In this document: positions 1-64,000 of the stretch, in pieces
Layout: each line of letters starts with the position of its first letter
How positions within the stretch are numbered: position 1 is the first letter of the stretch
Assembly (NCBI RefSeq): GCF_963921235.1
Contig: NC_086097.1
Span: 171,866,001 to 171,930,000 of the forward strand
DNA: 64,000 bases
Reading direction: 5' to 3'
Source: Mobula hypostoma
Lineage: Eukaryota
The notes under the pieces: generated by a model
Told to the model about the DNA's origin: nothing
What the model saw: the letters and a program-made list of their open reading frames with translations, nothing else
Databases searched by the model: none
Program-made: the position numbers and the translations under genes

Positions 1-378
1 ACCAAAGCCTTACATTCCCCTTAACAGCCCTGTTAATCTTCTGTCCTTCCTCTCTGGTTTATGACATCCTTCCTACAGAAGGGTTACGAGAATTACACAC
101 CATACTCTAAACATGGCTTTACCAACATCTTGTACAACTGTAACACAGCAGGTCAATTCTTGGACTCAATATTCTTAGATCCCCTCATCCACCCGCCTCC
201 TTCTCCTCTCTTTAACAATCTAGTCTTCATTTTCTATCTCTTATTCTGTTTTTGATTTGACCCAAAATCACAATTTTCTTCCTCATCATTTTCCTGTTTC
301 TTCCGATCTCACTGATTAAGGTGTCAGACGTTGCTGTGGGCCACAGATGCCCACAGTGCCCTTGCCGAATTACAGTCA

Positions 379-1347
379 GGCTACGTCCACACTACGCCAG
401 ATAATTTTGAAAACGAAGCTTTTTCTCTTCGTTTTGACCCTCTGTCCACCCTAAAACGGTGTTTTCATCCCTCGAAAATGGAGATTTTCAGAAACGGTCT
501 CCAGAGTGAATAAATCTGAAAACGCCTAATATCCGTTGCAGTGTGTACGGGGTAACCGGAGCTTTTTAAAACCGCTGTCACGACGTGCCGGAACAAATGG
601 CGGCAGCGTGGCATTTCACTGTTTTCTTATTATTATTACTACTTTATTGTCGCCAAACGATTGATACTAGAGCGTACAATCATCACAGCGATATTTAATT
701 CTGCGCTTCGCAGAACCTAACAATACCAGAACAGACGGCAACGAGACTGAAGCCAGAAGAGTTAGAAATGTACTCACCAAATACTTTGACCCATAGCTTA
801 CTGAATAAATAAGTATACTCACTTTGCCCTGTTTTCTGTCCTTGCTTGTGTGAAGGTGGTTTACCTATTTATGCCAGTCCTTCTCTGACAATAGATGTGT
901 AACAGCCTAATGTAACATTGTATGGAAATACAAGATAACACTGGTGTAGACATGTTTTATACATTTAACAAGGTGCTTTATTCATGCAACAGAGTTAGTC
1001 AGTTTTTCAATGTTCGTCGTCAGCCGGGTTTACCGTCTGTGAACTCCCTGTCGGTTGCCTCCATATGCTCCAGTATTTGTTCTTTTTAGTTTTAAGTCCT
1101 CCTGCGCGAGAGCCAAGACCAATTCCTTTTATGTTTTTCTACTCTGTAACTGGACAAACTAACACTAAGTATAGTTTCCTCTTCGCTTGTTTTCTGTGTG
1201 TCCTGCGCGTGCCCAGTAGAGGAGATCCGCCCAAATATCCCTGTTAGTGTGGACAGAGATATTTTGAAAAACGCTTAGTGTGTACGCCTGTCGTTTTTAC
1301 TCGAAACCGGCATTTTCAGAATGATCCAGCGTAGTGTGGACGTAGCC
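379..1347. mobile_element. Non-autonomous PIF/Harbinger-like DNA transposon (MITE, 969 bp)
   Basis: TIR GGCTACGTCCACACTACGC matches perfectly at both ends (19 bp) and extends imperfectly to about 35 bp. 3-bp TSD TCA at 376-378 and 1348-1350. No transposase ORF. Confidence 0.85.
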
Positions 1348-1434
1348 TCAGTTTACTCTTCCTGCAGCAAAGTGGAAACAGCCCTCTAAACTGAGGGATT
1401 GGAGGGCAAACCCAACAAGCAGGTCCTGCTGCTC

Positions 1435-2412
1435 AATTCAATTCAAGTTTAATTGCCATTCCAATTTACATGAATACCTATGATCAGCCAAACGAGACAG
1501 CATTACTACAGGCTCAAAGTGCTAAAACACATTAACAACCCCCAAACCCACCTACTGGCCCTGACGCCCATTAAGCAAATCCGTGGGCTTGAGACCGAGT
1601 CCTCGCCCCAACACTGGACTTCCACTAAGCGAATCCATGGCTTTGAGGCCCGGTCTTTGCATAACAAGCGCATACAGAATATTAGTAAAAACACACCCTC
1701 AGTATGTATACAGTCTAGACCTCTCAGAGCATTTGAAATCTTCAGTCAACCACAGCTGCGCTTCTCTGCCCCCAGTAGAGTACACCAGCTTGGACACCTT
1801 TCCCCCGGTGGCTGAAAAACAAGCAACCCTGCAGCTTGAGGCCTGAGTCCATAGAGTGCACCAAAATAAATCCGCAATTGGCCACAACATAGCTTCAGAG
1901 ATCTTCTTCCATCAAGTGAAACCCCGGGAGGCAGTGCTAACTCTGTTCTGGATGCCACACCACACTGCCCCCAATGAAGAGTAATGGCCTCGTTCTCTCA
2001 CTCCAGGCAGCTGCAAACAGGTGACATCATGGCTTCAGGCCTCATCCTCACTATGGCCAAAGCTCCCCCACCATCCACCCCTGCTCTCATCCAATAAATC
2101 AGCAAATTGAACTTGCGGCGTTCCACATTAACAATGTCCAAAGGGGTCTTGCGATCACAAAAAAAAGCGACCATGACAGCTGCTCACTATTTGACTGTAG
2201 GCCTCCATCGACTCAGGCAGCCACGCATTGCTCAGCTCCTTCATTATCTCCGCCTGCAAACAATTCACTGATGGTGTAGACCTGCAGTCCTTTAAGCTCT
2301 CAATGAATAGCAGGAATTTGTGATCATTAGAAGTACATTTAAGTAGAACAGTAGCACCTTTTGCTGACCGTGTACAAATTGCGGTGACTAGTCGCGCCGC
2401 CTTCTTGCCAGA
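1435..2412 (-). mobile_element. Non-coding retroelement with Rex1/Babar-like termini
   Basis: Minus strand ends ...ACAATTAAACTTGAA(TTGAA)-like, similar to the plus-strand tail at about 4800-4950. The 5' end is AAGAAGGCGGCG-like. No coding capacity. Confidence 0.4.
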
Positions 2413-3384
2413 AGTACGTATAGTGAGAGCCAACAGATTCTGGGCCTCTGTAGACCAGCATCTTCTTAACGATGCTAATTATCTGACATTCCTTTAGATT
2501 TCTGATTTTCAAATCAAAGACAGTAAAGGTCACTACTCTGTTTCTGGGTCATTAAAATACCTAAAACCGAAGAACTTACCATCTTTTCTTCAACAAAATA
2601 TGTACGTTTCTCATTATAAATGTGAGCCTCACCCAGAGGCTGTACTTGGATGAATGTTTCATGGGTCAGTGTTTAAGAGGCACAGTGGTCATTTCTATTT
2701 AGTGTGCTCCAGTCTTTTTAATAATGAATCTGATCCTGTAAAGGGAAAGCAAATCGTTTAAGCATTTACATAGCACCTTCTCCAAATAATTCATGAGAAT
2801 GTACGAACATCACCATAAAACACAGGGGACAGATTACTAACATGCTACCTGACCTGAAATAGGATAAAGTGCTTTCCATATCATTTTCACTCATATCCCT
2901 TGTGAAGTAGCTGACACCTGATCTTTCATCCAGTTTCATTGGTGAGTTACTGATTAACATTTCAATTGAAGTTTGCGAAATGGTCCTCTTCTAACACCTC
3001 CTCCCATTTACCTGCTCTGGGTCATAAATTATACATGGCGTCTTCATCAATCTTTTAAATTGGCCTTTTAACGTTAGCACATATTTTCACTGATCTTCTC
3101 ATTTTGTTCATTTTTCCCTTGGCATCTGATGAAGGCAGGGCCATGCACTGCTTACAAAATAAGATTCAAAAAGAGGTCGTGAAGCAAAGGGATTTCAGAG
3201 AGGAAATGCTCAAATAATTAAAAATGAATCGTTCACAGTTAAGAAGGACAGAGAAAGAGAAAAATCAGTGTTATTCTAGAGTTGCAAACAGAGGGTTAAG
3301 GCTACACTTGTATTGAACCTTGGTTAGACCAAGCTTGTATGCATCTCTGTCACTATATTAAAATTTGGCAATTGGCTAAATTGG

Positions 3385-4005
3385 TCCGTTTCCCCGAGCA
3401 CCTGCACTCCATCCGCCAGAAGAAGCAAGATCTCCAAATGGTCACACATTTTATTCCACTTCGACATGTCAATCCATGGCCTCTTCTACTGTCATGATGA
3501 GGCCACACTCAGGTTGGAGGAACAACACCTTATATTCAATCTAGGTAGCCTCCAACCTGATGGCATCAACATCGATTTCTCGAACTTCCAGAAATGGCCT
3601 CCACCCCTCTCCTTCACCATTCCTCATCCCCTTTTCCCCTATCTCCTTGACTGGCTATCACCTCCCTCTGGTGATCCTCCCCCTTTTTCTTTCTTTCATA
3701 CCCTTCTGTCCTCTCCTATCAAACTCCCCCTTCTCCAGCCCTGTATCTCTTTCACCAATCAAATTCCCAGCTGTCTACCTCATCTCTCCCCATCCCATTT
3801 TCACCGATCACCTTGTGTTTCTCTCTTCCCTCCCCCACCTTTCAAATCTACTCCTCATCCTTCTTTTCTTCGGTCCTGCCGAAGGGTCTCGGCCTGAAAT
3901 GTCGATGGTACTTTTTTCCATAGATGCTGTTTGGCCTGCTGAGTCCCTCCAGAATTTTGTGTGTGTTGCTTGGATTTCCAGTATCTGCAGATTTTCTTTT
4001 GTTTG
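3385..4005 (+). mobile_element. Penelope-like element 3' fragment (GIY-YIG C-terminus plus pseudo-LTR tail)
   Basis: Translates to ...SIHGLFYCHDEATLRLEEQHLIFNLGSLQPDGINIDFSNF, matching the copy at 26200-26526. Has the same CT-rich tail, with a mutated hammerhead core (CTGCCGA) near 3875. Confidence 0.85.
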
Positions 4006-4259
4006 TAAATTGGTCCACTTTTGTCAAATGTGCCAAGGTACTGTGAAAAACTTTGTTTTCATGCCATCCATACTCATAACTTCATTACATCAGTGCATCA
4101 AAATAATACAAGGGAAAATTAATAACGGAATGCTGAAATTTGACTAAAAGCATTATTATTAACACCTTTTCTGAAGTGAATTGTGGTAAACTATCACCAT
4201 AAACAACAAAGAGGCAAGTGAAGGCGAAGCGAATTTGAAGGAAGAGCCATGCTGTTGCA

Positions 4260-4950
4260 CTGCAAAATCGACGCAGATGGAGTTGGAGAGGAGGAGCTGA
4301 GGCAGAGGAGTTTTGATGCCCGTACAACTAACCCCGGGTATGAGGTTGGATCGCTCTAAACAATGAGCCGATTTGGAGAGGTCAAGAATGGCAGCATGAT
4401 CTAGGCAGGGCCTGGATCCTAATGATCGAACAAATTATACAAATGATTGTCTCAAACTTTGAACTGCAGCACCCTGTTGGACATTGGTAATGTAAATGCA
4501 AGTCCATTTCATTGGCTCATTGGTGAGACCAACGGTTGGGAAGCTGCATAGCCTCGGTTGTTGCGCAGATCAATCCCATGCAGGGCTGAGGGGCTGGCCC
4601 CGCCCATTGGTGCTGCCCTCTGGTGTTCGCACGGTGGAAGACAAGTTGTACTGCAATTGTCTACTGCTGCACTAGAGCATAGTGAGGATTACTGTGCGCT
4701 TGTTCCAGGACAACATCCCTTGCACCATCAATCTACAGGCCATGACTTGGGCTATATATTTTCTGTGACTGTATGCATTTCTGCTATTGTAACTGTGCTA
4801 TACGTACTGTGTGCTGGGTGTGATTGTTGGTATTGTGTTTTGTACCCTGGCCCCAGAGGAACGCTGTTTCATTTGTGCCCTGGCCCCAGAGGAACGCTGT
4901 TTCATTTGGCGTGTTCATGTGTATGGTTGCTTGACAATTAAACTTGAACT
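4260..4950 (+). mobile_element. Non-coding retroelement with Rex1-like 3' tail
   Basis: TG-rich tail ending GACAATTAAACTTGAACT. It interrupts a minus-strand Rex1-like tail (about 4010-4110, resuming about 4950). Confidence 0.4.
4845..4908. repeat. 33-bp tandem duplication (about 2 copies)
   Basis: CCCTGGCCCCAGAGGAACGCTGTTTCATTTG occurs at 4845 and again at 4878. Confidence 0.95.
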
Positions 4951-5344
4951 AAGGTAAAACAATAACAATGCAGAATAAAGTTACTGAAAACGGGCAGTGG
5001 AGATCAAGAGGTAAATTGTGAGTCTAGAATCTATCATCTTATTTATTTTAGTTTATTTAGTGAATTAGCATGAAGTAGACCCTTCCGGCCTTTTGAGCCA
5101 CACTGTCCCAGCAACCCCGACACCTTTTACATGATTATCCTGTCCTATGACTTCAGCAGCAGGTATTGAGGTAACATCGTACATCCTAAATACAGTAGAC
5201 ATCTCTTTATTGAAGGTCCTAAGACCTGTGGACATTCTGTTCACAGCCTCATGATATTCCCTGTGTATTCTAAAGCCTCTTCCAAACCACTTAAAAAGTG
5301 TTGATGTTTATATGTTGTGTATTTAAGGGACTACCAGGACTTAC

Positions 5345-6180
5345 AAATAAGGAGTAGGAAGGAAGCCATTTGACCTATTAACTCTCCTCTGTCATCTAAA
5401 AAGATCATAGCTGATCTCTACAAATTACTGCCAAATTACTCCATAACCCTTGACATCCCAACAGTCCTAAAATTCCACAGTCATGAACATTGCTCAGCTT
5501 CCATACACTCAAGGTGGAGAATTCAAAGATTCACGGTTCCCTTACAGGAGAAACCCCTGGTGAATCTCTTCTTCTCTCCCTCTAATGCTGCTCCATCCTT
5601 CTTCTAAAATGGTGACCAGAATGGTACACAATACACCAAGCATGGTTTAACCAACATTTAGTGCTGCAATATCTTGACATTCTTCTCCGTGGATTGTTAC
5701 CTTGTCATGGTGGAGAAGCTTGTGTGGTCCTGTGATCCCGAGAGCAATGCCGTCTGGAGCTATGCTCCTGGTAGGGTCACCCATAGCGGTAAGGTCGAGG
5801 GTGAGGTCCCTGACAAAGTACTATCCAACTAAGACCTCAACGGTGGAACAGGCGGATGAAGTTACTTCGAACTCAACCGCTGTGAAGGCGGATGAAGGCT
5901 GCAACAAATCCATCAGCTCCAATCATCGTGGTTTCCATGCCATTGGAATCAGTTGGTTGATTTGTGAAGTATCGTGTGCTTCTTGGAGTGCAACATCAAG
6001 TACACGTTAAACAAATACACGCACAAGCGTCTTCACTCTGTGGGCCACTTCTTCAGAACGAAGACCATCATCCTCGACCTCGAGGGATAGCCACCACAAC
6101 AACGATTATGACATTGTAACTCTTATATTCAATGTAACGGCCTGTCAGTGCAAGCATGCCAAATGCTTTCTTCACTATCT
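5345..6180 (-). mobile_element. Old degenerate CR1 3' fragment, split by the insertion at 5682-6108
   Basis: CR1-like ...GGTGACCAGAATGGTACACAATACACCAAG... before the insert resumes as ...GCAAGCATGCCAAATGCTTTCTTCAC after it. Confidence 0.6.
5682..6108 (+). mobile_element. Non-autonomous RTE-derived (Expander/Rex3-like 5' UTR) element
   Basis: The 5' part CCTTGTCATGGTGGAG...GGTAGGGTCACCCAT...TGACAAAG resembles RTE/Expander leaders. The 3' end is ACCATCATCCTCGACCTCGAGGGATAGCC followed by a (CAA/CAC)n tail. TSD TGACATT at 5675-5681 and 6109-6115. Confidence 0.7.
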
Positions 6181-7094
6181 TTTCCTCATTTTCAAAAATC
6201 AATCAACGTGCACCACAAGCGTTCTCTGTATATGAACACTTATGTGGAGACATAAAAAAACAGCGTTTGCTGGAATCTGGAGTAAAGTTAAGCTGCTGAA
6301 AAATAACTAATTGATTGTTCCAGTGGTTTATTTTTAACATTCGTGTGGTCCCTGTCAATTACTGTATATTACCTGTCAACATTTGATATCTTAAAATGCA
6401 ATATTGCACAACTGTCAATTGAATCAAGACTTCCTGATTTCCATCGTCTATCCCCTTACAATGAATGTAAACATTACTTTTGCCTTCATAATTGATTATT
6501 CTAACTACATACAATCTTCTAGTGTATTATGTGTGAGAATTATTATGTCTCTCTGCATCACAACATTCTGCTCTCTCCATAAAAGCAACTTTATGCTTCT
6601 CGATTATTTTATCCTGTTTTAACACCATTAACCAGGAGAGAATTTCAAGGCAAAAGAGTCAATTTTTTTGGAAAGTTACAGATCTGAAACAGTGGCTGGT
6701 GATCACTGACAGTAAAAGATGAGTTTTAATTGAGCATTAGGCAGGTACAAGTGAACTTTCAAAGCTTAGTACAGTGTCCTATTGGGAGAGATTTAACATT
6801 CAGAAAGAAACTGGTCTTCTAACTATCCTAATTCAATCATAGCCTTTCCCACTGCACCCATTATTTTCCATATTTTTATGACAAAAAAGCATTCCATTAA
6901 GTCTATGCTGTCTTTCAAAAGCTGTCCCATCTGTCCCTTATTTCTTTGTAACCTCTTCTCCCTCACATATCGATCAACCATCTCCCCATTACTTCTCCAT
7001 CACCTGCCTACATATTAGGGGCAATTCACAGTGCTGAATGAACCTACCAACCTGCACAACTTTGTGATGTGGGAGGAAGCTGGCACGCCTGCAT

Positions 7095-10000
7095 AGAAGT
7101 CAGCACGAGAGCATAACACTTTATAGCGTCGGTGGTCAGGGATCATTTCCCATCACTGTCTGGAAAAAAAAATTATAATTTCTCCCTGCGACTGCGTGGG
7201 TTTCCTCCAGATGCTCCAATTTCAACCCATATTCCAAAGACAAACGGGTTAGGGTTAGTATGTTGTGGGCAAGCTATTTAGAAACATAGAAACATAGAAA
7301 ATAGGTGCAAGAGTAGGCCATTCGGCCCTTTGAGCCTGCACCGCCATTCAATATGATCATGACTGATCATCCAACTCAGAACCCTGTACCTGCCTTCTCT
7401 CCATACCCCCTGATCCCTTTAGCCACAAGGACCATATCTAACTTGCTCTTAAACATAGCCAATGAACTGGCCTCAACTGTTTCCTGTGTCAGAGAATTCC
7501 ACAGATTCACCACTCTCTGTGTGAAGAAGTTTTTCCTCATCTCGGTCCTAAAAGGCTTCCCCTTTATCCTTAAACTGTGACCCCTCGTTCTGGACTACCC
7601 CAACATTGGGAACAATCTTCCTGCATCTAGCCTGTCCAATCCTTTTAGGATTTTATACATTTCAATAAGATCCCCCCTCAATCTTCTAAATTCCATCGAG
7701 TATGAGCCTAGTTCACCCAGTCTTTCATCATATGAAAGTCCTGCCATCCCAGGAATCAATCTGGTGAACCTTCTTTGTACTCCCTCTATGGCAAGAATGT
7801 CTTTCCTTTGATTAGGGGACCAAAACTGCACACAATACTCCAGGTGTGGTCTCATCAAGGCCTTGTACAACTGCAGTAGTACCTCCCTGCTCCTGTATTC
7901 GAATCCTCTTGCTATGAATGCCAGCATACCATTCGCCTTTTTCACCGCCTGCTGTACCTGCATGCCCACTTTCAATGACTGGTGTATAATGACACCCAGG
8001 TCTCATTTCACCTCCCCTTTTCCTAATCGGTCACCATTCAGATAATAATCTGTTTTCCTGTTTTTACCACCAAGTGGATAATCTCACATTTATCCACATT
8101 AAATTGCATCTGCCATGAATTTGCCCACTCACCTAACCTATCCAAGTCACCCTGCATCCTCTGAGCATCCTCCTCACAGCTAACGCTGTCGCCCAGCTTC
8201 GTGTCATCCGCAAACTTGGAGAAGCTGCATTTAATTCCCTCATCTAAGTCATTAATATATATTGTAAACAACTGGGGTCCCAGCACTGAGCCTTGCGGTA
8301 CCCCACTAGTCGCTGCCTGCCATTCTGAAAAGGTCCCGTTTATTCCCACTCTTTGCTTCCTGTCTGCCAACCAATTCTCTATCCACATCAATACCATACT
8401 CCCAATACCACGTGCTTTAAGTTTGCACAATAATCTCCTGTGTGGGACCTTGTCAAAAGCCTTTTGAAAATCCAAGGATACCACATCCACTGGTTCTCCC
8501 CTATCCACTCTACTAGTTACATCCTCAAAAAATTCTATGAGATTCGTCAGACATGATTTTCCTTTCACAAATCCATGCTGACTTTGTCCGATCATTTCAC
8601 CGCTTTCCAAATGTGCTGTTGTCACATCTTTGATAACTGACTCTAGCATTTTCCCCACCACCGATGTTAGGCTAACCGGTCTATAATTCCATGGTTTCTC
8701 TCTCCCACCTTTTTTAAAAAGCGGTGTTACATTAGCCACCCTCCAATCCTCAGGAACTAGTCCAGTATCTAAAGAGTTTTGAAAAATTATCACTAATGCA
8801 CCCACTATTTCTTGGGCTACTTCCTTAAGCACTCTGGGATGCAGACCATCTGGCCCTGGGGATTTATCTGCCTTTAAATCCTTCAATTTACCTAACACCA
8901 CTTCCCTACTAACATGTATTTCCCTCAGTTCCTCCATCTCACTAGACCCTCGGTCCCCTACTATTTCCAGAAGATTATTTATGTCCTCCTTAATGACGAC
9001 AGAACCAAAGTAGTTATTCAATTGGTCCGCCATGTCCTTGTTCCCCATGATCAATCCACCTGTTTCTGACAGTAAGGGACCTACATTTGTCTTAACCAAT
9101 CTTTTTTCTTTTCACATATCTATAAAAGCTTTTACAGTCAGTTTTTATGTTCCCTGCCAGCTTTCTCTCATAATCTTTTTCCCCTTTCCTAATTAAGCCC
9201 TTTGTCCTCCTCTGCTGGACTCTGACTTTCTCCCAGTCCTCTGGTGAGCCGCTTTTTCTGGCTAATTTGTATGTTTCTTCTTTGGAATTGATACTATCCC
9301 TAATTTCCCTTGTCAGCCACGGGTACACTACCTTCCCTGGTTTATTCTTTTGCCAAACTGGGATGAAGAATTGTTGTGGTTCATCCATGCGATCCTTAAA
9401 TGCTTGCCATTGCATATCTACCGTCAACCCTTTACGTATCATTTGCCAGTCTATTTTTAGCTAATTCACGTCTCATACCTTCAAAGTTACCCTTCTTTAA
9501 GTTCAGAACCTTTGTTTCTGAATTAACTATGTCACTCTCCATCTTAATGAAGAATTCCACCATATTATGGTCACTCTTACCCAAGGGGCCTCTCACGACA
9601 AGATTGCTAATTAACCCTTCCTCAGTGCTCAATACCCAGTCTAGAATTACCTGCTTTCTAGTTGGTTCCTCGACATGTTGGTTCAGAAAACCATCCCGCA
9701 TACATTCCAAGAAATCCTCTTTCTCAGCACCCTTACCAATTTGGTTCACCCAATCTATATGTAGATTGAAGTCACCCATTATAACTGCTGTTCCTTTATT
9801 GCACGCATTTCTAATTTCCTGTTTAATGCTATCCCCAACCTCACTACTACTGTTAGGTGGCCTGTACACAACTCCCACCAGCGTTTTCTGCCCCTTAGTG
9901 TTATGCAGCTCTACCCATATCGATTCCACATCCTCCCGGCTAATGTCCTTCCTTTCTATTGCATTAATCTCTCCTCTAACCAGCAATGCCTCCCCACCTC

Positions 10001-10275
10001 CTTTTCTTTCATGTCTATCCCTCCTGAATATTGAATATCCCTGAATGTTGAGCTCCTATCCTTGGTCACCCTGGAGTCATGTCTCTGTGATCCCAACTAT
10101 ATCATATTCATTAATAACAATCTGCACTTTCAATTCATCCACCTTAGGCACTGGAAGCATGGCAACACTTGTAGGCTGTCTCCAGTACATCCTTAGATTG
10201 TGTTAATCATTGACGTAAATGACATATTTCACTGTATGCTTTGATATTCGATGTACATGTGGCAATCTTATCTCT
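7095..10275 (+). mobile_element. tRNA-derived V-SINE split by a CR1 (7095-7278 and 10146-10275), itself inside a minus-strand SINE (7015-7090 and 10290-10395)
   Basis: V-domain-like TGCGTGGGTTTCCTCCAGATGCTCC...CCAAAGAC. The sequence continues GGCACTGGAAGCATGGCAACACTTG after the CR1. Confidence 0.65.
7279..10145 (-). mobile_element. 5'-truncated young CR1 LINE (family A)
   Basis: APE endonuclease (GVVYRPP, MGDFN, SDH) and RT ([23 protein letters not shown]) lie in frameshifted ORFs 9432-9986, 9092-9442, 8038-9099 and 7595-7975. Has a (TTTCTATG)n tail. Confidence 0.95.
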
Positions 10276-10509
10276 ATCTTTTATCTCACTGTCACAGGAG
10301 GTAAAGATAATCTCCACAGAGGCAGAGTTTGGGATTGAACCTGGGTCTCTGGCATTGTGAGGCAGTGACTCTACTAGGTGTACCACCCTGTTAGCCCAAA
10401 GTTCCAGCCTATATCCTATTAACTAACTCAAAAAATAACATTCTGATTATCTCTTGTTTGAATCCTTCCCCCTTACCTCTATATTATTTTATAATTTCAT
10501 CTTTCTTCT

Positions 10510-11278
10510 ATCTGAATGCATCACAACTTGATATGGCAACTACTCTACTCAAGACCACATGAAACTTCAGCGTGGATACAACGCAGCACATCATGGAAGC
10601 TAGCCTTCCCTCCAGGAGCTCTGTCTATACTTCTCACTGCCTCAGTAAATCAGCCAGCATAATCAAAGACTCCTTCCAACCTCCATCCCCACATTCCCAC
10701 CAGGCCGAAGATTAAACAGCCTGACAGCTCAGACCACGAGGCTCAAGGACAGCCTCCGTTTTGCTTTTGTTAGACTATTAAGTGGTTCCTTAGTGCAATA
10801 AAATGGACCTTTGGCCTCATAATCTACTTCACCATGGACCAAGAGCAAGGATTGACCTGTTGTTTAGCTAATTTAAGTGCCGGACCAGATTGAAAAAGCC
10901 AGAGGCAAGGGATGGCCAGTGTTCAGCTCACTGCTTTGTATGGTTTACTTGTCCCTGCGCTGAACGAGGCTATAGCCTGCGACTAATGGACCCCTGGATC
11001 GGCTGCACTGTGACTGACTTCATGGCTGTGGACTCACTTCAAAATGTTTACTCTTATTGTTTTTATGAGTTGTTTTTTTCTTCATATTGGGTGTTTTATG
11101 CTCTTTTTTTTAAAAAAAAGAGGTTGTATTGGTTTTTTTTTGTTTTCTGGCTGCCTGTAAGGAGACAAATCTCAAGTTTGTATATAGTATACATTCTTTG
11201 AAAATAAATGTACTTTAAACTTTGCGCCTTATTGTCTGCCTTCACTGCACTTTCTCTGTAACTGTAACACTTCATTCA
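10510..11278 (+). mobile_element. Rex1/Babar-like LINE 3' fragment interrupted by a non-coding element (about 10840-11222)
   Basis: Degenerate ITT*YGN...VYTSHCL..AASIIKD...RLKDS C-terminal motif. The insert ends AATAAATGTACTTTAAACTTTG. Confidence 0.6.
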
Positions 11279-11660
11279 AAGATTCAAAGTACATTTATTA
11301 TCAAAGAATGTATAAATTATACAACCTTGAGACTGACCTGCTTACAGGCAGCCACAATGAAAGAAACCTGAAAGAACCCAATTTTAAAAAACAGAAATAA
11401 AGATCAATACCCAATGCACAGAGAAAAAGAGAAAAGCACAAATCATGCAAACAATAAAAGCGAGCTTCAACATTTTGAATCAAAATTAGACCCGAATCCC
11501 TGGAGCAGTCTGGGGTAGGCCCAAACCTTGGTCTCAGTTCATCATATTAGCAGAGCAAATCGCCATGATGTTGCGCAGAGAGGAATGAATGTTGTGGGAG
11601 AGTGAACAACATCAGCCTGACTCTCGCCTCCAGTCCGACACCCTGCCTTTCCAGTTCATC
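11275..11660 (-). mobile_element. Non-coding element of the same tail family as 10840-11222 (another copy at about 52995-53225)
   Basis: GATTCAAAGTACATTTATTATCAAAGAATGTATA is shared with the 52997 copy and is complementary to the 11160-11222 tail. Confidence 0.65.
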
Positions 11661-11664
11661 CAGT

Positions 11665-13570
11665 GCTCCTGACATGGCCTCCACTACATTGGTGAGACCA
11701 AGTGCAGACTGGGCAACTTCTTTGCTGACCACCTGCACTCAGTCCACCGTGATTTTCTGGAGCTAATGATGGCCAGCCATTTATTTCTCCTCCCCATTCC
11801 CACATCAACCTGTCTGTCTTCGGCCTCCTCCGCTGCCCAGGTGAAGCTAGAGATATTCTGTCTGGGTAGCCTGCAAACTGATAGCATGAGCACTGAATTC
11901 TCCAGTTCAGATAAAGTGCTCCCCCTCTGAACCCTTTCTCTCTCCTCCTGATCAACTAGTTCCCCTGAACCCACACTAAACTCCAACAATCGTTTCCCCC
12001 TTTCCATCCACACCATTTGTCTGTCACCCACACAATCCTCCCATTTAGTCCTCTCTGAACCCACCCCCCCACCTGTTCTAATCTGTCCTCCTCATCTGCC
12101 TTATATGGTTCCATGCTCCATCACCTTTCCCTGTCAGGTTCCACTTATCTCCTCCCAGCAAAGGGTGGTTGTAGATGGTTCGTATTCTGCATGGAGGTCG
12201 GTGACCAGTGGTGTTCCACAGGGATCTGTTCTGGGACCCCTTCTCAGCGTGATTTTTATGAATGACCTGGATCAGGAAGTAGAGGAGTGGTTTAGTAGGT
12301 TTGCTGATGACACAAAAGTTGGGGGTGTTGTGGTTAGTCTAGAGGGTTGTCAGAGTTTACAATGAGACATTGATAGGATGCAGAACTGGGCGGAGAAGTG
12401 GCAGATGGAGTTCAACCTAGGTAAGTGTGAAATGGTTCACTTTGGTAGGTCAAATTTGAAGACAGAATATAATAAAAATGGTCAGACTCTTGGCAGTGTG
12501 GAGGATCAGAGAGATCTTGGGGCCCATATCCATAGGACACTCAAAGCTGCAACGCAGGATGACAGTGTTGTTAAGAAGGCATATGGTGTGTTGATCTTCA
12601 TCAACTTTGGGAATGAGCTCAAGAGCCGCGAGTTAATGTTACAGCTACATAAGACCTCAGTTAGACTGCACTTGGAGTACTGTGTTCAGTTCTGGTGGCC
12701 TCACTACAGGAAGGATGTGGATACTATAGACAGAGTGTAGAGGAGATTTACAAGGATGTTGCCTGGATTGAAGAGTGTGCCTTATGAGAATAGGTTCAGT
12801 GTACTTGGCCTCTTCTCCTTGCAAAGACAGAGGATAAGAGATGACCTGATAGAGGTGTATAAGATGATGAGAGGCATTGATCGTGTGGCTAGCCAGAGGC
12901 TTTTTCCCAGGGTTGAAATGCCTAACATGAGGGGGCATAGTTTCAATGTGCTTGGAAGAAGGTACAGAAGTGATGTCAGAGGTAAGTTTTCATACACAGA
13001 CTGGTGGGTGCATGCAATACACTGCCAGCGATGGTGGTAGAGGTGGATACAATAGGGTCTTTTAAGAGACTTGTAGATAGGTACGTGGATAGCTTAGAGA
13101 AATAGAGAGCTTTGCGATAAGGAAATTCTAGGCAGTTTCTAGAGTAAGTTACATGGTTGGCACAACATTGTGGGCCAAAGGGTCTGCAATGTGCTTTTAT
13201 GTTCTATGTTCTATCTGTCGGCAATTCCTCACTTCCCCTGATCACCAGACTCAATCTGCTAATTAACAGTTCTTCACTTGGATCCACCTATCACCCCTTG
13301 CTCCAATCCTTCCTCTCACATCTTTATAGTGGAAGAAGTATCCTGATGAAGGGTCTCGGTCTGAACTTCAACTGTTTATTCATTTCCACAGATGCTGCCT
13401 GACCTGGTGAGTTCCACCAGCATTTTGTACGTGTTGCTCTTTATACCCACGACCTTCCCTCTATCTTTCAGTCCAGATGAAGGGTTCAAACTGAACTGTG
13501 AACTATCCTCTTCACGTCACAGATGCTGCATCTTGCGCATTGCGCCAGATTCCAGATCTGCTGTCTTTTG
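11665..13570 (+). mobile_element. Degenerate PLE 3' fragment split by the CR1 at 12158-13215
   Basis: GIY-YIG remnant (YIGETKCRLGNFFADHL) and a CT-rich tail. The tail resumes after the CR1, with CCTGATGAAGGGTCTCGG at 13341. Confidence 0.7.
12158..13215 (+). mobile_element. CR1 3' fragment (family B)
   Basis: [17 protein letters not shown] and LEYCVQFW motifs with in-frame stops. TTCTATG tail. Confidence 0.9.
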
Positions 13571-14009
13571 CGTCAACACGTTTGTACACAGTAATGTATA
13601 CTGGTTAAAATAGGAAGGTGGTTGGGATGCAGAAATAATATTTAAGTGCCTAAGACTTTTGCACAGAAGAAGCATAGAAATCTACAGCACATTACAGGCC
13701 CTTCGGCCCACAACATTGTGCGAACCACGTAACCTACTCTAGAAACTGCCTAGAATTTCCCTACCGCATACGTCAGTTTTTTTACTGCATGTGTCAGGCA
13801 TAATCCTATGACTGAGGGCTTCATATCATTTATGACTCGTGAAGGGCAACACTTTCGGAAATATTTTGCTGCCATCTCAACTAAAAGTCATAATCCTGCA
13901 AATGGAACAATTTAGACAGATCCTTTCATGCCTTTGAACATACTACATTAACCTATCTTTGTGTGGGCCATCTGTAATATCAAAAAGGTTACAAGAAGTT
14001 AGTATATGG

Positions 14010-15790
14010 TAAGTTGATTTATTACCGTCAGATGTACCAAGGTTCAGTGAAAAACTTCATTTTGCATGCCATCCATGTAGACCATTTCATTAAATCAGTG
14101 CATTGAGGTAGTACAATACAAAAAGGGAAAACAATAATAGAATGCAGATCAGCACATAATAGTTTCAGAGAAAGTGCAGTGCAGGCAGATAATGAGGTGC
14201 AAGACCACGAGATAGATTATGAGGTCAGAATGTGCTGAGGTGTGTCCACAACTTTCAGCAGTTTCTTGCAGTTTTGGGCAGAGAAGTTGCCATGATGCAT
14301 TTGGCTAGAATGTTTTTTATGGTGCATTGATGAATATTGGTGACATGCCAAATTTCCTTAGCCTCCTGAGGAAGTAGAGGCATTGATGAGCTTTCTTAGC
14401 CACAACATCCATGTGCTGGACCAGGCCAGATTATTGGTGATGTCCACTCCTAGGAACCTGAAGCTCTCAACTTTCTCGACCTCAGCTCTGTTGATGTAAG
14501 CAGGAGCATGTGCATCACCCCACCTCCTGAAGTCTTTAGCCAAATCTTTTGTTTTTCTAACAATGAGGGACACCATGACACCATGCAACTGATAGCTATA
14601 TATATATATAAAATATCTCTCTCTCTCTCTCTCTTTTCTTCCAGTACTCAACTGGGCTGAGAAGTGGCAGATGGAATTCAACCTGGAGAAGTTTGAGGTG
14701 GTACACTTTGGAAGGACAAACTCCAAGGCAGAGTACAAAGTAAATGGCAGGATACTTGGTAGTGTGGAAGAGCAGAGGGATCTAGGGGTACATGTCCACA
14801 GATCCCTGAAAGTTGCCTCACAGGTAGATAGGGTAGATAACAAAGCTTATGGGGTGTTAGCTTTCATAAGTCGAGGGATAGAGTTTAAGAGTCACAGGGT
14901 AATGATGCAGCTCTATAAAACTCTGGTTAGGCCACACTTGGAGTACTGTGTCCAGTTCTGGTCGCCTCACTATAGGAAGGATGTGGAAGCATTGGAAAGG
15001 GTACAGAGGAGACTTACCAGGATGCTGCCTGGTTTAGAGAGTATGGATTATGATCAGAGATTAAGGGAGCTAGGGCTTTACTCTTTGAAGAGAAGGAGGA
15101 TGAAAGGAGACATGATAGAGGTATACAAGGTATTAAGAGGAATAGATAGAGTGGACAGCCCGGGCCTCTTCCCCAGGGCACCACTGCTCAATACAAGAGG
15201 ACATGGCTTTAAGGTAAGGGGTGGGAAGTTCAAGGGGGATATTAGAGGAAGGTTTTTTACTCAGAGAGTAGTTGGTGCGTGGAATACACTGCCTGAGTCA
15301 GTGGTGGAGACAGATACACTAGTGAAATTTAAGAGACTACTAGACAGGTATATGGAGGAATTTAAGGTGGGGGGGTTATATGGGAGGCAGGGTTTGATGG
15401 TTGGCACATAACATTGTGGGCCGAAGGGCCTGTACTGTACTGTACTATTCTATGTTCTATGTACTCCAATTAACTGTTATTTGGGATTTGCACATTATGG
15501 TGACATCTACAAACCTGCAGATGGAATTTGAGCAGAATCTGGCTACACAGCCACACAGCACAGAGTAGAGTAGGTAGCTGAGGATGCAACCTTATGGGGC
15601 ACATGTGTTGGGATAATCGTGGCAGAGGTGTTGTGGTCTGTTGGTCAGGAAGTCAAGGATCCCAGGGAAATATTCACTTCGAAGTCTAAGCGTTTGGAGG
15701 TTTATCTGCAAGGAATTATATATTAAGGGAAGCTATAGTCAACAAACAATAGTCTATTGCCAGTGCCTTTACTGACGCTCCAGAGATAAA
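14010..15790 (-). mobile_element. Degenerate Rex1/Babar-like LINE interrupted by a microsatellite and a CR1
   Basis: KTKDLAKDFRR...VESFRFLGVDITNNLAWS in ORF 14358-14843. RT remnants resume at about 15470-15780. Confidence 0.7.
14645..15462 (+). mobile_element. 5'-truncated CR1 with an open RT C-terminal region
   Basis: 246-aa ORF 14671-15411 (WQMEFN...RPHLEYCVQFWSPH...FFTQRVV). TTCTATG tail. Preceded by (TA)n(TC)n at 14598-14633. Confidence 0.9.
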
Positions 15791-15826
15791 TGTAAGTCCA
15801 AGGAGACACAATGCTAACCTAATCAC

Positions 15827-16030
15827 AAACAAGAGAGAATCCACAGATGCTGGAAATCCAAGCAACACACATAAAATTCTTGAGGAAGTCAGCAGGCCAG
15901 GCAGCACCAATGGAAAAGAGTACAGCTGATGTTTCAGGCCAGTACACTTCTTCAGTCCTGATGAAGGGTCTCAGCGGATATTCCGACTATACTCTTTTCC
16001 ATAGATGCTACCTGGCCTGCTGAGGTCCTC
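15827..16030. mobile_element. Palindromic PLE-tail element (inverted pseudo-LTR pair)
   Basis: CAGCAGGCCAGGCAGCACCAATGGAAAAGAGTA is mirrored by TACTCTTTTCCATAGATGCTACCTGGCCTGCTG. The centre is CTTCTTCAGTCCTGATGAAG. Confidence 0.75.
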
Positions 16031-17748
16031 CAGCATTTTGTGGGGGTTGTCGATGGTAGCCTGCTCAATGGTAGATGAATTGCAGTTGGTCATGGTTATC
16101 TGATGCATGCAATTACCAGTCTCACAAAGTACTTCATGATGATAAATGCTAGAGCCATTGGTTGGTAATCGTTAAGGCACCTCACTTTATTTTCTTAGCT
16201 TTCAGGATTTTTAATGTTCAAAGTACTGAACATTATTCAGTAATTGGTATAATATAGTACTATTGCATACACTGTTAATTCACTAAAACTTATGTGAATC
16301 TTTGTGTTTATGTGTAATGAACAATGTAAAATCCACACTCTTAAATTATGATGGATAATGTACCAAAGATGTGTTAAAATATTGTGATTAAAGGCACTTG
16401 CTACAGTGATTTGTCAAATGTTATTTGTACTTATCATGTGACTAAAAGTTGCTTTTACACAAAGACTGTGAATTTCCACTGATTCAGTGGACTTCTCCTT
16501 TTGACTGGGACAATGAGTCTGCCAAAGGGCAATGACAGGGAGAGTTTTCTTTAAGTGTTCTGTTTCTGATGTCCTGACAGCAGAAAGGAGGTGAGATCAC
16601 TGTTTTGTTTCCTGGACTGATTGTGTGAACTTATACTCCAGATTCAATTGTGTGCAGGGTCAGGGGCTGTTGTGTCCATTGTTCTTATGAGTTACCAACA
16701 ACAGAAATAAAAACTGCATTTATTCATTTGAGTGCAAATTTTTTTTTGTTTTCTTTTGTTACTGGTCACTTATATGTGACAACTAAAACAATTTCTCAGT
16801 CCTATTGATTGGATCTGGTTGTATTCAGCCAGAATTTTACAACACATTATACGTTTTCTGAAAGCCTTAATTATTCTTCCTGCATCATGATAGAACCACT
16901 AATCAGATTATATATGTCAAAATCATAGCCCTTCATTATCAGAAACCATTGAACCGCTGAAACACTCTGTTAACTTCTGTATTTTGTATTCAGTATTTTT
17001 TCTCAATGGCAGGTCAATTTAATGAACTGAGATTGGTTTCTTCAGATGCCAATGGGGATCTTGGGCAGGGTGGGGGCTTGAACTAATGACATTGGTCAAA
17101 GGTCTGGAATTCTAACTGCTGGTCCAATGGTTTAACCACAGTGAAACATCTCCCAGCAGTGGATCATTTGCTTCCAGCAGAACTTCAGTTAATGAGTGTG
17201 TGATATGCGTCAGAGCTTACTTCTGAGGTAAAATTGTCTTGTCTTTCTCCCTTGCTGTACAACCATTGCCTACCCATTTCCCAGATTTTCTTCCAGCTCA
17301 ATAATATCACTGGCCCTGTAAAACAACTGGCCCCTTTAAATGGTATGTGAATAATTCAGCATTGTTAGATATTGCCTGTCTTCAAACCTTGCTTATGCTC
17401 AACACCCTGTTGTCGTTCTTTGCCAACCAGAGTGTTACTGTGGGACTCAATATCAAGCATCTTCAGACGCTTGAAATATAATATGCATTAAAGACAGAAA
17501 ATACGGGAAACATTCAGAAGGCCAAGCAGAGCATCCAAGGAAACTTTACTTCTCAAGCACTTTTTATATTGGAAAAATTTTAAACTGATTTCATTGTATC
17601 TTCTGTGGGAAAGATGTTAATAAATGACAAAGAGTGCAGAAAGACATTTCAAAAAATTTGAGGGACAGAATTAAAGGAAAGGTTATAGGACTGTTTTCCT
17701 TGGAGCACAGGGGTTTGAAGTGTGACGTCATAGAGGTGTATAACAATA

Positions 17749-17965
17749 GGGGTGGCATAGTAGTGTAGCAATTAATGTAATGCTATTACAACACCCGCGA
17801 CCTGGGTTCAATTCCCTGCACTATCGCAAAGAGTTTGTACATTCTCCCGTAACCCTGTGGGTTTTCCCTGGCTGCTTCAGTCTCCTCCCACATTCCAAAG
17901 CCGTAGGGGGGTGTACTTGGGTGGTGAGGGACTGTTGGGCCAGAATTGCCTGTCATCATGCTGTT
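17749..17965 (+). mobile_element. V-SINE whose tail (about 18307-18327) is displaced by a CR1
   Basis: A-box-like TAGTGTAGCAA, B-box GGGTTCAATTCCC and V-domain GGGTTTTCCCTGGCTGCTTCAG. Confidence 0.7.
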
Positions 17966-18306
17966 TGAGGCATTGATCACGTGGATAGTCAGAGGCTTTT
18001 TCCCAGGGCTGAAATGGTTAGCACGGGAGAGCACATTTTTAAGGTGCTTGGAAGTAGGTACAGACGAGATGTCAGGGGTAGGTTTTTTACGCAGAGAGTG
18101 GTGAGTGTATGGAATGGGCTGCCTGCGATGGTGGTGGAGGTGGATATAATAGGGTCTTTTAAGAGACTCCTGGATAGGTACATAGAGCTCAGAAAAATAG
18201 AGGGCTATGGGTAACCCCAGGTAATTTCTCTGGTAAGGACATATTCGGCACAGCTTTGTGGGCCGAAGGGCCTGTATTGTGCTGTATGTTTTCTATGTTT
18301 CTATGT
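17966..18306 (+). mobile_element. Short CR1 3' end (family B)
   Basis: DSQRLFPRAEM...FFTQRVV followed by (TTTCTATG)n. It sits inside an older CR1 (about 17690-17748 and 19070-19400). Confidence 0.85.
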
Positions 18307-18327
18307 ATCACTAAATAAATAAATAGA

Positions 18328-19071
18328 CTTGTTACATACACCTGTTAGGGTGCATTCTCTAGTTACCTTATAAGGTAACCGCAGCCTTCAGCCAGAAGCA
18401 GATATCATCAGGTGGTTCCCAACCTTCACCGAGTGTTTCGACCCTTAACCACAACACTCTCCAGTTCGTGGGCCAGCAGTGGTGGCCAAATCACTGCCCA
18501 TTTGCTCCTGGCTTCCAGCTTCCCTCCTCTTGCCTACTCCAAATCCAACAAGAGGCTCGTTCTGCCTCTTCCCCCATCCTACGGGCTGCTTGTTTTTTGC
18601 TCCTTTCGTCCAGGCCCAGATCTGACAATAACCGCCATGCTGATTTGGCTGGGAAACCTCTGCAGCCGATCTCCACAGGGAACAACCATGCCTGCCATCC
18701 CTTGTCTTTACACTCCTGCACTAAGAGCTGGTACTCAAGGCCTTTCTCTTGTGGGCCTCTTCCCATCCCTCTTCCCACGGCACAGTCAGTTTAACCAGAA
18801 TTATTTTCTTGTCTTCGGTTGACCACAGTACAATGTCCGGGCGTAGGGTTGTGTGCACCATATCCGGGAACTGCAACCTCCTTCCCACTTCGACCCTCAT
18901 CTCCCAGGACCTGGCTATTAGCAGCAGATTGGGCTTTGGTTGTTTGGTTACGAAAGGCCTGGCTCCCTCTTTGACGAAGGTGATGGCCTTCCTCAAATCT
19001 GTGCCAGCCGTCCTCTTCTTGCATCTCTCCCTCTCTAGTGTGTCAGCAAGAGCGAGAAGCACTTTATCATG
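18328..19071 (-). mobile_element. HERO-like (R2-group) non-LTR retrotransposon 3' fragment with a restriction-like endonuclease
   Basis: Two frameshifted ORFs (18721-19095 and 18491-18778) join to HDKVL...LRPDIVLWS..KKIILVKLTVPWEEG..EAHKRK..Y...GWQAWLFPVEIGCRGF...AERASCWIW. This is the RHD/PD..ExTVPWE/K..KY RLE motif series typical of HERO. Confidence 0.85.
18399..18459 (-). ncRNA. Candidate non-circularly permuted hammerhead ribozyme in the HERO-like 3' UTR
   Basis: Minus strand reads GAGTGT-T-GTGGTT-AA-GGGTC-GAAACACTC-13 nt-AACCAC-CTGATGA-TATCT. Stems III and I are perfect 6-bp helices abutting the core motifs. Confidence 0.55.
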
Positions 19072-19564
19072 AGGGGCAGAGTTTGGTGAATGCACTCAGT
19101 CTTTTTCCCAAGGTACGTGAATCACGAATTAGAGAGCATAAGTTTAAGGTGAGAAGGGAAAGATTTAATAGAAAGTTGTGTTTTTTTTAAACACGAAGTG
19201 TGGTATGTATGAGGAAAGAGCTGCCAGAAGAAGTGGTTGGGGCAAGTACAATAGCAACTTTTAAAAAAAATAATTAGATAGGAACATGGATAGGAAAAAT
19301 TTGAGGGATATTGACAAAATGTGGGCAATTGGACTAGCTTAAGTGGGCATATTGACTGATAGAGATCAGATGGGCCGAAGGGTCTTTTCTGTGTCATGTG
19401 ACTGTTTGACTTTTATTTGAACTGGGACAAGCATGTTTTGAGTTGCAAATGACAGGGAGGGTGGGGAAAGTGAAGGGCAGAGAAAGGGAACAAAGGGAAA
19501 AAGGAACAGAATTAGGCATTTGGCCCATCGAGTCTGCTCTGCCCTTTGACCATGATTGATTAAT

Positions 19565-19800
19565 TCGGGGTGGCGCAGTAATGTGGCAGTAGTAGTAGTG
19601 ACCCGGGTTCAATTCAGACCGCTGTCTGTAAGGAGTTTGTATATTCTCCCTGTGACCATGTGGGTTTCCTCTTGTTGCTCTCGTTCCTTCCCACCCGTGG
19701 ATTAGTAGGATAATTAACCACAGAGGTGTAACTAGCTGATACGGGGTTCATTGGGCCAGAAGGGCTCATTACCATACTGTATTTCTAAATAAAAGTAAAT
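19565..19800 (+). mobile_element. V-SINE
   Basis: B-box GGGTTCAATTC, then GCTGTCTGTAAGGAGTTTGT and GTGGGTTTCCTC. Tail CTGTATTTCTAAATAAAA. Confidence 0.7.
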
Positions 19801-20639
19801 CAACATCAGAATCGGGTTTAATATTACCAGCATATGAAATTTGAAATTTGGTGCTTTGTGGCAGCAGTACAGCGCAATATGTAATAAAACTATACAATAC
19901 AATAAGTATATATTTTTTTTTAAATAAGCAGTGCAAAAATAAAGGGAAAAAAAAGTGAGGTAGGGTTCATGGGTTCATTGTCCATTCAGAAATTTGATGG
20001 CGGAGGGGAAGAAGCTGTTCCTGAGACATTGAGTGTGTGTCTTCAGGTTCCTGTACCTCCTCCTTGATGGTAGCAATGAGAAGAGGGTGTGTCCTGGGTG
20101 ATGGGGGTCCTCAGTGATAGATTTCTAAGGTGTCCTCTAGGTGCGCTGGTTTCCTCCCACATTTCTCAGTCATGCAGGTTCGTAGGTTAATTTGTCACAT
20201 GGGTGTAACTGGGCAGTGTGAGCTCATAGGGGTGTAAGGGCCTGTTGCGGAGATATATTTCCAAAATAAATAATTCCTTGTTTTTGTTTGACTTTGAAAT
20301 CAGCTGAAATAGTGTTAATATTGATCGTCTCTCTACGTCTCTCTCTGTCTCTCCCTGAATCTCTCTCTGAGCTGGGCTGAGTACCTAAGAAGATGATTTC
20401 CCTCTGTTTGCACTTGTGAACTTCAGTGTTTGGGACCATCTTTTCCCTCTTTGCTGTTTACAACCATAACATTTTCCAGAGCCCTACAATGACTATAATC
20501 TAGGACAGGCTGTTCAGAGATTCAGACATGAAATTAAGACAAATATTGCAGATATTGGAAGTCTGATATTAAAGCAGAACATGTTGGAAACAGTCAGCAG
20601 GTCAGGCAGCTGTACTCCCTGTGGAGAGAGCAAGCTTAC

Positions 20640-21575
20640 AGATGACGTTACTGTAGCGGGCCTGATCTCAAATAATAATGAGATGACGGACAGGAAGGAG
20701 ACAGGGAACTCTAGTGGCATTGTATCATGACAAGAACCTTTCCCACAATGTCAGAAAAACAAGCAAGCTGGCCACTGACTTCAGGAAGCAGGGAGGAACC
20801 CATGCCCCTCTATCGGTGACGCTGAGGTGGAGATGATTGAGAGCTTCAAATTGCTAAGTGTAGACATTACCAATAGCCTGTCCTGTTCCAATCTCATAGA
20901 TACCAAGAAAGCTCACCAATGCCTCTGTTTCGGCAGAAGGATAAATACATTCAGCATGTTCCCATTGACCCTCATAATTTTTACAATGCACCATAGAAAA
21001 TATCACAACAGGGTATAGCTACTGATCTGTCTAAGACTACAAGAAATTGCAGAGTTGTGGACACAGCTGAGCTCATCACACAAACCAGTGACTCTGCTTA
21101 CACTTCTTACTGCCTTATGAAAGCAGTTAACATAATCAAAGAGCTTTCCCACCCCCATCATTCTTTCCTCTCCTGTTGGGGTGAAGATACAAAAGCTTGA
21201 CAGCAGGCATCACCAGACTTGTTGTTCCATTTGGCATGGCCGAGGAGGGGGCAGAAGCAAGTCTGTTCATTTGGGGGCCGGGGTTGGCATCAGGCTAAAG
21301 GGCAGTTTCTACCCTGCTGCTATAAAACTCTTGAATTGACCTCTTGTACGTTAGGGATGGACTCTTGACCTCACAATCTACCATACCATGTTCCTTATAT
21401 CCTATCGTCTACCTGAAAACATTTGTTCTGGAAGTTTAGCATTCTGTTGTTGTTTTTTCCTTGTACTACCTCAATGTCCTTATGCTTTCAATTGATCTGC
21501 ATGGATGCCAAACAAAACAAAGCTTCTCATTCCACCTCAGCTTACGTGATGATAATAAACCATATGTCAATACCA
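20640..21575 (+). mobile_element. Degenerate Rex1/Babar-like LINE 3' portion
   Basis: Remnants DDVTVAGLI, VEMIESFKLLSVDITNSL and KKAHQCL. Tail ending ATAATAAAC. Confidence 0.7.
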
Positions 21576-21938
21576 ACAGCATTAAAACTTTCAGGCCAAG
21601 AACTCTTCAGAGAATTTTTCTCAATGCATCTTTCTGTTAGGGCCAAACAATGTCAGAACTGTAGACTATCTTCGTTGCCAATTGCCATGGATACTGGTCT
21701 TTTCTGTGAGTGCTCATGACCTTGAATTGGAATAATGGCAACAGGACACCAGGGATTTGAAATAAGTGTGTGTAATTTACTCTTTTCTCACAGAACACCT
21801 CATTATTGGTACCTATATGCTGTGATGTCATTACCTCCTATACTCACATGACTTATTTACATATTATACATAAATGAATCATAATCACATTATTCTCTGT
21901 TTCTTAAATGTATTCTATTAGTTTCATTGAGGTGAGTT

Positions 21939-22330
21939 CCAAAGGTTTCAAAGGTTCAAATGTACATTTAATGTCAGAGAAATATATACAATATACACCT
22001 TGAAATGCTTTTTCTTCACAACCATCCACGAAAACAAAGGAGTGCCCCAAAGAATGAATGACAGTTAAATGTTAGAACCCCAAAGATCCCCCTGCTCCCC
22101 CCTCCCTTGCGTAAGTGGCAGCAACAATGCCCCCTCCCCCTACCAGCAAAAAAAAAGGTTGGCACCCGTCACCAAGCAGTCAAGCATGAGCAAGCAACGG
22201 TAAGGACATAGTCTTTCAGTTACCCCAAAGATTTCATGTTTCACCCAGTATTCGACATACCACAGGCTATCTCTCTCCCTAATAAGCGAGGAAGAGGTGT
22301 CTCCGTTTCTGTAGCAGAATACAATGCCTT
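21939..22330 (-). mobile_element. Non-coding element, reverse-complement copy of the family at about 56050-56560
   Basis: 21945-22100 is the near reverse complement of 56400-56560 (…TGACATTAAATGTAC(C)TTTGAAACCTTTG). Confidence 0.75.
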
Positions 22331-22358
22331 GACGATGCAGCTCTTTTATTATTACCAC

Positions 22359-23166
22359 TGTTACGTACTCCGTAACTGGGTTGCCAAACCAGCAGAAATG
22401 GACCACTTAGTTGGAGTCTGGATTACTGGAACTAAGAAAGTTTTATTAAAGAAATAAACAACACAGTACTCTAATCATAAGGATATAAATGCAACAGGTT
22501 AGCAATGATAAAACACACGTGTACACAGAACTAGGATAATAGGATCAATCAAGCTCTATCGCAGTCTAGGGGTAAAATGATCAGTCTCAAGTGACACAGA
22601 GTTCAGTTCAATTTCAGTTCACAGTAATCGCCATCGTGCCGTTGGGGAGAGAGAGAGAGCGAATGAATATGCAAATCGGATTCCAAACAGACCTTTGATA
22701 TTCGTCGCAGTTAGCTTTTGGGCGAGCCCTTTGGAATGTCTTCTGAGTTCACCGACTGTGACCCCTCCGCTCTAGATACGATCGTTCTTCTGCGGTGAAC
22801 CCGGCACCCAGGCAAGGGTGGATACACACACTGGGTTCCCGCCCAACTGCACCTTTCCACCCTGTGCGTCTATGGCTGGTCCAGTGACCAGACCTCCAAA
22901 ACTCCCACCAACTTGTGGGGGCACACCGCTTCCAGGGTCTCATTACCTCGTGGTGTCGTGTGTCTTGCCTTAGCGAATCTGTTCCTTTTATCCCCCTGCT
23001 GGGGTATCGCCTGTCCATCAAACTTCAAAGCAACCGGTCTCTGACAATACTCGGAACTGTGTCTCCTTTTGGTAATCTCTCTCATCTCTCTCTTATTAGC
23101 ATTTTGAATGTTCCCCATTGTCCTCTTATCGGCATCAATCTTCTGATAATTTGGTTTGTTGTCACA
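22359..23166 (-). mobile_element. Solo LTR (808 bp, probably Gypsy)
   Basis: Termini TGTTAC...GTCACA. 4-bp flanks CCAC/CTAC (one mismatch). AATAAA on the minus strand near 22445. No ORF. Confidence 0.65.
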
Positions 23167-24491
23167 CTACCAAGAACAGATCTCTAGGCATCTTTGTGCA
23201 CAGACTGAAGTTGTTTGTATTCCTTTTGTGTGAGGTATAATAGACTCATAAAGTCTCGTGACATGAATATAGACCATTCAGCCCAGCAAGTCTATGCTGA
23301 CCATCAAACATCCACTTAATCCTACAGTACAATAATCCCTAAAATTCTCTTCACATTCTTATTGACTTCTTCCCAGATTCTAGCCAGTTAATCCTCCAAC
23401 CCACACACGGAACAAAAACAGAAATGTTGGAAAACTCAGTGGTGTAAATGGTGTTTGATGGTGAGCACGGACTTGCTGAGCTGAAAGGTTTATTTCTATG
23501 CTTCATGATTCTATGCCTCGAGCAGTGAGGGTTTTTGTATCATAGAACCTAACATTGTCATCTGAGGATGCAAAATGGGTAAAAGTGAGTGAAGAAAATA
23601 AGGAAGACTGGCACAAATGGAGCACTTAGGTCATTACAAAACTTCTTTCAGCTATTGAAGTAATTCTGGATTGTGGCCACTATTTAAGTCTGGAAAGGTT
23701 CTGTTCTCTCAATAATTAACTGTGGGAAGGCGTCAGCAGAGTTGTCACAAAGCCAAAGGCTTAGCTTCAAGACCTGCGCTAAATTGGTGGGTACAAGCTC
23801 CCATTTCTGATTTCCATCTGGTGACTACATGATTATCAGAAAGGATCTTTTCCATTTGCTCAGGAAGTTCACAGCAGAATAGATTTTTTTGTTTCTTAAT
23901 TGACCTAAAAAGCCAGAAATGCATATCAAGGGAATTAACATTGGGAAAGACAAATGTTGGAAAGTAAAATAGCCTAGTGCTTGAGGCATACTCCTTTGTT
24001 TCCAAGCCAAATGCCATTCCAATTTGAAAATATTTCTGTGTTGCTTTCAATTTAAATATACTGTCATATCCACTTCTACCAGTAGCCCAGCAGACCAGTC
24101 CAGGAACCCAACATGCTCTATGTAAATAACTTGCCCCACACATCTCCTTTAAATGCTTCCTGCTTTCATCTTAAAGCCATGTGTTTCTATTTGACACTTG
24201 TACCCTGGAATTAGCCTGCCTGTCTAATCAACCTATACCGCCATTTTTGGAAACTTCTATCAGGCCTCCCCTCAGACCCCGCCAAGAAAAGAACCCAAGT
24301 CTGTCCCACCTCCTATTAAGGCTCATACACTCTAATCTGGGCAGCATCTTAGTAATGCTCCTTTACACCTTCGCCAAAGTCTCCACATTCTTCTTGTAGT
24401 GGGGTGATCAAAGCTGCACACAATACCACCAAAGCAGGCCCTTCAGCCTATTGAGTCCATGACAACCTTTGCATTAATATTACACTAATGA

Positions 24492-24690
24492 TGATGTGGT
24501 GGCATCAGCACTGGCCTTTGAGGCAGATGGTCCTGAGTTCAAATCTGACTGGGTCCCAACCTGGGCAGCAGCAGTATTTGCACATACTCTACTTCTGTAT
24601 CTCGCCACAAAAGCCCTACAGAAAACTACACCATCTGTAGGGTCGCTATGAACCAATGATGTCTCAATGGCACTCATCAACAACAACAAT
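24492..24690 (+). mobile_element. tRNA-headed SINE with an RTE/BovB-type 3' end
   Basis: B-box GAGTTCAAATC. 3' end GGGTCGCTATGAAC...CTCAATGGCAC followed by (CAA)n. Confidence 0.6.
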
Positions 24691-24725
24691 CCCATTCCAT
24701 TTTCCTCATTTTGTGTGAAGTGAGT

Positions 24726-25324
24726 GAGGCCCTCCACCGATTGGGGCCAACCATGAATGCTGTATCTCAGATGTCTACATGATGTGTAAGCCAGGGCAGT
24801 ACGATGTGAAGAAGCTATTGCCCACATAGAAGGCCCTCCCCCACTCCACATAGCTGATGAATCCAAGGGAACACCAGAGACCGATACAGTTTAGTACCGG
24901 TGGCATCGCAGGAGTTGCCCGTCTGCGTAGAGCTCAACTAGGGACTGCCTCAGGGACTCCAGCTCCAGATTTTTACTCAGGGTTTACTCCTGAAGCCTTC
25001 TCCATGAGTGGGTATAGCTGCAAGACAGTGGCGGTTTGAGATTAGTCCTTCTTCTCTTAGATGAGCTGCTGACTACTCCCATCTGTCCAAAGTGACTGGT
25101 TTAAGGGGCCAGTAACCCACCTTTGCCCCTTCTCCTGTCAGTAGAAATGGGTCTACCAGACTTAATAGCTAAGCCACACATGCCACAACATGAAGACCTG
25201 GAGCTGGACTTAGGTGTTGGAGGCAGTTATGAGATGCACTTCATTGGGAGTATTTAATAGAAAGTGGGAGCTTATCCCTATTAGCACAGCCCACCACCCC
25301 GGCTATAGGAACCTTAAGGAACCA
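24726..25324 (-). mobile_element. Non-coding retroelement, inverted copy of 28786-29366
   Basis: The minus strand begins TGGTTCCTTAAGGTT and ends GGCCTC, as in the 28786 copy. Internal blocks are shared, e.g. TGTGGCTTAGCTA and GCTATACCCACTCA. Confidence 0.75.
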
Positions 25325-25768
25325 ATATCACATTAAATGACTTCAGATTTTACCCTAAACAACAGGACAATTTACAGTGGGATCAATAAATCTATCAATC
25401 TGTTGGGATAAGGGAGGAAACCAGAGAGCACCCAGAAGAATCCCATGCAGCAACAGGGAGAAGGTGCAAACTCTGCAGAGACAGCACCCAAGATCAGGAC
25501 TGAAATTGGCTCTCCAATGTTGTGAGGCAGCAACTCCACCAGCTGCACCACCATGATCTCTGATTGCCTATTCAGTTTTCTACTGCTCCAAATGATCTCG
25601 TGTCTGTCATTTGTACTCATACACTGAGCAACCCCCTTTCTGCTTTCTCATTAAGGATTCCTTGGCACTATTTTGTACAAGAGCAAGAAGGTTCCCACCT
25701 AATGCCCTACGTGGTATTTAGCCCTTAATCAATGAAGAAAAGTTAATGTGGTCATCATTACTTTGCTA

Positions 25769-26958
25769 ACAACAGGAATTCTGCAGATGCTGGAAATTCA
25801 AGCAACACACATCAAAGTTGCTGGTGAATGCAGCAGGCCAAGCAGCATCTATAGGAAGAGGCGCAGTCGACGTTTCAGGCCGAGACCCTTCGTCAGGACT
25901 AACTGAAGGAAGGGTGAGTAAGGGATTTGAAAGCTGGAGGGGGAGGGGGAGGGGGAGATGCAAAATGATAGGAGAAGACAGGAGGGGGAGGGATAGAGCC
26001 GAGAGCTGGACAGGTGATAGGCAAAAGGGGATACGAGAGGATCATGGGACTGGAGGTCCGGGAAGAAAGACGGGGGGGGGGTGACCCAGAGGATGGGCAA
26101 GAGGTATATTCAGAGGGACAGAGGGAGAAAAAGGAGAGTGAGAGAAAGAATGTGTGCATAAAAATGAGTAACAGATGGGGTACGAGGGGGAGGTGGGGCC
26201 TAGCGGAAGTTAGAGAAGTCAATGTTCATGCCATCAGGTTGGAGGCTACCCAGACGGAATATAAGGTGTTGTTCCTCCAACCTGAGTGTGGCTTCATCTT
26301 TACAGTAGAGGAGGCCGTGGATAGACATGTCAGAATGGGAATGGGATGTGGAATTAAAATGTGTGGCCACTGGGAGATCCTGCTTTCTCTGGCGGACAGA
26401 GCGTAGATGTTCAGCAAAGCGGTCTCCCAGTCTGCGTCGGGTCTCACCAATATATAAAAGGCCACATAGGGAGCACCGGACGCAGTATATCACCCCAGTC
26501 GACTCACAGGTGAAGTGATGCCTCACCTGGAAGGACTGTTTGGGGCCCTGAATAGTGGTAAGGGAGGAAGTGTAAGGGCATGTGTAGCACTTGTTCCGCT
26601 TACACGGATAAGTGCCAGGAGGGAGATCAGTGGGGAGGGATGGGGGGGACGAATGGACAAGGGAGTTGTGTAGGGAGCGATCCCTGCGGAATGCAGAGAG
26701 GGGGGGGAGGGAAAGATGTGCTTAGTGGTGGGATCCCGTTGGAGGTGGTGGAAGTTACGGACAATAATATGTTGGACCCGGAGGCTGGTGGGGTGGTAGG
26801 TGAGGACCAGGGGAACCCTATTCCTAGTGGGGTGGTGGGAGGATGGAGTGAGAGCAGATGTACGTGAAATGGGGGAGATGCGTTTAAGAGCAGAGTTGAT
26901 AGTGGAGGAAGGGAAGCCCCTTTCTTTAAAAAATGAAGACATCTCCCTCATCCTAGAA
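25769..26958 (-). mobile_element. Young PLE 3' fragment with an intact GIY-YIG domain
   Basis: ORF 26200-26526 FTCESTGVIYCVRCSLCGLLYIGETRRRLGDRFAEH...EQHLIFRLGSLQPDGMN. Upstream RVPLVLTYHP linker. TSD TGCTA at 25764-25768 and 26959-26963. Confidence 0.92.
25865..25900 (-). ncRNA. Minimal type I hammerhead ribozyme motif of a PLE
   Basis: AGTC-CTGACGA-A-GGGT-CTCG-GCCT-GAAAC-GTC-GACT. Stem I is AGTC/GACT, stem III is the palindromic ACGT, and the cleavage triplet is GUC. Confidence 0.75.
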
Positions 26959-28134
26959 TGCTATTTGTAGGAGCTTGCTTTGATCTTAAAAAAATGCCAC
27001 ATTCTTATAACAGTGAGTACAGTTCAAAAAGTTGGCTTTAAAACATTGTGGAATATTCCAAATGCATGAAGGACAACAGAAAAAAAACAACACAACAATT
27101 TCAGAAGGTATCACGGTCTACCTCATTATGGCCTTGCACCATTTTATCTACCTGAACCGCATTTTCTCTGTAACTGAAACAAGTTACTCTCTGTTCTATT
27201 ATTGTTTTATTTTGCACCTCGTCAGTGCCCTGTGGCAATGAATTGATCTTTGTGAAAAGTACAAAAGAATCTCAATACATGTGAAAATAATAAACCGATT
27301 TAGCAATTTACAATTAAGTTATAACTAACCTTTTAATTTTCCTTCTCGCAAATGATGCCATAATCTCAAGTGTTCTCACTGCATTCTTTGATCACTGTGT
27401 TACATTATTGTCTGTTGGACATTATTCATTTTCCCCTAAGATTGACAGTCCTAATCCTTATTCCAGTTTTTTACTTCTAAGTGTTATCACTATTCCTTTT
27501 TTCATTCAGAAACAGTCGCAGTGAGTATGCTGTACCTATCAATGCCATGCATTCACTCAGTAGTCACCTCAAATGTGAATGTGAACCTTTCATCATCACA
27601 TCAGCCCTTGACTGCAGCTTCAAATGGCCCAGAACACAAGCTTGATGAGTTCTCCCTATAGTACGAACACGATGCTCAAACTCACACAAATGCTGAAGAT
27701 TTACAGGATATTGTCACTTTACTGGGAACATGAAGAGATACCTTTTCAATTGTATAGATCTAGTGAATGGTCCTTATCGTAGACAACAAGGAAACCCTCT
27801 TACAGAGAAGAGACAATTGGTCCACCATTTATTTCAGATGCTTCAGGACAATTGCAGTCAATTCAGTTAACAGCCGTGGTATTTCACGATTTCTCCCACA
27901 GGTCACTGTGTTGATGCTATCGTGCAGAAGCTGAAGTGCCAAGATGCAACTTAAGTGTCCACTTGCACACATTCTTTATGTGAAATCTCACGTGAAAACC
28001 ATTTTGTGCATGTTAGGTGACAACAGTAATACTCGCTGTATTGATCAGCTGTTCAGAAATCGATATAGCATTGTAGGAGTGATTCATCTTAACATTGTAA
28101 CATTTGCCCAGTGTCAGACAGTCATTGATTGATA

Positions 28135-28410
28135 GCACAAGAGATTCTGCAAATGCTGGAAATTTTAAGCAATGCACACAAAATACTGGAGGGTCTCAGT
28201 AGGTCAGGCAGATTCTTTGGAAGGGAATAAACAGTCAGCGTTTCTGATTTAGACCATTCACTAGGACTGGCAAGAAAGAGGGGAGATGGCCAGTTCTGGA
28301 AAAAAAAGCAGGAAGATGAAAAACCACAGCCCCAAACATCGACTGTTTATTTCCCTCCATTGATGCTGCCTGAGCTGCTGAGTTCCTCCAGCACTTAGTG
28401 TGTGTAACTC
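28135..28410. mobile_element. Second inverted pair of PLE tails (with a spacer)
   Basis: AAATACTGGAGGGTCTCAGTAGGTCAGGCAG...GGGAATAAACAGTC is mirrored by GACTGTTTATTTCCC...CTGCCTGAGCTGCTGAGTTCCTCCAGCA. Confidence 0.7.
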
Positions 28411-28785
28411 AATTATCAGTGTTATCAGTTGCACAGAAACTATTTCAGGTTTGACTGATGGAAATAGCTAATCAAATGCAACCTAAAACCTGTGTTTGTC
28501 ACTCACAACAAAGCAAGTCCTAGAGCAAGTTAATAAAGAAGCAACACACCAAATGCTAGTGGAACTCAATGGACCAGATAGCAGGAAAATGGACAGATGA
28601 TGTTTTGGATCAAGACCTATCATTGGGACTGTAAAAAATGACAGAAGATAACAGGTACTAGAAAAAAAGAGAGGAGATAACGAGTGGCACAGAGACCAAA
28701 CAGGCCAGACCATTATGTGGGATGTAGGCCAGGACATATACAGGCAAAATAAATCATAAATTTCCAGTATCACTATTGAATTCTA

Positions 28786-29366
28786 TGGTTCCTTAAGGTT
28801 GTCATAGTCAGGGGAGTTAGTGGGGATAAGTTCCCTCTACCTATTAAATACTCCCAGTGGTGTGAGTTTCAAATAATCTCTGACAACCAAGTCTAGCTCC
28901 TGTCCTCCATGTGTGGCTTAGCTACTAAGCCTGATGGAACCACTCATACTGAAGGGGAAGGGGCAAAGGTGGGCAACTGACACCATAAAACTTGTGACTT
29001 TAGGCAGATGGGGCTCATTAGCTGTGGTTGGTAGCACATCTAAGAGAATGAAAACTCTGATCTCAAAACCTGCAGCTATACCCACTCACAGGGAAGGCTT
29101 TGGAAGTAAACCCAAAGAAAGATCTGGAGTTGGAGTCCCTAAGGCAGTCCAACACTGAGTTCAGTACTGATTTGCAACTCCTCTGACATCGCTGGTGCAA
29201 AACTGTATCGATCTCTGCCATTCCTTTGGATTCATCAGCTGAATGGAAAGGGGGAACCTGCTGCATGGGCAACAGCCCGCTGTTCATATCGTACTGCCCT
29301 GGTTTGTGAATCATGTAGAGACTAGGTTGCAACATCCACGGTCAAACCCAACCAATTGAAGGCCTC
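28786..29366 (+). mobile_element. Non-coding TSD-flanked retroelement (probably RTE-mobilised)
   Basis: 11-bp TSD ATTGAATTCTA/ATTGAAATCTA at 28775-28785 and 29367-29377. Second copy at 24726-25324. No RT-like ORF. Confidence 0.75.
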
Positions 29367-29794
29367 ATTGAAATCTACAGCTTCATTTTCTCTGGAGACA
29401 CAACAGACTGCAGATGCTGGAAGCCTGAGCAACACACACAAAATGCTTTAGGAACTCGGTGGATCAGTCAGCATCTGTGGATAGACATGGACTATCAATG
29501 CTTTAGATTCAGAAGCTTCACTTGGATTGAAAAAAGAGGGAAGATAATCAACATAAAGAGGTGGAGAGATGGGATGAAGCAAGAGCTGGCAGGTGATAAA
29601 TGATCCAGTGAGGAAGGGGGTCACAGGAAGATGGAGGAAGAGAGAGTGGAAAGAATGGCAAGGCTGGCAGGTGATAGGTGGAGGCAACAGAGGGCTGCAG
29701 ATTGTGGAAAAGGTTGTGGAGCATAGAACTAGATAAGAGGGAAGTAGTGGGCAGAGGGAAGCCAGTGAGAGGAATGACTTTGTCTGACTACGGC

Positions 29795-30350
29795 CATAAG
29801 ACCATAAGACATTGGAGCAGAACTAGGCCATTCAGTCCATCAAGTCTGGTCCACCAATTGATCATGGCTGATTCATTTCCCTCTTAACCCCATTCTTCTG
29901 CCTTCTCCCCGTAACATATCACCTGACTAATCAAGAACCTATCAACCTCAGCCTTAAGTATACCCGATGACCTGACCTCTAAAGCCGCCTGTGGAAACAA
30001 TTCCACAGACTCACTAGCCTCTGGCTAAAAAAATTCCTCCTCATCCCTTTTCTAAATGGATGCCGCTCTATTATGAGTCTGTGCCCTTTGGCCTGAAACC
30101 CCTACCATAGGAAACATTCTCTCCATATCCACTCAATCTGGGCCTTTCAACTCTCGATAAGTTTCAACGAGATCCCCTCATTCTTCTAAATTCCACGGAG
30201 TACAAGCCGAGAGCCATCAAATGCTCCTCATATGATAGGGCTTTCATTCTAAGAATCATTTTCATGAACCTCCTTTGAAACCTTTCCAATGTCAGCTAAT
30301 CCTTTCTTAGATAACGGGCCTAAAACTGCTCATAATGCTCCAAGTGAGGC
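29795..30350 (-). mobile_element. Older CR1 3' fragment
   Basis: (CCATAAGA)n tail and CR1 RT C-terminal antisense motifs. It abuts the truncated Gypsy RNase H. Confidence 0.75.
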
Positions 30351-31241
30351 GTTCCTCAGTGATCTTGAGCAAATGCAATCAGGCATTCAGGTTCATCTTT
30401 CATAATGTGTGACCAAATGGCTTCAATGCCAATCTGATGGGCAGGGATGGTTCATAATAGGCGAGCAGTACATTGGGTGTTATTAGCTTCTCTGTTTCCT
30501 AGAATGCTTTTTCACTTCTTTCTTACCATTCCCACTTTGCTCTGTCTGTAACAGTGCATTCAATGTATGCAGTACTGTAGCAATGTTTGGGAGAAACCAG
30601 TGGTGTAAGTTTACAAGGCCCAAGTATGACCTGAGTTGTGACACATCTTCCAGTTTGGGTGCTTGTAGCACTGCTTCAGTCTTCTCTTGTGATTTATGTA
30701 AGCCATGCTTGTCAATGACGTATCCACAATATGAGATTTCATTCTTGAAAAACTCACGTTTGTCTCTCTTTGCACACAGACCATACTCCCTCAGCCTGGT
30801 AAGCATTTTACCAAGGTTCTGGAGGTACTTCATCGTACTTGCCAGTCACGATGATGTTATCAAGGTAACCACGAGGAAATCTACAGATGCTGGAATTTCA
30901 AGCAACACACATAAAAGTTGCTGGTGAACGCAGCAGGTCAGGCAGCATCTCTAGGAAGAGGTACAGTCGATGTTTCAGGCCGAGACCCTTCGTCAGGACT
31001 AACTGAAGGAAGAGTTAGTAAGAGATTTGAAAGTGGGAGGGGGAGGGGGAGATCCAAAATGATAGGAGAAGACAGGAGGGGGAGGGATGGAGCCAAGAGC
31101 TGGACAGTTGATTGGCAAAAGGGATATGAGAGGCTCATGGGACGGGAGGCCGAGGGAGAAAGAAAGAGGGGGGAAGCCCAGAGGATGGGCAAGGAATGTA
31201 GTTAGAGAGACAGAGGGAGAAAAAGGAGAGAGAGAAAAAGA

Positions 31242-31244
<3 letters not shown>

Positions 31245-31288
<44 letters not shown>
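31245..31288. repeat. (TA)n microsatellite
   Basis: About 21 TA units, expanded within the PLE tail. Confidence 0.95.
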
Positions 31289-31297
<9 letters not shown>

Positions 31298-32357
31298 CGG
31301 ATGGGGTACAAGGGGGAGGTGGGGCATTAACAGAAGTTAGAGAAGTCAATGTTCATGCCATCAGGTTGGAGGCTACCCAGATGGAATATAAGGTGTTGTT
31401 ATATTCCGTCTGGGTAGCCTTCAACCTGATGGCATGAACATTGACTTCCCTAACTTCCATTAATGCCCCACCTCCCCCTCATACCCCGTCCGCCATTTAT
31501 TAACCATTGCCGGCTTGGGGAAAAGGCACTGGCTATCCACTTTGTCCACGTCCTTTACAATCTAAGACATGTTGAATAAGCAACCTACGCAACTCCCTTG
31601 TCCATTCGTCCCCAGCATCCCTCCCCACTGATCTCCCTCCAAGCACTTATCCTTGTAAGTGGAACAAGTGCTACACATGCCTTTACACTTCCTCCCTCTC
31701 TACCATTCAGGGCCCCAGACAGTCCTTCCAGGTGAGGCGACACTTCACCTGTGATTCGGCTGGGGTGATATACTGCGTCCGGTGCTCCCGATGCGGCCTT
31801 CTATATATGTTGGCGAGATCCAACGCAGACTGGGAGATCATTTCGCTGAACACCTACGCTCTGTCCGCCAGAGAAAGCAGGATCTCCCAGTGGCCACACA
31901 TTTTAAATCCACGTCCCATTCCCATTCTGATATGTCTATCCATGGCCTCCTCTACTGTAAAGATGAAGCCACACTCAGGCTGGAGAAACAACACCTTATA
32001 TTCCGTCTGGGTAGCCTCCAACCTGATGGCATGACCATCGACTTCTCAAACTTCTGCTAATGCCCCACCTCCCCCTCGTACCCCATCTGTTATTTATTTA
32101 TTTATATACACACATTCTTTCTCTCACTCTCCTTTTTCTCCCACTGTCCCTCTGACTATACCCCTTGCCCATCGTCTGGGCTTCCCCCTCCCCCTTTTCT
32201 TTCTCCCTAGGCCACCTGTCCCATGATCCTCTCATATCTCTTTTGCCAACCAATTGTCCAGCTCTTGGCTCCATCCCTCCCCCTCATGTCTTCTATCATT
32301 TTGGATCTACCCCTCCCCCTCCCACTTTTAAATCTCTTACTAGCTCTTCTTTCAGTT

Positions 32358-32393
32358 AGTCCTGACGAAGAGTCTCAGCCCGAAACGTTGACT
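32358..32393 (+). ncRNA. PLE hammerhead motif copy
   Basis: AGTC-CTGACGA-AGAGTCTCAGCCC-GAAAC-GTT-GACT. The core is intact and stem II is weakened. Confidence 0.6.
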
Positions 32394-33279
32394 GTACCTC
32401 TTCCTATAGATGCTGCCTGGCCTTCTGCATTCACCAGCAACTTTTATGTGTGTTGTTATCAAGGTAACCTTGTGTTCCTGGGATATCTTGGAGTACTTGG
32501 TCTATTGCTCTTGGCCAAATTGCTGGAGCTGATGCAACACCAAAGACAAGACAATTATGCTGGAACACTCCCTTGTGAGTGTCGATTATGAGGAACTTCC
32601 TGCTTGACTTCTCAATCTCTATTTGCAGGTAGGCCTGTGACATCAATCCTTGAAAACTTCTCCCCGCCTGACAAAGATGCAATAATGTCTTCTGTTTATG
32701 ACAGGGGATACTACACAGTACGCAGCACCAGGTTGATGCTCACCTTGAAATCCCCACATATGTGAACAGCTCTGGCCTTCCCTTTCTTATGACCGGGACA
32801 ATGCGCATGGCCCAATCACTCCACTCAACCTTGGAAAGAATTTCAGATTGCCTCCAAGCTCTGCAGTTCAGCATCCACTTTAGGACATAATGCATAAGGC
32901 ACTGTGTGCACTTCGTGGAATTCTGGTGTTGCTGTTTCATCCAGTTCAATTCTGGCCTTCATGTCTTTGAGTTTACCAATCCCCTCCTCAAACATCTTCT
33001 CATCAGCGTTAAGCCGCTGTGCCAGTCTCTGGTTAGTGCTACCATTTGGGCTGCTGTTGCCTGTTGATGTCACACTGAGAGCTTTGATTGCGTGCCAGTC
33101 CAGTTGGATTTTTCACAACCATTCACGTCAAAAAAGAGCTAGCCTCCACTTTTCAATACATAAAGCTCCAACTGTTGTGTTTGACTAAATTTACTTTTAG
33201 TTTGCACTTTTGGCCTGTGTAAGTCTTTAGCATCACTGAGGTCTTCGCTAATAGTATCTTAGAAAATAGTCTGTTACAG

Positions 33280-33632
33280 ACACATTCTTTTTCTCTCTCT
33301 CCTTTTTTTCCCTCTGTCCCTCTCACTATACCTCTTGCCCATCCTCTGGGATTTGCCCACCCTTTCCCTTTTCCTTCCCCCTAGGCCTCCTGTCCCATGA
33401 TCCTCTCGTATCCCTTTTGCCAATCACCTGTCCAGCTCTTGGCTCCATCCCTCCCCCTCCTGTCTTCTCCTATCATTTTGTATCTCCCCCTCCCCCTCCC
33501 ACTTTCAAATCTCTTACTCACTCTTCCTTCAGTTAGTCCTGATGAAGGGTCTCGGCCCGACACGTCGACTGTACCTCTTCCTAGAGATGCTGCCTGGCCT
33601 ATTGCGTTCACCAGCAACTTTTATGTGTGTTG
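33280..33632 (+). mobile_element. PLE tail fragment inside the Gypsy element
   Basis: Near-identical to 32110-32453. The hammerhead GAAA is mutated to GACA. Confidence 0.85.
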
Positions 33633-34478
33633 TAGTCAGTCTCTGAAATTATGGATTAAGCTGACCCTGTTTCCAGCCCCATTTTCAGCTTTACACTGGA
33701 CACATCGATTGTGATCCAGATGATTTTGTGACCTGCTTCAGTATTACTAAGCAGTTCTAGGCATGACAGTTCACCTTTGTCAGACTCTATGGTGTCTGAT
33801 TCTGTTTTACATTTGGTAACTTTATGTATTTGACCATAAGACCATAAGGTATAGGAGCAGAATTAGGCCATTTGGCCCATTGAACCTACTCCACCATTCA
33901 ATCGTGGCTGACCCTTTTTTCCCCTCCTCATCTCCATTCCCCGGCCTTCTCCCCATAACTTTTGATGCTGTGTCCAAATTTGCTTAGTTTTGTGTTTGAG
34001 ACTTTTCACTCAGTAGTGCTTTTTGTCTGCCTTGCACATTCTCTCTATGTGACCTTGTCTGTCACATTTTCTGCCGAATGTTTCTTTGAATCAACAGTCA
34101 TTTACATCATGCAAGGATTTGCCACATCGATGATCTCTTTGGCTTTTTGCACCTTTCAGGGACATTTTGTGCATTTCACATTCTAACCTCCTTTTCTGTA
34201 GTTCTGTTGCATCATTTGCTGCAGTCTCTGATGATATTGCAAGAATCAATGCCCTTATAAAGTTAGGTCTCTTGTTGTCAGTAGCCTTGTTTGAGCGCTT
34301 TGATTATGCATGCCACATATAAGCCTGTCCCTTAATGCATCAGAAAGTCCATCTCTAAAGTCACATTACTGAGAAAGTTTGTGCAGTTCTGCAATGTATT
34401 CAGAAATGCTTCCATTTCCTGACAGGTTCCTTTTGTACAATCTAAATCTTTCAGTGATTACCAGCGTTTCCCTCCTAA

Positions 34479-35008
34479 TGTAACAGTTTCTCTGTAGCAG
34501 CAGTGTTTGGGTTATGACCAGAGATAACGGGGGCTTTGGAATATGCGCCATCCAATGAGAGGTGCGTTGTTTCTTTCTTGTGTGTCTGAGAGGAGATAGT
34601 TGCAGGCTTTTGTTCAGTGGATGGAGAGAGAGGATGCCAGAACAGGGAGGTCATAGACTGCAGGACTGTATGGATGTGGAATGGGGTCGGGAGTTGACGA
34701 CACCCAGAGGAAATCGATGGAGAATGAACAGATGGGAAAACCGTGAGCTCCAACGTTGTGCATTAGACTGTTTCATGAAAATGGGCCCTTTCTCTTTTTT
34801 GTTTCTTTACTAACCCTATAGTCAAATTAAGAATTATAAAGCTCAATCGTTTAATTGCATATTGTGCACTGTTTGTTATTTTGTGGTACTGATTTGTAAC
34901 AGGGGAACACATCATGCAGCATCTACTCAAATGAGATTTCTTCGGTTTGGCAGCGCTGGAGAGTATCTTTCCCTAGATTATCACAGCCCACTGAACCTAA
35001 GAGTTACA
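34479..35008 (+). mobile_element. Solo LTR (530 bp) inserted in the Gypsy gag
   Basis: Termini TGTAAC...GTTACA with a perfect 4-bp TSD CTAA at 34475-34478 and 35009-35012. Confidence 0.88.
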
Positions 35009-36229
35009 CTAATCTGCGTGAGAGACTACCTTCTTGGGCTCATTAAGCTAAAAAGTGTAGAGATTTCTTTTGCTCTTCCACGTTGTTCGCATTACAATAC
35101 AGTTCAACCCTCTCGATATACGACTCCCAGCCTTCAACAGTGCTGTTAAATTCATCAGCTTTCCTGACTAAAGCCATCAGCACATTATTTTCACTTTAAA
35201 TTTAGCGCGTCTTTCACTATTACTCACAGGTCCTTCAGCTGTCTCGTGCTGTTTAACTCTCACTGTTCTGTCCCGTAACTGTTGGTGCAGCTTGTGATAT
35301 TTTCTGACATTCAGGTTCGTACTCATCACCAATTTTTTGTGTCAGTACACAACTACCTGTCTATATTTAAATAAAAGCACACACACAGGAGATGGTTTTA
35401 ACTGGTGTATTCACATTGCAGCGAGAGAGAGAGAACAATGTGCATGTGTAGACAACAGCACATAGATCCATACTTTTCAGAAGTGGCAAGGGTGCTACTT
35501 TTGGAGTTGCTTTGTTGGCTGCGCGTTGTTCTGCTGAATATTGTGGGCATGCTGTGTTGGCGCTGGAATGTACGGTGACACTTGCCCCCGCACATCCACA
35601 GATTGTGTTCGCTGTAATTGACATATTACGCTGTATGTTTGAATGTACATGTGACAAATAAATCTAATAATCTTGTTTGTGTTGTTGACCTTCATTATCA
35701 TCATGGGGTTTTATCAAGTTATTGGTTTATAATTATTATTGCCAAATGTACCAAGATACAGTGAAAATGTTGTCTTGTATATTGCTCATACATATCAAAT
35801 TATTTCCTAGTGCATTGAGATAGAACAAGGTAAAACATTAACAATAATGGTGAACAAGAGTAGGATTGGTGGTTAATTCTGTTTTGTTTATTGGTTAAAA
35901 CTAAAAATACTCAAGTCTAGTTATGATGCAAGTATCTGATTTTTACCAGTTTTAAATTTGTAAATTCACCACTAGATGACACTAAACATCAACTATCCAA
36001 ACCTTCAGTGGCAAGAAACAAATTGCTGGAGGAACTCAGTGTGTTATGCAGCATCCTTGGAAACAAAGGGACTGTTCATATTTTGGGATGAGGGTCCAGA
36101 TATATGTAAGGGGTTGAGTAACAAATGGATCTAACTTTCTTTTCCAAGCTCCATCAGGAGAAGAAGTGGCCCAACAATCAGATGAAAGGGTTCAAAAACA
36201 TGCTTAAAACTTCCACGCAAAGCTCACCA

Positions 36230-36730
36230 CAACACGTTGGTATGGCAACCGCTCTGCCCAATACCACAGGAAATTACAGAGAGTTGTGAACTCCATCATG
36301 CTAACCAGCCTCCACTCCATAGACTCTGTCTATATTTCCCGCTGCCTTGGGAAAGCAGCCAACATAGTCAAAGTCCGCTTACACCCTGGTCATTTGCTTT
36401 ATTCCCCCTTCCATTAGGAAAAAGATACAGAAATTTGAGAGCATGCAGCACCAGCCTCAAGGACAGCTTCTATTCTGCTGTTGCAAGACTGTTGAATAGA
36501 CCTCTTACACGATAAAGATCTCTCAATTCTTCATGAGAGCTTTTGTACCTATTTGTCTGCCTGAACTGTACTGTCTCTGTAACTGTACCACAATATTGTG
36601 CATTCCCTGTTATTGTGTTTCTTTTTGTACTACATCAACATACTTATGGTTGGAATGATCTGAATCCATGGTGCACAAACAAAAGCTTTTTAATGTATCT
36701 CAGTACATGTGACAATAATAAATCAATCGC
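36230..36730 (+). mobile_element. Rex1/Babar-like 3' fragment
   Basis: WYGNRS...LPLGKRYRNLRACSTSLKDSFYSAVARLLN. Tail GACAATAATAAA. Confidence 0.75.
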
Positions 36731-37939
36731 CAATCACTAATTACCAGTGTCAGAGACCCACGTACACCAATGATCACTTCAACCCTCCTCCTCTTCTTGG
36801 ACACGCCCCTCTGTTTCTCTGCTTGCTCCAGATCTCTTCATCTCTCATTGTTGATTCAGCAGGCTCGATGCCAGCACTCCTCTCTTGTCCTCAAACCTAG
36901 CCCCTTTGAACACACTGCCCTTCACTCTGTCCACATCAATCCCCACCACACTATCAAACCTGTCGATAAAGGGGGTGCTGTTGTATGGTGGAAAACCGAC
37001 CTCTACCTTGCTGAGGCAAAGCAGCAACACTCAGATAACTCCACTTACTTATCCTTGAAAAGGACCCCTCTCCAGACTATCAGAAAATTGTCTCCGACAC
37101 CACTAACCTCATCAACTCTGAAGAACTCCCATCCACTCTCACCAAACTTACAGTTCCCTTACCCCGCACTGCTCACTTCTACCTCCTCCCCAAGATCCAC
37201 AAATCTGACTGTGTGAGTCAGCCCTTTGTTTCTGCCTGCTCCTGCCTCATTGAACCTGGGTCTGCATACTTTGACTCCATTCTATCCCACTTAGTTAAGC
37301 CCCTTCCCACCCACATCTGCCTATACACATCCTGTCCCCCCTCAACAACATTCAGTCCTTAGGCACTGACTGCTTCATTTTCACCATTAATGTCCAGTCC
37401 CTATGCACTTCTGTCCCCCATCATGACGACCTTAAAGCTCTCAGATTCTTTCTCAACAATAGACATGAACAATTCCCCTCCACCACCAGCTTCCTCCATT
37501 TGTCAGGACTGGTCCTCACCCTCAACAATTTCTCCTTCAGCTCCTCCCTCTTTCTCCAAACACAAGGGGTAGCCATGGGCACCCACATGGGCCCTAGCTA
37601 TGCTTGCCTTTTCATTGGTAGCACGGAACAGTTCATGTTCCAAGCCTTCCTTGGCAATGCTCCCCAGATCTTTCTGTGCTACATTGCCAACTGAATTGGT
37701 GCTGCTTCATGCACCCATGCTGAGCTCATCAGTTTCATGAACTTTTCCCCCAACTTCCACTCTGCCCTTGAATTCACTTGGTCCATTTCTAACACCTCTT
37801 TCCTCTTACTCAATCTCACGAGAAAAACTTTTCTCAACTTTCTAAAATCAAAATCATTCAGTCTTTTCCAACCAGAGCCCCTGGATGAACTATGAGTTTG
37901 CAATCTGCTGAGGGCCAGATCAGTAGTAATCAGATCGGG

Positions 37940-40925
37940 TGACCAAGTAAGACACAAGAGGACCAGGTACGATTGCCTGAAAGCATCTCATGTGTGAAGT
38001 GGCAATTCTGGACTAAACTTGAATCACTGAGGGATGCTCAACAGCTGTGGAAATGATTAAATGGTATTAACTATTCGAAGTGAAAGCAAGTGACAGAGGT
38101 GACAACATGGTTTTGTTCCCAAATGAGTTCAATGCCTTCTATGCTCACTTCAACCATCAAAACGTGGAGGAATTGTCACAAACTCCCACAGCCCCCGATG
38201 ACCTTGTGATGTCATTCTCTGAGGCCAATGTGACAGCATCCTTCAGGAGAGTAAATCCACGAAAAGCACGTGGCCCAGGTCGGGTATCTGGCCGAGTATT
38301 AAAGACCTATGCTGATTATCTGGCTGGAGTGTTCAACAATATCGTTAACCTCTCCGTTTGGCAATCTGAGGTACCCACTTGCTTTCAGCTGGCTTCAGTT
38401 ATACCGGTGCCAATAACGAATGTGATAGCCGGCCTCAATGACTATCTCCCAGTAGCACTTACATCCACAGTCATGAAATGCTTTGACAGGTTGGTGATGA
38501 AACTTTTCACTCCTGCCTGAGAAGCAACTTGGATCTGCTCCATTTTGCCACCAGCACAACAGGTCTACTGCAGATGTCATTTCATTGGCTCTTCACTCAA
38601 CCCTGGAACATCTGGACCGCAAAGATGCCTACGTCAGGTTGCTCTTTATTGACTGCAGCTCCCTATTCAATACTATCATCCCCTTAAAACTAATCAATAA
38701 GCTTCAAGACCTTGGATCAATACTTCCTCGTGCAATTGGATTCTTGATTTGCAAATCAGTTAGGATTAGCGACAACAACTCCTCCACGACCTCCATCAGC
38801 AATGGCGCACTGAAAGGCTGTATGCTTAGCCCCCTGCTCTATTCATTTTATACTTATGACCATAGTTTCCTCTAAGCTGTGCGTGTGTGCGCGCACACGT
38901 TTTTCAACCAGCGCACAAAGGAAATTAATGTGCGCACAAAAGGTTAGTTACCTAAAATAATGTAGTAGTTAATAATTATACTTATCGAAGTAATCTTTTA
39001 GCTAACTGTTTCTGTTAACTAGATTTTCAAATACCACAATGCTCATCACTAATTTACGTCACCTCACTTTTTCTGTTCTGGTTTGTACAGCTGTATCACG
39101 GCGGCAGCCATGTTTGGCGGACAGTGTTCATATTGTAAAGTTTACTATGATCTGTTTCAAATCCTGTAGTTAGCTTACTAAGTTTTTATTGGAAAAAAAT
39201 ACTGATTCACTATGTCAAATTCAAAAGAAGCGAAGGGCGTGAAGCGCAAAAGAACTGCAAATTTGTTTAAAGTTGAATGGCTTAACAAAATAGCAGAAAC
39301 TGCTACACTGAAAGCTCATGAGGTCATGAACATTCAGCTACGAGAAATATTTATGTATAATTCGGAAACTGTTTGTATTGTCGTGATGCGAAAGTTGCTG
39401 GAGAATTTGCTAATGGAAAGAAGTGGGGTGATATTTGGAAACTTGACTTTTTGAAGCATCATTTGGCAAGTAAATCACATTTGGATGGTGTACAAAAGCT
39501 CAGGCAACAGAACCCGTCATTACCTTTTACAGGAGTGCTACGCATGTTACGGTTGAGTGCAGATGAGCGAGAGCGAAGACGATCAAACCCAGAGAAGATC
39601 AAAGTTGAGGTACAAGAATGGTCAGCTTTTGATTTCTCCGTAATTGCAGATTGGGACTTCACATTTGACGATCGACAAGTTAATGCTTTATGTCTAAAAT
39701 ATCATGATTTTCTAGCTGAAAATATTGTAATAGTTAGACAGTTTAATGATTTCAAATTTTCCGTGCAAGAAAAAATTAAACCAAACTGATTTCAAACTTT
39801 GCTCAAATGGTGTCGTTTGTACTTCAAAATGAACAGTTTTGCGACCTTGCACAGTTGATGGACATTGGGGGAACCTTTCTTGTGTCTAGTGCGGACTGTG
39901 AGCGAGGCTTTAGCCTAATGAATCAACTCGAAAACAAGCTGAGAAACTGTTTAGGTGAATATCATTTGGGTATATTAATGAGAATCAAAAGACAGAAGAG
40001 AGAAAAAATAACAGAGTGACTTAATATGTATGTTATTTTGTTGTTATTCTGTGCAGTTTTATGTCAAGTATTTTGTAAACCTAACATAAACTGTGCAATG
40101 TGTGCATTCAGTGCGCACATACTTTTGTCACAGGAGAAAAATTTGCACAACATAAGATTTTTGTGCACACTGACTACTAAAAATTAGAGGGAACATTGCT
40201 TATGACTGTGAATCTTTGCATAGCTCTAATGCCATACTTAAGTTTGCAGATGACACCACTGTCGTAGGCCAAACCAAAGGTGGTGATGAATCAGCACATG
40301 AGGAAGATCGGAAATCTGATTGATTCATGCCACAACAACAACCTCTCACTCAATATCAGCAAGGCCATGGAGCTGATTATTGACTTCAGGAGGAGGAAAC
40401 TGGAGGTCCATGAGACAGTAAAGCCCTCCCCGTCATTCAGATATCTACATGGAACTCAGTTGCATTAAAGCAGCATACATCATCAAAGACCCCCATCAGC
40501 CAGGTCAGCTTTCTTCTCACTATTACCATCAGGAAGATGGTACAGGAGCTTCTGGACCCACGCCACAAGGTACAGCCATTATTAGCTCGCAGACATAAAG
40601 CCTCTTGAACCAGTGAGAATAACTCCACTCAACGTCACTCCACTGTTCGCATAACCTATGTACTCACTTTCAAGGACTCATCTCACGTTCTCGATTATTG
40701 ATTGCCTAGGTATTTATTATTATTATTGCTATTTTTTTGTTTTGTATTTGTACAGTTTGTTGTCTTTTGCATGTTGACTGTTTGCCCATTCTGTTTTGTG
40801 CAGTCTTTCATTGATTCTTTTATGTTTCTTAGATCTACTGAGTCCGCCTACCAGAAAATGACCCTCAAGGTTGTATATGATGACATATATGTACTTTGAT
40901 AATATATTTACTTGGAACTTTGAAC
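37940..40925 (+). mobile_element. Degenerate Rex1/Babar-like LINE nested in the PLE and split by a hAT
   Basis: NPRKARGP, NDYLPVALTSTVMKCFDRLV, YVRLLFID and GCMLSPLLYS. After the hAT comes KFADDTTVVG. Tail GAACTTTGAA. Confidence 0.85.
38861..40198 (+). mobile_element. Internally deleted hAT DNA transposon (Tip100/ZNF862-like)
   Basis: Perfect 8-bp TSD CTTATGAC at 38853-38860 and 40199-40206. Imperfect TIRs CATAGTTTCCTCTAA / CAATGTTCCCTCTAA. N-terminal zinc-finger remnant (FKVEWL...YC...LKHHLASKSH) and hAT C-terminal motif SSADCERGFSLMN...LRNCL. Confidence 0.9.
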
Positions 40926-43434
40926 TCTGTCTCTTCTTCTGGAGACAAACTGTGTACTGATACCTTTTATAAACCTACCAATTCCCACTGCGAACTTGAC
41001 TATCCCTTCTCTACCCTCAAACAAGAGAAAACCTGCAGATGCTGTAAATCCAAGCAACACACACAGAAAGGAACTCAGCAGGTCAGGTCGCATCTATGGA
41101 AAAGAATACAGTCGACATTTCCGGCCAAGACCCATTGTTCCTTTTCCACTGTTTCCTATAAAAATGGTATTCCCTTTTCTCAGTTCATCTCTGCAGCATC
41201 TGTCCCTAGGATGAGGCTTTCCTTCTCAGGACATCAGAGATGGGATTTCCCTTCCTCCACCATTGATGCTATTCTCTCCTATAATTCCTCCATTTCCCAG
41301 TCATCTGTGTTCACCCCATCTTCCCTCTGCCTTAACAGGGATAATGTTTTTCTTGTCCTCATCTATCATCCCATGAGACTCTGCATCCAACACTTCATTT
41401 TTCAGAACTTCTGCCATCTGTAATAGGATCCTACCACCAAAGATATCTTTACCTCCCACCCTACCCTTTGCCTTCTACAGTGATCACTCCCTCCATGATT
41501 CATTTGTCCATTCAAGCCTCCCCATCTTCCTCCAGGCTCATATCCCCGCAAGCAACAGAAATGCTACACCTGCCCATTCACCTCCTCCTTCACATCCATT
41601 CAGGGGTCCAAATAGTCCTTCCAGGTGAGGCAACACTTCACTTGTGAATCTGTTGGAGTTGTCTACAAAATCAGGTGATCCTGATGAGGCCTCCTCAGCA
41701 GTGGTGAGACCTGACAAAGGTTGGGGGACTGCTTTGTCGAGCATCTCCTCTCCATTCACATTAAGCAGAATTTCCTGGTGGCCAGCTGTTTTAATTCCAA
41801 TTCCCATACCCATTCTGACATGTTGGTCCATGGCCTGTCATGATGACGCCACTCTCAAAGTGGAGGAGCTACTCCTCATACTCCTCCTAGGTAACCTCTA
41901 ACCTGATGGCATGTACATCGATTTCCCTTCTGGTATATTTTACTCTCCCTTCCCTATCTTCTATTCTTCCCTTGCCCTCTTACCTCTTTTCTACACTTAC
42001 TTATCATTTGCCCCTGCTGCCCCTCCTCCTTCCCTTTCTCCCATGGTCCACTCTCCTCTCCTATCAGATTCCTTCTTCTACAGCACTTTGCTTTTTCCAC
42101 CTATCATCTCCCAACCTCATACTTCACACTCCCTCTTCCACCCACCTGGATTCACGTATGATCTTCTAGCTTGTCCTACTCCCACTCCCCATACCCTTTT
42201 ATTATAGCATCTTCCCCCTTCATTTCCAGTCCTGATGAAGGATTTCAGCCTGAAATGTTGACTGTTACTCTTTTCCATAGATGCTGCAGGACCTGCAGAG
42301 TTCCTTCAGCAAGTTGTGTATGTTGCTCTGAATTTCCAGCATTTGCAGGATCTCTTGTGTTTACCAATTGTCTTTTGATTACCGAGTATCTTTAATACAT
42401 CAAAGTGATGAAAGAACTTTAGGTATCTCAAGGCGGTAAATCAGGACCATGCAGAAATCCAGGTTAAATAGCGGAGTAAAACACCATGTCTCAAATTACC
42501 AACTTGCATGTCCAATCAGGTACCTCCTACCCTATTTGTAGAAGATTCTGTGTAACAGTGAATCAGGTTTGTGGTCTGGCAAGTGAGACAGAAACCATTG
42601 ACTGTGAATAAGTGCATTTATTTACAAACAGTTAAAATTCAACCAATCATTCATGTTCCCCTAGTTATAGAAACTACAAAACTGAATATTCAACAAACAT
42701 ACTTAGCTAAAAGCGCATGTAGAGCTTACCTTCCCAATGGTTAAGTGCACCACTTGCCTTAAAGGAAGAGAGAAGGAACTTTCTACACATGCTGTCTATA
42801 TACCCAGATATTTGAAACTGGACACCAGGCAGCTAACCAATGGGAAAAGCGGATGCAGTTTCTAATCTAACCAATTATGATGGAAGTGACTTTCAAAAAT
42901 CAGAATAAGCCACACCCCCCACAGGATAGTATGCGGTTCTAATATTGGCCTCATCCGTCACCCTAGTACACACAGAACCAGAGCAGAAGCAAGTCACACT
43001 CGATCCTGAGAGAATCTGTCTAAGAAGCTCTAGTTCACTGTGAGGAGGGGTCAACTGTTCAACTCATCATAAAACCAAGCAACACACACAAAATGCTGGA
43101 AGAACTCAGCAGGCTAGGCAGTATCTATGGAAAACATCACAGCCAACGTTTCTGGCCGAGACCTTCAGTGAGTCTTCACAAACTCATCAATGAGTTTCTC
43201 TGCTGAATCGTGATCAGCAGAAACTTTAACTTTCAAATTACCTTCAATTTTCAGTTTGTCGTGATTGATCTTTGCTTATTTGATGATTAGCATAGCTTTA
43301 GTCAGCATATGTTCACTCCGACGCTGATGATACATGATCAAGATCTTCATTTTTCACTTTATGGAGTGTTTTTCTATTTTTCGTTAACCTGTTCATTACA
43401 TTTGAGAAGTCACTTCTCAGAACTGTCTGTGATG

Positions 43435-43560
43435 CATATCACCTGGAAATCTTCCTTGTGGAATTTCTCTTTTGTGATATCAACATCAGAGCTCAAAAAA
43501 AATTTGGATCTCAAAGGCTTTGGGATTTTGGAATTTTGGATAAGGAATACTCAACCTGTA
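43435..43560. mobile_element. Tigger/pogo-like terminal fragment
   Basis: Ends ...GGATTTTGGAATTTTGGATAAGGAATACTCAACCTG-TA, a Tigger-type TIR followed by TA. The partner TIR was not found. Confidence 0.55.
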
Positions 43561-43869
43561 GCAGCGAGATAGAAGCTATCCTTGTTGGTGCATGTGCTTT
43601 TATCTTCTGCATAAGGGGAAAAGAAAGAATGACTGGGGTGGGAGAGGCCCTTTGTTATGTTAGTTGCTTTCCCAAGGCGGCAGGAAGTGTAGACAAAGTT
43701 ATTGGAGAGGAGATTGTCTTGCATGATAGACTGGACTGCGTACACAACACTCTACAACTTTTTAGAGTATTGGCCAGAATTGTTGCCATATGAAGGTGTA
43801 GTGCATCCAGATAGGTTTATTTCTATAGTACATCTGTAAATGATTCCATGGCATCGTCTTAAACAAAAG

Positions 43870-44082
43870 AATAATACTTCTCCCTAATATTCCTCAATCA
43901 ATGTCAATAAAGATAAAGCAATTTCTATTCATGATCACATTGATGTTTGTGGATCTCACTGCAGACACAGGGCCTTGGTTACTGCTTTACAACTTTGACT
44001 ATACTTCAGAAAGGGTCCTAATTATCTGTGAATCACTTTGAGATATCCTGAAAGTGATGTGAAAGAAGCTATATAAATTTCT
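43870..44082 (+). mobile_element. Ancient Deu-domain SINE remnant
   Basis: ATCACATTGATGTTTGTGG...ACTATACTTCAGAAAG...CACTTTGAGATATCCTGA...GAAAGAAGCTATATAAAT resembles SacSINE1/AmnSINE 3' sequence recalled from memory. Confidence 0.55.
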
Positions 44083-44565
44083 AATCAACACAGACAGTTT
44101 AATATACTGGTGGTATTCTACCTCCATTACAAGTCTCATGTGTCTTTGTAGCACTAAGAAGTATACTCAGGAAGTTGCCATTGCTCATTTTATCTCATTA
44201 CTTTACAAACTGACATGTCTACAGTTTGGAATTAAATCTAACAGATAATCTGCCTGGTAATATAACTACACAATGGATAAATCACTGTTTGGCAATGTTC
44301 CATTTAGCCAATATCTATGACAATTTTTCTTTGTTTGTAAGTTTAAACCCTTAACAGAAATACTGAACGAATATTTCAAGGAGCCTCTGAGATGACATCT
44401 CCGGAGGGAATCATTATCTCAGGAATTTCATTCAGTTCTAGTGATCCAATTACAGGAGTGACTTGGGGGTTTGAAAAGGGTGCAGAAGTGTGTCAGTAGG
44501 ATATGTCCTGGATTAGAAAGAATTAACTATAGGGAGACTTTGGACAAACTTGTTTATCTTGTTGA

Positions 44566-45614
44566 TCTTTTCAGAATGGCAGGCGGTGACTAGTGGGGTA
44601 CCGCAAGGCTCAGTGCTGGGACCCCAGTTGTTTACAATATATATTAATGACTTGGATGAGGGAATTAAATGCAGCATCTCCAAGTTTGTGGATGACACGA
44701 AGCTGGGTGGCAGTGTTAGCAGTGAGGAGGATGCTAAGAGGATGTAGGGTGACTTGGATAGGTTGGGTGAGTGGGCAAATTCATGGCAGATGCAATTTAA
44801 TGTGGATAAATGTGAAGTTATCCACTTTGGTGGCAAAAATAGGAAAACAGATTGTTATCTGAATGGTGGCCGATTAGGTAAAGGGGAGGTGCAACGAGAC
44901 CTGGGTGTCATTATACACCAGTCATTGAAAGTGGGCATGCAGGTACAGCAGGCGGTGAAAAAGGCAAATGGTATGCTGGCATTTATAGCGAGAGGATTCG
45001 AGTACAGGAGCAGGGACGTACTACTGCAGTTGTACAAGGCCTTGGTGAGACCACACCTGGAGTATTGTGTGCAGTTTTGGTCCCCTAATCTGAGGAAAGA
45101 CATCTTTTCCATAGAAGGAGTACAAAGAAGGTTCACCAGATTGATTCCTGGGATGGCGGGACTTTCATATGAAGAAAGACTGGATGAATTGGGCTTGTAC
45201 TCGTTGGAATTTAGAAGATTGAGGGGGGATCTGATTGAAACGTATAAGATCCTAAAGGGATTGGACAGACTAGATGCAGGAAGATTGTTCCCGATGTTGG
45301 GGAAGTCCAGAACAAGGGGTCACAGTTTGAGGATAGAGGGGAAGCCTTTTAGGACCGAGATTAGGAAAAACTTCTTCACACAGAGAGTGGTGAATCTGTG
45401 GAATTCTCTGCCACAGGAAACTGTTGAGGCCAGTTCATTGGCTATATTTAAGAGGGAGTTAGATATGGCCCTTGTGGCTACGGGGGTCAGGGGGTATGGA
45501 GGGAAGGCTGGGGTGGGGTTCTGAGTTGGATGATCAGCCATGATCATAATAAATGGCGGTGCAGGCTCGAAGGGCCGAATGGCCTACTCCTGCACCTATT
45601 TTCTATGTTTCTAT
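44566..45614 (+). mobile_element. 5'-truncated young CR1 (family A)
   Basis: [10 protein letters not shown]...FVDD, one in-frame stop, then a 256-aa ORF. TTTCTATG tail. Confidence 0.95.
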
Positions 45615-45654
45615 CTTCTCTAAAACATGGGAAACTCAGAGGACACTAATAGAA

Positions 45655-46600
45655 ATTTAGAAACATAGACATACAAAAAATCTACAACACAATACAGGCC
45701 CTTCGGCCCACAAAGTTGTGGCGAACATGTCGCTACCTTAGAAATTACTGGACTTCCCCATAGCCCTCTACTTTTCTAAGCTCCATGTACCTATCTAAAA
45801 GTCTCTTAAAAGACCCTAACGTATCCACCTCCACCACCGTCGATGGCAGCCCATTCCATGCACCCACCACTCTCTGAGTAAAAAACTTACCCCTGACATC
45901 TCCTCTGTACCTACTCCCCAAGAGGACCTTAAACCTGTGTCCTCTTATGGCAACCATTTCAGCCCTGGGAAAAAGCCTCTGACTATCCACACGATCAATG
46001 CCTCTCATCATCTTATACACCTCTATCAGGTCACTTCTCATCCTCCGTCGCTCCAAGGAGAAAAGGCCGAGTTCACACAACCTTTTTTCATAATGCATGC
46101 TCCACAATCCAGGCAACATCCTTGTAAATCTCCTCTGTACCTTGTCTATGGCTTCCACATCCTTCCTGTAGTGAGGCGACCAGAACTGAGCACAGTACTC
46201 CAAGTGGGGTCTGACCAGGGTCCTATATAGCTGCAACATCACCTCTCGGCTCCTAAATTCAATTCCTTGAGTAATGAAGGCCTTCTTAACCACGGCTTCA
46301 ACATGCGCAGCTGCTTTGAGCGTCCTATGGACTCAGACCCAAAGATCCCTCTGATCCTCCACACTGCCAAGAGTCTTCCCACTAATACTATATTCTGCCA
46401 TCATACTTGACCAACCAAAATGAACCACTTCACACTTACCTGTTGTTGAACTCCATCTGCCACTTCTCAGCCCAGTTTTGCATCCTATCAATGTCCCGCT
46501 GTAACCTCTGACAGCCCTCCACACTATCCACAACACCTCCAAACTTTGTGTCATCAGCAAACTTACTAACACGTCCGTCCACTTCCTCATCCAGGTCACA
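45655..46600 (-). mobile_element. CR1 3' fragment (family B)
   Basis: ORF 45745-46293 RPHLEYCAQFWSPHYRKD...DSQRLFPRAEM. Confidence 0.9.
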
Positions 46601-46607
46601 TAAAAAT

Positions 46608-49600
46608 CATATAGAAACATAGAAAATAGGTGCAGGAGCAGGTCATTCGGCCCTTCGAGCCTGCACCGCTATTTGGTATGATCATGGCTGATCATCCAAC
46701 TCAGAACCCTGTACCTGCCTTCTCTGATCCCTTTAGCCACAAGGGCCATACCTAACTTCCTCTTAAATATAGCCAATGAACTGGCCTCAACTGTTTCCTG
46801 TGGCAGAGAATTCCACAGATTCACCACTCTCTGTGTGAAGTTTTTCCTCATCTCGGCTTCCCCTTTATCCTTAAACTGTGACCCCTCGTTCTGGACTTCC
46901 CCAACATCAGGAACAATCTTCCTGCATCTAGCCTGTCCAATCCTTTTAGGATTTTATACGTTTCAATAAGATCCCCCCTCAATCTTCTAAATTCCATCGA
47001 GTATGAGCCTAGTTCATCCAGTCTTTCATCATATGAAAGTCCTGCCATCCCAGGAATCAATCTGGTGAACCTTCTTTGTACTCCCTCTATGGCAAGAATG
47101 TCTTTCCTCAGATTAGAGGACAAAACCTGCACACAATACTCCAGGTGTGGTCTCACCAAGGCCTTGTACAACTGCAATAGTACCTCCCTGCTCCTGTACT
47201 CGACTCCTCTTGTTATGAATGCCAGCATACCATTCACCTTTTTCACCGCCTGCTGTACCTGCATGCCCACCTTCAATGACTGGTGTATAATGACACCCAG
47301 GTCTCGTTGCACCTCCCCTTTTCCTAATCGGTCACCATTCAGATAATAATCTGTTCTCCTGTTTTTGCCACCAAAGTGGATAATCTCACATTTATCCACA
47401 TTAAATTGCATCTGCCATGAATTTGCCCACTCACCTAACCTATCCAAGTCACCCTGCATCCTCTTAGCACCCTCCTCACAGCTAACACTGCCGCCCAGCT
47501 TCGTGTCATCTGCAAACTTGGAACTGCTGCATTTAGTTCCCTCATCCAAGTCATTAATATATATTGTAAACAACTGGAGTCCCAGGACTGAGCCTTGCGG
47601 TACCCCACTAGTCACTGCCTGCCATTCTGAAAAGGTCCCGTTTATTCCCACTCTTTGCTTCCTGTCTGCCAACCAATTCCCTATCCATATCAATACCATA
47701 CCCCCAATAACGTGTGCTTTAAGTTTGCACAATAATCTCCTGTGTGGGACCTTATCAAAAGCCTTTTGAAAATCCAAGTATACCACATCCACTGGTTCTC
47801 CCCTATCCACTCTACTAGTTACATCCTCAAAAAATTCTATGAGATTCGTCAGACATGATTTTCCTCTCCCAAATCCATGCTGACTTTGTCCGATGATTTC
47901 ACCGCTTTCCAAATGTGCTGTTGTCACGTCTTTGATAACTGACTCTAGCATTTTCCCCACCACCGATGTTAGGCTAACCGGTCTATAGTTCCTCAGTTTC
48001 TCTCTCCCTCCTTTTTTAAAAAGCGGGGTTATATTAGCCACCCTCCGATCCTCAGGAACTAGTCCAGAATCTAAAGAGTTTTGAAAATTTATCACTAATG
48101 CATCCACTATTTCTTGGGCTACTTCTTAAGCACTCTGGGATGCAGACCATCTGGCCCTGGGGATTTATCTGCCTTTAATCCCTTCAATTTACCTAACACC
48201 ACTTCCCTACTAACATGTATTTCCCTCAGTTCCTCCATCTCACTAGACCCTTGGTCCCCTACTATTTCCGGAAGATTATTTATGTCCTCCTTAGTGAAGA
48301 CAGAACCAAAGTAGTTATTCAATTGGTTTGCCATGTCCTTGTTCACCATGATCAATTCACCTGTTTCTGACTGTAAGGGACCTACATTTGTCTTAACCAA
48401 TCTTTTTCTTTTCACATATCTATAAAAGCTTTTACAGTCTGTTTTTATGTTCCCTGTCAGTTTTCTCTCATAATCTTTTTTCCCTTTCCTAATTAAGCCC
48501 TTTGTCCTCCTCTGCTGGACTCTGAATTTCTCCCAGTCCTCAGGTGAGCCGCTTTTTCTGGCTAATTTGTATGTTTCTTCTTTGGAATTGATACTATCCC
48601 TAATTTCCCTTGTCAGCCACGGGTGCACTACTTTCCCTGGTTTATTCTTTTGCCAAACTGGGATGAACAATTGTTGTAGTTCATCCATACGATCTTTAAA
48701 TGCTTGCCATTGCATATCCACTGTCAACCCTTTAAGCATCATTTGCCAGTCTATTTTAGCTAATTCACGTCTCATACCTTCAAAGTTACCCTTCTTTAAG
48801 TTCAGAACCTTTGTTTCTGAATTAACTATGTCACTCTCCATCTTAATGAAGAATTCCACCATATTATGGTAACTCTTACCCAAGGGGCCTCTCACGACAA
48901 GATTGCTAATTAACCCTTCCTCATTGCTCAATACCCAGTTTAGAATGGCCTGCTCTCTAGTTGGTTCCTCGACATGTTGGTTCAAAAAACCATCCCACAT
49001 ACATTCCAAGAAATCCTCTTCCTCAGCACCCTTACCAATTTGGTTCACCCAATCTATATGTAGATTGAAGTCACCCATTATAACTGCTGTTTCTTTATTG
49101 CACACATTTCTAATTTCCTGTTTAATGCCATCCCCAACCTCACTACTACTGTTAGGTGGCCTGTACACAACTCCCACCAGCATTTTCTGCCCCTTAGTGT
49201 TATGCAGCTCTACCCATATCAATTCCACATCCTCCCGGCTAATGTCCTTCCTTTCTATTGCGTTAATCTCCTCGCTAGCCAGCAATGCTACCTCACCTCC
49301 TTTTCTTTCATGTCCATCCCTCCTGAATATTGAATATCCCTGAATGTTGAGCTCCCATCCTTGGTCACCCTGGAACCATGTCTCCGTGATCCCAACTATA
49401 TCATATTCATTATTAACAATCTGCACTTTTAATTCACCCACCTTGTTACAAATGCTCCTTGCATTGACACATAAAGCCTTCAGGCTTGCTTTTACAACAC
49501 TCTTAGCCCTTATACAGTTATGTTGAAAAGTGGCCCTTTTTGATTTTTGCCCTGGATTTGCTGGCCTGCCAGTTTTACTTTTCACCTTACTACTTTTTGC

Positions 49601-49860
49601 TTCTACTCTCATTTTACACCCCTCTGTCTCTCTGCACTTGTTCCCATCCCCCTGCCACGTTAGTTTAAATCCTCCTGAACAACAGTAGTAAACGCCCCCC
49701 CCCCCCCCAGGACATTGGTTCCAGTCCAGCCCAGGTGCAGACCGTCCTGTTTGTACCAGTCCCACCTCCTCCAGAACTGGTTCCAATGCCCCAGAAATTT
49801 GAATCCCTCCCACTTGCACCATTTTTCAAGCCACGTAGTCATCTGATATATCCTCCTCTC
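46608..49860 (-). mobile_element. Longest CR1 family A copy: complete ORF2 region plus the end of the ORF1 esterase
   Basis: ORFs 48119-49822 and 46848-48107. ORF1 end WLEKWC...DGLHL at 49660-49842 (SGNH-type DxxH). A CR1-like 5' leader may lie at about 50460-50615. Confidence 0.95.
46848..49560 (-). pseudogene. CR1 ORF2 (APE endonuclease plus reverse transcriptase), disrupted
   Basis: NARSI, GITETW, GDFN and FADD motifs. A 1-nt deletion at about 48125 (CTACTTCTTAAG versus CTACTTCCTTAAG in the 8820 copy) and a small deletion near 46855. Confidence 0.9.
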
Positions 49861-49861
49861 C

Positions 49862-50455
49862 TATAGAGAGTGAGTTGAGTCTTCAGGTGAGCTGATGCCG
49901 TCGATCTTCTCGTCGTCCTCCGAAATCCTTCACAAGTCACCGACTGTGCCTTTAACCGGGGGACCGGTTTTCCTGTGGTGGAGCTATCACCCTGGCAAGG
50001 GTGGACACATAGACAACTCCCCACTAGTCAACCCCTTCCTCAGCAGTGGAATAGCAATTTGGATCGATCCGCCTGATTGATCCTCCAAAACCCACTTTCT
50101 CTGCTGGCACAACAATGCTCATTCAGTGTCCAGATCATGTGTCTGAGGTCTATATCATCTGACCTCCCATTTATTTCACCAGGCTGAGCATCACCTGTCA
50201 TTCAAAGAGTCCCTCCCTCCTTTGTCTGCAAAGAAGTGCAAGCAGGCAACAAGTCCTTGAAAGTAACATCAACAATCTGCCTTTGGTCACCATAGCAACC
50301 TTCGAGCTGCTCGGTGCTGTCTCCAACTCCAAACTCAGTAAAAATCCAAAGTTACTTCCAAGGCCTTACAGTGACAGTCCAACTGTTAATCTTCGTCTCT
50401 CTTTCCTTTCCAAACAAACCAGCAATGATGAATGTCTCTCTCTGTCTCTCTTCAA
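49862..50455 (-). mobile_element. LTR-like fragment related to the 22359-23166 LTR
   Basis: Shares CACCGACTGTG and CACCCnGGCAAGGGTGGAnACA with 22750-22826. Termini and TSD were not resolved. Confidence 0.5.
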
Positions 50456-50624
50456 TCAGATAATAGGGGCACTCCTGGATCCCCTCACACCGCTGCAGAC
50501 CATTCTTTTTTTAAAGGAACCTACCTGGCCTTACCTCACTTGGAGCGAAGCTCGTCCTCAGCCTCTGCTCGCCGAAGCCTCTCGAGACAAAGCCTTCCTA
50601 CTCTGTCACCCTCTACCCCCGAAC

Positions 50625-52285
50625 ATTTGCCACATTTCTTCCGTACTTTTCCTTGAGAACATCTGTTCCCAATTTAACCTTCCAATTTCCTGCCTGATAG
50701 CCTCATAAATTCCCCTTACTCCAATTAAACCCTTTTCTAACTTGTCTGTTCCTATCCCTCTCCAATGCTATTGTAAAGAAGATAGAGTTATGATAACTAT
50801 CTCCAAAATGCTCTCCCACTGTGAGATCTGACACCTGACCAAGTTCATTTCCCAATACCAAATCAAGTACAGTCTCTCCTCTAGTAGGCTTATCTACATA
50901 TTGTGTCAAGAAACCTTCCTGAACACACCTAACAAACTCCACGCCATCTAAACCCCTTGCTCTAGGGAGATGCCAATGATATTTGGGAAATTAAAATCTT
51001 CCATCACAATAACTCTTATTATTACACCTTTCCACGATCTGTTTCCCTATCTGCTCCTTGGTATTCCTGTTACTATTGGGCGGCCTATAAAAAACACCCT
51101 GTAGGGTTATTGACCCTTTCCTGTTCCTAACCTCCACCCACAGAGACTCCGTAGACAATCCCTCCATGACGTCCACCTTTTCTGCAGCCGTGATACTATC
51201 TCTGGTCAGGTCAATCATCTGAGTGCTGCTGGTACCATGTAACCAGAACTATCTGTCCCATGGTTGGGTGGTTGGCGACCAAACTGGCTCCCCCACCAGG
51301 CTTGCCTGGTGAGGAGGGTGGCTAGACACCCTGCAGGACGAAAAACAAGACCTGTCAAAGGGTGGATGAACCCTCTCGTAGGGTCAACAGCCATCTAGCA
51401 AACACGTGCCATGAAGCGCGGAAAGGGCATCCCTTGCATCGAAGCTTGGTCTAGCCATCACTTCAATAGAACTTCCCCCAGCCGTCTTGGACCTCACCAC
51501 GCTGCTGGATTTGGGAGGGGATGTCGAGGGTCGGTCAGTGCAACCCCCTACTCACCTAAAATCCATTCACGCACACGCTGTTCCTTTCTGAGGAGTGAGG
51601 TATCCTAAACCCGACTAACTGACTGAAAGGAACCATCATCGTCTTATGGGATGGATAGCCAGAGAGAGAGAGATCTCTGATCAACAGTGCCACACCCCCA
51701 CCTCTTTTGCCTCTCTCCCTGTCCTTTCTGAAACATGTAAAACCCGGCACTTGAAGTAACTATTCCTGTCCCTGAACCATCCAAGTCTCTGTAATGGCCA
51801 CCACATCATAGATCCAAGTACTGATCCATGCTCTAAGCTCATCCGCTTTGTTCACAATACTCCTCGCGTTAAAATAGACACATCTCAAACCGTCCATCTG
51901 AGCGCATCCCTTCTCTATCACCTGCCTAACCTCCCTCTCGCACTGTCTCCAAGCTTTCGCTATTTGTGAGCCAACCGCCTCTTCCCCAGTCTCTTCAGTT
52001 CAGTTCCCACCCCCCAACAATTCTAGTTTAAACTTCCCCAGTAGCCTTAGCAAACATCCCCGCCAGGATATTGGTCCCCCTGGGATTCAAGTGCAACCCT
52101 TCCTTTTTGTACAGGTCACACCTGCCCCAAAAGAGGTCCCAGTGATTCAGAAATCTGAATCCCTACCCCCTGCTCCAATCCCTCAGCCACGCATTTATCC
52201 TCCGCTTATTCTATTCCTGTTCTCACTGTCGCGTGGCACAGGCAGTAATCCCGAGATCACTACCTTTGTGGTCCTGCTTCTTCAA
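50625..52285 (-). mobile_element. CR1 (family B-like) esterase and endonuclease region, split by the insertion at 51209-51672
   Basis: TESLWVEVRN, GVFYRPPNS, FLTQYVDKPTR and GGGVALLI. Esterase remnant at about 52030-52285. Confidence 0.85.
51209..51672 (+). mobile_element. Non-autonomous RTE-type element
   Basis: 11-bp TSD ATCTCTG(G/A)TCA at 51198-51208 and 51673-51683. 3' end ACCATCATCGTCTTATGGGATGGATAGCC followed by (AG)n. Confidence 0.8.
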
Positions 52286-53254
52286 GGTCCAGATCTGATC
52301 TGGAATTGGAAAATGATATCAGTTTTCACAACAAGCAGAGAGCTCCAAAGATTCAGTGCCCTCTGAGAGAAAAAATTTCAATACCCCTCAGTTTCAAATT
52401 ATAGGCCCCTTATTTCTGGCTGTTTCTGTTTGTTTGTGACTCTTCCTCGAATGATCTCAACATCCTCCCTATCAAACTATCCTTAGGATTTATATGTCCA
52501 AATAAGATCATGCCTCATTCTTGTTATTTCAACTTCACTCTCAGCCAAAAGAAAGCAACTCAAATTTCTGTAATTCCTTGGCAGGGCAGACCTTTCAGTG
52601 CATTGAGTCTAGATTTGAGCACAGAGCAATCACATTGCGCATATCATTTCACCTGTAAACAATTCTCCCCATTAACTCTCTCTAGTTTCTATCAGCCACC
52701 TTACATTTAAAATGGCCAGTTAACCTATACTTCTTAGGACGTGGGAGGGACCTAGAACACCCTGAGGAAACCCATGCAGCCACAGGGAGGATGTGTAAAC
52801 TCCACAGAGACAGCACGAAGATTACAAGGAGCAGGACGAGACCACTAAGCCACTCCAAGCCTTTTCAATTCAACCCTCCCATTCAATATGATCATGGCTC
52901 TCCTAAGCTTATCTCAGCTTCCTCTCTGTGTCAGTTCCCCACCACCCTCAATTTCTGAATCTTTCAGAAGGCGTATGGTGTGTTGACCTTCATTAAGATT
53001 CAAAGTACATTTATTATCAAAGAATGTATAAGTTATAGAGCCTTGAGATTTTTCTGCTTACAGGCAGCTGCAAAGCAAGAAACCTGAAAGAGCAAAATTT
53101 GAAAAACTGAAGACCAACACCCAATGTGCAGAGAAAGAGAAGAAAACGCAAATCATGCCAACAATAGAAGTGAGCAACAGCATTCCAAACCAGAATGAAT
53201 CCTTAGATCTAAATCCCCAGAGCAATGTAGAATGGTTCTTTCTACTTTCATTAA

Positions 53255-54010
53255 TTGTGCAAAAACTATTTTGGACCCAGAGAATCTCCCCGAGGAAATA
53301 AAATGATTACACACAAAGTTCCTACAGAATTGAAGGAATTCAATTGGTCCTTAAAAGGGCCAACAGGAAAAATCAGGAAACTTAACAACAAGGAGGAACC
53401 TGTCTTCCCTATATTTCCATGGTTTCTGGAAGGATCACTAGGATCCTGAAGAAATACCGGATTAATACCATCCATATACCTGTAAGTTAAGCTCAAATCA
53501 CAGTTTATGCAGGTCATAGATGAATCTGGGACTCAGATTAGATGGCAATTACAGGATCCCCTGTGAATGCAGAGCAGCATATATGTGACAACCTGCATCA
53601 AGGAGCACAGAAGGTGTAGCCATTTGAGTTAGCTGGAGAAATCGGCGGTAGCAGAACATTGTATTCGAAATGACCATAGGATTGACTTCAACTGCACCAC
53701 ACCAATAGCTTTTGGGACTGCCTGGTAAAGGAAGCCAGTGAAATAAAACTAGAGGAAAAGAATTTTAACAAAGATGAAGTTCTGGCTTTAATAAGAGCTG
53801 GAATTCAATTGTAAACAAGGAGGGAGAGCGGTAACCTGATTGGACGAGGACTAACTAGTCAGGAGGGATGGATGGCGGGGGTAGAAACACCACTGGACTA
53901 GACATGCCTAGGCTTCATCCCTGATGAAGATGGTAGAGTTTGTCATTGAAACGTTGGTTATAATCACTACATATACCCAGCTGGAAGCTCAAGAAGAGTC
54001 TATTCATTGA
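53255..54010 (+). mobile_element. Second, unrelated PLE family (degenerate GIY-YIG C-terminus plus tail)
   Basis: IKEHRRC...EKSAVAEHCIRNDHRIDF...KEASEIK...NFNKDE at about 53595-53780. Hammerhead motif in the tail. Confidence 0.7.
53918..53958 (+). ncRNA. Hammerhead motif of the second PLE family
   Basis: CC-CTGATGA-A-GATGG-TAGAGTTTG-TCATT-GAAAC-GTT-GG. Confidence 0.55.
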
Positions 54011-54609
54011 TCTGTCTCCTTCAATATATCCAATGTTCTGTCCTACACCGCAATGGAAGACAAACAACATATGGGTGTACCCCCACCTCAACAACTGCAA
54101 CGGATCGTGAAGACAGCTCACCGCCACCTGCTCATGGGCAACTAGGGACAGGCAATTAAATGCTAGGAATAAGAACCTACAATGGACCAGCCCATGGGTA
54201 CCGTTCTTACATTGCACTCGTCCATCTTTGCATTGAAAATAAAAGCAAAACGGGTGGTGGAAATGTAAAATAAAAGCAGAGGATGCATGAAAATTTCAGC
54301 AGGTCAGTCAGCATGTGTAGGGAGAGTAATTGAGTCAACAATTCAGGTTGAAGGCCCTGCAGAAGTGGTAGGAGACTAAAGAAGCTTATTCAGCTGCAGA
54401 GAGAGCAGGAGAAAGGATTGAGTAAAACTGAGGACCATGGGGGATGAGCGGTAAATAATGTTGACTGGTCAATGAGTGACTGGGAGCATTTGGATATTGA
54501 GAAAATTGACAGAAGGACATAAGGCTTGCAAAATGCAAAAAAGGAGGATATGCCTGGCTGATCATTCTAGGATTGTCAACCACTTGCATAGAAAGAAAAA
54601 AAAAGGAAG

Positions 54610-57440
54610 TGGTTAATAAAATGCTGGAGGAACTCAGCAGCTCAGGTAGCGTGTATGGAAATAAATAGATAGTTGACATGACGTTTTGGCCTGAGACCCT
54701 TCTTTACTGAGAAGGAATAGGGAACAGGCCAGAATTAAAAGGTGAGGGGGGTGAGGGGAAAGAGGCTAGTTGAAAAGTGATAGGTGAGGCCAGATGGGTG
54801 GGAAAGGTCAAGGGTTGTAGAAGAAAGAATCTGATAGGAGAAGAGAATGGACTATAGGAAAAAGAGAAGGAGGAGGGGACCTAGGGGGAAGTCATAGGAA
54901 GGTGAGAAGTAAAAGGTCAGATTGGAGAATGCGGGGGAGGGGGGTAGGTGGTGGGAGAAATTTGTTTACTGGAATGAGGAATCATGCCATCAGGTTGGAG
55001 GCTACCTGGACAGAATAAAAGGTGTTGCTCCTCCACCCTGAGGGTGGCCTCATCTTGGCACAAGAGAAAGCCATGGACCAGCACATCAGAATGGAAAAGG
55101 GAATCGGAATTAAGGTGTTTGGCCACCAGGAAGTCCTGCTTGCGCCAGATGGTGCAGAGATACTCGACAAAACAGTCTCACTAATATGGAGGAGGCCACA
55201 TTGGGAGCATCAGACACAATAGATGACCACAGCCAACTCCAGTGAAGTGTTGCCACACCCGTAAGGACTGTGTGGGGACCTGATGGAGGTGAAGGAGGAG
55301 GTGAACAGGCAAGTGTAGCACCTAGGCCACTTGCAGGGATAAGTGCCGGGAGGGAGATTAGTGGGGAGGAAGAAATGGACAAAGGAATCGCCCAGAGAAC
55401 CATCCCTGCGGAAAGGAGTGGGGTTTAGTAAAGATATGTTTAGGGGTAGAATCCCTTTGGAGATGGTGGAAGTTGTGGAAGATATTGTGTATTGGATGTG
55501 GAGGCTGTTGGGGTAGTAGGTAAGGACAAGAGAAACTCCATCAATAGTGGAGGAAGATAAGCTCTGTTCTTCAAAGGAGGAGGACACCTCTGATGTCTTG
55601 GAGTGGAAAGTCATGTACTGAGAACAGACACAGCAGAAGTGAAAAAACTGAGAGAATTTATTTATTGAGAATAGGCCCTTCTGGCCCTTCGATCCAATTT
55701 GCCCAGCAAACCCCCAATTTAATCCTAGCCTAATCACGGGACAATTTAGAATGTCCAATTACCCTACTAGCCAGTATGTCTTTGGACTGTGGGAGGAAAC
55801 TGGAGCACCCATGCAGTCATGGGGAGAACATACAAACTCCTCACAGGCAGAGGCGTGTCTGTACTGTAAAGCATTGTGCTAACCACTATGTTACTGTGTC
55901 ATCAGGGAACAGCATTTTTACAGGAGATGAGTGGGGTGGGGGGGAAGAAGTATAATCGAAATAATGGTATCAGTAAGTTTATAAAAGATGTTGGTTGACA
56001 GTTTGACTCCAGAGATGGAGACAAAGAGATTGAGAAAGGGAAGGGGGCGTGTCGTGGGAGCTGGAAGATCTAAGGCTGTGTGCCCAGAGACCTGAGATCT
56101 TTGGGCACAGAGCTCAGAAAAAGCAACGCAACAGACTTTTAACATCGTAAACTAGCAAGTTGTTTGCTGTGTCTCCCCTCTCACTGTGAAACAAAGACAT
56201 TTCTTTCTCCCTTATTAGGTAGGGAGAGAACCTGTGGTATGGCGAATACCAGGTGAATGTGTAGTCTTTGGGGTAATGCAAATCTGTGTCTTTGCTGTTG
56301 CTTTTGCTGCACGCTTGAGTGCTCAGTGATGGGTGCCAATGCTTTTCTTTTGCCTGTAGAGGGAGGGGGTATCATTGCTTGCTGCTGCTTACACACTGGA
56401 GGGAGGGAAGCTGGGGGGGACTTTGAGGCTCTAACATTTAACTGTCATAAATTCATTGGGGCACTCCTCTGTTTTCATGGATGATTGCGAAGAAAAAATA
56501 TTTCAGAATGTATATTGTGTACATTTCTCTGACATTAAATGTACCTTTGAAACCTTTGAAGGTATCAGAAATAGACCAAGTGAATTCGGAGGCAAAATTG
56601 ATTAAATTGAAGAGCTCAGCATGGGTGTATGAAGCAGCACCAATGCAGTCACCAATGTAGTGGAGTAAGTGTTGGGAAGCATTACCAGAGAAGGACTCAG
56701 ACATCGATTATTCTACGCAGCCAGTGAATAGGCAGACATAGCTGGGGGCCATGCTAGTGGCCATGGTTACCCCTTAGGTTTGGAGATGGTGGAAGGAGTT
56801 GAAGAAAATATTGTCCAGAGTGAGGACCAGTTCTGCCAGATGGAGGAGGGTGGTGATTAAGGGGGATTGGTTGATTATTTTGTCAAGAAAAAAGTGAAAG
56901 GTTTTGAGGCCTTCGTGATGAGGGATAGACCTGAATAGGGACTGAATATCCATGGTGAAGATGAGGCTGTTTGGTCCAGGGAGTTGAAAGTTACTGAGGA
57001 GATCGAGGGCATGAGAAGTGCTGTAGACGTAGGTGGGAAGGGATTGAACCAAGGGGGATAGAATGGAGTTGAGCTATGAGGACATAAATTCAGTGGGGCA
57101 GGAGCAAGCAGAGACAATAGGCTTACCCAGACAGTCAGGTTTGTGGGATCTTGGGTAGGATGTAGAAGCGAGCAGTGTGGGATAAGGCATCTATGAGTTT
57201 GTTGACCATGGATAGGTGTTCTCCAGAGTGGATGAAGTCAGTGATAGTGTCAGAAACAGTTTTCTGCTAGACTGGAGTGGGGTCTTCTTTGAGGAGTAGA
57301 TATGAGGAGGTGTCTGAGAGTTACTGCCTGGCATCAGCAAGGTAGAGGGCAGCGCACAACACTACAACTGCACTCTCTCTGTCTGTGGATTTGATGGTAA
57401 GGTTGGCATTGGTGGGGAGAGAGTGGAGGGCAGTGGTTAA
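54610..57440 (-). mobile_element. Degenerate near-full-length PLE with a nested SINE (about 55655-55900) and a non-coding element (about 56050-56560)
   Basis: FTMDIQSLFRSIPHHEGL...LVLTLDNIFFNS RT (56774-57052) and EEQHLLFCPGSLQPDGM GIY-YIG end (54917-55126). Confidence 0.82.
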
Positions 57441-58431
57441 TAAACAAGCAGGATGAGCCATATGTGCCTTGGATGTCATACAATGAATGTGCATGAGAGG
57501 GAGCTATAGTATCACTGAATACGCACTTTACCCTTCCAATGTAACCAATCCCAGAAAGAAAGGCTCAGCAGTCTTGTAACCCCGACCAGAGCACTCCACA
57601 GGGAATGATGCACACTCTATGTTGATTCAGATAACACAGCAAGATGCTACACACTAATTGCTCTTTAGTCAGCTGTCAAAAGTTTGCCTAGTGACAGCTC
57701 TTGCACTCTCCATAATGAGTAACATGGGAGTTTCTTACATTCAATGTTTGCAGCAGGCTTCCCTTAGTCACATAATGATACAGCACAGAAACAGACCCTT
57801 CAGCCCAACTCTTCCATGCTGACCAAGATGCCTATCTAAGCCAGTCTGATTTTGCCCATGTTTGGATCATATTCCTCTAAGATATTTCCGCTCCATGTAC
57901 CTGTCAAAGTGTCTTTTAAGTGTGGTTAATGCACTTGCCCCAACCCTATGCCCTCCATCTACAGACCATCTCTGGGTGAAAAAGTTGCCCCTCACTTTCC
58001 TATTAAATATCTCTGCTTTCACCTTAAACCAATGTCCTCTAGTTCATAATTCCCTTACTCAGTGAAAAAACAGTGTGGAATTCAAATGGAAGACTGTTCT
58101 TATAACACTGCAACTCTTCCCTTGTAATGTTACAGGTCATCAGCCTTCATCACAGAATAGCTATTGTGATTACAAGGCTGGGACTGATCAAAGTTGAAGT
58201 CAATGTTGAACTTATTGTCATGTGCACAATTACATGTACAGATGGAATAAAAAACTTACTTGTAGCAGCATCACAGACACAAGGCATCATATAAGCAGCA
58301 TTCACAAGATAAGCATAAATTAAACTTAAGTTAATCACAACTTTTACAAGAAATAACACAATTAAAGCAAAAAAAAAAGAAATTAGTGCAAAGTGATCAA
58401 AGTGATCATGGTGTGAAATTGCAGAGATTAG

Positions 58432-58674
58432 TGTCATGTTTTGTAACTCCAAAACATAAAAACTAATTGAAATAAAACACAAGGCCAGGATGACTTGTGT
58501 CTGTTAGTTTCATTTTTTACTTAAAGCGAGGCATGGACGTTAGACGTGGTGGCATGATAACGTATGCTATTCACTTATTTTTACATATAACCCATTTAAA
58601 TGAACAAGAATGCTTAATCAAACAATATATTTGCAATATTACTCAAATAATACTGAAATATTAAACACACAACA
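58432..58674. mobile_element. Short solo LTR (243 bp)
   Basis: TGT...ACA termini with a perfect 5-bp TSD ATTAG at 58427-58431 and 58675-58679. Confidence 0.8.
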
Positions 58675-59269
58675 ATTAGGGTTGTGCCAGTTACAGCCTT
58701 CATGGGGTAGTACCCCATGGTAGATACTGCCAATGGTAGGGAGGAATATGCCCATGATAAGTAGTAGGCAAAGTCCACTACTTACCATTTCATCATTTCA
58801 CAGATGTTAAGTGACTGAGTGTTAAGCCTTCTTCTTATGCTGAATATCTGGAACAGGTCTTCAGATTGAGTGGGGGAAACTTCTTCCTAGTTATATGCAG
58901 CTGATCTGTGATCTGAGTTTAAGGATCTCATGGTCCATCTGTGGTATGGCTATGGAATAAAGAATTGAATTGTAATTACAGGTAGAAGCAAAGGATAATG
59001 CATGAATACAAAAGTGTGAGAGTGTACTTTGAATGGACTAAGAGAAGGGGAACAGGTGGGTAATAGGTTGGGACAGATGCTACAGAATGCTTGTATCACC
59101 TTTGGGTGTTGTGGAAAAAGTCTGTTACTTAGAGTTAATGGATTGGGTGAAACTTTATGATTCCAGTCTGCTAAAATGCTCGAGGAAAAGCTTGACTGTT
59201 CCTTTTTAAAATACATGGGGCACTAAGCACGAAGCCTAGTAATTATACTGAGCATGTTGTGTAAGCTTT

Positions 59270-62160
59270 GTCAGTCATAGAGTTATAGAGGCATACAGTA
59301 TGGAGACAGGCCATTCAGCTCAACCTGTCCATTCCAAACAAACTGTCCACTTAGGCTAGTCCCACTTCACTGCATCTTAAGACCATAAGACCAAGAATCA
59401 GGCCATCTGGCTGCTCCACCATTCAATCACAACTGATTTTTTAAAAAGTTTCAGCTCCATTCTCCCACCTTCACCTCATAACCAATAATCCTCCTACCAG
59501 TCAGGAGCCTATCAATCTCCGCTTGAAATGCACCCAATGACATGATCATGGCAATGAATTACACATTTTCCCGCTACTTTTCCTATCCATCCACCTGTCT
59601 TTTTAATATTATAATTGTAATTGTAACTGCCTCCCCCACCACTTCCTCTGGCAGCTCAATCCACATACCCATGACCTTCTATGTAAAAATATTTCCCTTC
59701 CGATCCCCCTTAAAAACTTCTGCTCTCAGATTAAACATATGACCTCCAGTTTTAGACTCCTGCACCCTGTAAAATTGCTGTGACCATTCAGTTTATCGCT
59801 GCCCCTCACAATTTTGTAAACCTCGATACGGTCACCCCTCAGCCTCTATCTCTCCAAGGAAAAAAACCCCAGCTTATCCCGGTTCTCCTTACAAACCCTT
59901 TTAGATACAGTAACATCCTCACAAATCCACCCTTAACAGTAAGGTGCTGAGATAACCTCCAGTTCTCTATTCAACACAATCTTTCTAGTATAGGGCATTT
60001 CATGAATTAATTTATCAGTGAAAAATATTTGAATCAAAGAATCATGGTACTATTGGAGCAGAGAGGAAGGCATTCAGGCCACCAAACCTCCCAGCAACAT
60101 ATACAGCAATCTGTTCAGTCCCTGCCCCTGTACCTTCCCATAGTCTTGCATATCATTCCTCCTTGACTCCATTGAATTCCTTTTCAAGTCACAAATTAAT
60201 ACTGCTTCCCCATTACTTCAGTTCCAGATCATATGACATATCTTTTGGACACAGGAGCAGAAATTTGCCATTCAGCCCATCGAGGCTGCTCTGCCATTTG
60301 ATCTTGGCAGATTTATTTTCCCTCTCAACTCCACTCCCCTGTCTTCTCCCTGTAACATTTGATGCTCTTTCCTGATCAAAAAACTATCAAATTCCACAAA
60401 AAAATCCATGCAGTGACCCAACCTCTACACCCATCTATGAGAATCAATGATGTGGATTCTCCACCATCTGGCTAAAGAAATTCCTCCTCGTCTCTGTTCT
60501 AAAGGGATGTCCTATTCTGAGGATGCGACATCTGGCCCTAGACTTCCTCACTGCAGCAAACACGCTCTCCACATCCATTCTATCTAGGCCTTTCCATAAT
60601 CAGTTAGTTTTAATGAGATCCCTTAAGCAAGTACAGGCACAGGGCTATCAAGTGCTCCACATAGATTGACCCTTTCATTCCCAGGTTCCTTCTCATAAAT
60701 CTCCCCTGGATCCTCTCCAATCGCAGCATATCCTTTCTTAGATACGAAGCCCAAAACTCTCCAGATGTGGTCTGCCTTATAAAGTCACAGCATTATATCT
60801 TTGGTTTTATATTCTAGTCCTCTCAAAATGAATGCTCACATTGCATTTGCTTTCCTTACTACTGAGTCAACATGCAAGTTAACCTTTAGGGAATACTATA
60901 CTAGGGCATTGAAGTCGCTTTGCACCTCTGATTTCTGAATTTGCTCCCTGTTTATTTTCTAATGCCTTTATTCCTCCTATAAAAGTGTACTGTCATATCA
61001 GGGGCAGCTCGGTAGCGTAGTGGTTAGCCCAACATTTTACATTACAGGTGACCCGGATTCAATTCCCACCACAGCCTATAAGGAGTTTGAACGTTCTCCC
61101 CAGGTGACCGCTGGGTTTCCTCCAGGTGCTCTGGTTTCCTCCCACAGTCCAAAGACATACCAGTTGGTCAGCTAATTGGCCATTGTAAGTTGTCCTGTGA
61201 TTAGGCTAGGATTAAATCAGAGGATTGCTGGGCAGCACAACTGGAAGGGCCAGAAGGGCCTACTCCGCACTGTATGTCAATAAATGAATAAATGCTCTTC
61301 CCTACACTGCATTTCACCTGCCACTTCCTTGCCTGTTCTAATTGGTCCGAGTCATTCTGCCGACTCCTCACGTCCCCAACACTACCCGTCCCTCCACTTT
61401 ATGGTCTTCTGAATTATAGAGACCATTTGTAGAGACTGCTGTCTACACTATTGGAAAGGGTGCAGAGGAGGTTCACCAGAATGTTGCCTGGATGGGATGT
61501 CTCGGTTATGAGGGGATTCTGGATAGGCTGAACGGAGGAGGCTGAGGGGAGGACCAAAAAGAAAGCTAGGAGGGGTACATAATCAACATTGCAAATACTT
61601 TTCTTCCATGGCTGTGATGTCTAAGACAAGATAGCATGAGTTTTAGGTGAGGTGCTTAGTGACAATCTGAGGGAGATTTGTTTTTACACAGTTTGTGGTT
61701 GGAATCTGGAATACGTTGTATGAGGGTGATGGAGGCAGAGACATCCTCAACTTTTAAGAAGCATTTAGACAGCACTTGAGGTTCACTGAAGCATAGAAAG
61801 CTCAGGAACTTATGCGGGGAAATGGGATTAGTGTAGTTGGGTGCAACAGTCAGCATGAACAGAACATAGAGCACAGAACTGTAAGCATAGTAACCGGCCC
61901 CTTGCTCCATGAAATAGAAGAAAATAAATTAATAATCAAATGTCCAAATAAATGCATCCCTTCGGCCTGCACGTCATCATATGTCTCTATTTCCTGCACA
62001 TTCACATGCCCATCTAAGAGCCTCTTGAACACTTCTGCTCCAGTTGCATTCACCACCACCCCAGAAGCACTTTCCAGGCACCCACTACTCTCTGTGTAAA
62101 ACACTTGCCATACATATGCCTCTGGAATTTACCCTCTCTCACTTTAAATGCATCTGTTGA
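59270..62160. mobile_element. Cluster of old CR1 3' fragments in both orientations
   Basis: Several degenerate CR1 tails and RT C-terminal remnants, at about 59270-59930, 60230-60990, 61440-61860 and 61860-62160. Confidence 0.6.
61000..61292 (+). mobile_element. Near-complete V-SINE
   Basis: A-box TAGCGTAGTGG, B-box GGATTCAATTCCC, V-domain GGGTTTCCTCCAGGTGCTCTGGTTTCCTCCCACAGTCCAAAGAC and an AATAAA-type tail. Confidence 0.8.
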
Positions 62161-62169
62161 AAGGAATGG

Positions 62170-62574
62170 TTCACAGGGACATTCCTCCCCACCATCAGTA
62201 GTATCAACAGAAGCACTACTTCAAAAATGCAACATCAAAGATCCCCACCATCTGGGCCATGCTATCTACTCACAGTTACTACCAGGCAGAAGGTACAAAT
62301 GTCTAAAGTCCCACACCAGCAGGTTCAAGAACAGCCATTTCCCTTCAACCATCCTTGAGCCAACTGGCAAAATCATAATGACTATAGTTCAGCAACATTA
62401 TGATCACATTGCACTAAAATGGACTCCTTTTTGTTTCTCTCTACTTGTGTTCTTTCTTGTAACAAAAGTGTTTTATTTATGTTTAATTTATGCCTTTCTT
62501 GAGAATGTGCTTGTATGATGCTATTTGCCAGTGATACTGTAGCAAGTAAGTTTTTCCTTGGGGTAGTATATACA
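62170..62574 (+). mobile_element. Rex1/Babar-like 3' fragment whose tail is displaced to about 63849-63875 by a CR1
   Basis: IKDPHHLGHAIYSQLLPGRRYKCLKSHTSRFKNSHFP. ATGAC is repeated at both CR1 junctions. Confidence 0.75.
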
Positions 62575-63848
62575 TGACGAATCTCATAGAATTTTTTGAG
62601 GATGTAACTAGTAGAGTGGATAGGGGAGAACCAGTGGATGTGGTATATTTGGATTTTCAAAAGGCTTTTGACAAGGTCCCACACAGGAGATTAGTGTGCA
62701 AACTTAAAGCACACGGTATTGGGGGTAAGGTATTGGTGTGGGTGGAGAATTGGTTAGCAGACAGGAAGCAAAGAGTGGGAATAAACGGGACCTTTTCAGA
62801 ATGGCAGGCAGTGACTAGTGGGGTACCGCAAGGCTCAGTGCTGGGACCCCAGTTGTTTACAATATATATTAATGACTTGGATGAGGGAATTAAATGCAGC
62901 ATCTCCAAGTTTGCGGATGACACGAAGCTGGGTGGCAGTGTTAGCAGTGAGGAGGATGCTAAGAGGATGCAGGGTGACTTGGATAGGTTGGGTGAGTGGG
63001 CAAATTCATGGCAGATGCAATTTAATGTGGATAAATGTGAAGTTATCCACTTTGGTGGCAAAAATAGGAAAACAGATTATTATCTGAATGGTGGCCGATT
63101 AGGAAAAGGGGAGGTGCAACGAGACCTGGGTGTCATTATACACCAGTCATTGAAAGTGGGCATGCAGGTACAGCAGGCGGTGAAAAAGGCGAATGGTATG
63201 CTGGCATTTATAGCGAGAGGATTCGAGTATAGGAGCAGGGAGGTACTACTGCAGTTGTACAAGGCCTTGGTGAGACCACACCTGGAGTATTGTGTGCAGT
63301 TTTGGTCCCCTAATCTGAGGAAAGACATCCTTGCCATAGAGGGAGTACAAAGAAGGTTCACCAGATTGATTCCTGGGATGGCAGGACTTTCATATGAAGA
63401 AAGACTGGATGAACTGGGCTTGTACTCGTTGGAATTTAGAAGATTGAGGGGGGATCTGATTGAAACATATAAGATCCTAAAGGCATTGGACAGGCTAGAT
63501 GCAGGAAGATTGTTCCCGATGTTAGGGAAGACCAGAACGAGGGGCCACAGTTTGAGGATAGAGGGGAAGCCTTTTAGGACCGAGATTAGGAAAAACTTCT
63601 TCACACAGAGAGTGGTGAATCTGTGGAATTCTCTGCCACAGGAAACTGTTGAGGCCAGTTCATTGGCTATATTTAAGAGGGAGTTAGATATGGCCCTTGT
63701 GGCTACGGGGGTCAGGGGGTATGGAGGGAAGGCTGGGGCGGGGTTCTGAGTTGGATGATCAGCCATGATCATAATAAATGGCGGTGCAGGCTCGAAGGGC
63801 CGAATGGCCTACTCCTGCACCTATTTTCTATGTTTCTATGTTTCTATG
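62575..63848 (+). mobile_element. 5'-truncated young CR1 (family A) with an uninterrupted 391-codon RT frame
   Basis: [29 protein letters not shown] and FADD are open to the natural stop. (TTTCTATG)n tail. Confidence 0.96.
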
Positions 63849-64000
63849 ACAATAAACATGACTTTGATTTTGACATTTTAGGTTGAAACCCTGGACACAT
63901 ATGATTATGTGGTTGATGGTCAGCATGAATTCAATGGGCAGAAGGGTCTGTCCATTTCTTTCTGGTAGAAAGGTGAGAGTTCATCACCTTTTTGATGTGT

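Follow-up and report, generated by a model that had tools for sequence, protein, structure and literature searches.

A predicted hammerhead ribozyme with a core split at A9/G10.1, from the 3' UTR of an R2-group, probably HERO, retrotransposon, and its possible part in copying from RNA circles

The window analysed here, a stretch of 64,000 nucleotides of the Mobula hypostoma genome, holds on its minus strand a truncated copy of a non-LTR retrotransposon with a restriction-like endonuclease (RLE). The 3' untranslated region (UTR) of this copy raises the question of whether it carries a hammerhead ribozyme whose blocks stand in a non-circularly permuted order, and what such a ribozyme would do for the element. 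An initial annotation had quoted the hammerhead core elements from this UTR, and all of the quoted letters are present on the minus strand from 18459 to 18399. It had placed the motif about 30 nt past the stop codon; the stop codon occupies 18493 to 18491 and stem III begins about 32 nt beyond it. The pairing given there for stems I and III is correct. The copy consists of the following parts:

18328 to 19072, minus strand: 5'-truncated copy of an RLE-type non-LTR retrotransposon of family 1, 745 bp, boundaries set by alignment to natural copies
18491 to 19072, minus strand: C-terminal portion of the ORF, including the region of the restriction-like endonuclease, with a frameshift near 18725 to 18790, stop codon at 18493 to 18491
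18499 to 18512, minus strand: 5' strand of the closing helix P0, within the last ORF codons
18475 to 18498, minus strand: hairpin filling the gap from P0 to G10.1, with the stop codon inside
18470 to 18474, minus strand: true 5' strand of stem II according to covariation, G10.1 at 18474
18463 to 18468, minus strand: 5' strand of the helix that connects stem I with stem II (I-II helix), one mismatch in the window copy
18454 to 18459, minus strand: 5' strand of stem III, U16.1 at 18454
18452 to 18453, minus strand: predicted cleavage site 3' of H17 (18453), from the hammerhead consensus
18447 to 18452, minus strand: 5' strand of stem I
18431 to 18444, minus strand: block G, comprising the 3' strand of stem II (18444 to 18440), G12 to A14 (18439 to 18437) and the 3' strand of stem III (18436 to 18431)
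18419 to 18424, minus strand: 3' strand of the I-II helix
18405 to 18417, minus strand: 3' strand of stem I (18417 to 18412) and C3 to A9 (18411 to 18405)
18391 to 18404, minus strand: 3' strand of P0, immediately after A9, including the strand initially assigned to stem II
18328 to 18390, minus strand: remaining 3' UTR up to the fixed 3' end, 125 nt beyond the predicted site

Two further fragments lie in the window at 14596 to 15411 (minus strand) and 17969 to 18214 (plus strand), one of them adjoining the 3' end of the element; we take both to resemble CR1-type LINE reverse transcriptases in their C-terminal part.

Family 1 is dispersed, its other copies being 94-96% identical (40 scored among 1,289 candidates), and has a unit length of about 3,736 nt. 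A search with the ORF end of a natural copy (P0001) yielded 368 relatives, of which the named ones belong to teleosts, lancelet, bivalves and a crinoid, while the best PDB matches of a longer relative (P0122) were R2 proteins. No relatives were found among the viral contigs searched. Full units encode one N-terminal zinc finger, and the single ORF combines this finger with a reverse transcriptase (RT), a zinc knuckle and the RLE as in the HERO clade (the zf-RVT match being below the cut-off). The flanks of 58 distinct copies are unrelated by eye, which indicates that insertion is mostly not target-specific. The endonuclease motif is, we assume, that of a HERO-type RLE. The name HERO is based on the initial annotation, on this motif and on the accessible part of PMC4640811. 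Judged by these protein features, the element is probably an R2-group non-LTR retrotransposon with HERO as the likely clade.

In order to assess the fold beyond one copy, metagenome contigs were searched by a profile scan and the best 80 of 548 confirmed loci were used. Of these, 64 were assessable, extending to the ORF end and 150 nt or more beyond it; 16 were set aside as too short or short of the ORF end. A descriptor that used the core motifs and stems I and III only parsed the order site, GAAA, CUGANGA after the ORF with a perfect core in 52 of the 64 assessable relatives (53 of the 80 overall), which share 37-72% protein identity with the query. The same descriptor parsed none of 1,920 dinucleotide shuffles and one of 578 ORF or upstream stretches. 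A motif-free search for four crossing helices returned the same register in 43 of the 64 loci and five further loci in register, each with one core change. Among the 12 unparsed assessable loci, five have one core change, three have a motif damaged by eye, two have it beyond the 400-nt window, and L087 and L104 have no motif. In one family U replaces C3 in both of its loci (L066 and L081).

Across the parsed loci C3-A6, G8, A9, G12-A15.1 and U16.1 are invariant, whereas variation occurs at N7, at H17 and in the stems. The base at H17 is U in 13, A in 11 and C in 10 of the 34 clusters under the descriptor, which excludes G, and the motif-free search, free of this restriction, gave G17 in one of 48 in-register parses. 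Apart from this single parse, position 17 is U, A or C as the NUH rule for the cleavage triplet demands. A MAFFT alignment that was not adjusted to the structure, made from the 34 cluster representatives and the window with stretches cut at a fixed distance from U16.1, showed pairing in 89.7% of cells against 66.2% when shuffled and at most 48.8% in slid controls, with 12 of 14 pairs varying on both sides. Stem II reached only 77.7% because its columns mix two registers. Three covarying stems thus surround the core, and the 10.1-11.1 pair is GC in 25 and GU in five of the 34 clusters. Rfam scans gave no hammerhead match. Nested folding, which cannot represent crossing helices, gave a z-score of +1.42 for the motif; it does recover P0 and the hairpin.

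We regard it as virtually certain that the hammerhead fold is real, and by the shuffle and control counts the motif is no chance occurrence; it is conserved and covaries across distant families. This agrees with the initial annotation, which had proposed a hammerhead fold with a pseudoknot and a non-circularly permuted order, located in the 3' UTR of an RLE non-LTR element, and had named conservation of core and stems among relatives as the check. A second, younger family in the same genome (family 2; L111-L140, L333-L392) has the same fold with A17 and CUGAAGA, and most of its copies carry a mismatch in stem III.

A fold of this shape need not cut. It could serve as a hammerhead-shaped handle bound by the element protein to start reverse transcription, with the helices at A9/G10.1 silencing catalysis; the U at position 3 in one family and the U at 11.1 in five of the 34 clusters would fit such a role. 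However, the conservation pattern is a catalytic one (G8, G12, the NUH rule and a free N7) and is maintained across proteins that are only 37-45% identical, and there is no clear reason for a binding site to avoid G17. We consider such a non-cutting handle quite improbable, and it is likely that the predicted ribozyme self-cleaves.

The strands are connected differently from what had been assumed. The initial annotation had proposed a weak stem II with a 3' partner strand, but this partner pairs in only four of the 34 clusters, whereas a strand upstream, 19-21 nt before U16.1, reaches a score of at least 3.5 of 4 in 30 of 34, compared to 20 of 408 control windows. The strand following this upstream stem II strand pairs just before the 3' strand of stem I, giving an I-II helix with a score of at least 4 in 32 of 34 clusters, a count without a null of its own. 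Directly after A9, a strand that includes the sequence first read as stem II pairs further upstream as P0, with a score of at least 6.5 in 27 of 34 clusters compared to 140 of 1,122 swapped partners, and between P0 and G10.1 a hairpin scores at least 5 in 24 of 34. The core is thereby opened between A9 and G10.1 by the closing helix and the hairpin.

The order of site block, GAAA block and CUGANGA block is that of type SGC, published by Eckert et al. in 2023 (PMC10085705), so that the initial annotation was right that non-circularly permuted hammerheads have been reported. According to the accessible part of that paper, type-SGC hammerheads (HRIMA-1 and variants) were found in metatranscriptomes only and in no genomes of known organisms, and its six permutations assume that the block with CUGANGA and the stem II strand is uninterruptible. 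In the element the stem II strand does not lie directly 3' of CUGANGA and the unbroken block C of type SGC is absent; since the core is split in exactly the block assumed to be unbreakable, the fold stands outside the six permutations. The search patterns given in the accessible part of PMC10085705 demand G or UG after CUGAUGA and therefore cannot match it. The predicted fold is thus a hammerhead by every tested feature, SGC-like though not type SGC as defined. Our literature search, with most subscription journals outside its reach, found no report of the SGC order in a retrotransposon or of a core split at A9/G10.1; it found no report of a hammerhead functioning with helices between A9 and G10.1, and type SGC described only in PMC10085705.

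The window copy itself is a decayed fragment. The initial annotation had read a GUU site; the position of H17 was right, while U17 and the U after CUGAUGA are peculiar to this copy. Position 17 is C in 52 of 69 family 1 ends, U in 16 and G in one, and the base after CUGAUGA is C in 26 of 30 family 1 copies. The window copy is therefore slightly decayed relative to most of its family. A need for dimers, also considered initially, is not apparent, as all stems would form with 5-7 bp within one molecule.

The ends of the copies bear on what the cleavage would be for. The 58 distinct 3'-anchored copies all end 124-125 nt beyond the site, none of these 58 starts at it in the first pass, and none of 30 copies ends at it. 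Bases upstream of the site are kept in 214 of 293 exact matches, about as decay predicts. A ribozyme with a weak 3' stem II, maybe completed in a dimer, whose cut would make the 3' end of the element RNA, as initially suggested, shares the block order and site found here; with its stem II partner pairing so rarely and no copy ending at the site, it is extremely improbable, and processing of the 3' end has to be given up.

Long copies show a different layout, in which the end of the 3' UTR continues directly into the 5' leader of the element. Leader-bearing copies have no fixed 5' end and instead carry their own 3' end directly upstream. In family 1 this was seen in 25 of 30 loci (one more with a 15-nt piece) and in 33 of 40 further unselected loci, 58 of 70 combined, out of 75 leader matches in all. 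The set of 57 of 64 used for later counts is biased upward because eight of the first 30 with short or no fragments were left out. Family 2, at about 45% protein identity and with a unit of 3,637 nt, shows it in 54 of 60 loci from 125 leader matches. In 11 of 43 metagenome loci the leader lies no more than 100 nt beyond the ribozyme (two far-off matches uncounted), and head-to-tail joins in short contigs may be assembly cycles. The spacing at the junction is identical in 53 of 53 (family 1) and 53 of 54 cases (family 2), while ordinary 3' ends show slippage repeats in 41 of 133, which argues that the junction was copied from the template. Our search, from which Repbase, Dfam and most subscription journals were out of reach, found no hammerhead or more-than-unit copies reported in HERO elements.

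Several observations were made along these units. The 5' leader is conserved across families; in it a short hairpin with a purine-rich loop of six bases occurs three times (L033:2570-2740; L202 and L208 just past the junction), flanked by GUGAC-like words. It gave no match in Rfam and could be a protein-binding or a cap-independent translation element. At the ORF start the first in-frame Met is preceded by a conserved stretch that resembles peptide (unit after L033, L204, L208), and the unit after L033 has no Met ahead of its zinc finger, which suggests a non-AUG start by analogy with R2, or an RNA structure. L032 and L033 lie on one contig, and the 3' end of L033 continues into the leader of a unit whose ribozyme differs, so that different families stand head to tail; in L207 the end of a family 2 unit directly adjoins a truncated copy of family 1. 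The 3' UTRs of L085, L088 and L094 contain, after the ORF, two boxes 36-44 nt apart, which we take to be Pol III-like A and B boxes. ARAGORN called no tRNA on 12 loci. If the boxes are a promoter, they would place it in the repeated end.

A conserved fold in the tail together with long copies that repeat their own tail in front suggests that the fold cuts and rejoins RNA into a circle which is copied for more than one round. A partial-tandem locus would be transcribed across two ribozymes, both of which would cut to give a monomer. The two ends of this monomer could rebuild one ribozyme via about 35 bp of shared helices and be ligated by the ribozyme or by a host ligase. The RT would then prime at the junction 125 nt past the site, copy 3.6-3.7 kb round the circle and often continue past one round, displacing its own cDNA and thereby producing the partial tandem needed for the next round. 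In support of this route stand the fold, the inserted copies that cross the site intact, the fixed junction and private variants shared by the two ends of a locus. Upstream fragments run past the site in 36 of 57 (family 1) and 38 of 54 cases (family 2). The two ends of one locus diverge by 4.7% compared to 5.8% between different loci (43 loci, family 1) and by 3.0% compared to 3.4% (39 loci, family 2), which was reached in none of 2,000 permutations in either family. Doubleton variants shared by an upstream and a downstream end fall in the same locus in 21 of 87 cases (2.0 expected) and nine of 37 (0.9 expected), respectively. The truncation rate per nt rises about 4-5-fold, from 0.0003-0.0008 before the junction to 0.0015-0.0044 after it, in a comparison of first-pass matches chained across indels with second-pass matches that were not. 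A weak excess of fragment starts at the site, given below, would also fit. The rise in truncation could equally reflect scattered RNA 5' ends, and local gene conversion could likewise make the two ends of a locus alike.

Against the circle, one molecule should give identical ends at insertion, yet diagnostic sites are discordant within the locus in seven of 42 cases (site +89) and nine of 26 (site +22, G/T only), and only about a quarter of the doubletons are same-locus. The upstream fragments of L246 and L248, 2.4 Mb apart, share variants, one of them in CUGAUGA, that their downstream ends lack; no first-pass copy starts at the site, and no break in linkage was seen there. Taken together, these observations suggest that some templates were multimers from mixed arrays or that templates were switched. 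A serious rival is accordingly a linear template: the ribozyme cleaves, but tandem loci give longer-than-unit transcripts that are inserted uncut or partly cut. The cut would then free an uncapped 5' end for translation or remove upstream sequence, like the HDV-like ribozymes of R2, and terminal redundancy would be renewed by tandem arrays or template switching. Such linear copying would account for the discordant ends and for upstream-only variants with a damaged core common to two loci. It would also account for the arrays of three units and upstream fragments of more than 1.1 kb that occur among family 1 loci, for the Pol III-like boxes upstream of the ribozyme (three loci in one count; L085 and L094 named), and for a small excess of fragment starts at site 0 to +3 (five compared to 1.2 expected, P 0.009, in a range chosen post hoc). 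It fits less well with the fact that most upstream fragments pass through an intact-looking ribozyme and with a junction free of the slippage seen at primed ends; furthermore, the upstream part could only become shorter with each round, although the layout is found again in distant families. We consider linear templates less likely than the circle. The non-cutting handle would likewise be compatible with copies that nearly always cross the site intact, and with a fold at a short, fixed distance (125 and 86 nt) from the priming site.

Since a ligated site is collinear with the genome, DNA alone cannot separate a circle from an uncut multimer. We nevertheless lean towards a ribozyme that cuts head-to-tail transcripts to unit RNAs, which are circularised as templates for the RT. 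The full proposal is offered more tentatively: a seventh hammerhead arrangement, active with its core opened at A9/G10.1, would make the circular RNA by which a whole R2-related clade replicates, target-primed reverse transcription starting inside the circle and running for more than one round.

If this is true, hammerheads of non-circularly permuted order, so far reported from environmental RNA, would also occur at high copy number in the genomes of animals. They would gain an arrangement excluded by the paper that defined the type, which is why Rfam and the published patterns miss it, and with it natural, covarying examples for asking how far the A9/G10.1 step tolerates insertion. The long-proposed, unproven copying of autonomous retroelements from ribozyme-made circles could then be put to the test in an element related to R2, whose group now serves in genome writing.

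As far as the accessible part of PMC10085705 and its supplement describe type SGC, the element fold shares with it the block order, the short linker between the stem I and stem II strands and the I-II helix, and with HRIMA-1 the cyclic order of strands as read from the SGC-2 oligos. In type SGC, CUGANGA is followed by the stem II strand either immediately or after a single U, and the ribozyme ends beyond the I-II helix, whereas in the element the stem II and I-II strands come first and the ribozyme ends in the helix inserted at A9/G10.1, opening where HRIMA-1 carries one extra U. According to the accessible part of PMC1636495 a single additional base is tolerated between A9 and G10.1, and Penelope-like hammerheads also have an extra base there (PMC4209133, accessible part).

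For Penelope-like elements the same model of circles and more-than-unit copies was proposed by Cervera and de la Pena in 2014, and the accessible part of their report (PMC4209133) describes an autonomous retroelement with partial-tandem copies whose repeated end carries a hammerhead, as here. Their motifs are minimal, of type I, thought to act as dimers and located in GIY-YIG elements, while the present fold is full, pseudoknotted, of monomer size and located in an RLE element. Non-LTR retrozymes (PMC7229834; bioRxiv 2026.07.22.740005) similarly form tandem units with a hammerhead, circular RNA being the proposed template, but they are short, non-coding and of type I, whereas the present unit of 3.6-3.7 kb encodes RT and endonuclease. 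By analogy, and as far as PMC6765202 is accessible, the arrangement would work like that of Penelope-like elements and retrozymes without the element being a member of either, as it has an R2-like RT with an RLE and neither the GIY-YIG endonuclease of the former nor the ORF-less structure of the latter. The accessible part of PMC6765202 also allows a comparison with the 5' HDV-like ribozymes of R2 and L1Tc: in both cases a self-cleaving RNA would release the RNA of a non-LTR element from a longer transcript, and in tandem the present ribozyme too is situated just upstream of a leader. The HDV-like ribozymes belong to another class and cut at the 5' end of the element, while the site here is internal and crossed by most copies. 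With its single ORF (N-terminal zinc finger, RT, zinc knuckle and RLE) and no fixed target the element resembles the HERO clade, and the more-than-unit pattern of Penelope-like elements and retrozymes is seen here in an element of the R2 group, probably of HERO.
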